From contig CAWJKZ010000025.1 in the NCBI GenBank assembly GCA_963843575.1, positions 160,001 to 224,000 of the forward strand: a stretch of DNA of 64,000 bases, given 5' to 3'. The position numbers and the translations under genes are program-made. A model generated the notes under the pieces. That model did no database searches. It was not told the DNA's origin and saw only the letters and a list, made by a program, of their open reading frames with translations. The stretch comes from an uncultured Acidobacteriota bacterium (GTDB lineage Bacteria; Acidobacteriota; UBA6911). This document shows positions 1 through 64,000 of the stretch, one piece after another (positions within the stretch are counted from its first letter, which is position 1; every line of letters begins with the position of its first letter).

Positions 1-152
1 TGTGCGGCAAGCGTGAGCCGGTAGCCGTTCATGACGGTGGTTACCACGGGAACCGCGATACCCAGCACGATGAAGGCCCCGCCGAGCACCATACCGAGTT
101 CGATCAGGGAAAACCCGGCCTGCCGGCCGGATGCCAAAGTGCGTCGAGACAT
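1..152 (-). CDS. Type IV prepilin-like protein (FimT/GspH-like), 5' part; runs off the window
   Basis: Not in the ORF track. Manual translation of the minus strand from ATG at 152: MSRRTLASGRQAG|FSLIELGMVLGGAFIVLGIAVPVVTTVMNGYRLTLAA, a G-F-x-x-x-E prepilin cleavage/methylation motif followed by a hydrophobic helix; RBS GGTGAGG upstream. Confidence 0.85.
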   Translation of the reverse strand, partial: MSRRTLASGRQAGFSLIELGMVLGGAFIVLGIAVPVVTTVMNGYRLTLAA

Positions 153-155
153 GCC

Positions 156-1382
156 TCACCTGCCGTTTCTTCCGCTGGCGGTGGCCGGGGGAACGCCATG
201 CGGCATTTGGGAATTTGGCGACTCGGGAACGACGTGTTCGGGATCGGCGTAGCGGTCCGGCTCCGGGCCGGCCTCGACGGTCGCCATGCGGCGCGTCTTT
301 GCGGTCACACCGCGCCTTATTGCCCTCCACTCGTCCGGGGTGATCTCCAGGAAGGCGGTCACGACCTTCGGGTCGAGCTGGATGCCGGCTGCAGACTCGA
401 TCTCCCTTCGGGCCACTTCGAAGGTAGAGGCCTGGCGGAAGGGACGGATCGAGGTCATGCAATCCAACGTGTCGGCGACCGCGAAAATGCGGGCTCCCAA
501 CTCGATGTCCTCCCCCTTGAGGCCCGCAGGGTAGCCGCCGCCGTCGAACCTCTCGTGGTGCTGGAGCACCAACCGCGCCGGACGCTGGAGGAAGTTGATC
601 CCCGAAAGGATTCGGTAACCGATCTCCGGGTGTTTGCGCATCAGGACCCACTCGGCTTCCGTCAGGGCGTCTCCTTTGCGGAGAAGCTCGTCGGGCACGC
701 CGATCTTGCCGATGTCGTGCAGAAGCGCCGCTTGCTCGATGACCCTGAGCTCCCCCTCCTCCACGCCGAGCTGGCGGGCAAGCCGCACCGCATAGGTCGT
801 CACCCGGACCGAGTGAAGATCGGCGTCGGCGTCACGGCTGTCGAGCGCCGCGCCGAGCGCCAGCAGCGTCGAGTGGTAGGTGTGCTGAAGTTCCTCGAGC
901 GTCTCCTTGAGCTGCCGCGTGCGGCTGGCGACCTGCTCCTCCAGGCTCTTCTGGTACCGTCGGTTCTCGACCAACAGCCGCCTCTTCTCCAGCGCACGCG
1001 CCACGCTGATGGACACTTCCTCAAGGCTGAACGGCTTCGTCACGTAGTCGTAGGCCCCGTCCTTCAGGGCCCCCACGGCCGTCTCGATGTCCGTCACCGA
1101 CGTGACCAGGACTACCGCGAGATCCGGGCAGTAATGCTGCGCCTCCTTCAGCAGAGCGATCCCGTCCGCCCCGGGCAACCTGAGGTCAGTGACCAGAAGA
1201 TCGAAGTGGGTCGATCGGAGGAGCGTCAGGCCGGCTTCGGCGTCTTCAGCCGAAGAGGCTGCGTACCCCAACTGGTTCATCTTGCGGACAAGAATCTCCC
1301 GCACGATGACCTCGCCATCGACGACCAGGATGCGGCTAGCCCGGACGTGGGGAGCCTCCAACGGATTGCCTGCCGTAGACAT
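156..1382 (-). CDS. Response regulator with HD-GYP cyclic-di-GMP phosphodiesterase domain (RpfG family)
   Basis: Receiver domain (ILVVDGE...LLVTDLRLPGADG...DYVTKPF) plus LLHDIGKIG, HHERFDGGGYP and AVADTLD motifs; start at MSTAGN chosen. Confidence 0.92.
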   Translation of the reverse strand: MSTAGNPLEAPHVRASRILVVDGEVIVREILVRKMNQLGYAASSAEDAEAGLTLLRSTHFDLLVTDLRLPGADGIALLKEAQHYCPDLAVVLVTSVTDIETAVGALKDGAYDYVTKPFSLEEVSISVARALEKRRLLVENRRYQKSLEEQVASRTRQLKETLEELQHTYHSTLLALGAALDSRDADADLHSVRVTTYAVRLARQLGVEEGELRVIEQAALLHDIGKIGVPDELLRKGDALTEAEWVLMRKHPEIGYRILSGINFLQRPARLVLQHHERFDGGGYPAGLKGEDIELGARIFAVADTLDCMTSIRPFRQASTFEVARREIESAAGIQLDPKVVTAFLEITPDEWRAIRRGVTAKTRRMATVEAGPEPDRYADPEHVVPESPNSQMPHGVPPATASGRNGR

Positions 1383-1467
1383 AAACCGCACTCTGCTCGG
1401 ACGCAAAGATGCCGACGCACACGACACCGGCGGCTGTTGGCATCCTTATCGGCGGCGCGTGTCCGGG

Positions 1468-2628
1468 TCAGAAGCCCTTTTTTGTGTCTTTTAGGGTGCA
1501 GCCGGGGGGTCCCGCTTGGACCTCGGGTTCGGGCGGCTTGACGCGACCATCCATCATCCCGGAGAGGTGCAGCGTATCGAGCGGGGCCTCGCCCATCGCC
1601 TCCTGCCAGACGATCCGGCTCTCCATGCAGAGATAGACGAGGACGCCTGGGGCGAATTCCCGCATCCACTCGCCCATGCGCTCGTATATTTCCTGCCGCA
1701 TGGGCCGGAAATAGCGAAGCTTCCCGTGGTGCGCGGGGACGAGTTCCCCGTACGGGATCCTGGACTTCGGGAACCGCCGCCGGGCGATCTCTCTCAACTG
1801 GGGCGTGAAGCGCAGCGCCCCGAGGCTAACCCACGCCACCCGGGACGGGTCCACGGCCGTGAAGATGTCCTTTACCGCCTGCCGGTATTCCTGCTCCCAG
1901 CCCTCGTAGTGCACGATGGGATCGAAGTGGAACCCCACCGGGTAGCCCCATTGCTGAACCCGGCGGGCAGCCTCGATCCGCTCTTCGAGGCCTGCTGCCT
2001 TCAGTTCCTCGGCACCGCAGATCCGCCTGGAGTTCACCGACCAGGAGACGACGGTGCGCCCGCGGTGCTCGAGACCCTCGAGATTATCTATGCGGTCGGA
2101 TTTGGTCTTGAGCTCGAGGACGGCGTTGGGCAGAGAGGAAAAGAGCGACACCAGCCGGATGGAATAGCCGGTGAGATCGTCCAAGGCAAGGGAATCGGCC
2201 GTCTCGCCGGTGCCGATCCGGAAAAAGCCGCTGGGAGCGGCCGAGAGCTTGTCCCGCACCTCGGCCTCCAGGTCTCGGAAATTGGTGAACACGACAAGGG
2301 ACGGGTTGTTGAGGAAGGCCTGGAGCACGCAGTAGGTGCACTCGATGTGGCAGTTCGAGGCAAAGTTCAGGACGTGGTAGTTACAGCATATCTCGGCCCC
2401 GGAGCCCGGACAAGGTTTCAGGAATTCTCCCTTGTGACGCGCCAGCACGAGCGTGCGCTTTCCGGAAGCCCGCGGGTCAGAACCGCGATGGAGTTCCGGC
2501 TGGATAGATTCGGGGTTCTCCACGGTCTGGACCGGGATGCCGGGGAGCCGGCCTACGATTTCCGAGGTGATCTCGTCGGCCCGGGCATCGGCCGAGATTA
2601 TGATCCTGTCGGGTCGATAGGGAAGCAT
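1468..2628 (-). CDS. Spore photoproduct lyase (SplB)-family radical SAM protein
   Basis: CxxxCxxC (CHIECTYC); FLKPCPG, RIGTGETADSLALD, LELKTKS, GFHFDPI and YLCMES motifs typical of SPL-like enzymes. Confidence 0.85.
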   Translation of the reverse strand: MLPYRPDRIIISADARADEITSEIVGRLPGIPVQTVENPESIQPELHRGSDPRASGKRTLVLARHKGEFLKPCPGSGAEICCNYHVLNFASNCHIECTYCVLQAFLNNPSLVVFTNFRDLEAEVRDKLSAAPSGFFRIGTGETADSLALDDLTGYSIRLVSLFSSLPNAVLELKTKSDRIDNLEGLEHRGRTVVSWSVNSRRICGAEELKAAGLEERIEAARRVQQWGYPVGFHFDPIVHYEGWEQEYRQAVKDIFTAVDPSRVAWVSLGALRFTPQLREIARRRFPKSRIPYGELVPAHHGKLRYFRPMRQEIYERMGEWMREFAPGVLVYLCMESRIVWQEAMGEAPLDTLHLSGMMDGRVKPPEPEVQAGPPGCTLKDTKKGF

Positions 2629-2630
2629 CG

Positions 2631-3588
2631 CTAGACCGTTTTGAACAGGGCGTCGAGCGCCGGGTTGGCGGCGGCTTCCGCCAGGGCGGAAGCGAGTTCA
2701 CGGAAAGAGTCGGCCGAGGAGGTCTCGAACTCCACCCGAACGCGCGCAGTTTCGAAATAGGGTTCGGGAGAAAGCCGGACGCAGCCCGGCAGGCCGAGGC
2801 GGCTCCTCTCGAGTGCGAAGCGCTCGTGCGCGCGTGTGAGGCGGGGATGGCGTTCCCGGTAAAGATGCTGATACACCTTCTCGCCGCGCTGGAACGGAGA
2901 GAGATGAGGCTCTTCGCAGAGGCGGACGATCTCGGGCCGCTGCAGGATCAGGGCCGGAGCGCAGGCGTCGGCCGCCGCGGTTTCCTCGAGGAGGTCCAGG
3001 GTCTGCCGCTGCAGGCTGGCGCTCAACCTGATCCGCTCCAGCAGCGCGGCCGCCTGCCGTTGGTCGGCCGGCGTCATGACCGCAAGCCGTTCGGCCGACG
3101 GCACCGTGATCCGTCCTTCCCGCAGCGCATCGCGGAGCCCGGGCACGAGGCCGTTCAGCCGCAGGTACGACCGCAACACATTCTTGTGCGCGGGGAGCCC
3201 CAGCACGGGGAGCCAGCGGTCCACCAGCTCTACCTCGGGGACGGCACACGTCCCCTGTAGCGTCGCCAGCGTTCGGGCGATTTCCAGCACCGTGAGGGTG
3301 CGGTGCGCCAGATTGTCCCAGACCGCGGTGTGAAACAGGGTGAGGGGCTCCGCCCCCGGCAGGAGGCGAGAGAGAATCCGCCCGCAGCCGATACGCTGCA
3401 ACGCGCGCACGCGACGAAAGCCGGTCACGACCCTGAAACCCGGCCGGCGCCTCAACAAGGAGAACGGGATTGAGCTGGCCAGCCTCCGACAGGGAACGCT
3501 GCAGAAGCTCCGACTCCAACTCGTCGCTGATGCGGAATGTTTCGTCGGTGCGATCGACCGACTCCGGCGCGATTTCCTCGAACATCAT
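2631..3588 (-). CDS. ParB/Srx N-terminal domain protein (frameshift near 3440)
   Basis: N-terminus LQRSLSEAGQLNPVLL (ORF 2698-3588) continues in another frame as FRVVTGFRRVRAL...DNLAHRTLTVLE (ORF 2631-3458), a ParB-like GxRR motif. Confidence 0.75.
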
Positions 3589-3850
3589 GCACGGAGCATA
3601 ACACGCCGCCTCGGCAATTCAGACACCGGCACCGGGATGAGTGCCCGTCCGACTTTCCGACGGGTGCGCTGCCGAAACCCTTGTCCGGGGCGCGGTCCGC
3701 GGGCCAGCGTCCCTGCCGCGGTCACCCTATTTGACTACTGGTTCGGTTGTAGTATATAAGCATTAACGCTCAATCCGAATCGGGTGTAGTCTTCGGGTGA
3801 CAGGAGTGTCGCCTGTCAGCGAACGACGCGTGCTCAGTAAAGGAGCCGGC

Positions 3851-4858
3851 ATGAAGTGCGAATCTGGATTTCATATGTGGCCGATCGCCACCGTTCTGAC
3901 CCTTGCCCTGTTCTGCTCGTTGCAGTCGCAGCCCGTTTTCGGCCAGGATCAGGAACCAAAATACACACAGGAAGAATACAAGGCCTATCAGGACATCACC
4001 GCCGAGAATGACACCGCGAAAAAGGTCGGGCTGGCGGTGAGTTTTCTCAAGCAGTACCCGAAGTCGGAACTGCGCCAGCACGTGGGTGCCGCCTTCGCGG
4101 CGGCCGTGAGCCCGCTGCAGAAAAGCCAGCAGTGGTCGCAGATCATAAACCTGGCGGAGCCCTACGCCGCCGTCGCCCCGGACGACACCTTCGCCATGTC
4201 GTTGCTGACCAACGCCTATCAGCAGACGAAGGGCTATTCGAGGTTCGTCGTGTTCGGCGAGAAGGTGTACGCCAGGCAGCCCAGCGGCAACCTGGCGTAT
4301 TACCTGGCAAAGGCCTACCAGGAACTGGGGAACGACCAGAAGTTCACGTTTTGGGGGGAGAAGACCGTCTCCCAGATGCCCGACAACCATGAGATCCTGG
4401 TGGAGTTGACGCGGAAATTCGCCCAGGCAAAGAGAAACGCCGAGGCAGGCAAGTACGCCGGCCTGTGCATCAAGGCGATGACGCAGGCGAAGAAGCCGGA
4501 AGGAACCGCGGACACGGCATGGGCTTCGTACAGGAGCGCCTCCCTCGCCACCTGCTACGCGGTCGCGGGCAACGTGGCCTACGAGAAGAACGATTACGCC
4601 GGCGCTATCGCCAACCTGGAGAACTCCGTCCGGAACTACAAGCGCAACGATCTGGCGTACTACTACCTGGGGCTGTCGTACTGGCAGCAGAACAAGGTGG
4701 ACGTCGCGATGCTGAACCTGGCAAAGGCGTTTCTTCTGAAGGGGAACGCATCCGCCTCGGCGAAGCAGCATCTCGACAACCTGTACAAATCGACCCACGG
4801 ACAATCGCTGGTCGGTCAGGACAGGGTATTGGCCCGTGCGCAGCAAGACCTGAAGTAA
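3851..4858 (+). CDS. Secreted tetratricopeptide-repeat protein
   Basis: RBS AAGGAG before ATG 3851; signal peptide; TPR-like helices (AYYLAKAYQELG, AYYYLGLSYWQQNK). Confidence 0.8.
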   Translation: MKCESGFHMWPIATVLTLALFCSLQSQPVFGQDQEPKYTQEEYKAYQDITAENDTAKKVGLAVSFLKQYPKSELRQHVGAAFAAAVSPLQKSQQWSQIINLAEPYAAVAPDDTFAMSLLTNAYQQTKGYSRFVVFGEKVYARQPSGNLAYYLAKAYQELGNDQKFTFWGEKTVSQMPDNHEILVELTRKFAQAKRNAEAGKYAGLCIKAMTQAKKPEGTADTAWASYRSASLATCYAVAGNVAYEKNDYAGAIANLENSVRNYKRNDLAYYYLGLSYWQQNKVDVAMLNLAKAFLLKGNASASAKQHLDNLYKSTHGQSLVGQDRVLARAQQDLK

Positions 4859-4863
4859 CCGCC

Positions 4864-5283
4864 ATGCCGGTCCGCACCTACCGTGAGCAGATCCGGACTC
4901 GGGGGGAATGCGACGTACTGGACATCACCGGGGTGGTGGGGTCGGCGTTGACCAGGAGTGGACTGGGCGACGGCCTGGTCAACGTCTTTGTTCCGGGCTC
5001 GACGGCCGCCGTGACGACCATCGAGTACGAGCCGGGAGCCGTTCAGGACCTCCGCGCGGCCATCGAACGCCTCGTACCGCGAGCGGCCGCCTATCAGCAT
5101 GACGCCCGCTGGGGAGACGGGAACGGATACAGCCACGTACGCGCCGCGCTGCTGAAGTCGGGCCTCTCGGTCCCCTTCCAGCGCGGCGCCCTGCTTTTGG
5201 GCACCTGGCAGCAGTTGATCCTGGTCGACTTCGACAACAGGCCGCGCACCCGCGAGATCGTAATTCAGGTGGTCGGCGAGTAG
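4864..5283 (+). CDS. yjbQ: YjbQ family (UPF0047) protein
   Basis: DITGVV...FVPGSTAAVTTIEYE...HDARWGDGNGYSHVRAALL...LGTWQQLILVDFDNRPRTR. Confidence 0.9.
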   Translation: MPVRTYREQIRTRGECDVLDITGVVGSALTRSGLGDGLVNVFVPGSTAAVTTIEYEPGAVQDLRAAIERLVPRAAAYQHDARWGDGNGYSHVRAALLKSGLSVPFQRGALLLGTWQQLILVDFDNRPRTREIVIQVVGE

Positions 5284-5331
5284 CGGGAGGCGGTCCTGCC
5301 TTCAAGACCTCAAACGCATCTTCGGCACGTG

Positions 5332-5358
5332 CGCAGAAAACCCACCCGGTTTTCTGCG
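5332..5358. terminator. Hairpin between convergent yjbQ and PilZ genes
   Basis: cgcagaaaacc-N5-ggttttctgcg inverted repeat. Confidence 0.35.
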
Positions 5359-5407
5359 GTGGCTTGACTGGCTTCCGGGGTAAGGGGCAGGTGTATGGTT
5401 CGGCGCC

Positions 5408-5749
5408 TCACCTGCGCGCCTTGACCGGCGCCAGCCGGAACTGCAGCAGGTGAGAGGGTTTGTACTGCGAGCGCGACCAGCGATACCCCGGGGCGAACGC
5501 GATCCCGACAAGATATACCGCGCCCTGCTCGATGCAATACTTGACGCGTCCGCGGAATTTGCCCGACGGGTAGGAGAGGGTCAACGGCGTGCCGGGATTG
5601 ATCGATTCCTCCAGCTGCACGCAGGCGCCCGTGCTCGAAATATCCTCCAGGGTGCCGAACTCTTCGTGTACCACACCCGCTCCATTTTTCCAGCGCACCT
5701 TCAGCAGGTCGGCGCACATGTTGCGATCTTCTTTGCGTTTCTTCTCCAT
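5408..5749 (-). CDS. Stand-alone PilZ domain protein
   Basis: RxxxR (RKEDR) and DxSxxG (DISSTG) c-di-GMP-binding motifs. Confidence 0.85.
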   Translation of the reverse strand: MEKKRKEDRNMCADLLKVRWKNGAGVVHEEFGTLEDISSTGACVQLEESINPGTPLTLSYPSGKFRGRVKYCIEQGAVYLVGIAFAPGYRWSRSQYKPSHLLQFRLAPVKARR

Positions 5750-5840
5750 GTCCCTTTTTATCGGCCGGGGGGTGGATTGTGATTATTGAGTTTTGCACAG
5801 GGGGACCACAATCGCAACCCTCAGTGCCGGCCGGTGCAGC

Positions 5841-6800
5841 CTACGACCGCGGAAGCGTCGAACCGGGGATATCCAGGTTGCCGCCGCTCAGGACGACCCC
5901 GGCCCTCGGTCCCGCGCCCGGGTACCGGCGGTGGAACAGGGGCGCAAGGCCAAGGACGCCCGTGGGTTCGACCACGAGTTTCAGTCTTGTCCAGACAAAG
6001 CTCATCGCAGCAAGCAGTTCCGGGTCGGTCACCGTCACCATGTCGTCCACATTCTGGAGCACCAGCGGGAAGGTATGCCGCCCCAGCGAGGTTGTGCGGG
6101 CTCCGTCCGCAATCGTATCCGGGTTTTTTACGGTCTGGAGTGTCCGGGTGTGGAAGGAGCGGGTTGCATCGTCACCCGCGGCCGGCTCTACGCCGACGAC
6201 CCTGCAGCCGGGCGCCAGGTCCCGGGCCGCAACCGCACACCCGCTCAGCAGTCCTCCGCCGCCGCAGGGAACAAACAGCTGGTCGAGCGGCCCCGTCTCT
6301 TCGATCAACTCCATCGCCGCCGTTCCTTGCCCGGCGATGATGTGCGGGTGATCGAACGGGGGGATGACCGCATACCCCTCCTCGTGCGCCAGCCGGAGCG
6401 CGATGTCTTCGCGTGACGCCGCAGCCGGGTCGTAAACCACCACCGCGGCGCCGTACCCGCGAGTCGCCTCCAGCTTGGTCGAGGGCGCGTTGTGCGGCAT
6501 CACAACCGTCGCCTTCACACCGAGAATCTGGCAGACGCGGGCTACCGCCTGCGCGTGATTTCCGGAGGAGTACGTAATCACGCCCCGGCGCATCTGCGCC
6601 TCCGGGAGGCGGCTAATGGCGTTGTAGGCCCCCCGGAATTTAAACGCCCCCACACACTGCAGGTTTTCGCATTTCAGGTACACCTTGCAGCCGCACGCGT
6701 CGTCCAGCAGCCGGGAGGTGAACACGGGTGTGCGCCGAACCACGCCCGCAAGACGACGGGCGGCGTCCGCTATGTCTTCAAAGGTCACCATGCCCGACAT
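5841..6800 (-). CDS. PLP-dependent threonine/serine (or threo-3-hydroxyaspartate) ammonia-lyase
   Basis: LKCENLQCVGAFKFRGA, SSGNHAQ, PPFDHPHIIAGQGT, CGGGGLLSG, VVEPTG, SGGNLD. Confidence 0.9.
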   Translation of the reverse strand: MSGMVTFEDIADAARRLAGVVRRTPVFTSRLLDDACGCKVYLKCENLQCVGAFKFRGAYNAISRLPEAQMRRGVITYSSGNHAQAVARVCQILGVKATVVMPHNAPSTKLEATRGYGAAVVVYDPAAASREDIALRLAHEEGYAVIPPFDHPHIIAGQGTAAMELIEETGPLDQLFVPCGGGGLLSGCAVAARDLAPGCRVVGVEPAAGDDATRSFHTRTLQTVKNPDTIADGARTTSLGRHTFPLVLQNVDDMVTVTDPELLAAMSFVWTRLKLVVEPTGVLGLAPLFHRRYPGAGPRAGVVLSGGNLDIPGSTLPRS

Positions 6801-6956
6801 TAAACCACAATAGCGCGCACGTCGCGCCCGCTTTCCAGCTCCTGGAGGTCCGCCGGCCGCATGGCCGTGGACCAGGTTTGCCGCGGTCTGTTGCCTTCGG
6901 GCGCTGCCCGGCATAGAATCCGGCAAACGGATCCGACGACACGATGGGAGGAGGAG

Positions 6957-8150
6957 ATGAGCATTCGGCGAGGGCGCATCGCACGCCGCGATTTCCTGGC
7001 GGGAGCGGCCGCCGGCGGCGGCCTGGCAATTGTCCATCCGCGTAGCGTGCGGGGCACCCAGGCAAACTCGGCGATTGAGATCGGCATCATCGGGGCAGGG
7101 GGACGCGGGGTCTGGCTGGGAGATCTCATCCACAAAAACACCGGGATGAAGGTCGTGGCACTCTCCGATCCTTTTGAGGACCGCCTCGCGCGAGGACGCG
7201 ACAGGCTCGGAGTCGAACCTGCACGTTCCCACCTCGGGATCGCAGGGTACCAGGAACTGCTGTCCTCGAAGCTCGACGCGGTCGCCATCGAGAGCCCGCC
7301 GTATTTCCACCCGGAGCAGACCGGGGCGGCGGTGCGCGCCGGCAAGCACGTCTACCTCGCCAAACCCGTCGCGGTGGACGTACCCGGCTGCAAGGCTATC
7401 ATCGACGCCGGGGAACGGGCAAACGGCCGGCTGAGTTTCCTGGTAGACTACCAGACCCGCAGCACCCCCTACTTCGTGGAAGCGGCCAGGCTGGTCCGTG
7501 ACGGGGCAATAGGGAAACCCTCATTCGGCCAAGTCTTTTACCACGCCGGCAGGTTGATGCCCCAGAAGAACTCCGCCGACTCGGCAGGGGCGGCGCGGCT
7601 GCGCAACTGGGTCTTCGACCAAGTCCTGTCGGGCGACATCATCGTGGAGCAGAATGTCCACGTCCTCGACGTTGCCAACTGGTTCCTGCAAGGTCACCCC
7701 ACCAGCGCCACCGGCAGCGGCGGCCGCAAGGTGCGCACCGACGTGGGAGACTGCTGGGATCACTTCATCGTAAGCTACCGCTACCCCGGCGACGTCCTGG
7801 TCGATTTCTCGTCCACGCAGTTCGTCCTGGGGTTCTCGGACCTGTGCTGCAGGATCTTCGGCACCCTGGGCACCGTCGACGCCCACTACGAGGGGCCCGT
7901 ATCGATCACCGGAAAGAACCGCTACGAGGGGGGCTCTACCAAGGGGATGTTCGCCACCGGGGCGATCGCCAACCTAAAGGCCTTCGAGCAGAGCATCCGC
8001 GACGGCAAACTCCTCAACAACGCCGAGGAGAGCGCGACCAGCTCCCTCACGACCATCCTGGGACGCAAAGCCGCATACGAAAACCGGCGCGTCTCCTGGG
8101 ACGAAATGATGAGCGACGCCACTCCCCTGAAGGCCGACCTCGTCCTCTGA
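6957..8150 (+). CDS. Tat-exported Gfo/Idh/MocA family oxidoreductase
   Basis: RBS GAGGAG; twin-arginine signal (ARRDFL); GAGGRG Rossmann motif; HVYLAKPVA; EQNVHVLD. Confidence 0.9.
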   Translation: MSIRRGRIARRDFLAGAAAGGGLAIVHPRSVRGTQANSAIEIGIIGAGGRGVWLGDLIHKNTGMKVVALSDPFEDRLARGRDRLGVEPARSHLGIAGYQELLSSKLDAVAIESPPYFHPEQTGAAVRAGKHVYLAKPVAVDVPGCKAIIDAGERANGRLSFLVDYQTRSTPYFVEAARLVRDGAIGKPSFGQVFYHAGRLMPQKNSADSAGAARLRNWVFDQVLSGDIIVEQNVHVLDVANWFLQGHPTSATGSGGRKVRTDVGDCWDHFIVSYRYPGDVLVDFSSTQFVLGFSDLCCRIFGTLGTVDAHYEGPVSITGKNRYEGGSTKGMFATGAIANLKAFEQSIRDGKLLNNAEESATSSLTTILGRKAAYENRRVSWDEMMSDATPLKADLVL

Positions 8151-8261
8151 GAAAGTGGGCGGGGGCGGCCCACCCCCGCCCCGTAAGAGGGGTCGCCCTC
8201 CGGATTGCTCGGTGCGCGCCTTTGCGGTAGGTTTCCCTCTTCACTCCTTTGCGGGACACCG

Positions 8262-9233
8262 ATGACACCTGAAACGATCACAATCCTCGTCCTCTCCGAC
8301 CCTGCCCGGCCGCAGATTCAAAGGCTGCGGGAACTCCCCTTCGTAAAGACGGCCGTCGGCCAGCATGTCGACGACCTGCGCGGCGCTGCGCCCGGCGCCG
8401 ACATCATCCTGAACTGGCTCGGCAACCGCCGGCTGCTCGAGGACGTCTGGGCGCTCGCGCCCAGGGTACGGTGGGTACACTACATGTGGGCCGGCCTGGA
8501 CGGCGTGCTGTTCCCCGAACTGCTGGAGAGTGCGGTGCCCGTCACCAACGGCCGCGGCGTGTTCAGCGAGGGCCTCGGCGAATTCGCCGTCGCGGCGATG
8601 CTCTACTTCGCGAAGGATTTTGGCCGCATGGGGCGCAGCCAGCGGGCGGGCCTGTGGGACCCTTTCGAGGTGGATTGGCTCAGCGGGCGCACCGTGGGGA
8701 TCGTCGGGTACGGCGAGATCGGCCGTTCGGTCGCACGAAGGGCAACCGCACTGGGGATGTCGGTGGTCGCCTTGAGACGACGCCCCGAGCTCTCCCAGGG
8801 CGATTCGCATATCGCCGGGATCTACGGGCCGGAGCACCTGCGCGACATGCTCGCCCGCACGGATTACCTCGTCGCCTGCGCCCCGCTTACCCCGGGGACC
8901 CGGGGCATGATCGGGTCAGGCGAGCTCGACGCCCTTCCACAGGGCGCGGTAGTGATCAACGTCGGCCGCGGGCCAGTCATCGACGAGGGCGCACTGGTGC
9001 GTGCCCTGGAGAGAAACCGTATCCGCGGCGCCGCCCTCGACGTCTTCGACACCGAGCCGCTTCCCCCGGGGCACCCGTTCTTCCGGCTGGAGAACGTCCT
9101 CCTATCCCCACACTGCGCAGACCGGACGCCAGACTGGCTCGACAACGCCATGCAGTTGTTCCTCGACAATCTCGAACGCTTCCGCTCGGGCAGACCGCTG
9201 CGCAACCTTATCGACAAGATGACCGGTTACTGA
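8262..9233 (+). CDS. D-2-hydroxyacid dehydrogenase family protein
   Basis: GIVGYGEIG, INVGRGPVIDE, AALDVFDTEPLP, LSPHCA. Confidence 0.92.
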   Translation: MTPETITILVLSDPARPQIQRLRELPFVKTAVGQHVDDLRGAAPGADIILNWLGNRRLLEDVWALAPRVRWVHYMWAGLDGVLFPELLESAVPVTNGRGVFSEGLGEFAVAAMLYFAKDFGRMGRSQRAGLWDPFEVDWLSGRTVGIVGYGEIGRSVARRATALGMSVVALRRRPELSQGDSHIAGIYGPEHLRDMLARTDYLVACAPLTPGTRGMIGSGELDALPQGAVVINVGRGPVIDEGALVRALERNRIRGAALDVFDTEPLPPGHPFFRLENVLLSPHCADRTPDWLDNAMQLFLDNLERFRSGRPLRNLIDKMTGY

Positions 9234-9442
9234 GGCGGGTCTCCGCAGCAGCACGTGCGTCCGGGCTTCAGAGATTGTCCAGCGGTTGAACCCGGAAGTG
9301 CAGCGGCTCGGTGCCGCCGCAGGCCGACGTCGCATCCCGCAATGCGGCGCGGGGGCGTCGAGGCGCCGAACACTCCGGTCATGGGACGTGAGCGTAAGCG
9401 GCGCCGACGCGCCGCACTTCCACATTGCCCTGACACGCGCCC

Positions 9443-10783
9443 CTAAATGAACTTGCGGATCGCGGCGTTCTGCTCCAGCCACTCACGGAACTTGGGATGG
9501 GCGATGCCGATCAGCGCACGGCAACGCTCCCGGATGGTCTTGCCGTGGAGCGGGGCGGTACCGTATTCGGTGATGACGTAGTGGACGTCGCCGCGCGTCG
9601 TGACGACGCCGGCGCCATCGGCGAGGCGGGGCACGATGCGGCTGATCGTCCCGTTTTTCGCCGTCGACGGCAAGGCGATGATCGGCTTCCCCCCCTTGCT
9701 GCGGGAGGCACCACGGATGAAATCGACCTGGCCGCCGATGCCGCTGTAAAAAGTGAACCCGAGGGAATCGGCGCACACCTGACCGGTGAGGTCCACCTCG
9801 AGCGCCGAGTTGATCGCGACCTGCCGGTCGTTGCGGCTGATGATGAACGGATCGTTCGTGTACTGGCTCGGGTGAAACTCGAAAATGGGGTTGTTGTCGA
9901 TGAACTCGAAGAGGCGCCGTGTCCCGAGCACAAACCCCAGGATGATCTTGCCGGGGTGCAGCGACTTGCGTTCGTTGTTGATGACCCCCTTCTCGATCAG
10001 GTCGATGACCCCGTCGCTGACCATTTCGGAGTGGATGCCGATGTCCTTCTTCTCGACGAGGAAATTCAGCACCGCGTCGGGGATTTCTCCGATGCCCAGC
10101 TGCAGGGTCGAGCCATCCTCGATCAGGTCCGCGATGTAGCGTCCGATCTGGTGCGCCACATCGGACACGCCACCCTGCGGATACTCCAGGATCTCCTCGG
10201 TGACCTCGACCACGTGGTGGATCTTGTTCAGGTGAATGAAGGAGTCTCCCAGGGTGCGCGGCATCTTGGGGTTGACCTGGGCGATGACCACGCGCGCGTG
10301 CTCGGCCGCCGTCTTCGTGGTGTCGACGCTCACGCCGAAGCTGCAGAAGCCGTGCTCGTCCGGAGGGGAAACGTGAATGAGGGCCACGTCGATCGGGAAC
10401 GCGGCTCCGAAGAGCGATTCCACCTCGCTCAGGAACACGGGAATGAAGTCGGCGCGTCCCTCGTTGATCGCCTCCCTGACGTTGGCGCCGGCAAAAAATG
10501 CGACGTGGCGGAACTTGCCTTCCATTTCCGGCCGCACGTACTCGGCTTTCCCGCGCGTGAGGAGGTGGATGACGTTGACGTTGCGCAGTTCGCCGGCGCG
10601 GTCCACCATCGCCGCTATCAACCTCTGCGGCTCCGCACAGCCGGGGTGGATGTAGACCGTCGAGTTGCTCTGGATTTCACGCACGGCCTCCTCCGCCGTG
10701 CACCGTTTCCGCCGGTAGCTGTCAAGCCAGGCGGCAACCCGGCCGCCTGCCCGCTTCGTCCCCATCACTGGCATCTTCGACAT
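9443..10783 (-). CDS. Acetyl-CoA hydrolase / 4-hydroxybutyrate CoA-transferase family protein
   Basis: STLQLGIGEIPDAV, GIHSEM, SGIGGQVDFIRGA, VVTTRGDVHYVITEYG. Confidence 0.92.
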   Translation of the reverse strand: MSKMPVMGTKRAGGRVAAWLDSYRRKRCTAEEAVREIQSNSTVYIHPGCAEPQRLIAAMVDRAGELRNVNVIHLLTRGKAEYVRPEMEGKFRHVAFFAGANVREAINEGRADFIPVFLSEVESLFGAAFPIDVALIHVSPPDEHGFCSFGVSVDTTKTAAEHARVVIAQVNPKMPRTLGDSFIHLNKIHHVVEVTEEILEYPQGGVSDVAHQIGRYIADLIEDGSTLQLGIGEIPDAVLNFLVEKKDIGIHSEMVSDGVIDLIEKGVINNERKSLHPGKIILGFVLGTRRLFEFIDNNPIFEFHPSQYTNDPFIISRNDRQVAINSALEVDLTGQVCADSLGFTFYSGIGGQVDFIRGASRSKGGKPIIALPSTAKNGTISRIVPRLADGAGVVTTRGDVHYVITEYGTAPLHGKTIRERCRALIGIAHPKFREWLEQNAAIRKFI

Positions 10784-10825
10784 ATCCGGTCTCGCGAGCG
10801 CATGGTGAGTTGCATGCAGAGGGTC

Positions 10826-11941
10826 TCACACGTTGAGCGACTCGATCGGCACATAGGGCCAGCCCAGCAGGCCGGCGAGCCCTTCGTGTGTGCACCGTCC
10901 CCCGAGGAGATAGACACCCCGGCGCAGCATGGCGTTTTCGTGGACGGTTTCAGCCCCCTTCTCGCCCACCTCCTCGACGAAGGAGAGCACCACGTTGTTG
11001 AGCGCGTGTGAAGCCGTGCGGGCGACCGACGACGGGATGTTGGGCACGCAGAAGTGGGTGACCCCGTGCTTCTTGAACACGGGATCGGTCAGCCGGGTCG
11101 GCCGGCTGGTTTCCACGCACCCGCCCTGGTCGATGGAGACATCCACGATAACGCTCCCGGGCCGCATCTCGGAGACCATGCCTGCCGTGACGACGTGAGG
11201 AGTCTTCCGGCCGTGGATCAGGACGGCGCCGACCACAACGTCCGCCATGCCGACGTGGCGCTCGACGTTGTAGGGTGTCGCGAGGACCGTGTTCGCCGAC
11301 TTGTTGAGCAGTACCTCGAGCAGACTCAACCGCCGCAGGTCCACGTCCATGATGGTCACGTTCGCGCCGCAGCCGAGGAAGATGCGGGCGGCGGTGGAAC
11401 CGACCGTTCCGGCGCCGATGATGACCACGTTGGACGCCGGGATCCCGGCAACCCCGCCCAGCAGGACGCCTCGCCCCCCCTGGGTGGTCTCCAGGAGTTT
11501 GCCGGCGATCTGCGGCAGAAGCATCCCGGCGATTTCGCTCATGGCCGTGACCACCGGCAGATAGCCGGTGTTGTCCTCGATGAGCTCGTAACCGACGGCG
11601 GTGGTTTCGCGCTCCCTCAGAGTCTCGAGCACCTTGGGATTCGCCGACCCCAGGTGCACCGTGCTGAACAGGATCCGGCGCTCGGGGATCCACGCGCACT
11701 CGTCCAGCGTCGGAGGCATGAACTTGACCACCAGGTCGGCGCGCGCGAAGATCTCTTCCGGCGAGAACACGAGTGTCGCCCCTGCGGCTTCGTACTCGTG
11801 CCCGGAGAATCCGCTCCCCAGACCCGCTTCGGACTGCACGATGACCGAATGCCCGAGCTTCGCCAGGGCATAAACACCCGCAGGGGTGAGGGCGACGCGA
11901 CGTTCTTCACCCCAGGTCTCCTTGGGAATACCGATGATCAT
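10826..11941 (-). CDS. ald: Alanine dehydrogenase (divergent paralog)
   Basis: MIIGIPKE..EERRVALTP, MSEIAG, IIGAGTVG, DVSIDQGGCVETS, HFCVPNIPSSVARTAS. Confidence 0.85.
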   Translation of the reverse strand: MIIGIPKETWGEERRVALTPAGVYALAKLGHSVIVQSEAGLGSGFSGHEYEAAGATLVFSPEEIFARADLVVKFMPPTLDECAWIPERRILFSTVHLGSANPKVLETLRERETTAVGYELIEDNTGYLPVVTAMSEIAGMLLPQIAGKLLETTQGGRGVLLGGVAGIPASNVVIIGAGTVGSTAARIFLGCGANVTIMDVDLRRLSLLEVLLNKSANTVLATPYNVERHVGMADVVVGAVLIHGRKTPHVVTAGMVSEMRPGSVIVDVSIDQGGCVETSRPTRLTDPVFKKHGVTHFCVPNIPSSVARTASHALNNVVLSFVEEVGEKGAETVHENAMLRRGVYLLGGRCTHEGLAGLLGWPYVPIESLNV

Positions 11942-12363
11942 GGGCTGTTCCTCGTCACAGGACTCGTCATGGGAGGTGACGCACCGCAAAACCGCAACCA
12001 CGATCGTCCCTGGTTACCGTCCCTCAATAAACCCGCGGCCTGCCCCTGTCAAGCTGTCATCCCCCAGGCATTCGGCCGATCCCCACAGATCGATCTGGCG
12101 ACAGGCCGCGGTCGATCCGCGTGAATCCGTTGGATCCGCGGAATCTGCGTTCTGTTTTGGCTTCTGTTTTTCATCGCCCGTGTTGTTCTGCGTCCGCCAC
12201 GCACCCGTCCGGCACCGGAGCCGGGGAAGCCGGGGCGTGTCGTTTCCGGGATCGACTCCTCCCTTTCACGCGGCGAGCCTACCAGAAGTCTAACGGTATT
12301 GCCAATTTGGAGTACCGGAACCGGCACTTCCTCCGGGTGCTTCTTCACGTGAGGTGCAGCCCC

Positions 12364-13488
12364 TCAGTCGACGAGGGGCGGCCTGTCGACGCCGAGGAAC
12401 CAGCGGTCGAGGAGCACCCGGCGGGTGAACCAGGGATTCCGGAGCAATCCGGCGGCGGCCATACCGACCGCCCGGTCGGGGACGACGCGCGCCAACAATT
12501 TGGCCGGGGTCCCGGGCTGCTTCGTTATGTGGGACTCCAGCAGGGCCCCGTAGTTCCGAAGCCGCGGCGTCGAATAATCCCCCGCGGCTTCCAGGATGAC
12601 CCTGGCTGCCAGCAACCCCGATTCGATCGCCGGGCGGATACCCTCACCGCTCTGAGGATAGGCGAGGCCCGCCGCGTCGCCGACGAGCATCACCCCGTCG
12701 TGCAGACGTCTTCGGGGGCTGTACGCGCCCAGCAGATACGCGTGCCCGGGCAGGGCCGGCGTGCTGTCTCTGGGAATCCGGCCGCTGTCCCTCAGAAACC
12801 CGACGAACTCGCGGACGTGACCCGACACCTTTTGGCGATCCATCCGCCCCAGCCCGACGTTGACGAAGCCGGATTTGCGGAAGCACCAGCCGTACCCCTT
12901 CATGTCGCGACAGAAGAAGAGTTCCGGCACATCCGCGCGCACGGCGCACTGCCCCGCCTGAGCGGGATCCAGCCGAAACTCGACTTCCTGGGCCGCGACG
13001 ATGGGCTCTTCGCCCACGCGGGCTCCGAGGAAACGCGCCACGGGACAGAAGTGCCCGCCGGCGCCCACGACGAGCTTCGACCGGTAGGAGTCGTCGACGA
13101 TCCATGTGTCTCCACGCCGTTCCATGCGGTTGACCGTGCAATGTTCGACAACGCGAGCCCCGGAACGCGCCACGAGGTAGTGATCGAACTCGCACCGACG
13201 CACACCGTAGCTGACCACCCGGTCGTAGTCGGTCTCGACCGTGCGGCCTCCCATGCGCGAGGTGCGGAACCCCGTGATCGGCTGCAGCACCCGGCCCCTT
13301 GAGTAATCACACAGATCGAGCGCGAGTTCAGCCACGACGGGGGGAGTGATCCAGCCCCCGCAGACTTTGTCCCGGGGGAAGCCCGCCCTGTCGAGAATCA
13401 CAACATCGAGGCCTGCGTGCCGCAAACCCCAGGCGCAACTCGACCCGGCGGGTCCGCCCCCGACGATCAGGACATCGCAGGACTGCAT
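12364..13488 (-). CDS. Geranylgeranyl reductase-family FAD-dependent oxidoreductase
   Basis: MQSCDVLIVGGGPAGS, FPRDKVCGG, GYGWCF, LVGDAAGLAYPQSGEGI. The 786-aa track ORF is an artefactual fusion to the upstream frameshifted gene. Confidence 0.88.
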   Translation of the reverse strand: MQSCDVLIVGGGPAGSSCAWGLRHAGLDVVILDRAGFPRDKVCGGWITPPVVAELALDLCDYSRGRVLQPITGFRTSRMGGRTVETDYDRVVSYGVRRCEFDHYLVARSGARVVEHCTVNRMERRGDTWIVDDSYRSKLVVGAGGHFCPVARFLGARVGEEPIVAAQEVEFRLDPAQAGQCAVRADVPELFFCRDMKGYGWCFRKSGFVNVGLGRMDRQKVSGHVREFVGFLRDSGRIPRDSTPALPGHAYLLGAYSPRRRLHDGVMLVGDAAGLAYPQSGEGIRPAIESGLLAARVILEAAGDYSTPRLRNYGALLESHITKQPGTPAKLLARVVPDRAVGMAAAGLLRNPWFTRRVLLDRWFLGVDRPPLVD

Positions 13489-14724
13489 TGCTGCTCCGGC
13501 TGTGGGTCGGTGTCGGCGGCGTATAGGTGCCGCCGGGTCCATGGAATGGCGTTGTTTGTGCCCCGGGCAAACGTCACCTGGAAGAGTTGCAGCGACCCGG
13601 TGCGAAACGCGGCTAGCGAACCTGCGAGGTACAGCCGCCACGCCCGGACGAAGGCATCGCCGTACATGGCCGCCACCCGACCGGTCGACTCCTCGAAGCG
13701 AGACAACCAGTGCTCCAGGGTGCGGGCATAATGCAGCCGCAGGTTCTCCACGTCGAGCACCGAAAAATCGTAGTTCTCGAAAATGGTCATGGCGCGGCGC
13801 AGGGTCGGGGGTTGCGCGCCTGGGAATATGCGACGGCGGATCCAGGAATTCAGCGGCAGGTCCCGGTTCCTGCCGATGAAATGCAGGAAACCGCGTCCGG
13901 ACTCGTCGAGCACCCGGTCGATGACGGCACCGAGTTCCTCGTAGTTTTCCGGGCCGACGTGTTCGAGCATCCCGACCGAGACGAACGCGTCGTACCTGCT
14001 GGTGATGTTCCGATAGTCGTCCTCGATGAATTCGACCTGCCCGGCGAGCCCTTCCTCCTGCGCCCGGCGTCGTGCATAACGTGATCTGTTCGGAGGAAAT
14101 GTTGAACGCCTTCACCTGAGCGCCGTAACGGCGGGCCATGTACAAGGCGAGCGTTCCCCAGCCGCAGCCCGCCTCGACGACCCGGTCGCCGGCCCGCAAC
14201 CCGAGCTTGCGACAGACGTGCTCCATTTTTGCCGCCTGCCCCGCCTCGAGGGATTCCGAGCCGCCCTGCTCAAAATACGCGCACGTGTAGACGAGCCCCG
14301 CGTCGAGCCAAAGCCGATAGAAATCGGTACCGAGGTCGTAGTGACAGTGTATGTTCCGGCGCGACCCCTCCGGTGTGTTGCGCTGGGCCCAGTCCAGGTA
14401 GGCGGCGAGGGCCCGCCGGTACCAGGGCATGCCCTTTTGCGCTCTCAACCCGCGATACCCCTCGGTGAGCAGTTCAGACAGGTTTCCCTGGACTTCCACC
14501 TTCCCTGCGCTGTACGCATCCCCGAAGCAGTTCTCGGGATCGATCGCCATGCGGAACAGGCTGCCAGGCTCGCGCACGACGAGCGTCGCGATCGGCGGCG
14601 CGTCACGCGGGCAAATCTCGGTCCCGTCCCAGAGAACTACTCGCAGCGGCGGACTTCCCGATGCCGACAAGAGTGTTGCGACCAGACGTTTTTTGACGGA
14701 AGATCCGGACGAGCGGATGAGCAT
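13467..14724 (-). CDS. Cyclopropane-fatty-acyl-phospholipid synthase-family methyltransferase (frameshift near 14075)
   Basis: HYDLGTDFYRLWLD, YTCAYF, VEAGCGWG, then in another frame MLEHVG...IFPG...ENLRLHYARTL...WRLYLAGS. Confidence 0.88.
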
Positions 14725-14829
14725 GGTGTGACTCCCTCCGAGGCGTGTCCGGGCGGGGGGCCCTTTCCCGAGTCACTGCATGACGTGTAGAATTCTATCC
14801 CAATTTCCCCGTGAACGGGAGAACGGCAA

Positions 14830-15198
14830 ATGAGGCAGCGCGACTTCGACCGCGTCGTGGAGGAGGCCCTCGCCAGGATTCCAAAGCAGTTTCGGGACGC
14901 GATGGACAACGTGCAGATCGTGGTCGAGGATTGGCCGGACCCTGACCTCATGGAGGAGGTCACCGGTGACCCGGACGCCGTGCTGTACGGCCTGTTCACG
15001 GGGAGGCCCCTCACGGAACGCCACTTCGACGACTGGGGAGACCTCCCCGCCCTGATCCACATCTACAGGAAGCCGCTGGAAGAGGACTTTCCGGAGCGCA
15101 GCGAACTGGTGCGCGAGATCGAGGTCACGCTGGTACACGAGATCGCCCACCTGATGGGATTCGACGAGGAGACGTTGCGCCAATACGGTTACGATTGA
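14830..15198 (+). CDS. Zinicin-like metallopeptidase family protein
   Basis: LYGLFTG, IHIYRKPL, TLVHEIAHLMG (HExxH). Confidence 0.88.
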   Translation: MRQRDFDRVVEEALARIPKQFRDAMDNVQIVVEDWPDPDLMEEVTGDPDAVLYGLFTGRPLTERHFDDWGDLPALIHIYRKPLEEDFPERSELVREIEVTLVHEIAHLMGFDEETLRQYGYD

Positions 15199-15365
15199 CG
15201 TCCCGGAGCATCCGTTTTCACGTCCTGCCTGCCAGTTTCCCGGTGGCTGGTCGTCACGCGGCGACAAGCGAACACCCTCGTTTAGCCATCGTCTGCCCAC
15301 GGCGGCTGGAAGCGCGCCCCTTTTTGAGTATGATTTCTGACTGGAACCAGAACCGGAGGGACTTG

Positions 15366-16340
15366 ATGTCGCAGCAAAACAGAGACAGCACCAGCCCAGG
15401 GGTCGGCTCGTCATCGCCTCGCCGCAGATGGCTTAGGGAACCATTGTTCCGGGCCGGCACGGCGGCCATTGCCCTCGCGATCTGCCTTCCCGCACTTATC
15501 CCTCGGGAACAGAAGGTATCTATCCGGCTTCTGCCACGGGCAAACGAGACCATCCGCTTCCGCATGACCCAGGAGATGGATTTCGACATCACCGCTCAGG
15601 ATTCCGACCCGTCAGAGTCGCCGGCCAACCCCACCACCACGAAGGTGCTCGGCAAGACCGTCTTCGCTTTCACGGAAAAAACGGGCACCCTCGATCGGCA
15701 GCACCGTCTGCCGGTCGAGGTCACTTACGACCAGATCAGCATCGAGAGGACCGTCAACGGCGTCACCTCCCCCGGCGAGGGTCTCGGCGGCGACCTCGTC
15801 GGCCGCAAGGTCATGATGACCTATGACCGGAACGGCAAGATCGTCGACGTGAAGGTGCCCGCCGGCCTGGCGCTGAGCGCCGAGACGCTAAAGGAGACCA
15901 TGGCGGGGCTGCTCGTGAACCTGCCCCAGACTCCGCTCGCCGTCGGCGAGCAGGCCCGGATGCCGTTCTCCGCACCGCTTCCGGTCCCAACGCCGGCCGG
16001 GGACGACCTGAAGATGGCGGGCGAAATGCGCTACACGCTGGTTTCGGTGACCAGGGACGGGAACGACCGCATCGCCCGCTACGACCAGACCGTCGAGGCG
16101 AAACTCGTCACCACCGCCGAGCTGGCGCTCCCGAGCGGCCCCGGGAAGGTGCACATTTCCTTCACGCTGGTGGGGGCGGGCGGTCTTCAGCTGAACATCG
16201 ACAAGGGGGTCGTCCGCTCCGGCGAGGTGCAGAGCACGATTGACGGGAGCATGTACATGACGCCCGCGGGGTCTGAATTGAAGCTTCACACCCTGACGCT
16301 GCACGGCACGACCAGGACTTCGGCGGTCGAGGTGCGCTGA
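15366..16340 (+). CDS. Hypothetical exported beta-rich protein
   Basis: RBS GGAGGG before ATG 15366; N-terminal hydrophobic segment; long ORF with host-like codon usage. Confidence 0.65.
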   Translation: MSQQNRDSTSPGVGSSSPRRRWLREPLFRAGTAAIALAICLPALIPREQKVSIRLLPRANETIRFRMTQEMDFDITAQDSDPSESPANPTTTKVLGKTVFAFTEKTGTLDRQHRLPVEVTYDQISIERTVNGVTSPGEGLGGDLVGRKVMMTYDRNGKIVDVKVPAGLALSAETLKETMAGLLVNLPQTPLAVGEQARMPFSAPLPVPTPAGDDLKMAGEMRYTLVSVTRDGNDRIARYDQTVEAKLVTTAELALPSGPGKVHISFTLVGAGGLQLNIDKGVVRSGEVQSTIDGSMYMTPAGSELKLHTLTLHGTTRTSAVEVR

Positions 16341-16346
16341 AACGTA

Positions 16347-16877
16347 TCAGGTCCGCTTCGGGCCCGCCTTGAGCCGCCCCCTGAGCTTCGCAGTCTCCGC
16401 CTGGTGACACCAGAGGCACAGGGTGCGCAGATTGCCCAGATCGCACTCGCCTCCGCCCTCGGCCACCGGAACGACGTGATCGGCGTCCCAAAAGCTTTCG
16501 CGTCCTGCCGGCATGTCGAGGCGGCTCCGTAGTTCGAAACGCTTGCGCGCGGGAAGCATCCGGAATCGTCGGTAGAACTCCACGGTGTCCAGCGTGCAGA
16601 TGGCGCAGACGCCGCGATCGCGTGCGAATACGTGCTCGCGCAGGTAGCCCGGATCGGTGCGCAGCCTCCAGTCGTGCACGCACTCGTCGCTGCAGAAGGT
16701 GCGGCGGCCCGCTGCGACCTCGGTGCCGCAGCGCCGGCAGACACCGCGTCCGTTGGGCCCGCGCAACCGGGTCCGGCGCACCCATCCTCCTTTGCTCGTC
16801 CGCTGCGTGCTCAATCCCTGTCCGCCACCTCCTGGAGCGCCGTTCGAAGTGGGCCGCGTCGAGCCGCCGCGGCCCAC
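16347..16877 (-). CDS. HNH endonuclease with zinc-finger motifs
   Basis: CRRC...FCSDEC, RDRGVCAIC, WDADHVVPVAEGGGECDLGNLRTLCLWCH; start uncertain. Confidence 0.85.
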   Translation of the reverse strand: MGRGGSTRPTSNGAPGGGGQGLSTQRTSKGGWVRRTRLRGPNGRGVCRRCGTEVAAGRRTFCSDECVHDWRLRTDPGYLREHVFARDRGVCAICTLDTVEFYRRFRMLPARKRFELRSRLDMPAGRESFWDADHVVPVAEGGGECDLGNLRTLCLWCHQAETAKLRGRLKAGPKRT

Positions 16878-16898
16878 TCCTACTTTATAACAGCACCC

Positions 16899-16936
16899 AC
16901 AAAAAAGGGGGTGCCCTTACGGGGGCACCCCCTTTC
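16899..16936 (-). terminator. Rho-independent terminator after the OmpA-family gene
   Basis: Minus strand reads aaagggggtgccc-ccgtaa-gggcaccccc followed by a T run. Confidence 0.85.
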
Positions 16937-16956
16937 GCTGGAGCAACTGCCGGTGG

Positions 16957-19099
16957 TTACCGCGGCGAGAGCTCGATCTCGACACGCCGGTTCTGCTTGC
17001 GACCGGCCACCGTCTTGTTGTCGCCGATGGGATTATCGGTCCCGCCGTCCGTAACGGTGAGCCTGGATTCCTCGACACCCTTGCCCTTCAGGTAGTTCGC
17101 CACGTTCTGGGCGCGCTTGATGCCCAGTCCGCGATCCCTGCGGGTGGAGTCGGTGTACCCGATGATGTTGGCGCGCAGCCGCGGATCGTTCTGCATCCGC
17201 ACCGCGATGTCGTCGAGGGCGGCCTTGGCCACGTTGTCGACACGGGCGCTGCCCGGGGCGAAGCCTCCGGCGGTGCCGCGTTTCCCTTCGCTGGTAAGGC
17301 CGACCCGTTCGGAGACGTTCACGGTCATGCTGCACGAGGCACGGCCGCCGCGGCCGTCTTCGACCGTCGCGGTCACCGTGAACGTGCCGGCGCGGAGTCC
17401 GGTCGCGTCAAACGTGGCGGACTCGCCCGAACCCGTCACGGTACCACCCGTCGCGGACCAGGTGACGGTGGTCTTGTCGCTGTCCGGGTCGGAGGCGCGC
17501 ACCTGCAGCTGGACCGTCCCATTGGAGCGGACATCCATGCTGGTGGTCAGGCACTCGATTGTCGGCGGCCGGTTCGGTTTCTCCTGAACCGTCACCGTGC
17601 TCGAGCAGGTGGCTGTGAGTTCGCCATCGGATACCGTCACCGTCACCGTGTAGTTCCCCGGCTCGCGTCCTTCGGAACCAAACATGAGTTCCGGACCTGC
17701 GGAGGCCACGCGTTGGCCGTTGATCGTCCAGGTATAGGTGAGGGGATCGTTGTTCGGATCGGAGGCGGTAGCCCGGATGGTGGACGAATCACCGATGACC
17801 ACGGTGCTCGATTCGGGCGCACAGGTCACGGTCGGGGCCAGGTTCTTCTTAATTACCGTGATCTCGGAGCTGCAGCTCGCCTGGTGTTTGCCATCGGAGA
17901 CCGTCACGGTGACGGTGTATTTCCCGGGAGCGACGCCGGTCGCGTCGAAGGTCGCGGTGGAGTCCGTCCCCGAGATCTTGCCCCCGGTTGTCGACCAGGA
18001 GTACGTCAGCTTGTCGCCGTCCGGATCTACGGCATTGGCGCGCACCGCCGTGGTTTCATCCTGCTTGATCGTCGCGTTGGCGACGGCGCAGGTCACGGTA
18101 GGCGGGTCGTTCCGGCGCTTCCCGAACGCCAGTTGGGCCACCAGGCCATTGGTCTCGGCACCGTGGACGTCCAGGGTGGTGTTGTCGGGTGATGTGGCGC
18201 AGGCTGCCCCGATACCCGGCTCCCAGGGAAATCCAGTCCCTCGGATAGACACGCAGCCCGACGATCAGGTCGAGCGGGCTGCTCGGATTCAGGCCGAAGG
18301 TGCGGGACCCGAAAAAGGTCTTGCCGTCCACCTCGGCGATCACCTGGAACTTGCCGAAGTTGGGGAAGGCGGCGCCGCCGCGATACCAGAATTCGTGCTG
18401 CAGGTCGGCCAGCACGACTCCATCCATCTCCGGGTTGCCCACGAGGTTGATCATCGTGTTCAGGTGCAGACGTGCGTACCGCCCGGCGGATTTGGAGAAG
18501 AGGGCGCCCCAGCCGCCGTCGATCTCCCCGGTCCCCAGCCCGCGGTTGAGCTTGGTCTCGGAGTTGGCGGTCGGGAGCTTCACGAAGCCGACCAAGGCGA
18601 CGCTCAGCGGATCGTGCCGGTACTCGGAGAAGAGGTTGAACTTGCCGCCCAGCCGGACATCGCCGAGGCCGGTGGCCCGTTCGACCTCCATGAAAGGAGC
18701 GTCGTTGTAGAAATAGGCCGCGCGGGCGGGGGCCCACGACGGGACCGGCAGACGTCCCGGGAGCACCCGGTAGAACATCATGTTGTGCGCGGACACACGT
18801 TTCATCGGCTCGATCGAGCCGAAAACCTCGAGCCGGTCGGTGATGCCGAAGGCGGCCCCGACGGGGATGATGCTGAAGCGCAGGTCGCCCGGGTCCCTGA
18901 AGAACAGGGTGTACCCGAGGCTGAGGTTGGCCTCGTGTTTTCGCAGCGCCTCCGCGTCCCAGGTACGGAACAGGCCCGTCGTGCCGTCGAGGCTAGCAAC
19001 CTTGGGCGGCTTTTTCTCGTCCTGCTGAGCAACTGCCGAACCCGCCAGAAGTAGGATAATCAGAATTGCCGCTGAACATCTGCCCAGTTTAGTCACCAT
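16957..19099 (-). CDS. OmpA-family outer-membrane protein: N-terminal barrel-like domain, three PKD/Ig-like repeats, C-terminal OmpA domain (frameshift near 18190)
   Basis: RBS AGGAGG; signal peptide; three repeats PTxxC...DPDxDxLTYxW...YTVTVTVxDG...C; C-terminal IIGYTD...RAQNVANYL...RKQNRRVEI. Confidence 0.85.
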
Positions 19100-19245
19100 G
19101 ACTCGGCACCTCCTAAAGTGCTCAAGTAAAACTCAAGCCAGGGGAAGAGCAAGAGCTTTTCCCCTGCATGTATCTGCAGGGCGGCGCTTCGCGCCGCCGA
19201 CGAAACACGTCTCGCGCGGGCCCGGCCGCGTGCCGTCCCGTTTCC

Positions 19246-20250
19246 CTACGGAGTGACGCGGGTCGGGGTGCCGGTCTCGAGTTTGGGATTGTCGCGATCG
19301 CGCAACACGAGCGCGACTGCCACGGTCAGGGCGCCAACGGCTCCCAGTACCGCCAGGGCCATCCACTTCTTTCCACCGGTGGTGCGATTGACATCGGCCT
19401 GCGTCGCCGCGGTCGCCGCTGTTCCCGCCACCGCCGCGCCGAGCTCGACCGTCGAGGCACCCAACGCGGTCGCCGTGGTCTCGGCGAGGCCGCGCTCATC
19501 GGTGAAGACCGGGGAGTTCGGGGAACCGCCGAAATTGACTCTGCCGCCGGCAGCCTTGGCCGTAAAGACCACGGGGACCCCGGCCAGCGGTTGGCCGAGC
19601 GCGTCCGTGACGCGCGCCGCGACCGCGGCAGGGCGCCCGTTGAGCAGGGTCAGCCGCTCCGGGGTCGTGGAGATCTCGAGCGCGGCACCCGTCATGGCCG
19701 CGTCCTCGCGGCTGCCCGGATCGCCCGAAACTGCGAGCGTCCCGGAGCGCCAGGAGAAGCGCGCCTGGTACTCCGACGACTTGCCCAGGACATACGTGCC
19801 GTCGAACGTCTGAACCTTCACGACGGCCCCGGACGGGCCCTCGACCCGCACGGAACCCCGCAGCAGGCTGACGACGGTCGCATCGTCCCCAGCGCGCACG
19901 TCCACGTTGCTGTCTTCCAGGACGGAGATCCTGCCGGCCTGCTGCAGGTCAAGGCTCACCGAACCTGACCCGGTCCGGCAGGCCCATGCCCCCGGCTGCC
20001 CCGGCAGGCTCTTCCAGGCCACCTGTCCGACGCTGCCGGAAACGGCCGCCGGCACCTGCGAGAGACTCGCCGGTGAGCCCGGTCGCGGCTGCGCCGCGGC
20101 CAGCAACCCCGCAATCGGCGAGGAATAGACCTGCGGGTCGCCGGGGGCGGTCCCGATCTCCCGCGCGAATCCGGCTACCGCGCACAGATTCCACACGGTG
20201 ACACACAGGATAATTGCCACAGCCTTCCGCGTCATTTGCACGTCTTTCAT
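19246..20250 (-). CDS. Exported protein with FecR-like and Big_1 (Ig-like) domains and a C-terminal TM anchor
   Basis: Signal peptide; ISVLEDSNV...SLLRGSVRV; ARVTDALGQPLAGVPVVF...FTDERGLA; hydrophobic C-terminal helix. Confidence 0.65.
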   Translation of the reverse strand: MKDVQMTRKAVAIILCVTVWNLCAVAGFAREIGTAPGDPQVYSSPIAGLLAAAQPRPGSPASLSQVPAAVSGSVGQVAWKSLPGQPGAWACRTGSGSVSLDLQQAGRISVLEDSNVDVRAGDDATVVSLLRGSVRVEGPSGAVVKVQTFDGTYVLGKSSEYQARFSWRSGTLAVSGDPGSREDAAMTGAALEISTTPERLTLLNGRPAAVAARVTDALGQPLAGVPVVFTAKAAGGRVNFGGSPNSPVFTDERGLAETTATALGASTVELGAAVAGTAATAATQADVNRTTGGKKWMALAVLGAVGALTVAVALVLRDRDNPKLETGTPTRVTP

Positions 20251-20294
20251 ACCATGGTCTCCCTGCTCGTCGTTTCTGGAGCGCAAACCACCGT

Positions 20295-23200
20295 TCAGCG
20301 CAACACCACCGGTTGACGTACGTCCGGCATAACGATCGGAGCGACAACGCTGTTGCTCGTGTTTCCGGCCCCATCCTTCAGGTGCACCGTCACGAAAGAC
20401 GCCGCCGTGAAGTGGTTGGCGTTCTCGAAAGGAACTCGGAACACGAATTGGGGCTGGTTGGCCAGAATGCCGCGCACGTCGATGTCCGTAAAGCTGCCCA
20501 GCAGCTGGCCCGCACCGTCCCTGATGACGAACGATGCGGCCGTGACGTCCCCGTTGGGATCCGCGCCGGACACCGTCACCATGATGCGGCTGCGCGTCTC
20601 AAAGATCGCGCTCACCGCCGGGTAGAAGGTCGACCCGATAGTCTGGTCGAGAATGACCGGCGACGGGTTGATCTCGATCTGGAAGGGCTCGGAGCTCACG
20701 CCGCGCGTGGTCACCACGATGTCGAGCGTCGTTCCGGTCAGGCCCGGGAAGGCCGTGACCAGAAGCGTTCCGGGCGTCGGCCCCGGCTGGACCGGGACGC
20801 TCCTGCCGTTGAGCGTGACGGTGTTTTCCGCCATGTTCGTCGAGAAGCCGGTTCCGGTGATCGTGATCACCTCGCCGATCCTCACGCTCGCCGGCGTCAC
20901 CGACGTGATCGCCGGCAGTACCGTGAAATTGACCGCGCTGCTGGTGCGGCCGTTGACCGTCACCTTCACGGTGTATGTCCCCGCTACCAGCGAAACCGGT
21001 ACGACAGTCTCCATCGACGTGAAAGTCGACGCCGTGACAGCCGCGGTCGTTGCTGCGCCGGTCGCCGTGTCGGTGAACGTAACCGTGTTGTCGCCGGGCG
21101 TCGGCGAGAAGCCGCTGCCCGAGACCACGACGGTCGCGTTGCCCGGGGCGCTCGCAGGATTGATCCCCGAGATCGAGGGCAAGAGGTCGAACGTCCCCAC
21201 CGGCGTGGTGATGCCGTTCGTACTGACCTCCACCGGGTAGGCGTTGGCGACGAGATCGGTCGGCACGGTCCCGCGAATCAGGGTGTTGGTCGCCTCCGTG
21301 ATCGTCGCGGCGACGCTTCCGAACCGCACGGTGTTTCCGGCCACTCCCGGGGCGAACCCGCTCCCCACGATCGTGAACTCGGTCCCACCGGTCCCGGAGG
21401 TCGGCGAGAAGGAAGTGATCGTGTGCAGAACCGTGAATGGGAACGTGTTGCTGGCCCGGCTCGCCACCGTCACGGTGACGTCGACCTGCCCGGCGACCGA
21501 ACCCGCCGGGACCACGGCGACCAGGGACGTCGGCGTTATGCTCAGGACCTGCGCCAGCAGGCTGCCGAACCTTACCTGCGCCTGCCCCGGGCTCGACGGG
21601 AAGCCGGTCCCGGTAACGGTGACCTGGGTCCCAATCGGTCCGGATGACGGGGTGAGCCCGGTTATGGTCGGGCCGGTGGTCGACGGCCCGTTGATCGTCA
21701 CGGGTATGCGGCCCAGGATAGTCCCTCCGGAGACAAACTGGATCTCGAAGGAACCGGCCTGACCGTTGCCGGTGATCGTAACATCGAATTCGGCGCTCTC
21801 CCCGGGCCCGACGATCTGCTGCTCAGGCTCGAACGAGAAGCCGAAGCCGGCGTCGTTGCCCACGTCCTTCAGAGTAACCGCCCTCGGCTGCGTCACGACG
21901 GGACGAACAGCACCGACGATCTGGTCCGCAACCTCCGCGGCATTCGCCCCGATGAGCTCGAACGTGAGCGGGCTGCGGTTTTCGTCCAGCGCGCCCGTGA
22001 GGCGGGCGATGGACTGCAGAAGCGGCTTCGGGTCGACAAAGCCTGAAATCGGACCCGGTTGACTGACCTGGAAGAACGAGACTACCTGGATGTCCTGGGC
22101 CGCAAGGGCCTGGAACACCGCGGGAACCGTCGCCGCTCCGGCGGGAGCGACCGCGTTCATCGGGTCCGCCTCGGTCTCCGAGGCGCTCACCGAGCCGAAC
22201 CTCGAGTTCGGGAACGTCCCCGTCATCGGGAAGGCCGAAGGGACCTCCTGGAAGACGTTCGTCGAAACCTGCACGTCGTTGGCGCCGACAATGAACTCAG
22301 GGAAACTGCGCGACAGGTCGACCGGGGCGACCGACGCCGTGTTGGTCGCCAGGAGCACTATCTTCTGGGCGCCGGAGCGGAATCCGACTCCCCCGATCGT
22401 GCCGGCGCTCGGCACGGAGTCCGGCCTGGTCGAAAACGGGGGCACGTCGCCGCTGGTGCCGGGATTCAGGTAGCCGGCGGTGTTGTCGCTTCCCGGGACA
22501 CCGGCCAGTCCGCTCTCGGTCGCTTCGCCGCTGGCGTTGGCGTCGAATCCGGCACCCTGGGCAATCTGGCTGAGCGCCTCGAGATAGGAACCGAAAACGC
22601 TTGGCTCATCACCGCCCGGCAGCGCCGTTTCGAGCGCGTCGACAACCGCCTGAACACCCTCGGGCGAATCGACGACGGTCGTGGGCAGCAGCAGGACGAA
22701 CGGCCGCGCCAGTTCCGCGCTGGCGCTCGGAGGCTCGATTCTCCGGAAAATGTGACCGGGGCCGCCATAGTCCTGAAACTTGGTGACCGAGAACGCGAAG
22801 CTGACGCTCGGGAAAGCCTCTTTGAGTCGCGTCACGATCTCGGGAAACGCCTGCGCCAGGCGCGCGTTGGCACCCGCGAAGGTTGGCCGCGCATCGAGAG
22901 TGAGCGCAATGTCTACCGCGTCGGGGACCGCGTCCGAGGGCAGGCTCAGGGCGACACGCTGTGTCGCGGATTCGCCGTCCCCCAACTCCAGCTCGATCTC
23001 TGCAGGGGTTACGGTATTCTGTCGCTTGGCAGTGTCAAGGACGTTTACGCTGAAGATGACATTCCCATAAGAGTCCGCACTGGCCCGGACGTTCGCGGAG
23101 CCCGCCTTCAGGGCTACGACCGGTATCGACGTACCCAGAGAACCGGCAGGAATCAGGATGCTGCCGGGAACTTCCGCAATGTCGGGACTGAGACTCTCCA

Positions 23201-23414
23201 GTTTCACCGTCAGATCCGAGCCTGCCGTCGCTTCCGGACGCGAAAGCCGCACCGTGACTTCGTGGCCGGGAAGAGCGTTGACGGCCAGCGGTGTCGCATC
23301 CAGGTAGTAGACGTCTCCTGATGAATAGAGCCATATAGATGTGAGAAAAACGGCGATACTCACCATGGCGATCTTCCGCCGCAAACTCCTGCGCATAGCC
23401 CGAGAGCTTTTCAT
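20295..23414 (-). CDS. Large secreted protein with integrin-beta-like vWA domain and four IPT/TIG repeats
   Basis: Signal peptide; VDIALTLD...FSVTKFQDY...GGDEP...LEALSQIA...GFRSGAQKIVLLATN; IPT repeats (ITGLTPSSGPIGTQVTVTGTGF and similar). Confidence 0.8.
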   Translation of the reverse strand: MKSSRAMRRSLRRKIAMVSIAVFLTSIWLYSSGDVYYLDATPLAVNALPGHEVTVRLSRPEATAGSDLTVKLESLSPDIAEVPGSILIPAGSLGTSIPVVALKAGSANVRASADSYGNVIFSVNVLDTAKRQNTVTPAEIELELGDGESATQRVALSLPSDAVPDAVDIALTLDARPTFAGANARLAQAFPEIVTRLKEAFPSVSFAFSVTKFQDYGGPGHIFRRIEPPSASAELARPFVLLLPTTVVDSPEGVQAVVDALETALPGGDEPSVFGSYLEALSQIAQGAGFDANASGEATESGLAGVPGSDNTAGYLNPGTSGDVPPFSTRPDSVPSAGTIGGVGFRSGAQKIVLLATNTASVAPVDLSRSFPEFIVGANDVQVSTNVFQEVPSAFPMTGTFPNSRFGSVSASETEADPMNAVAPAGAATVPAVFQALAAQDIQVVSFFQVSQPGPISGFVDPKPLLQSIARLTGALDENRSPLTFELIGANAAEVADQIVGAVRPVVTQPRAVTLKDVGNDAGFGFSFEPEQQIVGPGESAEFDVTITGNGQAGSFEIQFVSGGTILGRIPVTINGPSTTGPTITGLTPSSGPIGTQVTVTGTGFPSSPGQAQVRFGSLLAQVLSITPTSLVAVVPAGSVAGQVDVTVTVASRASNTFPFTVLHTITSFSPTSGTGGTEFTIVGSGFAPGVAGNTVRFGSVAATITEATNTLIRGTVPTDLVANAYPVEVSTNGITTPVGTFDLLPSISGINPASAPGNATVVVSGSGFSPTPGDNTVTFTDTATGAATTAAVTASTFTSMETVVPVSLVAGTYTVKVTVNGRTSSAVNFTVLPAITSVTPASVRIGEVITITGTGFSTNMAENTVTLNGRSVPVQPGPTPGTLLVTAFPGLTGTTLDIVVTTRGVSSEPFQIEINPSPVILDQTIGSTFYPAVSAIFETRSRIMVTVSGADPNGDVTAASFVIRDGAGQLLGSFTDIDVRGILANQPQFVFRVPFENANHFTAASFVTVHLKDGAGNTSNSVVAPIVMPDVRQPVVLR

Positions 23415-24082
23415 ACATTCACCCCGTCAGATTCCTGGGAATTTCTCAGTAATCCTTGACCTATATCGGAAAGGTTGAACCGCAATCTGAATGGCGAAGG
23501 ACTGGCCTGGAAGAGACCGCCTCGGCGTCTCCCCCCGGAACTCAACAAATTAGCTCGGTGTCCTAGCTGGAATTGGATCGCAGCGTTGAGGTACTGCTCG
23601 GAGGGGCAGTCTCAGGGAGCCGACCTTCAAAACCCTACCACGCTTCGCCATTGCACAACAACCTATGAGATAAGCGCCGAAAAGTTTCAAAAACCCAATT
23701 GCGCATGAGACCTTAAACCTGTCTGGCAAGAAATAGCTTATCACATCGCGACACTCTGTCTACCCCTTCTGTACGACCGCGGTCGAGGCAAGCCTGCCCA
23801 GGCCGAGAGCGACACTCGCATCCCGGCAGGCAATATCTTATATGCTTTCAGTGGCTTTCCGCAAGTATAGTCAGCGCCGCTCCGGCGGGTGCCGACCACT
23901 CCTAAATCTCTTTGCGGATCCAGGTCAAAGGCCTACAATGGACCCACTTGACGAAATCGGTGCGAGGCCCCAGCCGGGCTCGCGATTCTTGGACCCGAGC
24001 GCCACGGGCCTTATCCGACGGCTCGCTCAGGACCTCAAAGGATCACGAAACGGCTGACGGCGTAACGTTGGGGAGAACAATC

Positions 24083-25320
24083 ATGAGTCTCCTGATGCAG
24101 CGCACCCTAGGGATTCTGCTCGCCGGCGGCGCCGGCGAACGGCTTTACCCGCTCACACGTCACCGGGCAAAACCCGCCGTGCCGTTCGGCGGCAACTACC
24201 GGATCATCGACGTCACGCTCAGCAACTGCATCAACTCCGGGCTCCGCCGGGTCTACATCCTGACCCAGTACAAGTCGCTGTCGCTCAACCGCCACATCCG
24301 CAACGGCTGGTACAACCTGGTCGCCAAGGAACTCGGCGAGTTCACCGAGGTCATCCCCCCCCAGAAGCGTGTCGGCGAGAACTGGTATCTCGGGACCGCC
24401 GACGCCGTCTGGCAGAACCTGTACTCGATCAACGCGGTGGACCAGATCAATTTCGTCATGATCCTGTCCGGCGACCACATCTACAAGATGAACTACTCGC
24501 GGATGGTGCTCGAGCACGTGGAGACGCAGGCCGACGTCACGATCGGCGCGATCGAAGTCCCCATCCACGAGGCGCACCGTTTCGGTGTGCTCCGCGTCGA
24601 CGAGTCGGGACGCGTCCTGGCATTCTGCCGAAAAGCCCCAGGACCCCGAGCCGTCGCCCTGGAACCCGGCGAATGCCTATGTCTCGATGGGGATTTACGT
24701 CTTCGATCGCAAACTGTTGTCGGAGGTGGTCGAGAAGGATGCGCAAAATCCCGGCTCTTCGCACGATTTCGGGGCGGATATCCTCCCCGTCGCTGATCGA
24801 GCGCTGCGGCGTGTACGCCCACCGCTTCGTCGACGAGAACAAGAAGGAAGCGCAATACTGGCTGGACGTCGGGACCATCAAGGCCTACTACGAAGCCAAC
24901 ATGGACCTGGTCGCCGTCTCGCCCCAGTTCAACCTGTACGACAAGGAGTGGCCCATCCGAACCTACCAGCGGCAGTACCCGCCGGCCAAGTTCGTCTTCG
25001 GCCGCCAGGGCTCGCGCATGGGCGTCGCCATCGATTCGATCGTCTCGGCCGGGTCTATCATCAGCGGCGGCAAGGTGATCAGTTCCGTGCTGGGCCCGGA
25101 CGTGCGCATCCACAGCTATTGCGAGGTGGACCAGAGCATCCTCTTCGCCCACGTCGACATCGGGCGCTATTGCCGGATCCGCAACGCCATTATCGACCGC
25201 GGCATCGTCATTCCCGAAAACACGACGATCGGGTACGACTCCGACCAGGACATGGCCAGATACCACATCAGCGACGGGGGCATCGTCGTGGTCGCGGAGG
25301 ATACCGGAATCGAGCGGTAA
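24083..25320 (+). CDS. glgC: Glucose-1-phosphate adenylyltransferase (frameshifts near 24622 and 24785)
   Basis: [68 protein letters not shown]. Confidence 0.95.
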
Positions 25321-25345
25321 GCCGCTCGGAAGGCAAACGATTGTT

Positions 25346-25558
25346 ATGAAGTTGAATCCGAACTGGGACAGGGCCGCCGGCATCCTGGCAGCCGGCGTCG
25401 GGTTGGGGCTGGCGCTATACGTCTTCTTCGACGTCCGGCGCGTGACCGTCTACCTGGCGCTGGCGCTCGTAACGGCCTGGTTCGCACACAAACGCGTCAA
25501 CAGGCACGAAACGCCCTTCGAGCGCAAGGAGCGGGAACTCCGCAGGAACCGCATGTAG
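25346..25558 (+). CDS. Small two-TM membrane protein
   Basis: 70-aa ORF with two hydrophobic helices and a basic tail, directly after glgC. Confidence 0.6.
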
Positions 25559-25752
25559 CTGGCTTCCCCGACGGAGGACTCGTCGAACAAATCCACGTCC
25601 TGCAACAAGCTTCGTCCACACCGGAGGATGATCAGCCGGGGATGGACGCGACTCACCTTTTGCATCGGGACGCCCGACGGAGTGGCAGCGGATTGACTTC
25701 ATGCAACGCGGGCCGGCTACCGCCGGCCCGCTGACATCAGTTCCAGGTCGGC

Positions 25753-28700
25753 TCAGTTCTGGGGCGGGACGCTGGCCAGCTGCGAGAAGGTTTCGGTGAA
25801 GAAGAGTTCGAAACCGAGCAGGCCGTAGTCCGTGTCCACCTCGACGTGCCCGCTGGCCAGCGGCAAGGTCTGGGTGAAAAAGCCGGCTCCCGTGACGGGG
25901 TGACTCAGCATTTTGGCCACCTTCTCGCCCGGCCCGAGCGTCTGCCGCGTCTCGGCGACCTTGACCCCGGCGCCGTCATACACGCTCAAGGTGTATTTCA
26001 CGGTGGTCCTGAAGGGGTTCAACAGACCTATCCCGGTCAGGTAGCTTTCACCCGAACCCGCCGGAACCTGGTGGGCGATATGGGAGAAGACCAGGTGCTG
26101 CCGCGGCACCGAGTCCGCCGGGACGACCGCCGCCGACCGGTTCCCGCCGTCGTCGTAGACGAATTGCGTAAACCCTTCCACGCCCGGCACGTTGCTCTCG
26201 ACGACGATATACGGGGCAACGAGGGGACCGGGCCTGATCCCGAACAGCGAGCCGACGGATTCCAGCAGTTGCGCCCCGGCGGCGAGTTCCGCCTGCACGG
26301 GGGCGCCGAGCATCCGGCCGGTGTTGTCGTAGGCCGCGAGGGTGACGGCGGCCGCCGACCCGCTCGAATTCACGAGCCCGATGAGGCTCGTGAAACCCCC
26401 GTTCACCGCTACGTGGGGAAAAAACAGGCGCGCTTCGGATCCCGGGGCGACGGCGTTCAGGACGGAGACCACGGGGGATTTCCCGAACATCTCGATGGCC
26501 GAGACCGGCCGGTCGGATTCGAGGTGGATGTAACCTGAAGAAGCCGTAAGGTTTTCGAAGCTGAACACGAACTGCCCTTTGGGAGGCACCGCGGCGGTCC
26601 GGGGAAGATCGAGGGTGGAACCCTGCGAAGACACGAGGCTCGCCTTCACGTTGGCCGTGTTGACGCCGGGGTTGAACACCGCATAGGTTGCCTTCCCGGT
26701 CGCATCGAAAAGGTGCCTCACGAGATACAGGTCCTCGCCCGTCTGGTCGGTGGCGATGGTGCCGTCCGCGAACCGGCTGAAGTCCGTGTCGAAGAGCAGG
26801 AAGAATCCCGCCAGGGGCCAAGGTGCGCTCGCCAGCGCGCCGCCGGACAGCGTGGTCGACGCGTTGAATCCGAAAAGCTGGAAGCCGAGTATCGGGACCT
26901 GCGCGCCCGCGGCCAGGGACCGGGTCGACGGGTTGGTCGAACCGGGAAGCAGCGCCCCGGCGGGGTCATAGGCAACGAACTCGGCCGCCACGGCCGCGTC
27001 GCTGTCGTTGGTGGCGGCGAAGCCGGTGGTCACCGAGTCGCCGAGCGCCGTCTGCGTTCCGTTGGCCACGAGCGGGAATATCAGGGGGAAGGCGGAGCCG
27101 GCCTCCGAGGCCCCCATGTCCACCCGCCCATCTCCGGGCAGCGCCGACGCCGTGGCAACGCGCAGGTGCCCGCCGAAGTCGAGGAACGGAAGGTCGGCAA
27201 CCGCGTTGCTGCCCGCATCCAGGGCAGGCGAACCCGCGCCAGGCGTGAAGTTGTCGGCATCGGGGCCGACGAACTTCGGGTCACCCGTGGCGTTGCCGTT
27301 GCTCCCCGCGAAGGTCCCGGTCCCGATGAGGGAGTACTGCACGTTGGCCTGGCTCAGGCCCTGAAGGTCGCCTCCGGAATTTGAGGCGACGATCGAGTTC
27401 TGGACGTCGGCAGTGGCCGCCGCGCTCACGTTGACGCCGAGCCCCCGGTTGCCGTAGACGGTATTGTTCACGATCCTCACTGCGCTGCTGCCTGCCGCTT
27501 GAATCCCGTCACCGAGGCTCGCGTCGGTCGACCGCACGACGATGTTGTTGGTGAGCAGCGCGGAAGATGACCCGGTGAAACGCATGCCCCGGCCGTTGTC
27601 TTCCACGAGGTTTCCGTCAAAGACGATTCCGCGCCCCGGGTTGGCCAGGACACCGTAGACGTTACCGCGCACGGTGTTGCCGCTGACCCGCGTTTCGATG
27701 GACGGGGCGGTGAAGTTGCCGTCGAAAAACCCCATCGCGGCACGTTCGTTCCCGTCGAACAGGTTGTTGCTGATCGTGAAGGTGCTGTCTGAGATCTCGA
27801 AGCCGTCCCCATAGATCCCGCGATTACGCGCGAACGTGTTGCCGTCGATCGTGCCGGAACACGTGTCGACAAAGAGCCCCGGCCCGGAGTTTTCGGTCAC
27901 GTTCGAGTTGAGGATCTGGACATTGGAGTAGGTGGTGCTTATCCCCCCGCCGCCGTTCTGCTGCACGGTCGAGCCGAGCACCGTGAGGTAGGCCCCGTCG
28001 ACCTTAATCCCGGTCCCGGCGGAATTCTGCACCGTCGACTTGGTGATGTAGACCCCGCCTCCGGACTCGGCGAAGATCGCGGCCGAAGTCGAGTCCGTGC
28101 TTTCCGAAACGGTGCACTGATCGACGGTGACGGAGGTCGGGACGCCGGTCGACGGCTGGCTGATCAGGACCCCAACCGGGGCGCCTCTGATGGTCAGCCC
28201 CTGCAGGAGCACATCCCTGGAACCCAGGATCCGAACGACCGCGTCCGAGCTCGAACTCCCGTCGAGCACGGGCGTCTGTCCCTGGGCGGCGCGTATCGTG
28301 ATCCCGTCCAGCGGCAGGCCCTCGTCGTTGGTTCTGACGAGGAGTTCCGTCGGATAGGTCCGGCTGTCGGATATCTCGATGACGTTGCCGGGGCGCGCCG
28401 AACGGACGGCGGCTGCGAGGGTGGAGAAGGCATTCCCCGCACCCTGGCCGGTCGTCAGGATGCGCGACGCGTCGCGCACGTACAATCCGGCCCAGTACGG
28501 GATCCTGTACACCGTCGATGTCGCCGCGCTCCGCACCAGCACGAACCCCTGAAACCCGCGCGAAGCCGGAGCCGTGACCTGCAGGGTGAGGTCGACCGTG
28601 GCCGAAGCGCCGGGAGCGACCGGGCCTGTTTCGGTGCGGCTGAGCGTCGCCGCCGCACCGTCAATCAGCGGAGCGACCGTGACCGTGAACTGGTCTGTGC

Positions 28701-30762
28701 GCGACGAGATGTTGGTGATCGCGAAGGTGCGGGTCAGGCTCAGCGTGTCCTGGTACTGCTGCACTCCGAAATTCAGCGCCGACGCCGAGAACCACGCTTG
28801 CGCGGAGGCGGCGGCTCCCATGTCGAGCAACCCGCTCCCAGTCTGCAGGATATCCGCGGCGTTGGACCCGTCGACCGTGAGGCCCTGGCTTGCGGTGCTG
28901 GTGAGGATGGACTTGATCGCCTGCGGACCAAGCGATGGGAACAACCCCTTCACCGCCGCCGCCGCGCCCGCGACCATCGGGGAGGAAAAGCTGGTCCCCT
29001 GCGCGCTAGTGAAGCGCTGAAGGCTGTAAAGCTCCCCGTTCGGGTTGTTCGCCTGGGCGGCGGAATAGATGTCCACGCCCACGGCCACAAGGTCGGGCTT
29101 GAGGCTGAAATCCGTTCCGGGCCCGACGGCACTGAAGTCCGAGATGATCCGGGCCTGGGTCGGCACCGCGGAAATGGAGGATACGCTTTCGATCGAGACC
29201 CTGACGGCGCCGGGATTCGCCGCGACGAAATCCCTGAGCGCGAGGCCGGAGGCGGTGGTGATCATGACGGCCGGTATCGAAGTCGAGCCGAGCCCGGACA
29301 TCGTGATGGTACCGCCGGAGGCCACGTTGTTGTAGACCACGACGGCGACCGCGCCGGCGGCGGAGGCATTGCTGACCTTGGTCACGAAAGTGCAGGCCGA
29401 TTCCACCCCTCCCCGCTGCACCAGGGCGATGCTCGAAGCGAGAGAGCCGCTGGCGAAGGCGGAGCAGCCATAGCCGTTTCCGTCGAGTGCGGCGACGTTG
29501 ACGAGGCGCGTCGCCGGGATGCTGGTCGTAACCTGAGGCCCGTCGCTCGAGGCATAAGGCAAGATCGCCAGGTCGGAGGGGACCGGCGCAGGAGCGGTGA
29601 CGTGCAAGGGCGCAGCCAGCTTCCGGGAGTTGCTGACCGAACCCACCGTTACGACCTCCGGGATGGTCCCCGGGCTGCTCACGGTATGAGTCTCCGGTCC
29701 TTCATTGCCGGCCGCGGCGACCACCACTACGCCCGCGGCGATGGCGTTCCGCACCGTATCGTATTCGGCATTCTCAGAGGGGGGGAGATAGTCGAGGGAG
29801 CCGAAGCTGAGATTCAACACGTCCATGCCGTCCGCCACGGCGCCGTCTATGGCCGCTACGATGGCGCTCGTGGTGGCCGAATCGTTGATCCCCGGCGTCC
29901 CGAAGATCTTGTAGCTTCCGAGATATGCCCCCGGCGCCATCCCGGAGATGGTCGCATTGGGCGCTGTCACCTGTTTCCCCGCCGCCACGCCGGCTACAAA
30001 CGAACCGTGCCCCCCTTCGTCGATCGCCGTCTGCACCGACTGCGTCCTGGCGAGCAGGTGGACGTAGTTGCGCGCGACAATCACCTTGCTGTTGGTGAAG
30101 GCAGACTCGCCTTTCGGATAGCCCGAGGGGGCCGAAAGCGAACTGTCGATGAACATCGGGTTTGTGATGTCGATGCCCGAATCGATGATCCCGATCTTGA
30201 CGCCCTTCCCGGCGTTCGCCCGGCCGCCCGCTGCGGTCCACAGCGCGGACGCGTTCACCAGCCCGGCCGCGGCATCCAGCAACTTGCGGTACGGTCGGGA
30301 GAAGTAGACTTTCCGGACGCCCGGGAGTTTCCGCACCTCGCTGTATTTTTCCAGCGGCACCCGCGCGATCAGCGCGTTCATGACGACGTCGGTGGAACCT
30401 TCGATCGACACGCCGGGGATGTTCGTCAGGGCGCGGACCACCGAGGCCTGCTCCCTGGCGAGCCGCGACCGATGGGTGACGGCCTGCGCGGACTGCAAGT
30501 TCAGCCTGCGCCCGGCGCCAAGGGTCTGAGCTTGCCGCATCCCGCCGCCCGCCCGCATCCACTCCACGACCGACGGTGATTCCAGCCGTATGACGAGCTG
30601 CAGATCGCTTGTCCCGGGGATCGCCATCCGGGCAAGCGCCCTGGAAGGGGCGCGCTCTTCCGTGGTCTGCGGCGCAGCCGCGGCCCAGGAAACGAGCGCG
30701 AGGAACACGACAACGGACACGGAGGCGCGACACGAGGGTCTTGTTTTCATCTTCTTTTCCAT
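25753..30762 (-). CDS. Multidomain S8 (Vpr-like) serine peptidase with PA domain, right-handed beta-helix and repeated C-terminal domains
   Basis: Catalytic triad IIDSGID / GHGSFVAG / GTSFSSPMVAG; PA insert (IALVQRGG...AGAVAVVVYNN); parallel beta-helix repeats; SPALDAG...VDMGASE. Confidence 0.92.
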   Translation of the reverse strand: MEKKMKTRPSCRASVSVVVFLALVSWAAAAPQTTEERAPSRALARMAIPGTSDLQLVIRLESPSVVEWMRAGGGMRQAQTLGAGRRLNLQSAQAVTHRSRLAREQASVVRALTNIPGVSIEGSTDVVMNALIARVPLEKYSEVRKLPGVRKVYFSRPYRKLLDAAAGLVNASALWTAAGGRANAGKGVKIGIIDSGIDITNPMFIDSSLSAPSGYPKGESAFTNSKVIVARNYVHLLARTQSVQTAIDEGGHGSFVAGVAAGKQVTAPNATISGMAPGAYLGSYKIFGTPGINDSATTSAIVAAIDGAVADGMDVLNLSFGSLDYLPPSENAEYDTVRNAIAAGVVVVAAAGNEGPETHTVSSPGTIPEVVTVGSVSNSRKLAAPLHVTAPAPVPSDLAILPYASSDGPQVTTSIPATRLVNVAALDGNGYGCSAFASGSLASSIALVQRGGVESACTFVTKVSNASAAGAVAVVVYNNVASGGTITMSGLGSTSIPAVMITTASGLALRDFVAANPGAVRVSIESVSSISAVPTQARIISDFSAVGPGTDFSLKPDLVAVGVDIYSAAQANNPNGELYSLQRFTSAQGTSFSSPMVAGAAAAVKGLFPSLGPQAIKSILTSTASQGLTVDGSNAADILQTGSGLLDMGAAASAQAWFSASALNFGVQQYQDTLSLTRTFAITNISSRTDQFTVTVAPLIDGAAATLSRTETGPVAPGASATVDLTLQVTAPASRGFQGFVLVRSAATSTVYRIPYWAGLYVRDASRILTTGQGAGNAFSTLAAAVRSARPGNVIEISDSRTYPTELLVRTNDEGLPLDGITIRAAQGQTPVLDGSSSSDAVVRILGSRDVLLQGLTIRGAPVGVLISQPSTGVPTSVTVDQCTVSESTDSTSAAIFAESGGGVYITKSTVQNSAGTGIKVDGAYLTVLGSTVQQNGGGGISTTYSNVQILNSNVTENSGPGLFVDTCSGTIDGNTFARNRGIYGDGFEISDSTFTISNNLFDGNERAAMGFFDGNFTAPSIETRVSGNTVRGNVYGVLANPGRGIVFDGNLVEDNGRGMRFTGSSSALLTNNIVVRSTDASLGDGIQAAGSSAVRIVNNTVYGNRGLGVNVSAAATADVQNSIVASNSGGDLQGLSQANVQYSLIGTGTFAGSNGNATGDPKFVGPDADNFTPGAGSPALDAGSNAVADLPFLDFGGHLRVATASALPGDGRVDMGASEAGSAFPLIFPLVANGTQTALGDSVTTGFAATNDSDAAVAAEFVAYDPAGALLPGSTNPSTRSLAAGAQVPILGFQLFGFNASTTLSGGALASAPWPLAGFFLLFDTDFSRFADGTIATDQTGEDLYLVRHLFDATGKATYAVFNPGVNTANVKASLVSSQGSTLDLPRTAAVPPKGQFVFSFENLTASSGYIHLESDRPVSAIEMFGKSPVVSVLNAVAPGSEARLFFPHVAVNGGFTSLIGLVNSSGSAAAVTLAAYDNTGRMLGAPVQAELAAGAQLLESVGSLFGIRPGPLVAPYIVVESNVPGVEGFTQFVYDDGGNRSAAVVPADSVPRQHLVFSHIAHQVPAGSGESYLTGIGLLNPFRTTVKYTLSVYDGAGVKVAETRQTLGPGEKVAKMLSHPVTGAGFFTQTLPLASGHVEVDTDYGLLGFELFFTETFSQLASVPPQN

Positions 30763-30996
30763 CCGGGAGCGAAAAACGGGCTCCTTACTTGGTCACATAC
30801 GTAACACCCGGGCATTTGCTACAGCATAGATATCACGTCCGGGCGCCGTCCGGGCAACGCGATCAAATATCGTTTTTGACCCCGCGTCTCCAAATCGGCT
30901 AGGATTACGCAAACGCGGGCCGCCGCCTTCCAGGGCGCCCGGATGGAATCGGGTTCAATTAACTGCTGATCGCTGCATGCTCGGGCTGGAGGCTTT

Positions 30997-32197
30997 ATGT
31001 TGATCGGGATTCCCCAGGAGACGTTTCCCGGTGAACGGCGCGTCGCGCTGGTACCCGCGGTTATCCCAAGCCTGAAAAAGGCCGGCTTCGACGTCCTGGT
31101 GCAGTCGGGCGCCGGCGCCGAGGCCGGCTACACCGACGCCTCGTACCAGGACAAAGGCGCCGCTATTGCGCCGGCGCGGGCAGACGTGTTCCGGCAGGCG
31201 GACGTGGTGTTGCAGGTCCTGGGCTACGGCTCCAACGACAGGACGGGCCGCGACGATCTCGCCCTGCTCCGGCCCGGCCAGGTGCTGATCGGGTTCATGC
31301 GGCCCCTGGGAACCGTCCAGACCATCCAGGAGCTGGCGGCGACGGGTGCGACGGTCTTCTCCATCGAGCTGATGCCGCGCATCACCCGCGCCCAGAGCAT
31401 GGACGCGCTGTCGTCGATGGCGACCATCTGCGGCTACAAGGCGGTGCTGCTGGCCGCCGACACGCTGCCGCGCGTCTTCCCGATGCTCACCACCGCGGCC
31501 GGCACCATCACACCGGCGCGCGTTTTCGTCATCGGGGCCGGCGTCGTCGGGCTCCAGGCGATCGCCACCGCCAGGCGTCTGGGTGCGGTCGTGTCGGCCT
31601 ACGACGTCCGCGCCGCTTCCAAGGAGCAGGTGCAGAGCGTGGGCGGCCGTTTCGTCGAGCTGCCGATCGAGGCCGAGGATGCCGAGGACCGGCGCGGGTA
31701 CGCCAAAGCCCAGGACGAAGGCTTCTACCAGCGCCAGCGCGAACTGCTCGGACGCGTCGTCGCCGAGAGCGACGTCGTCATCACCGCCGCCGTCGTGCCC
31801 GGCCGCAAGTCGCCCGTGCTGGTCACCCGGGAGATGGTTCAGAAGATGGCGCCCGGCTCCGTGATCGTCGACTGCGGCCTCGGAGCGCGGGGGCAACTGC
31901 GAACTGACGCGGCCCGGCCAGCTCGCGGTGGAGTACGGCGTCACCCTGATCGGCTACATCAACCTGGCCAGCACCGTCCCCTATCACGCCAGCCAGATGT
32001 ACGCCCGGAACGTCAGCGCCTTCGTCCTGCACCTGTTCCGCGACGGCAAACTCAACCTCGACACGCAGGACGAGATCACGCGGGAGACGCTGCTGACGCA
32101 CGGCGGAGCGGTCGTCAACCCGCGGGTGCGCGAGTTCTTCTCCCTGCCCCCTTCCCCCGCCGCAGGCGGCGGCCAACAAAAGGAGGATGCCCTGTGA
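30997..32197 (+). CDS. pntA: NAD(P) transhydrogenase subunit alpha, part 1 (frameshift near 31875)
   Basis: GERRVALVP, MPRITRAQSMDALSS, GAGVVGLQAIATARRLGA, GYAK; C-terminus ASQMYARN in a second frame. Confidence 0.93.
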
Positions 32198-32490
32198 CTT
32201 CGGATCTCACCACCAGCCTGTACGTTTTCGTGCTGGCCGGCTTTATCGGTTTCGAGGTGATTCGCCGCGTCTCCCCGCTGCTGCACACGCCTTTGATGTC
32301 GCTGACCAACGCCCTGGACGCCATCGCCGTCGTGGGCGCCATCGTGCTGGCCGGCGAGGGGCGAGGCACCTTGGCGACCGTGCTGGGCACCGTGGCCGTG
32401 GTCGCGGCCACCAGCAACGTGGTCGGCGGGTTCCTCATCACGGATCGAATGCTGGGCATGTTCAAGGCAAGCCGAACGAAAAAACCATGA
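32194..32490 (+). CDS. NAD(P) transhydrogenase subunit alpha, part 2 (membrane)
   Basis: GTG start overlapping the upstream TGA; LHTPLMSLTNAL, NVVGGFLITDRMLGMF. Confidence 0.92.
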   Translation: MTSDLTTSLYVFVLAGFIGFEVIRRVSPLLHTPLMSLTNALDAIAVVGAIVLAGEGRGTLATVLGTVAVVAATSNVVGGFLITDRMLGMFKASRTKKP

Positions 32491-33881
32491 GCCAGACGCA
32501 CACGACTGAACAAGTGATCCAGATCGCCTACCTGATCGCCACGGTGCTGTTCATCCTCTCGCTGCGCTGGATGAGCTCGCCCTCCAGCGCCCGCCGCGGC
32601 GTCCGCGCGGGCGAACTCGGCATGCTCATCGCCATCGTGGCCACCCTGCTGCACCAGAACATCATCGACTACCGGTGGATCGCCGTCGGGCTGGTGCTCG
32701 GATCGGGCATCGGGGTTCCCCTCGGCCTCGTACAGATGACCGCCGTGCCGCAGCGGACCGCGCTCAGCCACGCCTTCGGCGCGCTGTGCGTCACGCTGGT
32801 CGGCACCGCCGAGTACTACGTTTCCGCCCCGGGGCTGCCCCCGTTCACCATGGCGGTGCTCGCCCTGGAGGTCATCCTCGGCAGCCTGACGTTCACCGGC
32901 AGCCTCATGGCGGCGGGGAAGCTCCAGGAAGTGCTGCCGCAGCGCCCGATCACCTACAGGGGGCAGAACTTCGTCAACCTGTCCCTGCTCGGCGTGTCGC
33001 TGGTGGTCGCCGTCGTCCTGGTGCTCCACCCCGAACAGACCTTCCTGTTTCCGTTGATCATCGTCATCCCGCTCGCCTTCGGGGTCATGATGATCGTCCC
33101 GATCGGCGGGGCGGACATGCCAACCGTCGTGTCGCTGCTGAACTCGTACGCAGGCCTCTCGGCGGCGGCCATGGGCTTCGTCGTCGACAGCAAGCTCCTG
33201 ATCGTCGCGGGGGCGCTCGACGGATCGTCCGGGTTCATCCTGTCGGTGATCATGTCCAAGGCGATGAACCGCTCGTTCACCAACGTGCTGTTCGGCGCCT
33301 TCGGCCAGATCCAGCCCGCAGCCGCCGCGGCCGGTCAGGCCCGCCCGGTTCGGACCGCGAGCCCCGAGGAAGCCGCCTCCATTCTGGCCTCCGCCAACAC
33401 CGTGGCGATCATTCCCGGCTACGGCATGGCCGTCGCCCAGGCCCAGCACAACGTGCGCGAACTCTACGACGCCCTCGCCAAACGCGGGATCGACGTGAAG
33501 TTCGGCATTCACCCCGTCGCAGGCCGCATGCCGGGTCACATGAACGTGCTACTCGCCGAAGCCAACATCCCGTACGACCGCCTGCTCGACATGGACGAGA
33601 TCAACCCGGAAATGGCCCAGACCGACGTCGCCCTGATCATCGGGGCCAACGACGTCACAAATCCCGCAGCCCGCACCGATCAGTCGAGCCCCATCTTCGG
33701 CATGCCCATCATCGACGTCGACAAGGCTCGCACCGTGATGGTGATCAAACGCAGCATGAGCCCCGGTTTCGCGGGCATCGACAACCCGCTGTACTACCTC
33801 GACAAAACCCTGATGCTGTTCGGCGACGCCAAGAAATTCGTCGGCGACATCGTCAAGGAGATGTCCGGCTCAGGGCACTGA
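32487..33881 (+). CDS. pntB: NAD(P) transhydrogenase subunit beta
   Basis: IGGADMPTVVSLLNSYAG, PGYGMAVAQAQH, HPVAGRMPGHMNVLLAEA, GANDVTNPAA. Confidence 0.96.
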   Translation: MSQTHTTEQVIQIAYLIATVLFILSLRWMSSPSSARRGVRAGELGMLIAIVATLLHQNIIDYRWIAVGLVLGSGIGVPLGLVQMTAVPQRTALSHAFGALCVTLVGTAEYYVSAPGLPPFTMAVLALEVILGSLTFTGSLMAAGKLQEVLPQRPITYRGQNFVNLSLLGVSLVVAVVLVLHPEQTFLFPLIIVIPLAFGVMMIVPIGGADMPTVVSLLNSYAGLSAAAMGFVVDSKLLIVAGALDGSSGFILSVIMSKAMNRSFTNVLFGAFGQIQPAAAAAGQARPVRTASPEEAASILASANTVAIIPGYGMAVAQAQHNVRELYDALAKRGIDVKFGIHPVAGRMPGHMNVLLAEANIPYDRLLDMDEINPEMAQTDVALIIGANDVTNPAARTDQSSPIFGMPIIDVDKARTVMVIKRSMSPGFAGIDNPLYYLDKTLMLFGDAKKFVGDIVKEMSGSGH

Positions 33882-33958
33882 GCGCCGAGTGGGCGGAGCG
33901 GCTCGACCTCGCCCCGGTTGGTCCACGGGGCCGCGTCGAACCGCCGCGGCCCACACAA

Positions 33959-34840
33959 TCACTGCCGCACTTCTATGCCGGTCATCGTCGCGCCGACGTA
34001 GTTAGCCGGCAAGCCTGCCCCGGGCAACTCCGTCAGCATGAGGTAGACCTGAGACCCCGATTCCGACAGCACGCCCTCCAGGACGAGCGTCACTTCCCCC
34101 ACCTGGGTCACCTTGACCCATCCGTCCTCGCTGACCGTATAGGCAGCGACGGTTGCCGTCGGGAACACGAAGCCGTTGAAAGACTCCACGACCGTCGCCT
34201 GCCCCGCTCCCTGGCCATCGGCCGTAGTCCGTCCCACCATGGCGAAGGGCCCGTTGAGCAGGGCCAGAGGGTGGCCTTCCGGGAGCATGATCGTCCCGGA
34301 GTATCGCGCGGAGTAGCTGCCGCAGAGGTCGGCCGCGGACCAGCCCCACGACTTGGCCTGCCGGGTAAGGGAAGCGGTGGCTGCCATCCCGACATACCCT
34401 GGCGGAAGCGGCGGCTCCGTGATCGCAGTCGGGATCAGCCGCACCTGTTTCCCCTCGTCGAAAAGTACGCCAGAAGTCTCGAACGTGATCCGGCCGGTCG
34501 GCGCAGGGTAGGTCAACACCATCTTCAGGGTACCGTCGCTGGCGACCCCGTATGTCCCGGTCCCCGCGTTGCGCATGATCGTGCCGTTGTAGGACTCGAT
34601 GAACTTGGCGGCAAGGTTCCCGTTCCCGTCCGCAACCACCCGCCCCACAAGCCCGTAGGGCCCATTCAGGGCCGCAAGGGGCCCTCCGGCGAAGTTGACG
34701 GTCCCCGTCCACTGCGACGCATAGCTCCCTGAGAAATCGGCGTTCGTATAGCCCCAGTTCTTGGCATTCCCCTCGGGTAAAGGCGCCCATACCACCCATA
34801 AGACCGCGAAAGCAGAAATCAGCAGCGCTCGACGAGACAT
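33959..34840 (-). CDS. Secreted hypothetical protein with two tandem homologous beta domains
   Basis: Signal peptide; repeats WGYTNADFSGSY...ALNGPYGLVGRVVADGNG...ESYNG and WGWSAADLCGSY...LLNGPFAMVGRTTADGQG...ESFNG. Confidence 0.75.
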   Translation of the reverse strand: MSRRALLISAFAVLWVVWAPLPEGNAKNWGYTNADFSGSYASQWTGTVNFAGGPLAALNGPYGLVGRVVADGNGNLAAKFIESYNGTIMRNAGTGTYGVASDGTLKMVLTYPAPTGRITFETSGVLFDEGKQVRLIPTAITEPPLPPGYVGMAATASLTRQAKSWGWSAADLCGSYSARYSGTIMLPEGHPLALLNGPFAMVGRTTADGQGAGQATVVESFNGFVFPTATVAAYTVSEDGWVKVTQVGEVTLVLEGVLSESGSQVYLMLTELPGAGLPANYVGATMTGIEVRQ

Positions 34841-35574
34841 AGGCCCCCTCCTCATCAGTCTTTCGTTCTTGAGTTTGCTGTTCTACCCGCTCAGTACTCG
34901 TGTCCCCAAATACGCTAACCTGCTCTGGTTGCGCGGATTCGCGTGAAACAGTCAAATCCGCCGAGATCGGCGTTCTGCCGCGTCTATCGGTGAACAGCTC
35001 CATCCCAAGAGTACGTCAGCGTGCTTAGGAAATCGGGTACTCCGCTGCTATCTAGAGTGCCACAATCGCCTTCGGACGCACAGCGAAACCTGATCGGGAA
35101 AGGGAGCGGCCGCGAGGGAGGTTGGGGTCCCGCGGGTCGGGATTGGCCGGTCGAAAGAATGCTGGACTTCGCCTGCAATCCTGGGTTAATTTGGAGCCAA
35201 TCGATTGAGGATATTTCGATCCGTTCCTGGTGTGAGTCCCCTGCGCATCAGAAACCGAAGAGGCAAAGAGCTATATTTTAAAATAAGAAGCATTGGACAA
35301 ATAACATTCCCCCCCGACCTGATAACAGTGTCTGGGCCTCCCGGTTTCCAGGAGACTTCAGATGGAACTCTTGACCTCTCCGATACTTACGCATCTGGCT
35401 TCTGCGATCCTGATGTTTGTCGCAGGTTTCTATTTCGGCACGTCAAAGGCCGAACGCCGCAACAAGCGCTACCGGAGAATCTGGGGTATCTGACCGGACG
35501 CCGCCGCCGTTCCGCACCGAACACGAAATCGTTGGCAACTCCCCTTGCCGATCCCATCTGGATAGGTAACAACA

Positions 35575-35850
35575 ATGTCCGAAGTCATCATGCAGTCTTA
35601 CATCAAGCAGATCCGGAGCTTGCTTTTATCCGCCGGGCTCGATGGACCGGAACTGATCGCCATTGCCCTCATACTGCTGTGCATAACGGTGCCCTGGGTC
35701 AGGATTTTCAGAAAGGCCGGATATAATCCGGGGGTCGGGATCCTGATGCTCATCCCGCCGATAAACATCTTCCTGTTTCTGCTGTTCGCCTACCACGAGT
35801 GGCCGATCGAGCGGGAACGCATTCACGGTTCGTCGCACACGTGGTACTAG
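35575..35850 (+). CDS. Small membrane protein (IFRKAG...IPxxN...WP type)
   Basis: PWVRIFRKAGYNPGVGILMLIPPINIFLFLLFAYHEWP, a recurrent small membrane-protein pattern. Confidence 0.65.
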   Translation: MSEVIMQSYIKQIRSLLLSAGLDGPELIAIALILLCITVPWVRIFRKAGYNPGVGILMLIPPINIFLFLLFAYHEWPIERERIHGSSHTWY

Positions 35851-36059
35851 GGGTCCGTCCAGAATAACAGGTCCACTTTGCTGCAGGCCCCCAGGCCCGC
35901 TGACAAGGCGCGAGCGACGAGCATACCCGGGGTGGTATGTAAGGAGCGAGCAACGCTGTCAGCGGGCCTGCGTCCCCACATCGCCTGCGTCGCGGCGCCT
36001 TGCATCTGCCCTCCCGGCGCTCGCGCCAAGTGGGCCTGTTATTCTGTGACAGACCCTAG
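35847..36059. mobile_element. MITE with about 30-bp imperfect terminal inverted repeats and CTAG at both ends
   Basis: Left end ctaggggtccgtccagaataacaggtccactt; reverse complement of right end ctagggtctgtcacagaataacaggcccactt; no transposase inside. Confidence 0.8.
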
Positions 36060-36175
36060 GGTGATCTCGGTGTCGAAGAGGGCCAAAAGTGCGGCAACCG
36101 CGGCGGCAGGGCTGTGGCCGCGTCTTCCTTGATTGGTCTCTCCTGCGCGCCCCTTCCAGATCGGGTCAATGGGGG

Positions 36176-37108
36176 CTACCCTGCGGTCGTCGCCCATTTC
36201 TCCAGGAGTGCCCGGGTCACGCCGGCGCCGCCGCAGACGATCACCAGGACGGGTCCGACACCGCGCAGCGCGGGAGCTTGCTCGTAGGCTGCGGCAAGCG
36301 AGGCGCCGCAGGCCGGTTCGACCAGGACCCGGTGATCATCGGCAAAGCGCAGGCACGCCTCGACGGCAGACCGGTCGCTCACCACCCAAGGAACGATTTC
36401 CCGCCGGCCGGCCCAGGCAAGCGCCGCAGGCGCAACAGTCCGGGCTCCTAGGGTCGTCGCCAGCGACGTGATGGCCTCCAGCGTGACCAGCCGGCCCGCG
36501 GCGACCGATGCCGCGAATGAGTCGGCCCCGCGGGTTTCCACGGCGAGTATCGGCACATCGCCCCATCCCACGTCGCTCATTCCCTGCGCGACGCCGCAGA
36601 GAAGCCCTCCACCTCCTACCGAAACCACGACCGCGCCGGGCTTGATCCCGCTTTCGGCTGCCTCGTGCAGCATGGTGGCATGCCCGGCCCACGCCCTCGG
36701 ATCGTCGAAGGGATGGATATAAGCCGCCCCGGGCCCATCAGCCAGCCGGACGGCGTACATGTGGGAGTCGTCCCACGCCTCCCCGAACTCGGTCACCTCG
36801 GCACCTTCCCCGAGTATGAGGTCGCGGGAGCGGTTCGAGGTGCGGCTCGGAACGACAATCGTGACCGGCACGCCGAGCCGCCGCCCAGCGTAGGCCACCG
36901 CGTAACCGGCGTTTCCTCCGGAGGAGGAGACGAGACGCCCGGCCCCCTGTTCGACGGCGTCCTGGCAGGCAGCCCCCATACCCCGTAGCTTGAACGACCC
37001 GACGGGTTGAAGCGCTTCCATTTTCAGGAAAACCGGTGCTCGCAGGAGCTGGCCCATCGGGCGCGAGTCCCACAACGGCGTGCGGTGGTGCAAAGCAGTG
37101 AGGGTCAT
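36176..37108 (-). CDS. PLP-dependent L-serine/threonine dehydratase (eukaryote SDS-like)
   Basis: LKMEALQPVGSFKLRG, SSGGNAG, HPFDDP, SVGGGGLLCG, LVEPACGASLA, IVCGG. Confidence 0.9.
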   Translation of the reverse strand: MTLTALHHRTPLWDSRPMGQLLRAPVFLKMEALQPVGSFKLRGMGAACQDAVEQGAGRLVSSSGGNAGYAVAYAGRRLGVPVTIVVPSRTSNRSRDLILGEGAEVTEFGEAWDDSHMYAVRLADGPGAAYIHPFDDPRAWAGHATMLHEAAESGIKPGAVVVSVGGGGLLCGVAQGMSDVGWGDVPILAVETRGADSFAASVAAGRLVTLEAITSLATTLGARTVAPAALAWAGRREIVPWVVSDRSAVEACLRFADDHRVLVEPACGASLAAAYEQAPALRGVGPVLVIVCGGAGVTRALLEKWATTAG

Positions 37109-37204
37109 GTACTCCCCCGGCAGAAAAGGTCAAGCTTGTGAAACAGGAAACACCCTGTCATCGTATTGGTTTACTTCATGTCCTGCAACGTGCAGGTAGC
37201 AACT

Positions 37205-37900
37205 ATGTATAAGCTGATAAACCTGATCGTCCTCCTCGTCCTCTGCGCCCCGCCGCTTGCCGAAGCGAGCGCCGAAGACCTGAAACACGCGCAGGAAGAA
37301 CTGATTCGGAAGACGGCGGCCTACGGCGACGAACTGGTCAAGCTGCTGTCCATCGAGGAGGCTGCGCGCGAGGCCGTCGAGCGGGGCCTCCCAAAGCGCC
37401 GCGAGCTTTATGCCGGCGGTCTGATATCGAGACAGGAGCTGGAGCAGAGTGAGGCCAGGCTGCACGAAGCCGATGCCCGCTTGCGGGAACTGAGGCGGCA
37501 AATTACTGAATCAGCGGACCTTGTTGCAGAAGTACGGCTGGCTCTCGAGACGCCGTCCACCGAAGGGCAGGATGCCACGGTTATTCGCTTCGAAGGGCAG
37601 GCGCCCTGGAAGCCGGACGCGCTTTCGACGATCGAGAGCTTCTACGTCCGCCGTTTCGGCGAAGACCTGCCGGTCAGCGCCGTCGGCCAGACGGCCCTGC
37701 ACAACAGGTTCGGTCTGCTGCACACCACCGCAGTCGATATCGCGCTGCACCCGGACAGCCCCCAGGGGCTGGCACTGCTGGAGTTCCTGCGAAAATCGGG
37801 GACGCCCTTTATCGCCTTCCGGACGTCGGTCCCTGGATCCGCCACCGGAGCCCACATCCACATTGGACCACCCTCGCAGCGCATCCACATGGCGCTCTGA
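37205..37900 (+). CDS. Exported hypothetical protein: coiled coil plus C-terminal HxH (peptidase M15-like) domain
   Basis: Signal peptide; heptad region (LYAGGLISRQELEQSE); LHTTAVDIALHPD...GAHIHIG. Confidence 0.65.
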   Translation: MYKLINLIVLLVLCAPPLAEASAEDLKHAQEELIRKTAAYGDELVKLLSIEEAAREAVERGLPKRRELYAGGLISRQELEQSEARLHEADARLRELRRQITESADLVAEVRLALETPSTEGQDATVIRFEGQAPWKPDALSTIESFYVRRFGEDLPVSAVGQTALHNRFGLLHTTAVDIALHPDSPQGLALLEFLRKSGTPFIAFRTSVPGSATGAHIHIGPPSQRIHMAL

Positions 37901-37980
37901 CAGAAAGTGAGCATCGCCCGGCCAAGGCCCAGGTAGGGCAGGTCAACCGCGAGACGGGCTGCAGCGGGACGCGCTGGGGG

Positions 37981-39033
37981 CTATTTCTTGTCTTTCTTGG
38001 CGGTGTAGCCCTTCTTGGTCCGCGCCACGAGACCCGGCTTCTTCAACTTGACTTCGACTTTGCGGAACTTGCCGTCGTGTTTGGGGTTGCTCGAGTAGTA
38101 GCCGATGCTGTACTGGCTGGCCAGTTCCTTGGCGACCTCCTCGAATGCGTAGTCAAGGTCCTGGTTTCCGTCAAAGACCAGGCCTCCGCTGAACTCCGAC
38201 AATTTCAGCAGATAGCTGTGACCGGCCATGTAATCGCCGGTTCTTCCCCCGGGGTAGCCGCCCGGATAGCCGCCAATCCTCGGCCGTGAACCGATGACCG
38301 GGGGCAGGCCTCCGCCGGGGTACGGGTAACCACCGACGGTGGGGCCGAGGCCGCCGGTACGGTATTGGTCCGCCTCCGTGTTGTAGTAGACACTATAGAC
38401 GGTCGCGTAAGTCTCTTTGGCCAGGTCGAGTGTCTCGCCCATCGACGCCTTGCGGCTGCACGTGTCCACCCCGTCGGTGAAAAGCACCAGCGCCTTGCGC
38501 TGTTGGACCGGCTTGAGCACCTCGTCGAGGGCGAGCCAGACGGCTTCGTACTCGACCGTGCATCCGCCCGAGCGGGTCTTTTTGATCCCGTACTCGTTCT
38601 TGTTCCGGTCCATGGTGAAGTCTTCCTGGAGTTTGGTGTCCTCGGCAAACGACAGCACGGCCACCTCGTCGTCGGGGTGGAGCTTGTTGACAAATTCGAT
38701 GGCCGCGTTCTGGATGTTGGCCAGCTGCAGTTCGGTGCTGCCGCTGGTGTCGAGCGCCAGGGCGACCGAAACCGGCTCGTCGGTAGCCGCGAAGCCGGCG
38801 ATGGTCTGCTCGACGCCGTCTTCGAATACCCGGAAGTCGTCTTTGGCGAGGTCGATGACGCGCTTTCCCGCCTGCGTCGTGACAACCACCGGGAGAGACA
38901 CCATCTCGACGTTGACGCGGATCGCCTGATCGTCGGCAGCCGGTTTTTTCTGGGCCCGGGTCTGCTGAGGCCCCGCGCAGAGCAGCGCGGCGAGAACTGC
39001 ACCTGCACACATCCTGATCGTGTTGTCTGACAT
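37981..39033 (-). CDS. VWFA-related acidobacterial domain protein
   Basis: IRVNVEMVSLPVVV, DFRVFEDGVEQ, MIDAS LDTSGS, LFTDGVD, ELASQYSIGYYS...DGKFRKVEV. Confidence 0.92.
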   Translation of the reverse strand: MSDNTIRMCAGAVLAALLCAGPQQTRAQKKPAADDQAIRVNVEMVSLPVVVTTQAGKRVIDLAKDDFRVFEDGVEQTIAGFAATDEPVSVALALDTSGSTELQLANIQNAAIEFVNKLHPDDEVAVLSFAEDTKLQEDFTMDRNKNEYGIKKTRSGGCTVEYEAVWLALDEVLKPVQQRKALVLFTDGVDTCSRKASMGETLDLAKETYATVYSVYYNTEADQYRTGGLGPTVGGYPYPGGGLPPVIGSRPRIGGYPGGYPGGRTGDYMAGHSYLLKLSEFSGGLVFDGNQDLDYAFEEVAKELASQYSIGYYSSNPKHDGKFRKVEVKLKKPGLVARTKKGYTAKKDKK

Positions 39034-39146
39034 GGCTGCGCCTCGCCTCCGGTTAATAGATGCGATCCACGCCCGGAACGGGTCACTCGTTTCCTCAGTT
39101 TAACAGAACCACCGAGTGCAACTGTCCGGGATAGGCCAGATAAAAA

Positions 39147-39194
39147 GACGTCCGGGCTGAAGCCCGGACCCACTTGGCTGAAGCCCGGACCCAC
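39147..39194. repeat. REP-like palindrome family A (one full and one partial copy)
   Basis: gacgtccgggctgaagcccggacccac followed by ggctgaagcccggacccac. Confidence 0.85.
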
Positions 39195-39263
39195 AATCCG
39201 GAGATTTTTTCGCTCAAAAGCAGCGGGCGGGGTTGAACAGGCGACAGGGGGCATCGACGCGCC

Positions 39264-40799
39264 ATGCTCTTCCGGGTTCAATCCGCTGCGGTCTTCGGCA
39301 TCAAAGCCTACCTGGTCGCGGTCGAGGTCGACCTGGCCGCGGGCAAGAAGATGAACTTCATGACCGTTGGCCTGCCCGACACGGCGGTGCGGGAGAGCAG
39401 TGAGCGGGTGAGGGCGGCGCTGCGCAACTGCGGCTATCAGCTGCCGCCGCAGCGTATTACCATCAACCTGGCTCCTGCCGACGTGCGCAAGGAAGGATCG
39501 GCCTTCGACCTACCGATGGCAATCGGCATTCTCGGGGCAGCGGGCTCGGTACGTACGCAGAACCTGTCCGGCTATCTCTTCCTGGGAGAGCTGTCGCTCG
39601 ACGGCTCGATCCGGCCGGTGAAGGGAACCCTTTCGATGGCCGTCATGGCCCGGGAGAAGGGGCTCGGGCGGCTCGTGCTTCCCGAGGCCAACGCCGGCGA
39701 GGGCGCCGTGGTTGACGGCGTCCACGCCTTTCCCGTACGCACTCTCCCCCAGGTGGTCGAGCTGCTCAACGGACGCGCCCCCTGGATTCCGCTGGTCGTG
39801 GATCGGCGGCAACTGCTGGAGCAGAACGGGGTCTACGAGGTGGACTTCCGGGACGTGCGGGGACAGTACCAGGCCAAGCGCGCGCTCGAGGTCGCAACGG
39901 CCGGCGGGCACAACATCATCCTCATCGGGCCGCCCGGCTCCGGCAAAACGATGCTCGCGCGGCGGCTGCCGACCATTTTGCCCGCCATGACCTTCGAGGA
40001 GGCGATCGAGACGACCAAGATCCACTCGGTCGCGGGCCTGCTTTCGGAAAAGAACGGTCTGGTCGCGATTCGCCCGTTTCGCGCGCCGCACCACACGATC
40101 TCCGACGGCGGGCTGATCGGCGGCGGCAGCACGCCGAGGCCGGGCGAGGTCAGCCTGGCGCACAACGGGGTGCTGTTTCTCGACGAATTCCCCGAGTTCC
40201 AGCGACACGTGCTCGACGTCTTGCGCCAGCCGCTCGAGGACGGCGACGTGACGATCAGCCGGGCGTCGATGTCGCTGACCTTTCCGGCGCGCTTCATGCT
40301 GGCCGCCGCAATGAACCCCTGCCAGTGCGGCTGGTCGGGCGATCCCGAAACACGAATGCACCTGCACGGTGCCGCTCATCCAGCGCTACCTCGCCCGCAT
40401 CTCCGGGCCGCTGCTCGACCGCATCGACCTGCACATCCGGGTGCCGGCCGTGAAATACAAGGAGCTCGCGCAGGACGAGACAGCCGAAGCCTCGGCGGCG
40501 ATCCGCGAGCGCATCGTCGCGGCCGGCAGATCCAGTTCCGCCGCCTGGAGGCCTTCGGTTTGTTCTGCAACGCACAGATGACGCCGCGCACGCTGCGCCG
40601 CTTCTGCAAGCTCGACTCGGAGTCCGAGAAGCAGATGGAAAACGCCATCACGCGGCTCGGGCTGTCGGCGCGCGCCTACGACCGGATCCTCCGCGTCTCG
40701 CGGACGATCGCCGACCTGGCCGGCGAGGAGAAGATCCAGGCGCGGCACGTCTCCGAAGCCATCCAGTACCGCACCCTCGACCGCACCTACTGGCAGTGA
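39264..40799 (+). CDS. comM: YifB/ComM Mg-chelatase-like AAA+ ATPase (compensating frameshifts at about 40355-40520)
   Basis: VGLPDTAVRES, NLAPADVRKEGSAFDLP, GPPGSGKTMLARRL, RPGEVSLAHNGVLFLDE; RISGPLLDRIDL in the alternate frame; LSARAYDRILRVSRTIADL. Confidence 0.93.
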   Translation: MLFRVQSAAVFGIKAYLVAVEVDLAAGKKMNFMTVGLPDTAVRESSERVRAALRNCGYQLPPQRITINLAPADVRKEGSAFDLPMAIGILGAAGSVRTQNLSGYLFLGELSLDGSIRPVKGTLSMAVMAREKGLGRLVLPEANAGEGAVVDGVHAFPVRTLPQVVELLNGRAPWIPLVVDRRQLLEQNGVYEVDFRDVRGQYQAKRALEVATAGGHNIILIGPPGSGKTMLARRLPTILPAMTFEEAIETTKIHSVAGLLSEKNGLVAIRPFRAPHHTISDGGLIGGGSTPRPGEVSLAHNGVLFLDEFPEFQRHVLDVLRQPLEDGDVTISRASMSLTFPARFMLAAAMNPCQCGWSGDPETRMHLHGAAHPALPRPHLRAAARPHRPAHPGAGREIQGARAGRDSRSLGGDPRAHRRGRQIQFRRLEAFGLFCNAQMTPRTLRRFCKLDSESEKQMENAITRLGLSARAYDRILRVSRTIADLAGEEKIQARHVSEAIQYRTLDRTYWQ

Positions 40800-40841
40800 G
40801 GAACCGAATCGACTCCGGGTTCAGTCGTCGTGAGGGGAGTC

Positions 40842-40985
40842 GTGGCGAGGACGATTCTTCTTGTCGAAGATCACGAAGGGGTGGCCAGGGTCACAAGAAA
40901 TGATCTGATTCTGACGGATATCGGGCGAGGGGTCCGATGGACGGCATCGAAGCCGCGCACCTGCTGGCAGTGACGCCGCAGAGAG
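40842..40985 (+). pseudogene. Remnant of a receiver-domain response regulator
   Basis: After RBS GAGGGGAG: MARTILLVEDHEGVARVTRNDLILTDIG, then frameshifted PMDGIEAAHLL; internal deletion and truncation. Confidence 0.6.
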
Positions 40986-41246
40986 AACGGCGTCGCATCA
41001 CGGGTTTCCGCGGATTCTCACGAATCGGGTCCATGCCCGACTGGGCGGCTGGTGTCGCCTGCACGGAGGAGTGCACCGCTCTGCCGATCCGTGCCGGTCC
41101 TTCCTGGTTTTTCCCTTGACTCGCCGTGTATTTGGATATAGGTAAGAGACAAGAGAAATGAATGTCGACTACTACCGCGACTAGCACCAACGGCTAAAAT
41201 GCTCTGAGCACGGCAACTCGACGTTGTTTTTTCCTGGTGCGCGCAG

Positions 41247-41705
41247 ATGGAGACGCAGTGCGTGACAGTTTTCGATCGCATCCAGCGATTGCGCCCGGGA
41301 GACATCCCATCCCTTCTGCGAATCACGACCATTCTGTTGGCGCTGCCCTTCCTCTTGCGACGACTGCCGTTGAACAGGCTTTTGCACCTTCTTGATGCTA
41401 AACCGCTCCAAGCAGCCGATTCTCACTTATCTGTCGAACGGCACATCTCCCTGGCTCGCGGGCTACTCCACTTAAACATCGGACCGTTTCGACCCAACTG
41501 CCTGACGCAATCGCTTATATTGTTCCACCTCCTGCGTCGGTTGGGTCTTCCTGTACGCATTCATTTCGGGTTGGCAAGGCGGCAAACCAGACTCCAGGGA
41601 CACTGCTGGTTGGAATCCGATGGAAAACTCATCGCCGAAAAGGCGGATCCGGCGCGCTTCTACCGGAGTGTATACACGTTTCCGGATCGTTCTCTGGTGC
41701 AATAG
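41247..41705 (+). CDS. Lasso-peptide-type B2 leader peptidase (transglutaminase-like)
   Basis: PNCLTQSLILFHLLRRLG...IHFG...LQGHCWLE, the Cys/His catalytic motifs of lasso B2 proteases. Confidence 0.9.
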   Translation: METQCVTVFDRIQRLRPGDIPSLLRITTILLALPFLLRRLPLNRLLHLLDAKPLQAADSHLSVERHISLARGLLHLNIGPFRPNCLTQSLILFHLLRRLGLPVRIHFGLARRQTRLQGHCWLESDGKLIAEKADPARFYRSVYTFPDRSLVQ

Positions 41706-41734
41706 ATCCGGTGCAATAGAAAGGAACACCCGTG

Positions 41735-41908
41735 ATGGCCGAATCAAACACCCCACATGACAGCGACCTTGCCCGCAATCTCGCAAGAGAGCGACAGGAT
41801 GCAGCTCCACGGAAATCGGACAGGAAGTCGTTTGTGAAACCTGAATTGACGAAACACGAATCTCTCCCTGAGGTGACCACGGCATTCTTCGCGACCTTCC
41901 AACCTTGA
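41735..41908 (+). CDS. RiPP precursor peptide, 57 aa (lasso-type leader; predicted core AFFATFQP)
   Basis: Below the ORF-track cutoff. RBS AAAGGA; MAESNTPHDSDLARNLARERQDAAPRKSDRKSFVKPELTKHESLPEVTTAFFATFQP*; FxxPxL-x9-T matches the lasso leader YxxPxLxxxGxxxxxT. Confidence 0.85.
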   Translation: MAESNTPHDSDLARNLARERQDAAPRKSDRKSFVKPELTKHESLPEVTTAFFATFQP

Positions 41909-42957
41909 GAGACTGCAAGGTGCCCGGAACGTCGATTCCGAACCGGCGAGTTGTGTCCCGTATTCCGCTCCCTTTGCCTTCGCACTCCGCGGGAAAGGAC
42001 TACCTGCTTCACGGCCTCTTGGTGCGTGTCGATTGCGACAACAAGCGCCTTGAACTGCAGGTCCATTCTACCCTCGAGCAGTTTGGGCTGGTGCCGTCCG
42101 ACCAATATGGAATGGTGCCTGACGTGTCCCTGACGCTCCGCACTGCGGCTGGCCGATTATGCGTTCCTGGCAAGAGTCGCCTTTTGGCCGAGCAGCATGG
42201 CATACGAATTTCGAGTGCCCGGAACGATGTCTATCTCGAGGATGGCGACAATGTCGCTCGCCTGAGTCCGCATTCGGCAAGCGGTATCGCCACGATTCGT
42301 GCGGGAGCGCCGAGAACGCGGGCGCTGCGGGGAGACCTGCTTCTCCACTGCCTCCTTCTTTTGCTGAGGTATCGGGATCTCTTTACGGTGCACGCTGCAT
42401 GTGTGGCCCGAGACGGAGCGGGATGCATGTTGGTGGCCGAGGGAGGTTGCGGCAAATCCACCCTCATGTTCGCCCTTGTCCGGCACGGCTGGAACTACCT
42501 CTCCGATGACGTCAACCTCCTTTGTCCGCGGGGTTGCGACGTGCAGGCTCTGCCGCTCAGGAGAGATCTGTCGCTGCACATCACGGCTGCTCGCAGATAC
42601 CCCGAAATAAACGATTGTCGCGACTCCATTTCCATGACTCCGGATTCGAAGCTTCGTCTGAATCTGCTAACGCTCTATCCCAACCAACTCGCTGCCGCTT
42701 GTCTTCCGCAACTACTGCTTTTCCCTCGGATCCTACGCGGGCCGACCAGTCGACTTGAACCGATGCCCAAGCCTGAGGCCTTGTGGCATCTGATCAAGCA
42801 GAGCGCTTTGCTTTTTGTGGAACCCACTATGGCGCCCAGACATGTCGATCTTCTCAGGCGGCTGGTAGGCCAATGCAAAAACTATTCCCTCGCAGCGGGG
42901 ACGGATCTCGAGAAAGACCCAGGCGCGATCTCCGGTTTGGTGGACGGCATCACCTAG
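41905..42957 (+). CDS. HPr kinase-related P-loop kinase
   Basis: TVHAACV, Walker A AEGGCGKST, WNYLSDD, LLLFPRI; start codon uncertain. Confidence 0.85.
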   Translation: MRDCKVPGTSIPNRRVVSRIPLPLPSHSAGKDYLLHGLLVRVDCDNKRLELQVHSTLEQFGLVPSDQYGMVPDVSLTLRTAAGRLCVPGKSRLLAEQHGIRISSARNDVYLEDGDNVARLSPHSASGIATIRAGAPRTRALRGDLLLHCLLLLLRYRDLFTVHAACVARDGAGCMLVAEGGCGKSTLMFALVRHGWNYLSDDVNLLCPRGCDVQALPLRRDLSLHITAARRYPEINDCRDSISMTPDSKLRLNLLTLYPNQLAAACLPQLLLFPRILRGPTSRLEPMPKPEALWHLIKQSALLFVEPTMAPRHVDLLRRLVGQCKNYSLAAGTDLEKDPGAISGLVDGIT

Positions 42958-42971
42958 AGAATTCTCGAAGC

Positions 42972-43982
42972 ATGACAGCAAAGCCGGGTATGAGATTAAA
43001 CTTCGAGCTAACCAATCTCTGCAATCTGCGGTGCATACATTGTCTTAGAGAAAGAGGGGCCCCTGGCGAGTACCTCTCTGTCTGCCTGGTCGAAAAGGTC
43101 CTTGCCGAGATGCAGTCGTACAGCAGTTTCGAGTTGGTCAGCTTTGGAGGAGGCGAGCCGACCCTGCATCCCGGGCTCGATACGATCATAGGACTCGTGA
43201 CCCGCCATGGGTATCGGTTCGCTTTTGTGACCAACGGCTGGCAATTTCAAGAGACATTCCGGATTCTGAGACCCTATCTCGGATTCCTGGAGGGAATCTC
43301 GTTCAGCCTCGACGGCGCCAACGAGGCCAGTCACGATGCCCTGCGGCTTCGGCCCGGCTCCTTTCGCCAGGTGATTCAGGCCATTGTTTTGTCTCGTTCA
43401 CAAAAAATCGCCTCTCACATAAACATGGTCGTCACCAAAGCAAATCGCACAGAGCTGGAAGACATGGCCTCACTGGCAAGCCATCTGGGTTGTTGCATCC
43501 TGGATTTCGCGCACTGCCAGCCGACGCCGGATGCCGTCGCCGCCGGGTTGGTCCTGAACTCCGAAGAGCGTCAGCAGGTGGAAGCAGATATTGCCGAGTT
43601 GCAGCGGATCTACAGGATGAAAATCCGCCTTGCGGGAGATCATCATAGCCCTTTGCGGTTCTATCAATGCCCGCAGTTGCGCATGGAGGAACTCAATGTC
43701 GACTACCGCGGCCGGCTGACCTTGTGCTGCATGCTCTCCAACTACCGGGGAGGCACTCCCGATACGGACGTGATCGCCGATCTGAACGAGGTGTCCCTCG
43801 CAAAAGCACACCTGCGCCTCATTTCCACGATTGCGGAGCTCCAACGCGAAAAGGTCACACTTCTGAACCGAAAGCCGGCAACGAAAGAGGATTCCTTCAT
43901 TTGCACGCACTGCCTCATTCACTTCAAAAAGGTGCCCGATATCCGGCGGATCCTGGAGCCGTCCCGAGGTGTGGGCACTTAG
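42972..43982 (+). CDS. Radical SAM peptide maturase with SPASM/twitch domain
   Basis: ELTNLCNLRCIHC, SFGGGEPTLHP, VTNG, SLDG..HDALR; C-terminal C-x13-G-x4-CC and CTHC. Confidence 0.9.
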   Translation: MTAKPGMRLNFELTNLCNLRCIHCLRERGAPGEYLSVCLVEKVLAEMQSYSSFELVSFGGGEPTLHPGLDTIIGLVTRHGYRFAFVTNGWQFQETFRILRPYLGFLEGISFSLDGANEASHDALRLRPGSFRQVIQAIVLSRSQKIASHINMVVTKANRTELEDMASLASHLGCCILDFAHCQPTPDAVAAGLVLNSEERQQVEADIAELQRIYRMKIRLAGDHHSPLRFYQCPQLRMEELNVDYRGRLTLCCMLSNYRGGTPDTDVIADLNEVSLAKAHLRLISTIAELQREKVTLLNRKPATKEDSFICTHCLIHFKKVPDIRRILEPSRGVGT

Positions 43983-43996
43983 TCTCTGGAGGTCTT

Positions 43997-44284
43997 ATGT
44001 CGGCTTCCGAGCAGCAATTCCGCTGCCATCCAAGCGTCGTCTTCACCCGTCTGAGCGAAAACGAGGCGGTCCTGCTGCATCTGGACACGAAAAGGTACTA
44101 CTCCCTTAATGAAACCGGGGCGCGCCTTTGGGAACTCCTCCAGGATGGAAGGGTCCCGGATACTCTCTGCGAAAAAATCCTCGAGGAATATGACATCGAC
44201 GACAACAAGGCCCGCGGCTTCATCCGGGAGTTTCTGGATGAGTTGCGCAGGGAAGGCCTTGTGGAATCCGGTGGTGGCCACTGA
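43997..44284 (+). CDS. PqqD-family RiPP recognition element (lasso B1-like)
   Basis: RBS GGAGG; EAVLLHLDTKRYYSLNETGARLWELL...LEEYDI...FLDELRREGLV. Confidence 0.92.
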   Translation: MSASEQQFRCHPSVVFTRLSENEAVLLHLDTKRYYSLNETGARLWELLQDGRVPDTLCEKILEEYDIDDNKARGFIREFLDELRREGLVESGGGH

Positions 44285-44290
44285 GGAATT

Positions 44291-45670
44291 ATGGTTCCTG
44301 CCAGGAGCAGTCTGCCCGTGAATAAGAAAACGGCCGATTCGAATTCGGCTTCGGGAGTTCCGTCTCCAGATGCATCGCTGCCTCGACTGAAAACCGGGCG
44401 ACTCTGCCCCGCCGATCAAATGCATGTGATTGAGATGCCTGCCGATTTCTTACGCAGCCCGGTGCTCCCGGAAACAAAACTGCTGCTAGAATGTGCCTCC
44501 CTCGAAATAGCGGACGAAAGGGCACGGCGAATACGGAGCATCGTCGGCGGGAACCTGGATTGGACGGCTCTTATCGAGCGAGCACTCCGGCATGGCGTCA
44601 TGCCGCTCCTGTATCGCAACCTTCTGCTCGTTTGTCCGGATGCTGTTCCCGCGTCACACCTCGAACATCTTCGGGATGTGTTTTCACGTCAATTCGCGGC
44701 GCTGCCTGCTTTTCGCGGGGCGGCTGGTCGAGATCCTGCGACTGTTGGAGGCCAACAATATAACTGCAATACCGTACAAGGGCCCCGTGCTGGCCGCATC
44801 AGTGTATGACAACCTTGTACTTCGGCAGGCCGGCGACCTGGATATCCTGGTGCATTCTCGCGATGTGTCCAAAGCCAAAGCGTTGATCTCGTCCCTGGGA
44901 TTTTTCGGATCGGGACCGAATGACCTCGGACGTTGAGGCGATTCGTGCCCGATCGGACTATGAGTTCCGGCTGGTCAGCAAAGCGGACGACCTTTACGTC
45001 GGTCTTCACTGGAACGTCTGGCCGGCGTCTCAGCATTTCCCACTGGAGAGCCTGCACTTGTGGGAACGTGTTGTGCCTTTTCGGTTCGCGGGAGCGTTGG
45101 TCCCATGCCTCAGACGAGAGGACCTGCTCATTCTACTCTGTGCGCACGGAGTGAAGGACGTCTGGCCGAGGCTCATCTCCGTCTGCGATATTGCGGAGTT
45201 GATCCGGACATCCGAGCACCTGGACTGGAATTGCACTCTCCACCAAGCGGAGAGGCTTGGGCTCAGGCGGGTTCTTCTGCTTGGGCTGCATCTCGCTCAC
45301 GCGCTCCTGCAAACGTCTCTGCCCCAATCGATCTCTAGCGGGATCGAAAAGGACGATGCGCTTGCATCACTGGTCGAAGAAGGCACATCAGCGCCTGCTT
45401 TCAGGACCGCGAGCCCCGGAGCCCCTCGAAGGTTCCCTCTACTATCTGAGGTCACGTGAGCGGTTGCGAGACAGACTCAGGGGCTGTGCCGGTATAGTAC
45501 ACCAGTACAATTGGATGACTCCCCGGATTGTGGATCGGACGGTCCTGCCGCTGCCCGCCTCACTTGAGTTCATCTACACCCTGCTCTGGCCCATGCGCCT
45601 GGCAGGGAGATATATCCTCCGTCCAGTGAGACGTGCAATCAGGACTCTCAGGCAAGGCATCGGGTGGTAG
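44291..45670 (+). CDS. Nucleotidyltransferase family protein (NTP_transf_5-like); frameshifts near 44685, 44925 and 45385
   Basis: LDWTALIERALRHGVMPLLY / IPYKGPVLAASVYDNLVLRQAGDLDILV / VGLHW...LLILLCAHG...CDIAELI / LYYLRSRER across four frames. Confidence 0.85.
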
Positions 45671-45751
45671 GGGCACACGCACAGTGATGTGGGTTTCCAC
45701 TGCCTGTAACTGCTGCAATGCCCGTTTTCTTGGGCCAGGGACAAGAGTTGG

Positions 45752-48239
45752 TCAGTTACCTCCTGCACTTACGGTCCCCCAGATATCCACAGAGAAGCTG
45801 AACCGGTTCCGGTTAGCCAGGCCGATCCTGAATCGGACGGTGGCTGATTCATTCGGCAGAAGCGTGTCGTCAGTTCCGGCATCAATCGCCTGCTTGCTAC
45901 CCACCGCTCCGTTGCCTTCGTGAGCGCTGAGAAGTTTGTTCCCGTTGGTCAGCGTCGCCACAACCGCCTTGATCGGTTCCCAGATATTCTGCTGGCTCTT
46001 GTTGGTTAAACGGGCAGTGATCGTATAGACACCAGCAGGACCGCCGTAAACAGGAGTGGTACTCAAGGAGGAGCTTTGGACCACGAAGTTCACCTTGTCA
46101 TTGATGAGCTGCAGTTGCGGCAAACCGGACAGATTCGTGTCTAGTTTGACAATAAAGCCCTCATTCTGTTCCCTGGTGCTATCTGCCGACCCTGCCCCTG
46201 CCAATCTGGGAATGTCAGGGCCTGTAAAACCTGCCAAATAGAGGTCCCCAACACTATCAAGAGCCACAGCACTGACGTATATACCTTGTCCCAGCAGCAA
46301 TGCTGATGCGAGGTTAACGCTAAGATCTGAATTCAGCTTCGCCACACAGACTCCGTCATTTGTGGTACCACCCACGTAAACACCCGTGCTTCCAATGGCA
46401 AGAGACTCATCAGTACAGCCACGAGTCCCCCCCGAAAAACTGGCAGCCACAATTGAACTCAGATCTGAACTCAACTTTGCCACAAAGCCTCCGAAGTCTG
46501 CAGCAACAGTGCTCTCGGCGGAGCCGGGACCTACGCCTGGAAAATCCGATGATCCCGTGCGACCGGATACATAGACAATTCCTGCGTCATCTAGGGCGAG
46601 GGCATATATCTGATCGATGTTGCCACTTCCACCAAGAAACGTAGCTGCCAGAATGGAACTCAGAACCGAATTCAGCTTCACCACAAACCCTTCGGAACCA
46701 GATGCGGTGCTATCGGCGGACCCTGAACTTATACCTGGAAAGTCGCCTGAGACTGTGGTACCAGCCGCATAGACTGATCCACTGCCATCTAAGGCGAGGG
46801 CTGTAACGGTCTCGAAATACCGTCCTCCTAGGAAAGTTGCCGCCACAATGGAACTCAAATCCGAATTCAGCTTGGCCACGAAGCTCTCCCCTCCACTATC
46901 ATAAGGTTCGGGGACTCAAAAGTGCGATCGGCCGAGCCTAGACCTATTCCAGGAAAATCGGCTGATCCTGTAGAACCGCCCACATAGACATTCCCTGTAC
47001 TGTCAAGGGCGAGGGCCTCAGGCGCATCTACACCACTTCCTCCAAGGAAGGTAGCTGCCAGGATTGAGCTCAGCTCTGAGTTCAGCTTTGCAACAAAACC
47101 TTCTGATCTATACGTTTTGGGTAGCCGGTATGTTTAGCAAGTATGCGATCGGCTGAACTTGGACCAATGCCTGGAAAATCCGCTGAGGAAGTAGTACCGA
47201 CTGCGTAGACATTCCCAGCACCATCAAGCGCGAGGGCATTCAATGATTCATAATTGCTTCCCCCAATGTAGGTAGCAGCCAAAATGGTGCTTAGATCTGA
47301 ATTCAGCTTCGCGACAAAACCATCTCCTCCAGCAAGTGTGAGATCTGCCGACTCCGAATCTATACCGGGAAAATTGGGGGAGCCTGTGTCACCTGCCACA
47401 TAGACATTCCCCATGTTGTCCAAGACAAGGGCATGAAGTTCATCATTATTAATTCCCCCCAGGTAGGTCGCCGCTAGTATCGGGTCGATGACAAGCTCCC
47501 GGGTCTGGTCGTACTCCCCGACCTTAAAGCTGTATCCATTGCCTCGTAGCTGATAGGCAACTTCGACTGGCTCTCTCTTTCCTCCCTGCTCCTGAGACGC
47601 TAACGGCTTTGAGAACCTCACCGTCCCTTGGTCTGTCTCTACCTCCAGTTCTCCGCTCTCGTTGACCTTAATTCCCTTCCCCCCGCTGAGCTTCATCTGG
47701 ATCGTCTCTGGCTCGGCCCCCGGCTTTACATAAAACAGCTTCTCCACATTGTTCCCATAGGCTTTGAATTTGACGTCGATCCCTTGATAGACTTCTCCCA
47801 GACTCACCCGGTCGTAGCTGGGCAGGTTGCTCTGCCATTTCGATCGGTCATTCCCCCTGAAATAGCTCACCCGGGTCGCTGTCCGGCTTTCGCCTTTAAC
47901 CTCCCTCACCTTCGCGCCGATGAGCTCCTCTCTCAGCACCACCCCCTTCGCTGGTTTCTCTCCCTCCAGCTTTGGAAGGGAGTACACCAGTTCGCCTTTC
48001 TTTGTAACCGAGACTGTTCCGGCAAACGTCCGGGCGGTGAACTTCACCTCTTTACTGCTCTGGCCCCGATTGGGGATAAAGGGAATCTGGACCTTGGCCA
48101 GCTTCTGTTTCGCCTCAGCTCCCACGGCATTCGAAGAGCTATTCGAGCTAGCCTCTGCCAGTTGCGCTATCCCCAGCGCCAGCGACAACCAGACCATGAT
48201 CTGCACCGAAAAAGTGGTGTGACAATTCCAGGTTTTCAT
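45752..48239 (-). CDS. SBBP (beta-propeller) repeat secreted protein (frameshifts near 47110 and 46915)
   Basis: N-terminal FIPNRGQ...VSYFRGNDRSKW...VYQGIDV...LVIDP, followed by repeats ILAATFLGG...ALALDxxGNVYVAGxTxSxDFPG...GFVAKLNSDLS. Confidence 0.85.
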
Positions 48240-48880
48240 ACGTCCTCCCGACGATGAGAGATATCCGTGAACCCGGTTGCGAACACGGCTCGAACCGGCG
48301 TGTTCAGAAATAAGCGTTTGTCTTTGCCTCGTTCTGCTTCGGGGGCAGGAGGAGATGTTGAATCGGGAGCCTTCTTTGGCTTCGTGTCCTTGTCGGATCC
48401 TTCGGAGTTCCCGGTAGGATCGAAAATGAACTCGAACGGATCTGGACTCGGAGCCGGCGGCGACGGGTGTCTATTGTCAGACTTCTCCCTCTTGGGAGAC
48501 ACGACGACCCGGGTGATGGTCGAGAGGGATGCGTTGGAATGGTAGAAAATGGCTACGTTTGCCAGCCTTGCCATCGCTTCGGCAAGGGGTACGTGGTTAA
48601 ACTGAATCGTTATCCTGTCATCGAAGGCTTCGGGGATTTCCATTAGGATCCCGGTCTGCTTGCCGATTTCACAAAAAATATGTGCAATCCGCGCATCTTT
48701 GACTTCGATAGAAACTTCCTGATCTTGGACTTCAACTCGAAAGGTGGCGGCGTCGGGGTGAGCGCATTTTTGTATATCGACAAGGGAACGTGCTGTATTG
48801 GGTGCGATGAAAAGCGAGCAGAGGAAAACGAATGTGGCGGGTATCTGCCACACATGATTGGATATCTTCACCATGACCAC
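48236..48880 (-). CDS. Hypothetical exported protein with secretin/TonB N-terminal (STN)-like segment
   Basis: Signal-like N-terminus; VSIEVKDARIAHIFCEIGKQTGI...ITIQFNHVPLAEAMARL; overlaps the SBBP start codon. Confidence 0.55.
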   Translation of the reverse strand: MVMVKISNHVWQIPATFVFLCSLFIAPNTARSLVDIQKCAHPDAATFRVEVQDQEVSIEVKDARIAHIFCEIGKQTGILMEIPEAFDDRITIQFNHVPLAEAMARLANVAIFYHSNASLSTITRVVVSPKREKSDNRHPSPPAPSPDPFEFIFDPTGNSEGSDKDTKPKKAPDSTSPPAPEAERGKDKRLFLNTPVRAVFATGFTDISHRREDV

Positions 48881-49328
48881 AATCTCCTTCGCTTCCGGCC
48901 ACGGGCGTGAGACAGTGCTGGGGAAGGTCTACTGTGGAATATCCAGGGGTGGTTTATCGTTCAGATAAATGCGGGTTCAGGATCTGCATGTTTGGAGGCA
49001 GGAAAGAGCCTGGAAACACCGGTCGGGAATCGAGGGAGTAAGCGAAAAACAAGATCAAACCAGCCCGGAAGCCCACATCAAACTCCTTTTAGCTGATGCC
49101 AAGCTGCTTGAACGTGTTTGAAAATCCGGAGCCAATACGTTTGCCATTAAGCACACGCGGCGCACTGATGTCAACTGTCAATATTCTCGGCCAGGATTTA
49201 CGCCGGGGAGATGCATCGCCGATACACCGACTCGATGAATTGAATCACGAATTGAGACACCGGCCAGTGTCTCACCCGAGCGGCTCTCCGCCAACGGCGA
49301 GTCATACAGTGAAAGCCGGTGACATACG

Positions 49329-49559
49329 TTGTTCGATATCCTACTCCTGATCCTCGCCGGCCGGATCAATCGCAGACATCAGGACGCAATCGAATACTTC
49401 CGAACGGTGAATGAGGTACTCGGAGAGAAGCTCGTGAAGAAACGAATCCTGCTTAACGACCACGATCGGCGGCGCATTGCCGTCAAGGGCAAGATCCAAG
49501 GGCTGAAGAGGGCCGAGAGGCTGGCGCCTGTGCCGGCACAATTCTTGCGCGAGCCCTAA
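49329..49559 (+). pseudogene. N-terminal fragment of an IS-type integrase/transposase
   Basis: LAGRINRRHQDAIEYFRTVNEVLGEKL..KRILLNDHDRRRIAVKGK resembles the N-terminus (..WINRQQ..IDYL.EENRVL...LTDDQRRRLA.KG) of integrase-core transposases; truncated. Confidence 0.65.
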
Positions 49560-49623
49560 GCAGCCTAAAGGAAAGGACCTGTGCGGTCGTTTTGGCTTTT
49601 GAAGCGGATGGCCAGAATTTGCG

Positions 49624-49836
49624 TCAGGCGGCCGGCTCGTAATGCAGGAGCAGTAATTGCTCTTCCCGCAAGGCCAGGATGGCAAAAGAGCGGCCGTCGT
49701 TGTCGGTGAACTCGATTTCGAACACACCGGGAGCCAGGAGCTCCACGACCGTTCCCACCTGCCCGCGGCGGAGCTTGCGGTCCGGCAGATCTTCGGTCAA
49801 AGCCACAACGTCGAGAAGGTTGATTCCGTTGCTCAT
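49624..49836 (-). CDS. DUF4926 domain protein (intact copy)
   Basis: INLLDVVALTEDLPDRKLRRGQVGTVVELLAPGVFEIEFTDNDGRSFA. Confidence 0.85.
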   Translation of the reverse strand: MSNGINLLDVVALTEDLPDRKLRRGQVGTVVELLAPGVFEIEFTDNDGRSFAILALREEQLLLLHYEPAA

Positions 49837-49916
49837 TCTCTTGCCTCTATAGCACGTAGCAGCTTGTCAAGCGCGGAAAATCTTCGCCCCGACGAATGAT
49901 CCCCGGTACAATCCGC

Positions 49917-50926
49917 GAAGTGAATCGACAATCGTCTCGATTGACGAAGGCACATGGCGTTCAGGCCGCACTGGCAGCACCCCGCGGCTTGAAACCACGG
50001 GGTACAGGCAGCGGCGCTGGAGGAAGGATAGAGGCTCAGGGGGGGAAAGCCGAGCTCGCTCGGCAGCAGCGAAAGCATATGCTGCTATGCATAATGATGC
50101 CGTGATGGTGAAACCCTCTCCAGCCTCGACCTTCGTAATGATCCAATCCAAACGATCGCTTCAGCTCCTCGTAATCGCGCTCGATCCGCCACGGAGCTTG
50201 GCGAATCGAATCAGCTGATCAACAGGCGTATCGGGCGGCATGGTCGACAGCCAGAACTTCGTAGGTTCCGCTTCGCCGCGCGGCCACTCGGCAATCAAGC
50301 CACTCGACCTCCGCGAGGCTCGTGCAGATCGTTGATCCCGATGGGCAGGGCGAACTCGCAAGCACGCAAATCGAGACGTCATCGAGCCGCGTGTTCCTTC
50401 TCGCCAAGAAACGTCCTGCCACAATTCCTCAGGAGCGTATTTGGCCAGCTCCATGATCGGCGCGGGCTGATGCTTGCCGTGCTGCGTCGGACTTTGCGAT
50501 GGCGGACGTCCTTGTTTAGATCTCGCTTTCGGCGGCAACGGTTCCATACCCGGCGGCCAAACCGTTGTTTCGCTTGCTAACGCCGACGACGTAGGGAATC
50601 TCGCGCAGAGTAAGACGCATCGCGAAACTCAGTTACAACGCCGTATCCCGCATCAGCCAGAATCGGCGGCTGTGGCACTCCTTCGGCAAGCAAGCCATCA
50701 ATCATGTCCAGCGCAATTTGCCATTTGGTCTGGAATGTAACATCAACAGGCACGCCTGCCATCAGCGCGTCGCTCCTCGTCGTTGGCCCAGCTTTCGGGA
50801 AGATAAAGCGATATGCTGCTGGGACGCTCACGGCTTCGTTAGCCAACGTAACGCTGACGGCGATTTGGCAGTTGTCCTGTTTGCCCAATACGCCGCAGTA
50901 TTGACGCGTAACTCCTACAGAATGCG
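49917..50926 (-). mobile_element. IS701-family transposase fragment (degenerate, both ends missing)
   Basis: HSVGVTRQYCGVLGKQDNCQ, LADAGYG, WREGTRG..SRFACLRVRPA, EWPRGEAEPTKFWLS, GLDHYEGRGWRGFHHH, RPERH across several frames. Confidence 0.88.
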
Positions 50927-51102
50927 TCTTCCCGCAAGGCCAGGATGGCAAAAGAGCGGCCGTGGTTGTCGGTGAACTCGATTTCGAACACACCGGGAGC
51001 CAGGAGCTCCACGACCGTTCCCACCTGCCCGCGGCGGAGCTTGCGGTCCGGCAGATCTTCGGTCAAAGCCACAACGTCGAGAAGGTTGATTCCGTTGCTC
51101 AT
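50927..51102 (-). pseudogene. DUF4926 protein, second copy truncated by the IS701 fragment
   Basis: Near-identical to 49661-49836; the C-terminus is replaced by transposase sequence. Confidence 0.8.
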
Positions 51103-51106
51103 TCTC

Positions 51107-51430
51107 TTAGCAGCTTGTCAACCGCGGAAAATCTTCGCCCCGACGAATGATCCAGCTGCTTCGAACCGTGCGCTCGCCGGCCGGGCCGTTCATCGTAAAG
51201 TCTACCACATACCGGGCACCGTACTCATCCTGCTCGCCCGGCTGCGCATCCTCATTCCGCAGCGCTGCAAACAACGCGTCGCGAAGGTCCCCGGCATTGT
51301 TGGCCGTCAGTCCCGGCAATGCCGCAAACAGGCGCGCCTTGTGACAGCCGCGCCGGTGAACGGGGTTCAGGCAGTAGTTCCGCAGCTTGTCCAAGTCGAC
51401 AACCGCGCCTTCAGCATTCGGTAACTTCAC
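51107..51430 (-). CDS. DUF6883 domain protein (putative toxin/nuclease); last codons lost
   Basis: MKLPNAEGAVVDLDKLRNYCLNPVH..GCHKARLF...DEYGARY...RSSWII..GEDFPRLTSC. Confidence 0.8.
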   Translation of the reverse strand: MKLPNAEGAVVDLDKLRNYCLNPVHRRGCHKARLFAALPGLTANNAGDLRDALFAALRNEDAQPGEQDEYGARYVVDFTMNGPAGERTVRSSWIIRRGEDFPRLTSC

Positions 51431-51835
51431 AGAGGTTACTCGCTCCGCATTGCGTTCTCTTTAGCTGCCATTGTAGCAGCTATACAGGGCGTCATAGATG
51501 ATTGCGCATCATCCTGAGTGCACCTGAGGGCACAGTGGATATGCCGGAGCGCGGCGAGATTCTTGGAGACCTTCAAGTCATGGAGGTTGGTTTTTAACCT
51601 CTGAGGCTTCTCGAAGGGCTCGAAGATTCTCAAAAGCGGGCACCCCGGCATGAACTGATGTCACTCCGTATAAAGGGAAAAGACCAGGCTCTTGTTTTGC
51701 TCCGGCCGGACGTGACGCTCTTCCGGCGCTCTCGCACACCCCTGCGTCTCACGTTATCATCCCCTGGGACCCCGGTACAATCCGCCGGGCTACCGGGGAA
51801 CGGAACGTGAGCCGCGACGACACTTGGAGGCAGCC

Positions 51836-52654
51836 ATGACCCTTGCAGGAATCGACTTCGACGGGGAACTCGAGCGCGGGCTCGAGAGCTACGACGACGT
51901 GCTGGGCGGGTGGTGGCTGCGGCAGTCGGAGAACGGGGCACACCGGCGCGCGTACCGCACGATTGCCAGGTACATCCACGATTCGTTCCGGAGGCCGCTT
52001 GGGCTGGTGATCGACTACGGCTGCGGCACCGGCGCGCTCCTGTCCAGGCTCGCCTGGCGCTATCCCGGTGCCCGCTTCCTCGGTCTCGATGGTTCCGCCT
52101 TCATGCTCGAGCTGGCCCGTCGCAGGGTCGCACGCCTTGGACGCGCGTGTACGACGCGCATCCGGCTGCTGCGCTCTCCCCTGCCCAATTTCGCGCTGCC
52201 CAGGGGAGCGGCGGACCTGGTCGTCTATGCATTTCCGAATATCGTCCCCCGCGTCCCGGGCGACGACTTTCACTCGGATGCGCACCGCCTCACCGAGGGG
52301 GAACGTCAGGCCCTGCGCCGCCTGGCCCTTGCCGAAGGGGGCCACGCGGACGTGCTGCGCGACCGCCTGGTCGCCCTCAACCTCCACGGGCTGCTCAAGC
52401 GCGGCGGTTACTGCGTGCGCGTGGAGTACTGCGCCGTGCGTCGGTACGAACTCAGTCACTCGGAACTGCTCCGGACCGGGCTAGAGGAAGGGTCGCTCGA
52501 CTCGGTCCTCGGCGCCCGAAGGCCCAGACAGTGGTTTCGGGTAGTCGCCTCCTCCTGGTTTCGTTCAGGTGTCATAGAGGACGTCCGCCACCAAGCGGGC
52601 ATCCGGCGGGCCGGCCCCGGCGGCTACGCCATCACAGTCCTGCGCGCCCTGTAA
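51836..52654 (+). CDS. Class I SAM-dependent methyltransferase
   Basis: RBS GGAGG; VIDYGCGTG, LGLDGSAFML, LLKRGG. Confidence 0.8.
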   Translation: MTLAGIDFDGELERGLESYDDVLGGWWLRQSENGAHRRAYRTIARYIHDSFRRPLGLVIDYGCGTGALLSRLAWRYPGARFLGLDGSAFMLELARRRVARLGRACTTRIRLLRSPLPNFALPRGAADLVVYAFPNIVPRVPGDDFHSDAHRLTEGERQALRRLALAEGGHADVLRDRLVALNLHGLLKRGGYCVRVEYCAVRRYELSHSELLRTGLEEGSLDSVLGARRPRQWFRVVASSWFRSGVIEDVRHQAGIRRAGPGGYAITVLRAL

Positions 52655-53168
52655 CCGTTACGTGGCGCGGGATTCATCGAGAGTCCACCCTCGGAGCTAC
52701 GATGGGTCGGGGCTATGCCGCCGGGGCCCGAGCGACGAGAGCCGGCCGGCGTGCGCGCTCGTCCGGGCTCCGGCGATTTTCCCGCCTAATAACGGAATCA
52801 TTCGGCGTCTGAACAACAGACTGGCAATTGTGACCTTGCTCACCTGGCGAGCGAACACCGGCCGGTCGGGAATCGCAGTACAGCCGTGCTTCGGGCGGCC
52901 TCCCGGGTCGCGCCGAGCTCCCCCGGATATCTTCCGGGGGACGACGATCCAGGCTGGAATTGGAGTGCTGTGACGGAGGGTGCAGCACGTGTGACTCCAA
53001 CCGGTCCTGTTGCTCTCCATATGGTCATCACGGAAATGCCCGGAGCGCGTTCGTGCAGAACGTTGCACTAGCTTCGAACAGCGCCCCGCGGTGTGTTTTT
53101 CCGGAGAACACGTTAATAGGCGTGTGCGCGGAGTTTGCGTGCCCGCCACCATAGCAGGAGCCAAATCG

Positions 53169-53369
53169 ATGTCGACGATGCCCAAAATCCACGTCGTGGT
53201 GAAGAACAACCAGCATTACAGCCCTAAAATCGACTACAGTCAGAAGTGTACCTGCGGCCACTACCGTTACGAGCACCACCAGCCGTTCGGCTGCATGCAG
53301 TGGGACGTGCGTCGACGCCACGGATGGTGCGAGTGCGAAGGGTTCTCGGCCTGGAAGGTGCTCGGTTAG
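53169..53369 (+). CDS. Small Cys/His-rich putative zinc-binding protein (66 aa)
   Basis: RBS AGGAG; CTCGHYRYEHH...C...CECEGF. Confidence 0.6.
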   Translation: MSTMPKIHVVVKNNQHYSPKIDYSQKCTCGHYRYEHHQPFGCMQWDVRRRHGWCECEGFSAWKVLG

Positions 53370-53411
53370 AGGATCGTCGGTGCGCGCGTCGCTATGTTGC
53401 GCAGGACAGAA

Positions 53412-53438
53412 GACGTCCGGGCTGAAGCCAGGACCCAC
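53412..53438. repeat. REP-like palindrome family A
   Basis: gacgtccgggctgaagccaggacccac (one mismatch to the 39147 copy). Confidence 0.8.
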
Positions 53439-53462
53439 GTGGTTTGCGAGGTTGTACCGCTC

Positions 53463-54017
53463 TTATAGCGTAGGGCTTATTGTGTAGTCCACCTGGCTGT
53501 CGAACCACTCCCGCCGAGCTTCGTAGACTTGCCGGGCGATGATCGAATCCCGGTCCAGGGCGTGGTCCAGGGCCAGGACGCCGTCGAGGTGATCTACCTC
53601 GTGTTGGACCAGTTCCGCAACGGCCTGCCCGGTCCCCTGCCAAACTCGCAGCTCTCCAGCCTCGGTCCGGAACTGCACGTCGACGTGCATGTGACGTTGC
53701 AGCCGGACCATCAGCCAGGGGAAACTCAGGCAGTCGTCCCAAAGGGTGAACTGCTCAGCGCTTCTGTCGAGGATCTCCGGGTTAATGAGGAGAAAGGGTC
53801 CGCTGCCGAGGTTCATCGCCACGATCCTGCGTAGGATGCCGACCTGGGGGGCCGCGATGGCCCGGCCGAAGCCGTGTTCGGCCCGGAACTGCTCGAGCGC
53901 GCGGAGCAGCCGACTGCAGTCTCGCTGCATCCCGGGATCCGCGAAGTCGGCCACGGGCCCGCACCGGACGCGCAGGCGCGGGTCCCCAACCAGCAGAATC
54001 TGTTCACGCGGCTCCAA
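53463..54017 (-). CDS. def: Peptide deformylase family protein (variant motifs)
   Basis: GDPRLR, GRAIAAPQVG, INPEI, DDCLS, QHEVDHLDG. Confidence 0.85.
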   Translation of the reverse strand: MEPREQILLVGDPRLRVRCGPVADFADPGMQRDCSRLLRALEQFRAEHGFGRAIAAPQVGILRRIVAMNLGSGPFLLINPEILDRSAEQFTLWDDCLSFPWLMVRLQRHMHVDVQFRTEAGELRVWQGTGQAVAELVQHEVDHLDGVLALDHALDRDSIIARQVYEARREWFDSQVDYTISPTL

Positions 54018-54271
54018 TGGAGTTCCTCCTCACCGAGACTATGCCAGCCGGAAAGACCGCAAGGCAACAGGATTTGCCCGGCACCGGAACCCATCTACGT
54101 TGTGCGGCCTTGACCGGCCGGGAAAGATAAAAGCAGAAGCGAACATGGATATTCGCGGATTTGACGGGTTCGCGCGGATCGGCCGCGTCCGGAAAAACCC
54201 AACCGGCCGGCGGCCGACCCGCGGGGCCGAGGCGAACACCGGTGGTTGCGGCGCCCCTCGTCCGGCGACGC

Positions 54272-54795
54272 TCACCACGAGGACGCCAGCCTCTTTCCCC
54301 TGCGGGAGCGCTTCCAGAACCGTACTGCCTTGACAGCAACCACCGCGGCGGCCACGAGAACGCCTGAGGTCACGAAGAACAGCAGGGTGTGGCGGGACAA
54401 GACGACAAATACACGGCGACCGTACTCGGCGGCCAGATACGCAGCAGCCGAGTATCGGATGAAACGGGCCGACACATAGGCCGCAAGGAATTTCCTGAGC
54501 GGGTATTTCAAAGCACCCGCCCCCAGCTAGACATCACCGCGTAGTACAGCCACCACTCGCGGTGATAGGCCGAAAGCAGGATCGTGAAAAGACCCTGGCT
54601 GCCGGGCACCGGCACCAGGGAGTTGTCGATGACGCCCCCGACGATAAGCCCGAGGCCGCCGAGACGCCACACGAGACGCCTGACTTCCCACAGACCACGC
54701 CCCACCTCCACACGCAAATATCGTTCCATTGGCCATCGCAGCCAGGCTTCCCGACGTCGTTCGTACCCACTGCGCTGACGGGAAAATTGCCCCAT
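54272..54795 (-). pseudogene. VTT/DedA (YqaA-like) membrane protein, disrupted
   Basis: LGGLGLI..VIDNSLVPVPG...WWLYYAVM, then a jump to AGALKYPLRKFL..YVSARFIRY; the middle appears deleted and frameshifted. Confidence 0.55.
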
Positions 54796-54957
54796 GGGGC
54801 ACCCGGGGAAACAATACCGGGAGGCTTGTCTGCAAATCGGCTATCCAGCGAAGCACCGACACCTGAAAGACTTGTCGCACGCGGGTTCGGTGGCATGAGA
54901 GTTGCCTGAGCCCCGGTGTGATTTTTTTGCCCACCGAGGTGGGGGAAGGAGAGTCGT

Positions 54958-56424
54958 ATGAAAAGCCTTTTTGTGCCGGTACTGGTCGTCGCCGGACTGC
55001 TGGTTTCGGCCGGCCCTGGGGCGAACGCGCTGAGTGCGCGAGAGACCGAAGATCAGGCCGAGCGTGCGCAGATGGCGGCAGAGGTGTTGTCCGACCTCAT
55101 GAAAACGCCGGACAAGGGAATCCCGCAAGATCTGCTCGAACGCGCCGAAGCAGTCGCCGTAATCCCCAACGTGATCAAGGCAGCCTTTGGAATCGGCGGC
55201 AGCTGGGGGAAGGGTCTGTTGTCGGTCCGGGAGCAGAATGGAAAGTGGAGCGCACCCGCCTTCATCGACATCGGCGGAGGGAGTTTCGGGTTTCAGATCG
55301 GCGGCCAGTCAACCGACGTGGTGCTGGTGTTCACTGACAAACAGGGAATAAGGACACTCCTGGACTCAAAGCTGAAGCTCGGCGCCGATGCCTCCGTCGC
55401 GGCGGGTCCTGTCGGTAGAACCGGCAGCGTCGGCACCGACCTGGGGTTCGATTCGGCCGTTTACTCGTATTCGCGGTCCAAGGGGCTCTTCGCCGGTCTG
55501 GCGCTGGACGGAACGGTCATCAGCATCGATGACAGCGCAAACCACAAGGTATACGGTGCCGGCATTTCGGGCACCGACATCCTCATGCGTGGCCGGGTGA
55601 AGCCGACGACCGTGACGACACCGTTCCTGGCGGGGCTGGCACGGTACAGCCCGCGCTACCTGGAAGCTGCCAGGCGACCTGTCGGGCGCACGCAATCCGC
55701 CGCAACGCGCCAGACCCGGGAGACCGCACACGAGGTGACGCAGGACGTCGATCGCACAACCGGCCGGCAGTCGCGGGAGATCGCACGCACCGACATCCCG
55801 AAGGACTCACAGGACCAGGCCGAAAGGGCGCAGCGCGCCGCGGTGGTTTTGGATGAACTGGTCAGGACACCCGACCGGTCTATCCCGCGTGAGTTGCTCG
55901 ACCGCGCATACGGGATCGCCGTCATTCCGAACGTCGTCAAGGCGGCTTTCGGCGTCGGCGGCCGCTGGGGCAAAGGCCTGCTCTCCGTGCGGGAGGGAGG
56001 AAAATGGAGCGCCCCGGCATTCATCGACCTGGCTGGCGGCAGCTTCGGGCTGCAGATCGGGGCCCAGGCCACCGATCTCGTCATGGTCTTCACGGAGAAA
56101 AACAGCGTCCAATCGCTTCTCGATTCCAAGATGAAACTCGGCGCGGATGCGTCGGTGGCAGCGGGCCCAGTCGGGCGCGGCGCCGAAGCCGGAACCGACG
56201 CCAAATTGAACGCGGCCATCTACGCGTACTCACGTTCGAAGGGTCTGTTTGCCGGGGTGGCGCTCGACGGCGCCGTAATCTCGATGGACGACAGTGCCAA
56301 CCACAAGGTGTACGGAGAAAGCGCAACAGCCAGGGACATCCTGAGCGGTCGTCTCTCGAGCCCGTCCATAACGACCCCCTTCGTCAGCGCCTTGAGGCAG
56401 TACAGCCCACGGGTGACTAAGTAG
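54958..56424 (+). CDS. Secreted protein with two tandem SYLF/Ysc84 lipid-binding domains
   Basis: Two copies of IPxxLLxRA...VIPNVxKAAFGxGGxWGKG...WSAPAFI...GGSFGxQIG...LGADASVAAGPVGR...YSRSKGLFAG. Confidence 0.92.
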   Translation: MKSLFVPVLVVAGLLVSAGPGANALSARETEDQAERAQMAAEVLSDLMKTPDKGIPQDLLERAEAVAVIPNVIKAAFGIGGSWGKGLLSVREQNGKWSAPAFIDIGGGSFGFQIGGQSTDVVLVFTDKQGIRTLLDSKLKLGADASVAAGPVGRTGSVGTDLGFDSAVYSYSRSKGLFAGLALDGTVISIDDSANHKVYGAGISGTDILMRGRVKPTTVTTPFLAGLARYSPRYLEAARRPVGRTQSAATRQTRETAHEVTQDVDRTTGRQSREIARTDIPKDSQDQAERAQRAAVVLDELVRTPDRSIPRELLDRAYGIAVIPNVVKAAFGVGGRWGKGLLSVREGGKWSAPAFIDLAGGSFGLQIGAQATDLVMVFTEKNSVQSLLDSKMKLGADASVAAGPVGRGAEAGTDAKLNAAIYAYSRSKGLFAGVALDGAVISMDDSANHKVYGESATARDILSGRLSSPSITTPFVSALRQYSPRVTK

Positions 56425-56818
56425 CACATTTCGCAAACACGCTAACGTATTCTTGGGATGGAGCTGTTCACCGATTGACAACAGCAGAACGCGGATCTTC
56501 CCGGGTTTTACGGATTCACGCGGATCGGCCGCGCCCGGCAGTCCTCGGGGAGGAATGCCGGGCGCGGCCTGCCACCATCCGCGGAAATCCGCGTCCTGGA
56601 AATGTTAGCGTATTTCTGAACACGAGTAAGCGTTTGTGCTTACTTCAACAACGACGTGGGGCGACACGCCGTCGTGAACGCCGTCAGGCTCGGATCTCTG
56701 GTCGGAGCCACGCCGATGTAGTCCCGCCCGCCCCGGCGCGTATCCTATGATCGAGGGGGGGCGAATCGAACAAGCAGTTCCGCCACCTGTTCCACGCGCC
56801 GTCCGGATAGAGGGGCAG

Positions 56819-57613
56819 ATGAGCCAGGCAGGGGACCACGCACCGCTCAGATATTGCGACTACGACCCGCTGGCCTGGTTCTACAACCGTCACTGGGGCG
56901 ACGCCTACCACCGTCTTGCCCTGGCCGCAATCGAGAACCTCGCCCCCGGATTGTGCGGACCGGGGCGCCGCACCCTGGACCTGTGCTGCGGCACGGGTCA
57001 ACTCACCCGCATGCTCGCAGACAAGGGGTGCGAGGTCACGGGAGTCGACGGCTCCGAGGAAATGCTCCGTTTCGCGCGGGGAAAAGTGCCTACCGGCAAA
57101 TTCTACGCCGCCGACGCCCGCTATCTCCGGCTTTCCCGCAACTACCAGCTTGCCGTGTCCACGTTCGAGAGCATGAACCACATCACCAGCCTCCCCGAAC
57201 TCGAGGCCGTCTTCCGCAACGTCGCCGCGGCACTGGTGGAAGGGGGCTGTTTCGTGTTCGATATCCTTACGGAGGAGACTTACCTCGTGGAGTGGAAGAA
57301 ATCGTCCGCCGTGGTGGAGGACGACAACGCCTGCTTCGTCAGGGGCGGCTACAATCCCGAGACCCGGATTGCCCACGCCGACATCACCATGTTTCGCCTG
57401 ACCGATGCCTGGAGACGCTCGGACGCCACCATCCTGGAGAGGTACTATCCGGTGTCCGATGTCGGGGAAGCCCTGCGCGCAGCCAGTTTTGGCAGCGTGA
57501 ACCTGCTAGCTCTCGAGGGGAGAGTCTTTTTTCGCGCTGACCTCGGAACCTCCGGTTTATCGACGGGGCGAGTCGCTTCAGGACGCTCACCGGGGGCGCG
57601 CGGTCGAACGTAA
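56819..57613 (+). CDS. Class I SAM-dependent methyltransferase
   Basis: YDPLAWFY, TLDLCCGTG, GVDGSEEML, FESMNH, GGCFVFD. Confidence 0.88.
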   Translation: MSQAGDHAPLRYCDYDPLAWFYNRHWGDAYHRLALAAIENLAPGLCGPGRRTLDLCCGTGQLTRMLADKGCEVTGVDGSEEMLRFARGKVPTGKFYAADARYLRLSRNYQLAVSTFESMNHITSLPELEAVFRNVAAALVEGGCFVFDILTEETYLVEWKKSSAVVEDDNACFVRGGYNPETRIAHADITMFRLTDAWRRSDATILERYYPVSDVGEALRAASFGSVNLLALEGRVFFRADLGTSGLSTGRVASGRSPGARGRT

Positions 57614-57683
57614 CAAGGGCGTTACGCACCCCCATTCCCGTATCGTCGTACACCTGGACCGTGACACTCATGCACTCTGCGAC

Positions 57684-58289
57684 TTACTGGGCCGTGAAGT
57701 CCCCGGTGTCGTTGACGCGCACGACCTGGACGCGGTCGGCACGGAGGTCGACGATGCTCACGGACGCCGGGGCGATCTGGAGCCGGTGGAAGAGGTCGAG
57801 AGGGATGCCGGCAAAGTGCGCCAGAGCGGCGCGAATGACGTCGGCGTGGCTGACGAGCGCGATCATGCGGTCTCTATGGACAAGGCGGAGCCGATCCAGC
57901 TCGGCGAGCACGCGGGTCTGAACTTCGGTCGTGCTCTCTCCCCCGGGCGGTCTGGAGCAGCTGCGGAAAGAGTTGAAAACAGACCACTCGGGGAGTGTCG
58001 CCAGCTCTCGCAGGCTCTTCCCGGTCCAGTCGCCGAACCGGACTTCACCAAGGGCGGCGAGCGTCTGCACCTCGAGCCCAAGCCTCGCGGCCAGGGGTGC
58101 CGCGGTTTCCTGGGCCCTTTCCAGCGGGCTGCTGTAGACGGCCTCGAGGGGCAGGACCGCAAGACGCTGCGCGAGGCGCTCGGCCTGCAGCCGTCCGCGT
58201 TCGTTGAGGTGAACCCCCGGGGTCCAGCCGGCGATTCCGGTCCCGATCCAGTCGTTGTGTGCGTGGCGAATCAGCAGCAGCGTCGGCAT
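57684..58289 (-). CDS. Histidine phosphatase (phosphoglycerate mutase-like) family protein
   Basis: LIRHA, YSSPLERAQETA, EVRFGDWTG, PGGES, VSHADVI. Confidence 0.92.
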   Translation of the reverse strand: MPTLLLIRHAHNDWIGTGIAGWTPGVHLNERGRLQAERLAQRLAVLPLEAVYSSPLERAQETAAPLAARLGLEVQTLAALGEVRFGDWTGKSLRELATLPEWSVFNSFRSCSRPPGGESTTEVQTRVLAELDRLRLVHRDRMIALVSHADVIRAALAHFAGIPLDLFHRLQIAPASVSIVDLRADRVQVVRVNDTGDFTAQ

Positions 58290-58370
58290 CGCGCCCCTCA
58301 GGCGAAATCAGGAGACTAATGCTAACACGCTGGGCATAAGACTTGCATTAAGGGTGGGACAGGAGGATTT

Positions 58371-58790
58371 ATGACTGAAGATGCGGGGAAGGTCATCGAC
58401 GCCGGGAGGGCGGAGAGCACGAAAGATCCCGTCGACCCTGAGATCGAACGCGAATTCGACGAAGCTCAGAAACTTGCGGGGTCCGGTCCGACCCAATTGG
58501 CGCGCAAGCTACACAAACACCATTCCCGCACACCCCTCCTTTCGGGAGGCGACGCGGAGTGGGACCGTTCCGACATCGGAGAGGAGTCGGTGGGCGGTCA
58601 GAACCCGATGCCGGATCAGGATATCGCCGAGGACCTGGCCAACGCCGTCGGCATCAACTACGAAGACAACGAGCCGCTGCGCTCGGCGGAGAAGCTGGAG
58701 GAGCGCGACCGCAATCGCTGGGAGTTCGACCCGGCATCGTCCGAGGATTACATGGATCGGGTGCACGACAAGCCGGAAAAGAAACCATGA
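58371..58790 (+). CDS. DUF6335 family acidic protein
   Basis: RBS AGGAGG; LSGGD..W...GEESVGGQNPMPDQD...EPLRSAEKLEERDRNRWEFDPASSED. Confidence 0.75.
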   Translation: MTEDAGKVIDAGRAESTKDPVDPEIEREFDEAQKLAGSGPTQLARKLHKHHSRTPLLSGGDAEWDRSDIGEESVGGQNPMPDQDIAEDLANAVGINYEDNEPLRSAEKLEERDRNRWEFDPASSEDYMDRVHDKPEKKP

Positions 58791-58791
58791 A

Positions 58792-58916
58792 ACAAGTGGG
58801 TCAAGTGGGGACGTCCGGGCTGAAGCCCGGGCGGTTTGCGGTCGCTATGCGGTGCAGGTGTTACTGTATGGCACGGTTTTAAAGACGTCCGGGCTGAAGC
58901 CCGGACCCACTTGTTT
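58792..58916. repeat. Pair of REP-like family A palindromes between convergent genes
   Basis: Copies at 58810-58831 and 58884-58910; flanks aacaagtggg and cccacttgtt are complementary. Confidence 0.8.
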
Positions 58917-58917
58917 G

Positions 58918-60084
58918 CTACCTCGCGTAGAAGCCCGCCTCATACGCCGCGTCGTACATGGCGACGATGTTTTCGGGGGGCACTCCCGCCTGGAGGTTGT
59001 GGCTGTTGCAGAAGACATACCCGCCCCCCGGCATGAACGCTCGGACGTTGGCCGCAACTTCTTCCCGGACCCGTTCGGGGGTGGCGAAGGGCAGCGTGTG
59101 CTGGGCATCGATGCCGCCGCCCCAGAAGGTCAGCTCCCGGCCGAACCTTCGCTTCAGCGTCACCGGGTCCATGTCGCGCGCGCCGATCTGTACCGGATTC
59201 AAAATGTCGATGCCGTTGTCGAGGAGGTCCGGCACGAGCGGCGCGCAGCCTCCACAGGTGTGATACCAGATCTTCGCGCCGGTCAGGCTCCGGATCGTCT
59301 CGATCACCCGCTTGTGCCTGGGCTTCACCACCGAGCGGTAGCAGGCGGGCGAAAACATCGGCCCCTGCTGGCCGGCGAGGTCGTCACCGATCATCACGAT
59401 GTCGAGCAGGTCGCCGACCTCGGTGAGGAAGCCTTTCAGCCATTCCACCCAGAAGCGGCAGGTCCGATCCAGCAGGGCTTCGCAAAACCGAGGGTTCTCG
59501 GCCATGTCGGCAAACCACTGCTCGAGCCCCCTCATGTACCAGCACACCTCATAGGTGACACCGCAGATGCCGCTGGACAGCGCGTAAGGCGTTTCCCGAC
59601 GCATCCGCAGCGCACGCTCCCGCAACCCGGCAAAACGCGACGGATCGCCGCCGTTCGGAAAGGGGTAAGAGTCGATGTCCTCGACGCGCGCGCCGGCCAG
59701 CGGGTGGTGGGTGATGTCCATGTACAGCCGCTGGTCTTCGGGCATCGACCACACGACCCCGAACTCGTCCTTCAGCTCGCTCCAAGCCCTGCCGTCGCGG
59801 ACCGTCCGGCGAACCGTCCCGTCGAAACCTGCCGGCGCCTGGGGAACGAGATAACGAACGTCGACGTGAAAGCGCTCGAGGACCCTCTCGGAGGGAATCG
59901 CGAGTTGCTGAACCGGGTCGAGCGTGCGGATCTCCTCTTGCCACCCGAGGTGGGCTAGCAGCGCCTCGTACGCTATCCGGTGGATGCCCGTCTGAAATCC
60001 GCCGAGGTCGATCGGGACCCTGTCGGGTTCCCGGTGGGACAGCGCGGCCAGCACGCGCTCGCGCGACCCCATCGTCTCCTTCAT
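58918..60084 (-). CDS. Uroporphyrinogen decarboxylase / MtaA-CmuA family protein
   Basis: SRERVLAALSHREPDRVPID, MRGLEQW, IGDDL, WYHTCG, LNPVQ, TFWGGGIDAQ, GGGYVFCNSHNLQ...PENI. Confidence 0.9.
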   Translation of the reverse strand: MKETMGSRERVLAALSHREPDRVPIDLGGFQTGIHRIAYEALLAHLGWQEEIRTLDPVQQLAIPSERVLERFHVDVRYLVPQAPAGFDGTVRRTVRDGRAWSELKDEFGVVWSMPEDQRLYMDITHHPLAGARVEDIDSYPFPNGGDPSRFAGLRERALRMRRETPYALSSGICGVTYEVCWYMRGLEQWFADMAENPRFCEALLDRTCRFWVEWLKGFLTEVGDLLDIVMIGDDLAGQQGPMFSPACYRSVVKPRHKRVIETIRSLTGAKIWYHTCGGCAPLVPDLLDNGIDILNPVQIGARDMDPVTLKRRFGRELTFWGGGIDAQHTLPFATPERVREEVAANVRAFMPGGGYVFCNSHNLQAGVPPENIVAMYDAAYEAGFYAR

Positions 60085-63000
60085 GGCCGCACCGGCGGGC
60101 CAGAATGCATGAGGACAAACGGCTCGTAGAGCCCGTAACCGACGGTGGAGTACCGAGCACCCGGCGGCGGGCCGGGACTGGGGCCCTTCTGGAACATGGC
60201 GGGCCAGGCGGTCCCCAGCGCCGGGCTCCCGTGGTGCGGTCCAAGCGTGTTCTTGAGGGTGCCGACCACGGTCACCTCGACGACGTTCGCCCCGGGACGA
60301 ATCCATTTTGTGACGTCCAGCTCCCAGGGAGCCGAGAGCACCAGCCCGGCCACCTGCCCGTTGACCTTCACCCGCGCGACACTGCCGTACCAGCGCCCCA
60401 GCCGGACGCGGCACTCCGCCGGCGCCACCCCGAGCTTGAACTCCTCGGTGTAGGAGACCCCTTCTGCATAGAACGGCTGGCCCTGTTCGTTCCACGCCCC
60501 CAGCGCCAGCGCCCGATCGGCTGAGATCTCGAATCCGCTGTCGGCCGCGTCGAGCGCAAAGTCGCCGAGGATGTATACCGGCTCGAGCTCGTGGTAGATG
60601 GTGAAGGGCGCCGCCTTCAGGACGAGTTCGTTCTCGCCGACGCGCGCCTCGCGGCTGATGTCGATCTTCCCGAAGGCCCGGTCGAGCCACCACTCCCCCT
60701 CGCGCGCCTCAACGCGCCGGCCGTTGCACAAGACGGTGTACAGGTCGGGCCGTTCCACGACGGCCGTGAGCCGTGCGGGGACGCGATCCTTGATCGTGAA
60801 CCGGTAGATGGCCTCGACGCCGCTCCCAGCCGGAAACGTCCGTCGAGATCAGCTCATCCTTGAACTGCACGGCGCTGTCCCAGGGGTTCCTCTCCATTCC
60901 GTTGTTCTTGAAGGCGAACTGGGATGCCTGGTAGAAGTAGGTCTTTTCCCGCTTCTCACCGCCGGCGCGCACGTCGATGTAGTCGACGACGAGAACGTTG
61001 GGTCCGACCCGTCGCGACCTGTGGCGATCCTTCGGGCCTTTAGCTCGGTCAGTCTTGCGGCCGGTTCGGGGGCAGGGGCGCGCTCCGACCGCGAGAGGAA
61101 CAACAGCAGCGAGCCCGCCTCGGGCAGATCGAACCGGCAGCGCGTGCCCTGGCCCGTCCGTCTCAAAGGAGTACGGCCGGACAACGCCGGTGGCCGGATC
61201 CCACTGCTCGACGCCCAGGGCCGCGGATTCGACCTGGCCCGACGAGCGGGATCGGGTGCTGGTGTTGACCAGGAAGAGCAGTTCTCCATCCTCGAGCCGG
61301 CGGCGGTGATGGAACAGGATGCCGCCGTCCCCCGGCGCTCGTGCGATCGAGAAACCCGGCGGGGCCTGCGCCGCCAGCAGGGCCGGCAGCCTGGCCGCCT
61401 CCACTCTCCTCCATCCGGGCAGGCGCGCCAGTTCCGCCCCGCGGTCCGAGACCGCGCCGTCGATGCGCTCGGGCGGCGCGCCGCAGGCGAGGAGCGTCCC
61501 GCCGGCCTTCAGAAAACGCTCCAGCAGGTCGGACGTCGCGCCGTTCAGATTCTCGGTCATCGGCGGCAGCACGACGGTCGTGTAGTCGCGGCGCCCGACA
61601 CGCAGAAGGCGCCCCTGCACCGACCCGTGGCGTGCCATGACGTCCTCGCAACCGAGATCGTACTCGACCTGGGCGCGTTCAAGCTCCAGCACCAGCCGCT
61701 GGAACGACCCGCCGAGCTGTTCGAGTTCGGGAGGGTTCTTTCCCGCCGGCGTTGTACATCCAGGCAGTCGTGGTGGGTTCCAGCAGCAGCACGTCGTTGA
61801 CTTGTTCCCCCGCCGCCAGCGCGACCGAAAGCCGCGCGAAATAACCGGCCGACGCGTGATAGTCCTCCCACCACGGCTCGTGGTAGGAGAACGACTGGGG
61901 GTGGTCGCGCTTGCGCGCACCCCGGAGCGAGACATAGGACAGGTGCTGGTCGAGCGTGTTGATCCCGAGAACGTAGAGCCAGTCGCCGATGCGCTTCATG
62001 TCCTCGAAGCGCAGGTCCCACCCGCCGGCGCCGTAGCCTTCCGACAGGGTGCGCGCCCGGCCGAGCTGGTTGGCGACGCTCGACACCTCCTTCACGGCGC
62101 GCACGTTGCCGAACTGCGCGTGGGTCTCCTCGCTGTACTGGTTCATCAGGGTGTCGATGCCGGGGCGCTGCTGCCAGGCCGACATCGCCATGTTGTCGGG
62201 GACGCTGGCGCAGTTGGGCCACTCGTGCTCCCAGTAGTGGCCGGTGAATTCGATCCCGTTCTTCTGGCAGTACTCGTAGTACGGCCGCGCCCAGCGCTCG
62301 ATGAACTGCTCGAGCAGTACCTGATAATAGTTGTGCCGGACCTTCTTCCAGTCGCCGGCCGGGTCGCGCAGCGCGGGAAGGTGGGCGGTCAGCCCGTAAC
62401 CCCAGCGTTGCCGGAACAGCTCGGGGAGCCGTTCGGTCCACGGGAGGCCGCCGGCCGGGCGCAACTGGGGCTCGTCGGTGAAAACGCCGGGGACGAGCTT
62501 GCCGAACTGGCCGCCGATCTCGCGCTTGTAAGCGTCCATCGTGATCGCCAGGAACTTCTCGGTCACCCCGGGATAGAGGAGGTCGACATAGTACTTGCCC
62601 CCGTACCAAGGACCAGGATTGGCGCGCAGCAGCGACGCGACGACGTAATGCGCCGGCGGCAGCGTCACGCCCGCCTTCGCGTCGAGGCTGACATCCTCGT
62701 ACCCGGTTGCGTCGGCACGGAACACCGCCAGGGTGTCTTTGCCCCAGCGCGGAGCCTCATCGTCCTTCAGCCCGAGTCCGCGCCCGCGCGCTTCGGGCAT
62801 CGCGTCCGGTACGAACCCGCCCGCAAACCCCGACGGGTAGGAGTTCTCGTCGTAGATCCACAATTTCATGCCCAGGCGGGCCGCCTCGTCCAGCGCGACC
62901 TTCCACAGCCTGAACCACTCGGGCGACAAATACGGCGTCATCAGGCCGGGGCGGGGGTGCACGAAAACCTGCTTGACCCGCTGGGCTGCAAGCTGACGGA

Positions 63001-63169
63001 TCGTGCCGAGCACCATGTCATCGGTCAGCATGTCGTTCCAGACCCACAGCGGGGCGGAACTGTATTCGGGCGGCGGATCAGCGAAGACCTGACGCACGCG
63101 CGCGGAGTTGTCCGCCGCAAATGTCGTTCCCGACAGCATCATCAGAAACAGCACCAGGTTGCCCTTCAT
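60081..63169 (-). CDS. Large secreted glycoside hydrolase (GH106/alpha-L-rhamnosidase-like), several frameshifts
   Basis: FADPP..YSSAPLWVWN, HPRPGL..YLSPEWF, WIYDENSYPSGFAGG, FTDEP, PGID, KEVSSVA..LG, YFARL; C-terminal beta-sandwich GANVVEVTV. Confidence 0.75.
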
Positions 63170-63299
63170 AGCACCCTCGCTATCGGACAAAGTGGGCCGC
63201 GGCGGCCCGACGCGGCCCCAAGGATCCTGCTGATACCGTGGCCTTCGGCTTCATCCGTGCCGGCAGGTCACCCGCAGGTGGGAGCGGGCCACCCCCACC

Positions 63300-64000
63300 C
63301 TACTCTTCCTTCAGGGAGCGCTCCATCAGTTCGCGGATGGCCTCGCGCGGCGAGATGTCCGCTTCCAGGATGCGATCGACCTGGTGCGTGATCGGCACCT
63401 CCACCCCGTGCTTCTCTGCCAGCCGGACGGTGGCCTTGGTCGTCTTGATCCCCTCGGCGACCATGCGCATGGAGGCGACGATGTCGGCCAGTTTCTCGCC
63501 CCGCCCGAGTTCCATCCCGACCATGCGGTTGCGACTGAGGTCGCCGGTGCACGTCAGGGCAAGATCCCCCATGCCGGCCAGCCCCGACATGGTTTCGCGG
63601 CGCGCCCCGCAGGCGCAGGCGAGCCGGGTTATCTCCGCCAGCCCGCGGGTCAGCAGGGCCGCCGTGGGGTTGTGGCCGAGGCCCAACCCGTGGATCACTC
63701 CTGCGGCGATCGCGATGACGTTCTTGACGGCGCCGCCGAGCTCCACCCCTGTCACGTCCGACGAGGAGTACAGCCGCAGGGTGGTCGAGGAGAACTCCCG
63801 CTGCACCAAGGCGGCCAGATGCCGCTCGGCCGCGGCAACGACCACCGCCGTCGGGTCGCCCCGCGCTACCTCCCGCGCAAAGCTGGGGCCGGAAAGGACC
63901 GATAGGTGCGGCTCGAATCGTTCGCGCACAACCGCACGGATGACTTCGCTCATCCGCATCAGGCTCTCGGTCTCGAGCCCTTTCGTGGCGCTGACAAAAA
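63300..64000 (-). CDS. gpsA: NAD(P)H-dependent glycerol-3-phosphate dehydrogenase, 3' part
   Basis: LSGPSFAREVA, GVELGGAVKNVIAIAAG, GLAGMGDLALTCTGDLSRNR, AEG..T. Confidence 0.95.
   Translation of the reverse strand, partial: FVSATKGLETESLMRMSEVIRAVVRERFEPHLSVLSGPSFAREVARGDPTAVVVAAAERHLAALVQREFSSTTLRLYSSSDVTGVELGGAVKNVIAIAAGVIHGLGLGHNPTAALLTRGLAEITRLACACGARRETMSGLAGMGDLALTCTGDLSRNRMVGMELGRGEKLADIVASMRMVAEGIKTTKATVRLAEKHGVEVPITHQVDRILEADISPREAIRELMERSLKEE

Follow-up and report, generated by a model that had tools for sequence, protein, structure and literature searches.

A six-gene cassette with lasso-type leader handling, a radical SAM enzyme and no lasso cyclase, from which a bacterium probably makes a tiny modified peptide

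The locus at 41247-45670 of the 64,000-nt window (the whole stretch of DNA analysed) raises the question of what is made when the genes that handle lasso-peptide leaders stand beside a radical SAM enzyme (rSAM) rather than a lasso cyclase. All six genes of the locus, which encode a B2 peptidase, a precursor, an HprK-like kinase, the rSAM, a PqqD-type RiPP recognition element (RRE) and a nucleotidyltransferase, lie on the + strand and are separated, in order, by 26, -4, 14, 14 and 6 nt, and the six tightly packed same-strand genes of the initial annotation are thus all present where it had placed them. From these genes the soil-type bacterium probably makes a tiny, so far uncharacterised modified peptide. 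The features are as follows:

41247..41705, + strand: lasso-type B2 leader peptidase (transglutaminase-core cysteine protease), 152 aa; PF13471, NF033537
41732/41735..41908, + strand: precursor peptide; the same small ORF stands before the kinase in related loci
41831..41881, + strand: leader recognition stretch F34-T50 of the precursor; alignment A2, lasso register
41882..41905, + strand: predicted 8-residue core A-F-F-A-T-F-Q-P at the precursor C-terminus; placed by the T(-2) register
41905..42957, + strand: HprK-like kinase, 350 aa; TIGR04352 and PF07475, both below cut-off
42972..43982, + strand: radical SAM enzyme with a Cys-rich C-terminal (twitch/partial-SPASM-like) domain, 336 aa; PF04055, 70.2 bits
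43997..44284, + strand: PqqD-type RiPP recognition element (lasso B1-like), 95 aa; PF05402, 70.5 bits
44291..45670, + strand: NTP_transf_5 nucleotidyltransferase, in four frame pieces; PF14907

The B2 gene exceeds the cut-offs of both of its models (PF13471, 57.9 bits against 26; NF033537 lasso_biosyn_B2, 63.7 bits against 33) and is the sole PF13471 match genome-wide, and with the PF05402 match of the PqqD protein it provides the combination of RRE (B1) and B2 leader peptidase that characterizes lasso clusters. The PqqD protein also matches two models of lasso PqqD chaperones below their cut-offs (NF033530, 53.4 bits against 70; NF033536, 49.7 bits against 80). Sub-cut-off scores were likewise obtained for the kinase with TIGR04352 HprK_rel_A (61.9 bits against 200) and PF07475 (19.3 bits), and no PDB sequence matched it at E<=0.01; His163, the P-loop residues G183-K184 (GxSGxGKST) and D201-D202 are invariant in 10/10 kinase sequences (alignment A4). 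The precursor, which comprises 58 aa from a GTG start or 57 aa from the ATG at 41735, is preceded by an AAGGA-like ribosome-binding site ~9 nt upstream of its start and gave no family match.

Alignment A2 brings together nine precursors, six of which were recovered by a precursor HMM and the remaining three as ORFs read between B2 and kinase. Pro37, Phe52 and Phe56 are invariant, and a leader motif [F/Y]xxPx[L/I] is common to all nine. Lasso leaders carry YxxPxL at positions -17 to -12 and a recognition Thr at -2 (sections cited from PMC10368454 and PMC13381572), and the leader in the window conforms to this arrangement, reading F(-17) x x P(-14) x L(-12) ... T(-2) T(-1). P(-14) is kept in 9/9 precursors. 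In 6/9 the lasso register of 17 residues is preserved exactly, Thr(-2) included, and Thr(-2) is missing from L111, L114 and L118.

The cores of these precursors are only 6-11 residues long (7-11 in the six that follow the Thr(-2) register), and because of this length we consider them unable to form a lasso. The lasso ring requires, in addition, a core Asp or Glu that is joined to the N-terminus, for example Gly1-Asp8 (section cited from PMC10368454), and neither Asp nor Glu, nor Cys, occurs in any of the six cores for which cleavage can be positioned (0/6), including AFFATFQP of the window. What is conserved are two Phe residues (F-x3-F), invariant in 9/9 C-terminal cores; each of the nine also contains at least one Ser or Thr, and Ser/Thr precedes the second Phe in 7/9. 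Seven Pyrinomonadaceae-type precursors (L008, L009, L013, L112, L113, L115 and L117), whose cores differ and start with FFQ or AFF, were left out of A2.

The initial annotation had claimed that the window is without a lasso cyclase or a transporter and had proposed that the rest of the genome be scanned for such a cyclase. There is no PF00733 match in the window, and the only one in the genome (88% complete), on contig C10, corresponds to QueC, such that the wider scan also returned no lasso cyclase. In the complete genome of Brocadia pituitae (G061), where the cassette is located at 2.413 Mb, only three PF00733 matches were found, of 26 bits or less, the nearest ~150 kb away, and PF00733 is absent from the rSAM-bearing contig in 5/5 related genomes (one complete). 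Similarly, an AsnB query yielded nothing in 32/32 loci. Homologous clusters with a cyclase and Asp/Glu-bearing cores, which the initial annotation had named as evidence that would speak against it, were therefore not seen (AsnB in 0/32 loci, Asp/Glu in 0/6 placeable cores). With respect to transporters, the claim stands for the ABC type: 0/80 PF00005 matches fall within C25:160001-224000, and a crude motif test for an ORF with both Walker A and ABC signature found none in 13/13 loci with flanks of up to 10 kb.

The rSAM contains the CxxxCxxC motif, with C17, C21 and C24 nearly invariant in alignment A1, as well as six additional invariant Cys (C182, C233, C252, C253, C311 and C314) and a C-terminal pattern of C-x13-G-x4-C plus CxxC. 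Because the Pfam SPASM models are silent, with zero matches at E<=0.01, the label SPASM/twitch rests on this Cys pattern, the six extra Cys and the fold matches; no NCBIfam model matched the rSAM at its cut-off. An AF2 model of the enzyme (pLDDT 92.7) has SkfB (6efn) as its top Foldseek match (E 6e-15, TMq 0.66), which likewise leads the PDB sequence matches (E 1e-9), with further matches to SuiB (TMq 0.61), CteB (TMq 0.57), anSME and PqqE (6c8v). The nearest solved folds thus include the peptide maturases SkfB, SuiB, CteB and PqqE, yet the identity to SkfB, CteB and SuiB is only 14-19%. Sactipeptide enzymes require a core Cys, and the core region of 0/9 precursors contains the Cys that a sactipeptide or ranthipeptide thioether would need. 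The rSAM family comprises ~130 clusters at 50% identity (E<=1e-30) and has no curated model.

Following the suggestion of a genome-neighbourhood analysis in the initial annotation, we counted the conserved neighbours in 32 distinct loci that contain a relative of the rSAM, using tblastn at E<=1e-4 within 8 kb. PqqD was found in 28/32, the kinase in 22/32, NTP_transf_5 in 17/32 and B2 in 9/32. Because the arrangement is found again in related loci, it exceeds chance. The complete order B2-precursor-kinase-rSAM-PqqD-nucleotidyltransferase is shared by the window, L108 and L118, and the same six-gene order is seen in L111, where the B2 match is weak (E 9e-5). Ten loci gave no kinase match, and in 7 of these the upstream DNA is no longer than 68 nt. 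In L113-L117, 8 kb on either side contains zero B2 matches, and many other contigs are short; B2 and the nucleotidyltransferase are not universal parts of the cassette. The rSAM is tied to the RRE: PqqD adjoins the rSAM in 28/32 loci, and the two are fused in P0086 and P0092, which carry PF04055 together with PF05402, and in L013, where one ORF spans both. The rSAM relatives L109 and L110 have no partner genes, and L006 also lies in another context. The hosts are Acidobacteriota, an anammox Planctomycete and Myxococcota as well as, judging by source names, Nitrospira, Longimicrobium and Calditrichia. A profile scan of genome contigs with A1 gave ~10 true relatives among the 80 loci listed, where the generic rSAM pattern was dominant, and a motif scan of metagenome contigs gave 11 contigs, mostly short, with close relatives (55-61% identity) in little context.

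We consider it likely that the product of the cassette is not a lasso but a peptide modified by the rSAM under guidance of the RRE and subsequently phosphorylated or further tailored, a chemistry that we infer. From what is known of the families, the PqqD protein would bind the 58-aa precursor through its lasso-type leader and hand the C-terminal 8-residue core to the rSAM, which may act around the two invariant Phe residues, most likely by forming a side-chain crosslink (-2 Da) or, alternatively, by epimerisation. The HprK-like kinase would phosphorylate a core Ser/Thr (here Thr55), the NTP_transf_5 protein would put a further group on the phosphate, and the B2 protease would cleave after Thr(-2)-x(-1). 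For the roles of homologous enzymes of the kinase and nucleotidyltransferase types (PsmK/PsmN, BsfK, LppK) we follow the sections cited from PMC9266682, PMC10368454 and PMC13381572; the known targets of these kinases are Ser3 or a C-terminal Ser, both of which are absent from the cores described here, and LppN was inactive in the sole test described in the cited section of PMC13381572.

A predicted complex between the PqqD protein and the precursor, calculated with our own alignments as input, weakly supports the first of these steps, scoring 0.54 compared with 0.01 for the best of 3 controls, with at least 87% contact agreement between runs and a partner pLDDT of at least 53. The mark for this score was reached by 58/80 solved complexes and 2/110 mismatched pairs, but scores of 0.60 or less were held by only 7 of the 80 solved complexes and by both mismatched pairs that passed. 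Lasso RRE-leader complexes have solved structures, and for this reason the pass may reflect likeness only.

Paeninodin, pseudomycoidin and Bradymonas Bsf clusters share with the cassette a discrete PqqD-type B1, B2, an HprK-like kinase and an NTP_transf-type protein, and their leaders share YxxPxL at -17 to -12 and the recognition residue at -2 (as far as the cited sections describe them). The cassette differs from these kinase/nucleotidyltransferase lasso clusters in having the rSAM instead of a lasso cyclase, no ABC exporter, and cores of 6-11 residues that are without Ser3 or a C-terminal Ser and, where placeable, without Asp/Glu. Among systems in print, the linear polyphosphorylated peptides (LPPs; Popov et al., Nat Commun 2026, PMC13381572) come closest. 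In the sections cited, LPPs are relatives of paeninodin-type clusters that have no cyclase and likewise combine a discrete RRE, HprK kinase, NTP transferase and YxxP-type leader; the correspondence with the cassette is one of gene type. LPPs are described there with a signal-peptidase-I-like (SpI-like) protease, an MsbA-like pump, precursors of 35-200 aa with variable C-termini, and hosts in the Bacillota, whereas here a B2 protease, an rSAM and a conserved short core are found in Gram-negative phyla. Neither SpI-like peptidase nor MsbA-like transporter has a counterpart in the cassette, where all six genes are otherwise assigned and the window is free of PF00005, and the terms "radical SAM" and "rSAM" have zero occurrences in the main text of PMC13381572. 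The initial annotation is supported in part: the cassette is real and is conserved without a lasso cyclase, and the precursor joins a lasso-register leader to a core that is not of lasso type. The part of main maturase that it gave the rSAM, and the crosslinked and possibly phosphorylated or nucleotidylated product, are putative, and the novelty it proposed is reduced by LPPs as cyclase-free relatives in print. Literature searches found no published description of the six-gene cassette.

The likeness to LPPs raises the possibility that HprK-dependent (poly)phosphorylation of a linear peptide is the defining step here too, with the nucleotidyltransferase extending the product and the rSAM a mere tailoring enzyme, for example a mass-neutral epimerase. 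Phosphorylation is primary in the cyclase-free LPPs as described in the cited sections of PMC13381572, radical SAM peptide epimerases are known (section cited from PMC9266682), and a Ser or Thr is available in each of the nine cores. Nevertheless, we regard this as rather unlikely, given that no part of the loci is as constant as the pair of rSAM and PqqD (28/32, compared with 17/32 for the nucleotidyltransferase), that some members have the rSAM and the RRE in one fused protein, and that it is the two Phe, and not Ser/Thr, that are invariant in the core.

A second alternative, which appears quite improbable, follows the logic of PQQ and mycofactocin, where the rSAM and PqqD would crosslink the short core and proteolysis would release a cofactor or signal for use inside the cell, which might be linked to a nucleotide. 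Consistent with this are the position of a core of only 6-11 residues at the extreme C-terminus, the presence of the mycofactocin maturase (71.7 bits) and PqqE (43.3 bits) among the best sub-threshold NCBIfam matches of the rSAM, the PqqE fold match, and the lack of an ABC-exporter signature in 13/13 loci by the crude motif test and of PF00005 in the window. Against it, the flanks of the cassette show no conserved redox enzyme and no other gene that would use such a product. PqqE/PqqD and MftC/MftB likewise pair an rSAM with a PqqD-type partner on a short peptide, but the scores of the rSAM are far below the cut-offs (265 for the mycofactocin maturase and 381 for PqqE) and the precursors differ. 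To our knowledge, the PQQ and mycofactocin pathways operate without kinase, nucleotidyltransferase or B2, and lasso-type B2 and kinase/nucleotidyltransferase tailoring have so far come from secreted peptides.

Returning to the preferred rSAM-modified peptide, a more specific version can be put forward tentatively, in which the twitch-type rSAM together with the lasso-type leader and RRE would crosslink F-x3-F, and the product, phosphorylated and nucleotidylated or glycosylated, might serve as an intracellular cofactor or signal and represent a new RiPP class; the intracellular role is proposed because the genes have no conserved exporter next to them. A new linkage based on Phe, if the rSAM does make one, would be a modification that defines a new class. 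The reuse of lasso leader-handling parts (B1, B2) with another core enzyme is a clear instance of modular evolution of peptide pathways, and for natural-product chemists the six genes and the 8-residue core offer a compact, testable system that is spread over poorly studied phyla.

Mixtures of HprK-like, PqqD-like and rSAM/SPASM proteins also occur in the SynChlorMet (ScmC/D/E/F), HPr-rel-A and GeoRSP systems, which are defined in NCBIfam by context only and give weak matches. Membership in these systems was rejected, with all equivalog scores below the curated cut-offs (ScmF, 67.5 against 400; ScmC, 23.8 against 125; HprK_rel_A, as above; PqqD_rel_X, 27.2 against 35; GeoRSP_rSAM, 62 against 400).

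The nucleotidyltransferase frame is broken near 44680, 44905 and 45385, and positions 3-44, 48-118 and 125-248 of PF14907 are matched in three different frames. Using intact relatives as tblastn queries, four pieces were obtained in order and without further stops, and the breaks sit at T4, T5 and GG runs; an intact relative (L085:1838-3010) is a single ORF that covers positions 2-249 of the 249 of PF14907 with 192 bits. Because rpoB of the same assembly is also split into seven pieces, we interpret the breaks as most likely assembly indel errors; ComM has 2 breaks. A decayed, product-less kinase-type lasso cluster that has lost its cyclase would account for the three frame breaks and for a cluster G+C (0.57-0.58) below that of the flanks (0.64-0.67), a difference that acquired DNA would be expected to show, but is very improbable, considering that the same cyclase-free cassette with intact genes is found in several phyla, that the cores are conserved and do not resemble lasso cores, that broken frames are a general feature of this assembly, and that the nucleotidyltransferase pieces each still match their family. 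Promoter and terminator scans gave results no better than shuffles. Four sequencing runs contain only small shares of the stretch; read coverage from three of them is confined to 41701-42344, and RNA-library contigs span 41701-42292 with zero differences from the assembly.

The six tightly packed same-strand genes of the initial annotation are borne out by the ORF listing and family scans, and the genes that flank the cassette are unrelated to it:

39264-40799, ComM/Mg-chelatase-like gene, upstream of the cassette
41247-41705, + strand, B2 peptidase (PF13471, 57.9 bits; NF033537 lasso_biosyn_B2, 63.7 bits, cut-off 33)
41732-41908, + strand, 58-residue ORF (precursor), no family match
41905-42957, + strand, HprK-like protein (TIGR04352, 61.9 bits, cut-off 200; PF07475, 19.3 bits)
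42972-43982, + strand, radical SAM enzyme (rSAM; PF04055, 70.2 bits)
43997-44284, + strand, PqqD domain protein (RRE; PF05402, 70.5 bits)
44291-45670, + strand, NTP_transf_5 (PF14907, split among frames)
45752-48239, - strand, two adjacent downstream ORFs with SBBP beta-propeller repeats and a DUF7948 domain

The rSAM matches 58 NCBIfam models, none near its own cut-off, and the PqqD protein scores 53.4 and 49.7 bits against the lasso PqqD chaperone models, under their cut-offs. The two SBBP/DUF7948 ORFs may represent one gene cut by an assembly frame break.

Where a candidate new RiPP class had been proposed, the part that stands, and is well supported, is a conserved non-lasso cassette in which rSAM and RRE are linked; we rate the cassette as akin to RRE-guided rSAM peptides and to the relatives of kinase-type lasso peptides and linear polyphosphorylated peptides (LPPs). 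A large protein set contains 1449 relatives of the rSAM at E<=1e-10, the best 120 of which share 43-77% identity, and a 50%-identity library contains 130 representatives at E<=1e-30. Among 32 distinct related loci (L004, inside L108, and L116, a duplicate of L012, are not counted separately), tblastn matches at E<=1e-4 within 8 kb of the rSAM relative were obtained for PqqD in 28, the kinase in 22, NTP_transf_5 in 17, B2 in nine (L111 additionally at 9e-5 in a separate search) and a sulfotransferase-like protein in three. The rSAM and PqqD are fused in some members (P0086, P0092, L013). The loci lacking a PqqD match are L006, L110, L014 and L109, with the contigs of L014 and L109 stopping within 75 nt. 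Seven of the ten loci without a kinase match have <=68 nt of upstream DNA, and L013, although negative in the count, yields a kinase match at 4.6e-5 in a separate search; the kinase is truly absent from L109 and L110. The gene order of the window recurs in L108 and L118, and also in L111 if its weak B2 match is counted. In L108 (6389-6776, genome G008), the B2 gene matches as two overlapping pieces in different frames, which may stem from a break in frame or from the alignment itself.

As the initial annotation noted, no lasso cyclase lies in the cluster or window, and in the whole genome (6.68 Mb, 27 contigs, 88% complete) the sole PF00733 match, at 27 bits, is QueC, which the same protein matches at 233.6 bits. 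The complete genome of Candidatus Brocadia pituitae, with a related cassette at 2.413 Mb, contains only three PF00733 matches, all <=26 bits and none near the cassette, and the rSAM-bearing contig lacks a PF00733 match in all five genomes tested. Two features had been named as counter-evidence, namely cyclases consistently present in homologous clusters and cores bearing Asp or Glu; an asparagine synthase query matched none of the 32 loci, and neither residue occurs in the six cores described below. The window also has no match to the ABC transporter family PF00005.

The small ORFs preceding the kinase can be aligned across loci (nine rows, excluding the Pyrinomonadaceae-type precursors) with the consensus KKxFVxPELxxHxxLxxVTxAFxGxFxP, where P37, F52 and F56 (window numbering) are invariant. 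In six of the nine, the segment from an aromatic residue or Ile through the leader's C-terminal residue is exactly 17 residues long and places Pro at -14, Leu/Ile at -12 and Thr at -2, a register that corresponds to that given for lasso leaders in PMC10368454 and section 6 of PMC13381572. The predicted cores are AFFATFQP in the window and GFAGSFPP, SFIGTFSP, AFVGSFNP, FFGGFTP and QSNGFFSAFVP in the others. In the precursors of L111, L114 and L118, which come from one acidobacterial family, the spacer is longer and Thr(-2) is missing; their cores are AFSASFLAP, AFTASFIAP and AFIGTF. Because the six Thr(-2)-register cores lack Asp and Glu, and all nine core regions lack Cys, both lasso-ring closure and thioether formation are excluded. 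Ser or Thr precedes the second Phe in seven of the nine cores. Contigs from two metatranscriptome (RNA) libraries of one study match 41701-42292 (0 differences) and 41716-42003 (1 difference), spanning the precursor and kinase start and independently confirming this sequence; in one contig, T>C at 41828 would change Ser33 of the leader to Pro. Since such libraries can contain DNA, the match is a weak hint of transcription.

The kinase family retains an invariant His, a P-loop GxSGxGKST and an Asp-Asp pair, which correspond to the catalytic core of HPr kinase/phosphorylase. The rSAM motifs comprise CxxxCxxC, an invariant H-C-Q-P-T, C-x13-G-x4-C-C and a terminal CxxC, and its confident AlphaFold2 model (pLDDT 92.7) is closest in fold to SkfB (E 6e-15, TMq 0.66), followed by BlsE, viperins, DesII, SuiB, CteB, PqqE and anSME, all at 14-19% identity. 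Complex prediction for PqqD and the precursor (score 0.54 versus 0.01 for the best control) weakly supports their association.

Gene set, linkage and motifs are observed directly, and from the protein families we infer the following pathway. PqqD would bind the precursor leader, and the rSAM would modify the Phe-bearing core, most probably through H abstraction and side-chain joining. The kinase would phosphorylate a core Ser/Thr and the nucleotidyltransferase-fold protein would extend the phosphate, a step modelled on PsmN, which is needed for hexose addition to phospho-Ser in pseudomycoidin (PMC9266682). B2 would then cleave off the leader after Thr(-2)-x. As BsfB1 accelerates the phosphorylation as well as the cleavage step of a Gram-negative lasso pathway (PMC10368454), one RRE may, by analogy, serve several cassette enzymes.

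The nearest printed system is the LPP family (PMC13381572), which likewise combines an RRE, an HprK kinase, an NTP transferase and a YxxP leader without a cyclase, but differs in its signal-peptidase-like protease, MsbA-like pump, long variable cores and Bacillota hosts; neither 'radical SAM' nor 'rSAM' occurs in the main text of that paper. The accessible portions of PMC10288494, PMC12710340 and bioRxiv 10.1101/467670 add nothing to this comparison, and we found no description of the cassette in the main texts of openly searchable papers.

The window NTP_transf_5 covers PF14907 positions 3-44, 48-118 and 125-248 in three different frames, with its conserved C-terminus on a fourth frame piece, whereas intact relatives are single ORFs of ~390 residues (L085:1838-3010 scores 192 bits across the full profile). 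We read these breaks as probable assembly indel errors rather than gene decay, because they coincide with T4 and T5 homopolymers and a GG dinucleotide and because other genes are also broken: the ComM-like gene is out of frame from about 40347 to about 40527, and the essential rpoB (contig C24, 252860-257103) is matched in 7 pieces. Such frequent breaks suggest indel errors of a long-read assembly, so any 'pseudogene' in this genome deserves distrust.

Lateral acquisition of the cassette is suggested by its sporadic occurrence among kin (two of 61 relatives carry the rSAM family), by its closest rSAM proteins (55-61% identity) coming from metagenomes and sources named Nitrospira, Longimicrobium and Calditrichia, and by a cluster G+C of 0.57-0.58 versus 0.64-0.67 in the flanks. 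In the own-phylum sample the family is found in 11 of 401 genomes, with matches besides the window's own at 33-39% identity. G+C is 0.53-0.59 across 42000-52000 versus 0.63-0.68 in the rest of the window, and the cassette and downstream repeat-protein genes may together be acquired DNA.

Variant cassettes are also observed. After PqqD, the place of the nucleotidyltransferase is taken by a B12-binding radical SAM enzyme in L091 (3144-4496) and by a GNAT acetyltransferase in L093 (2202-2795), and the L008 type adds a sulfotransferase-like gene after the rSAM. The Pyrinomonadaceae type (L008, L009, L112; also L113, L115, L117) has cores starting FFQ and extra genes for sulfotransferase-like, FecR_C-like and LTD- or P-domain-region proteins. 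The outlying rSAM relatives of L110 (5154-6164) and L109 share 36-37% identity and lack a neighbouring kinase, PqqD or B2; that of L110 has an altered H-C-Q-P-T motif and adjoins genes that, by eye, are sigma-factor-like and anti-sigma-like.

Follow-up and report, generated by a model that had tools for sequence, protein, structure and literature searches.

The open reading frame at positions 41735–41908 (+ strand) of the window, by which we mean the whole stretch of 64,000 nucleotides analyzed here, is, judging by its conservation, a genuine, conserved gene. We put at about 0.8 the probability that its product is the precursor (A) peptide of a compact RiPP operon with six genes, which code, in this order, for a B2 peptidase, the precursor, an HprK-like kinase, a radical-SAM enzyme, a B1/PqqD chaperone and an NTP_transf_5 transferase. 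The operon keeps the leader-handling proteins of lasso biosynthesis, and a radical-SAM enzyme stands in the place where the lasso-forming enzyme belongs.

The 57 codons translate into the 57-residue peptide that had first been described, ending in AFFATFQP and followed by a TGA stop. The leader, residues 1–49 (41735–41881, +), reads FVKPELTKHESLPEVTT. It contains F33-V-K-P36-E-L38, that is, F33-x-x-P36-x-L38 at −17 to −12, followed by T48 at −2, fifteen residues past F33, and it carries E42 at the position held by Gly in lasso leaders. For lasso leaders, PMC10368454 places Y/F-x-x-P-x-L between −17 and −12, with Thr, or in rare cases Ile or Val, at position −2. With cleavage probably taking place before Ala50, as the sequence suggests, the predicted core consists of residues 50–57 (41882–41908, +, with the stop codon), and these last eight residues include three Phe and one Thr, with Asp, Glu, Cys and Ser all absent. 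The leader spacing (with Gly replaced by E and Thr48 at −2) and this core composition were both part of the original prediction and are confirmed here; the spacing is moreover kept in all 41 members of the family described below. Two copies of GGTGCAATAGA, read directly from the sequence, lie 14 bp apart between the stop codon of B2 and the start of the precursor (41696–41720, no strand assigned); they could form an operator, or the repeat could be due to chance. A promoter and terminator scan of 40700–42200 gave nothing usable, with no promoter-like site and two terminator-like sites against 1.2 expected.

The gene ahead of the precursor encodes a lasso-type, transglutaminase-like B2 leader peptidase (152 aa, 41247–41705, +), which matches NF033537 (lasso_biosyn_B2) with 63.7 bits (cut-off 33) and PF13471 with 57.9 bits. 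When four B2 proteins of this cluster type are aligned, Cys85 and His119 prove invariant, and a search by sequence found no solved relative. The HprK-like P-loop kinase (345 aa, 41920–42957, +, with an alternative TTG start at 41905) has the P-loop GGCGKST, matches PF07475 with an E-value of 8.6e-4 and TIGR04352 (HprK_rel_A) with 61.9 bits, under the cut-off of 200, and is syntenic in the relatives. The PqqD-family RiPP recognition element (95 aa, 43997–44284, +; PF05402, 70.5 bits) matches NF033530 and NF033536 under their cut-offs. Among solved proteins it comes nearest to TbiB1 (E 3.3e-17) and TfuB1 (8.6e-13), against 1.5e-3 for PqqD of PQQ, and this chaperone is by sequence of the lasso B1 type. 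The NTP_transf_5 nucleotidyltransferase-like gene (44291–45670, +) is broken, falling into four or more segments by reading frame: the two ORFs that PF14907 matches do not share a frame, and tblastn with the intact homologue from locus L018 requires frames 2, 3, 1 and 2, which counts against our reading.

The radical-SAM enzyme (336 aa, 42972–43982, +; PF04055, 70.2 bits) has the CxxxCxxC cluster motif in the form CNLRCIHC at residues 18–25. In its C-terminal Cys-rich auxiliary domain, Cys233, 252, 253, 311 and 314 are invariant among nine sequences; a full SPASM domain has seven Cys, and no SPASM model is among the listed hits. The structure model (pLDDT 84.5) is predicted to be closest in fold to SkfB, which is the first match, and also to BlsE, DesII, SuiB, CteB and PqqE. 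The sequence matches to crosslinking RiPP enzymes cover the radical-SAM core domain only, with 14–20% identity, and TIGR03962 and TIGR02109 are among the weak core matches. A protein atlas returned matches to unnamed clusters only (best score 0.91), which we treat as a lead only.

For the precursor, a profile HMM was built from eight precursor-like ORFs adjoining related clusters, and the window ORF matches it with an E-value of 4e-23 among 22,745 stop-to-stop ORFs. A lack of conservation beside homologous clusters had been named beforehand as refuting the original prediction; instead, 96 of the 172 related loci carry, upstream of the radical-SAM gene, a precursor-like ORF at E ≤ 1e-3. Among 1,835,955,588 proteins, a profile search found 31 at E ≤ 1e-3, all of them 44–65 aa long and sharing both leader and tail; these are sequences without genomic context, which counts against our reading. 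The family as used here has 41 distinct members, 31 of which are representatives of clusters at 50% identity.

All 41 members have the leader motif [F/Y/M]-[V/I]-x-P-x-[L/V/I/M], with Thr (34/41) or Ile (7/41) fifteen residues beyond its first position. G itself stands at the Gly position of the leader in 24 of them, with D (13), E (3) and A (1) making up the rest. When 36 relatives were compared with the NCBIfam lasso-leader models at E ≤ 1, NF033528 matched 18 (in the leader part) and NF033521 matched 18. The matches of 20 relatives scanned singly are limited to the leader part, and only P0013 reaches the cut-off (21.1 vs 19). The window precursor itself has no match to NF033521 or NF033528 at E ≤ 1, which also has to be counted against our reading.

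At the other end of the peptide, the family cores are 7–18 residues long, and their conserved part, as the alignment of the family indicates, is the C-terminal F-F-[G/A]-x-F-x-P, the family tail motif being F-F-[G/A]-x-[F/Y]-x-P. The motif Pro is the final residue in 27 of the 41 members, with variable tails beyond the motif in the other 14, and the F/Y-x-P triplet occurs in 33/41 cores. The motif Gly position holds Gly in 30 of 34 motif-bearing members and Ala in two, the window being one of these, a further point against. The invariant aromatic residue has a Ser or Thr beside it in 41/41 members, compared with 24 of 401 other core positions, in a pattern recognized post hoc among related sequences. 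Four precursors of the EKQI type share residues 1–43 without a difference and vary in the last eight alone, combining a conserved leader with a variable core.

The order B2, precursor, kinase, radical-SAM, PqqD and NTase is found also in loci L016, L019, L023, L045, L121, L173, L176 and L187, while L188 has precursor, kinase and radical-SAM genes only. Kinase and/or PqqD genes, together with others, lie beside the radical-SAM gene in 55 of 80 genome loci. The radical-SAM clades track the precursor type, with the EKQI type forming one clade (SH-aLRT 98) and L045, L121 and L187 another (100). The precursor role first proposed for the ORF, serving the neighboring B2, kinase, radical-SAM and PqqD genes, is thus backed by comparison, through both profile conservation and synteny. 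Two results on the radical-SAM enzyme of the window count against our reading: it shares only 33–40% identity with any relative found, and it sits on a long branch (1.29) that joins a context-less clade at a weak 78. A single-protein query in the first scan of the genome contigs found no relative of it; alignment-based scans of the contigs recovered relatives, none closer than 38% identity.

We now turn to the other explanations. The stretch is GC-rich and has many spurious overlapping ORFs (178 of at least 40 aa in 19 kb), and a word-index search with the single precursor found no homologue; a chance open frame in an intergenic region can nevertheless be dismissed almost entirely in view of the profile E-value, the 31 library proteins and the conserved position and strand beside the kinase gene. 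The case of a lasso peptide needs more discussion. A lasso macrolactam requires Asp or Glu at core position 7–9 and a tail to thread, and lasso peptides are defined by their cyclase. The lasso hallmarks present here are the leader spacing, B1 (a PqqD-type RRE) and B2 (a Cys peptidase); a PF00733 cyclase and a core with Asp/Glu at 7–9 plus a tail are absent. Because the core has neither acceptor nor tail, AFFATFQP cannot become a lasso peptide, as had been predicted, and PF00733 (Asn-synthetase-like) is also absent from the cluster genes of the window and of 10 annotated related loci. It might be objected that this is an ordinary lasso precursor, with a core shortened by an assembly indel or a cyclase encoded elsewhere, since leader, B1 and B2 are all lasso-type, two nearby genes of the assembly show apparent frameshifts and the genome is only 88% complete. 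We find this highly improbable. An indel or frameshift shortening the core was the other refuting test set beforehand, and in one study, two RNA-library runs gave Logan contigs that reach across the complete ORF, stop codon included: the contig of the first run (41701–42060) has 0 differences and 0 gaps, and that of the second (41716–42003) has 0 gaps and a single T>C at 41828, giving Ser32Pro. As two independent runs cover the ORF without an indel, the eight-residue core is not truncated; over 42720–45500, the Logan contigs of four runs gave no coverage. Furthermore, the majority of the relatives stop at the same Pro, and P0020, ending in GFVGTFQP, shares the TFQP end with the window. A naive lasso test (Asp/Glu at core 7–9 plus a tail of at least 5) is passed by two of the 41 members, the other 39 cores being without such an acceptor plus tail. 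In the whole genome, PF00733 gives one partial match of 27.1 bits on another contig, covering model positions 22–76 of 354 in a 274-aa frame.

There is a modest chance that the family is real while the copy seen here is in decay and has stopped making the complete product. The four frame segments of the transferase gene would fit with this, as would the rare Ala in the core and the patchy distribution, which also counts against our reading: the cluster is present in 3 of 137 genomes of the class, this one counted, and was not found in a sister genome of the same genus (81% complete). The other five genes (about 3 kb), however, are open and align over their full length with relatives, and ComM, about 1 kb upstream of the cluster, shows compensating frame errors that point to assembly indels. 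RNA-library contigs that match the window exactly extend over the precursor, which is a weak hint at best since DNA is possible in such libraries. A different question is whether AFFATFQP is the released form. PqqD and radical-SAM pairs make PQQ and mycofactocin, and a small crosslinked fragment might likewise be excised here, or cleavage might occur elsewhere to give a longer product; the weak matches to TIGR03962 and TIGR02109, a conserved unit of only about seven residues with variable tails in 14/41 members, and an operon without a transporter all speak for it. We consider this improbable, because Thr or Ile at −2 in 41/41 members fits B2 cleavage right before the core (PMC10368454) and the annotated clusters have no other peptidase in common. 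Doubtful, too, is the idea that the product is a peptide-derived small molecule of the PQQ/mycofactocin kind, a cofactor or signal and not an antibiotic-like peptide. In that case the PqqD-guided radical-SAM enzyme would crosslink the invariant Phe/Tyr to the neighboring Ser/Thr-bearing stretch, and the kinase and nucleotidyltransferase would add a phosphate or nucleotide handle. It draws on the recurrence of the seven-residue motif in 41 members, on the hydroxyl residue strictly adjacent to the aromatic in 41/41, and on the window operon having no transporter or immunity gene among its genes.

In the pathway that we favor, in which the peptide is the precursor of the six-gene operon, the PqqD protein would bind the F-x-x-P-x-L leader and present the peptide to the other enzymes. 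The predicted PqqD–precursor complex scores 0.58, against 0.02 for the best of three controls, with at least 88% of contacts agreeing between runs and a partner pLDDT of at least 59. Of 157 solved complexes, 116 reached the mark for such scores, as did 2 of 215 mismatched pairs; at scores ≤ 0.60, however, only 18 of the 157 solved complexes reached it, together with both passing mismatches. As lasso B1–leader complexes have been solved, the pass of the model may stem from likeness to them, and the prediction gives weak support to binding. The radical-SAM enzyme, in place of a lasso cyclase, would modify the Phe-rich tail, most likely through an intramolecular crosslink placed at the invariant Phe55 or beside it, with epimerization as the alternative; the original prediction had likewise put forward an aromatic C–C crosslink or epimerization. 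The kinase would phosphorylate Thr54, the hydroxyl neighbor of Phe55; this acceptor, suggested earlier on the basis of the core alone, fits the family pattern of Ser/Thr beside the invariant aromatic. B2 would cut after Thr49 and free the eight-residue AFFATFQP, and the phosphate may be decorated further where a relative has kept its transferase intact. The original prediction's statement that lasso kinases use a C-terminal Ser needs amending, as BsfK (PMC10368454) and LppK (PMC13381572) act on Ser3. With a substrate of just 7–8 residues, one invariant aromatic and an adjacent Ser/Thr, the radical-SAM reaction is directly testable in vitro on the 57-mer, whether synthetic or expressed.

Some other chemistries were considered. 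Sactipeptides and ranthipeptides were rejected, as all 41 cores are free of Cys. The splicease motif is Tyr-Gly, and this chemistry was rejected too, the residue before Gly being Phe, Val, Leu or Ile and not Tyr. B12-dependent methylation was rejected, as no cobalamin domain is among the Pfam hits.

Several known systems share parts of this arrangement. The crosslinked radical-SAM RiPPs (SkfB sactipeptides, SuiB streptide, triceptides, darobactin) are alike in enzyme fold and in having an aromatic-rich short core, the triceptide motif being aromatic-X-X, crosslinked by a dedicated radical-SAM enzyme family. The present clusters differ from them in their Cys-free cores, in lacking a fused RRE and in leader removal by a lasso B2. 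PQQ (PqqA/D/E) and mycofactocin (MftA/B/C) likewise combine a discrete PqqD-family chaperone, a short peptide and a radical-SAM enzyme with an auxiliary-cluster domain; the enzyme acts on a conserved aromatic near the C-terminus and a peptidase follows. Here, by contrast, the chaperone is far closer to lasso B1 than to PqqD of PQQ (E 3.3e-17 vs 1.5e-3), the scores of the radical-SAM enzyme fall far short of the cut-offs for PqqE and MftC, the operon has a kinase and a transferase, and the substrate motif is different. The HPr-rel-A/SynChlorMet (SCM) cassettes of TIGRFAMs encode an HprK-like, PqqD-like and radical-SAM trio together, and were reportedly defined by Haft and Basu in 2011 as HprK-like + PqqD-like + radical SAM/SPASM. 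Relative to their cut-offs, the scores obtained here are 61.9/200 (TIGR04352), 27.2/35 (TIGR04353), 23.8/125 (TIGR04249) and 67.5/400 (TIGR04251), all below. The searched full-text literature, with subscription journals and closed supplements outside it, holds no description of a B1/B2 + kinase + radical-SAM pathway, and the F-F-G-x-F-x-P motif was not found in the literature examined. A new RiPP class would be defined if the product proved to be a phosphopeptide with a crosslink or a fragment resembling a cofactor. The RRE-Finder paper, in its passage on lasso-type RREs, gives roughly 300 'false positives' beside radical-SAM enzymes (PMC7470986), and the present operon type would account for part of them.

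Further parallels are found among phosphorylated and lasso-derived peptides. The linear polyphosphorylated peptides (LPP; Popov et al., Nat Commun 2026, PMC13381572) are, by the sections that describe them, lasso-derived and cyclase-less as well, with a stand-alone RRE, a kinase of the HprK-like kind, an NTP transferase and a YxxP-type leader. They differ in that 'radical SAM' and 'rSAM' occur 0 times in PMC13381572 and no radical-SAM enzyme is involved. According to the same sections, they are found in Bacillota, have variable C-termini and employ a signal peptidase I of the archaeal type with a YxxPxVLxHQxIxFETxxS leader, whereas here there is a B2 and another leader. The Bsf clusters of Bradymonas, which make phosphorylated lasso peptides, share further features, as described in PMC10368454: the leader Y/F(−17)-x-x-P(−14)-x-L(−12) with Thr/Ile at −2, a discrete PqqD-type B1, a transglutaminase-like B2, an NTP_transf_5-type transferase and an HprK-like kinase, which there acts on a core Ser with the help of B1. 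Compared with the Bsf type, the operon described here has no Asn-synthetase-like cyclase and includes a radical-SAM enzyme, 39 of 41 cores are without an acceptor Asp/Glu at 7–9 plus a tail, and the conserved motif is C-terminal. Paeninodin and pseudomycoidin also come from phosphorylated lasso-peptide clusters with a split B1/B2, an HprK-like kinase and a nucleotidyltransferase. Set beside these systems, the operon provides an example of RiPP evolution in which the class-defining enzyme is swapped and the leader-handling module retained: lasso leader, B1, B2 and the tailoring kinase and transferase are recombined with a radical-SAM enzyme and with a Phe-rich core that is very short and strongly conserved.

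The precursor ORF (41735-41908, +), ATG-started and 57 codons long, sits within a tight operon whose genes are all on the same strand. It is preceded by a gene for a lasso-type B2 leader peptidase (41247-41705, +; NF033537, 63.7 bits against a cut-off of 33), and followed by genes for an HprK-like P-loop kinase (41920-42957, +; weak PF07475 and TIGR04352 matches), a radical-SAM enzyme (42972-43982, +; PF04055, with a CNLRCIHC motif), a PqqD-family protein (43997-44284, +; PF05402) and an NTP_transf_5 transferase (44291-45670, +; PF14907). The last gene aligns with intact homologues only via frames 2, 3, 1 and 2 and is broken or mis-assembled; the other five are open. The operon contains no transporter gene. 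At 45752-48239 (−), two adjoining genes encode SBBP beta-propeller-repeat proteins, one with DUF7948, and these are not conserved next to the cluster in annotated relatives.

Indel errors may be present in the assembly of the window. In a ComM/Mg-chelatase-like gene (39264-40799), ca 60 residues of Arg/Pro/Ala-rich nonsense lie between well-conserved flanks, which suggests two compensating indels. For the precursor ORF, where the original prediction had raised the same concern, an assembly indel is excluded by contigs of two RNA-library runs. Small parts of the window region were found in four public runs. One RNA-library contig covers 41701-42060 with 0 differences and 0 gaps, a second one from the same study covers 41716-42003 with 0 gaps and one T>C, and both span the entire ORF and its stop. 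The substitution, C for T at 41828 in the contig of run X3 (run X1 shows no difference from the window), changes Ser32 to Pro immediately ahead of the leader motif. The kinase gene is partly covered by two runs recorded as 'DNA?'. Since these are contigs and RNA libraries can contain DNA, they are only a weak hint of precursor transcription. At 41696-41720, two copies of an 11-bp word, GGTGCAATAGA, are set 14 bp apart, over the B2 stop codon and shortly ahead of the precursor start; they may be a regulator site or a chance repeat.

The ORF (start ATG, stop TGA) translates to MAESNTPHDSDLARNLARERQDAAPRKSDRKSFVKPELTKHESLPEVTTAFFATFQP. As originally described, its last eight residues, the predicted core AFFATFQP, hold three Phe, one Thr and zero Asp, Glu, Cys or Ser, and the leader has the spacing F33-x-x-P36-x-L38, with Glu42 where Gly is usual, and Thr48 15 residues past F33. 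A profile of eight precursors (A3), run over 1,835,955,588 representative proteins, found 31 proteins (E ≤ 1e-3), each 44-65 aa long. The library is without genomic context, and we infer from sequence likeness that these proteins belong with the operon. Together with the precursors of related loci they form a family of 41 distinct peptides, all of which have the leader motif [F/Y/M]-[V/I]-x-P-x-[L/V/I/M]. Fifteen positions past the leader aromatic, 34 members carry Thr and the other 7 Ile; at the 'Gly' position, G (24) prevails over D (13), E (3) and A (1). With cleavage assumed two residues past the Thr/Ile, the cores are 7-18 residues long (exactly eight in 9/41), and 27 of the 41 peptides end in Pro.

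A seven-residue core motif is found in 34/41 members. Position 1 is F in 29 of these 34 and position 2 is F in 23 (otherwise I, V or L); position 3 is G in 30, A in 2 and S in 2, position 4 is variable, position 5 is F in 32 and Y in 2, position 6 is S in 17, T in 9 and another residue in 8, and position 7 is P in 33 and V in 1. The family motif is F-F-G-x-F-x-P, and our family table gives the consensus GFFGxFxP. The F-F-A-T-F-Q-P of the window conforms to the motif, its Ala at position 3 being one of the rare variants, and the library protein P0020 ends in GFVGTFQP, the last four residues being the same. Because the motif fits and this end is shared, the eight-residue core is a normal family member, and a truncated core is ruled out.

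The ORF is also conserved beside homologous clusters: a precursor-like ORF at E ≤ 1e-3 was found in 96 of 172 loci, 87 of type VDVLEAT[T/A]FFQ, 5 of type 'EKQI' and 4 of type F-F-G-x-F, to which the window precursor belongs. When 400 genomes of the same phylum were searched with the window radical-SAM protein, 10 carried relatives (33-39% identity), and at seven loci of these genomes a short ORF with a K-K-x-F-V-E-P-E-L leader immediately precedes the kinase gene. In the 94 neighbouring ORFs annotated with Pfam, B2, kinase, radical-SAM, PqqD and NTP_transf_5 form the recurring set, with no lasso cyclase among them. Alignment-based scans of public collections yielded 80 loci from genomes, almost all of them entitled Acidobacteriota MAGs, and another 80 from metagenomes; in 55 of the former, kinase and/or PqqD genes, with others, adjoin the radical-SAM gene. 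Among the closest relatives with a known gene neighbourhood, the six-gene order of the window recurs at L045 and L121, whose precursors end in FVEPKLTKHGELTKVTGAFFGAFSPGAED, and at L187, in a genome belonging to the same family as the window genome, where the precursor ends in YVKPKLTIHGSLKELTGFFGGFTP; at L188 (precursor ending in FVEPKLTKHGKLEKITGSSNAGFFGTFVDSD), precursor, kinase and radical-SAM genes alone are visible. The distribution is patchy, with the cluster in 11/401 phylum genomes sampled and 3/137 class genomes (the window genome counted in both), and it was not found in the sole other genome of the genus (81% complete). Several precursor copies per cluster occur in the VDVLEATTFFQ type, three at L020 (7087-7308, 9638-9889, 11356-11580) and two at L022 (7479-7742, 10464-10745), and both of these clusters have extra LTD and 2OG-Fe(II) oxygenase genes. 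Related clusters (L017 and L021) include HTTM and glycosyltransferase genes.

We now turn to the likeness to lasso pathways. The leader geometry of the family, with the aromatic at −17, Pro at −14, Leu at −12 and Thr or Ile at −2, is the same as that of lasso leaders, the Ile(−2) variant included (PMC10368454). At E ≤ 1, the lasso precursor profiles NF033528 and NF033521 are each matched by 18/36 family members, and the window peptide matches neither; when 20 members were scanned one by one, the matched part was always the leader, and a single match reached a cut-off. Cys85 and His119 are kept in B2 (four sequences). Among solved structures, those that the PqqD profile matches best are the lasso B1 proteins TbiB1 (E 3.3e-17) and TfuB1 (8.6e-13); the PqqD of PQQ stands at 1.5e-3. 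When the PqqD protein was modelled in complex with precursor residues 25-57, the score was 0.58 (best of three controls 0.02), with at least 88% contact agreement between runs and a partner pLDDT of at least 59. The mark for this score is reached by 116/157 solved complexes and 2/215 mismatched pairs, and at scores ≤ 0.60 by just 18/157 solved complexes and both passing mismatches. The prediction lends weak support to binding, and as similar complexes have been solved, the pass may only mirror likeness to them. Two defining features of lasso peptides are missing. Pfam annotation gives no Asn-synthetase-like cyclase in the window cluster, and across the whole genome (6.68 Mb, 27 contigs, 88% complete) PF00733 has only one partial 27-bit match, which lies on a different contig, within a 274-aa frame. 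An acceptor Asp/Glu with a tail is absent from the window core, and only 2/41 family cores pass a naive lasso test. The original conclusion that this core cannot form a lasso ring is borne out.

The radical-SAM enzyme has a CxxxCxxC motif, five invariant C-terminal Cys and no fused RRE. Its sequence matches to solved structures, SkfB (1e-18), BlsE, PqqE (2.2e-15) and YydG (1.3e-8), cover the radical-SAM core only, and its model (pLDDT 84.5) is nearest SkfB, BlsE, DesII, SuiB, CteB, viperins, PqqE and anSME at 14-20% identity. These comparisons place it among peptide-modifying enzymes with an auxiliary-cluster domain, a placement that does not reveal the reaction. A tree of 49 sequences was built from all nine F-F-G-x-F and EKQI rows, a random 22 of the 85 VDVLEATTFF rows and 18 of the 76 without detected precursor; L188 and two others were dropped for short or interrupted matches. 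Its clades track precursor type, the EKQI-type enzymes (SH-aLRT 98), those of L045, L121 and L187 (100) and the VDVLEATTFF-type enzymes (99) forming one clade each. The window enzyme has a long branch (1.29) and no resolved placement; the smallest well-supported group around it (97) takes in the four F-F-G-x-F rows together with a clade of enzymes that stand alone. A well-supported sister clade of the same radical-SAM family (L014, L015, L026, L034 and other rows without precursor) has no kinase, PqqD, B2 or precursor-like ORF nearby, and the L015 gene adjoins an ECF sigma/anti-sigma pair.

In all 41 cores a Ser/Thr stands directly before or after the invariant last motif Phe/Tyr, as against 24/401 at other core positions, and the eight members without Ser/Thr past the motif aromatic all carry one ahead of it. 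As it was noted post hoc among related sequences, the pattern counts as a lead rather than a statistic; it fits a kinase acceptor (Thr54 in the window) beside the site of radical chemistry (Phe55). In lasso clusters, HprK-like kinases act on the precursor while it still bears its leader, phosphorylating a core Ser with the help of B1 (PMC10368454), and the LPP kinase acts likewise (PMC13381572). Four EKQI-type precursors (L016:10674-10826, L173:2745-2897, L176:765-917 and P0005) are identical in their first 43 residues and differ only in the last 8, which is the usual RiPP signature of leader plus core. In the mechanism that we propose, F33-x-x-P36-x-L38 would be bound by PqqD/B1, and the radical-SAM enzyme would modify the F-F-A-T-F-Q-P tail, a crosslink involving Phe55 being our first guess and epimerisation the second. 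The kinase would then phosphorylate Thr54, B2 with B1 would cut after Thr49, and an intact transferase, where present, may extend the phosphate.

Of the systems described so far, phosphorylated lasso clusters come closest, together with the LPP clusters of Bacillota. According to PMC13381572, LPP clusters have no cyclase, and there is none in the window operon either; they have a signal-peptidase-type protease and lack a radical-SAM enzyme, whereas the window operon has B2 and a radical-SAM enzyme. The RRE-Finder paper (PMC7470986) reports ca 300 lasso-type RREs adjoining radical-SAM enzymes, which it counted among its 'false positives' and did not follow up. No description of this operon's pathway was found in full-text searches of literature outside subscription journals. 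We rate the pathway as a RiPP pathway of lasso parts in which the class-defining enzyme has been replaced.
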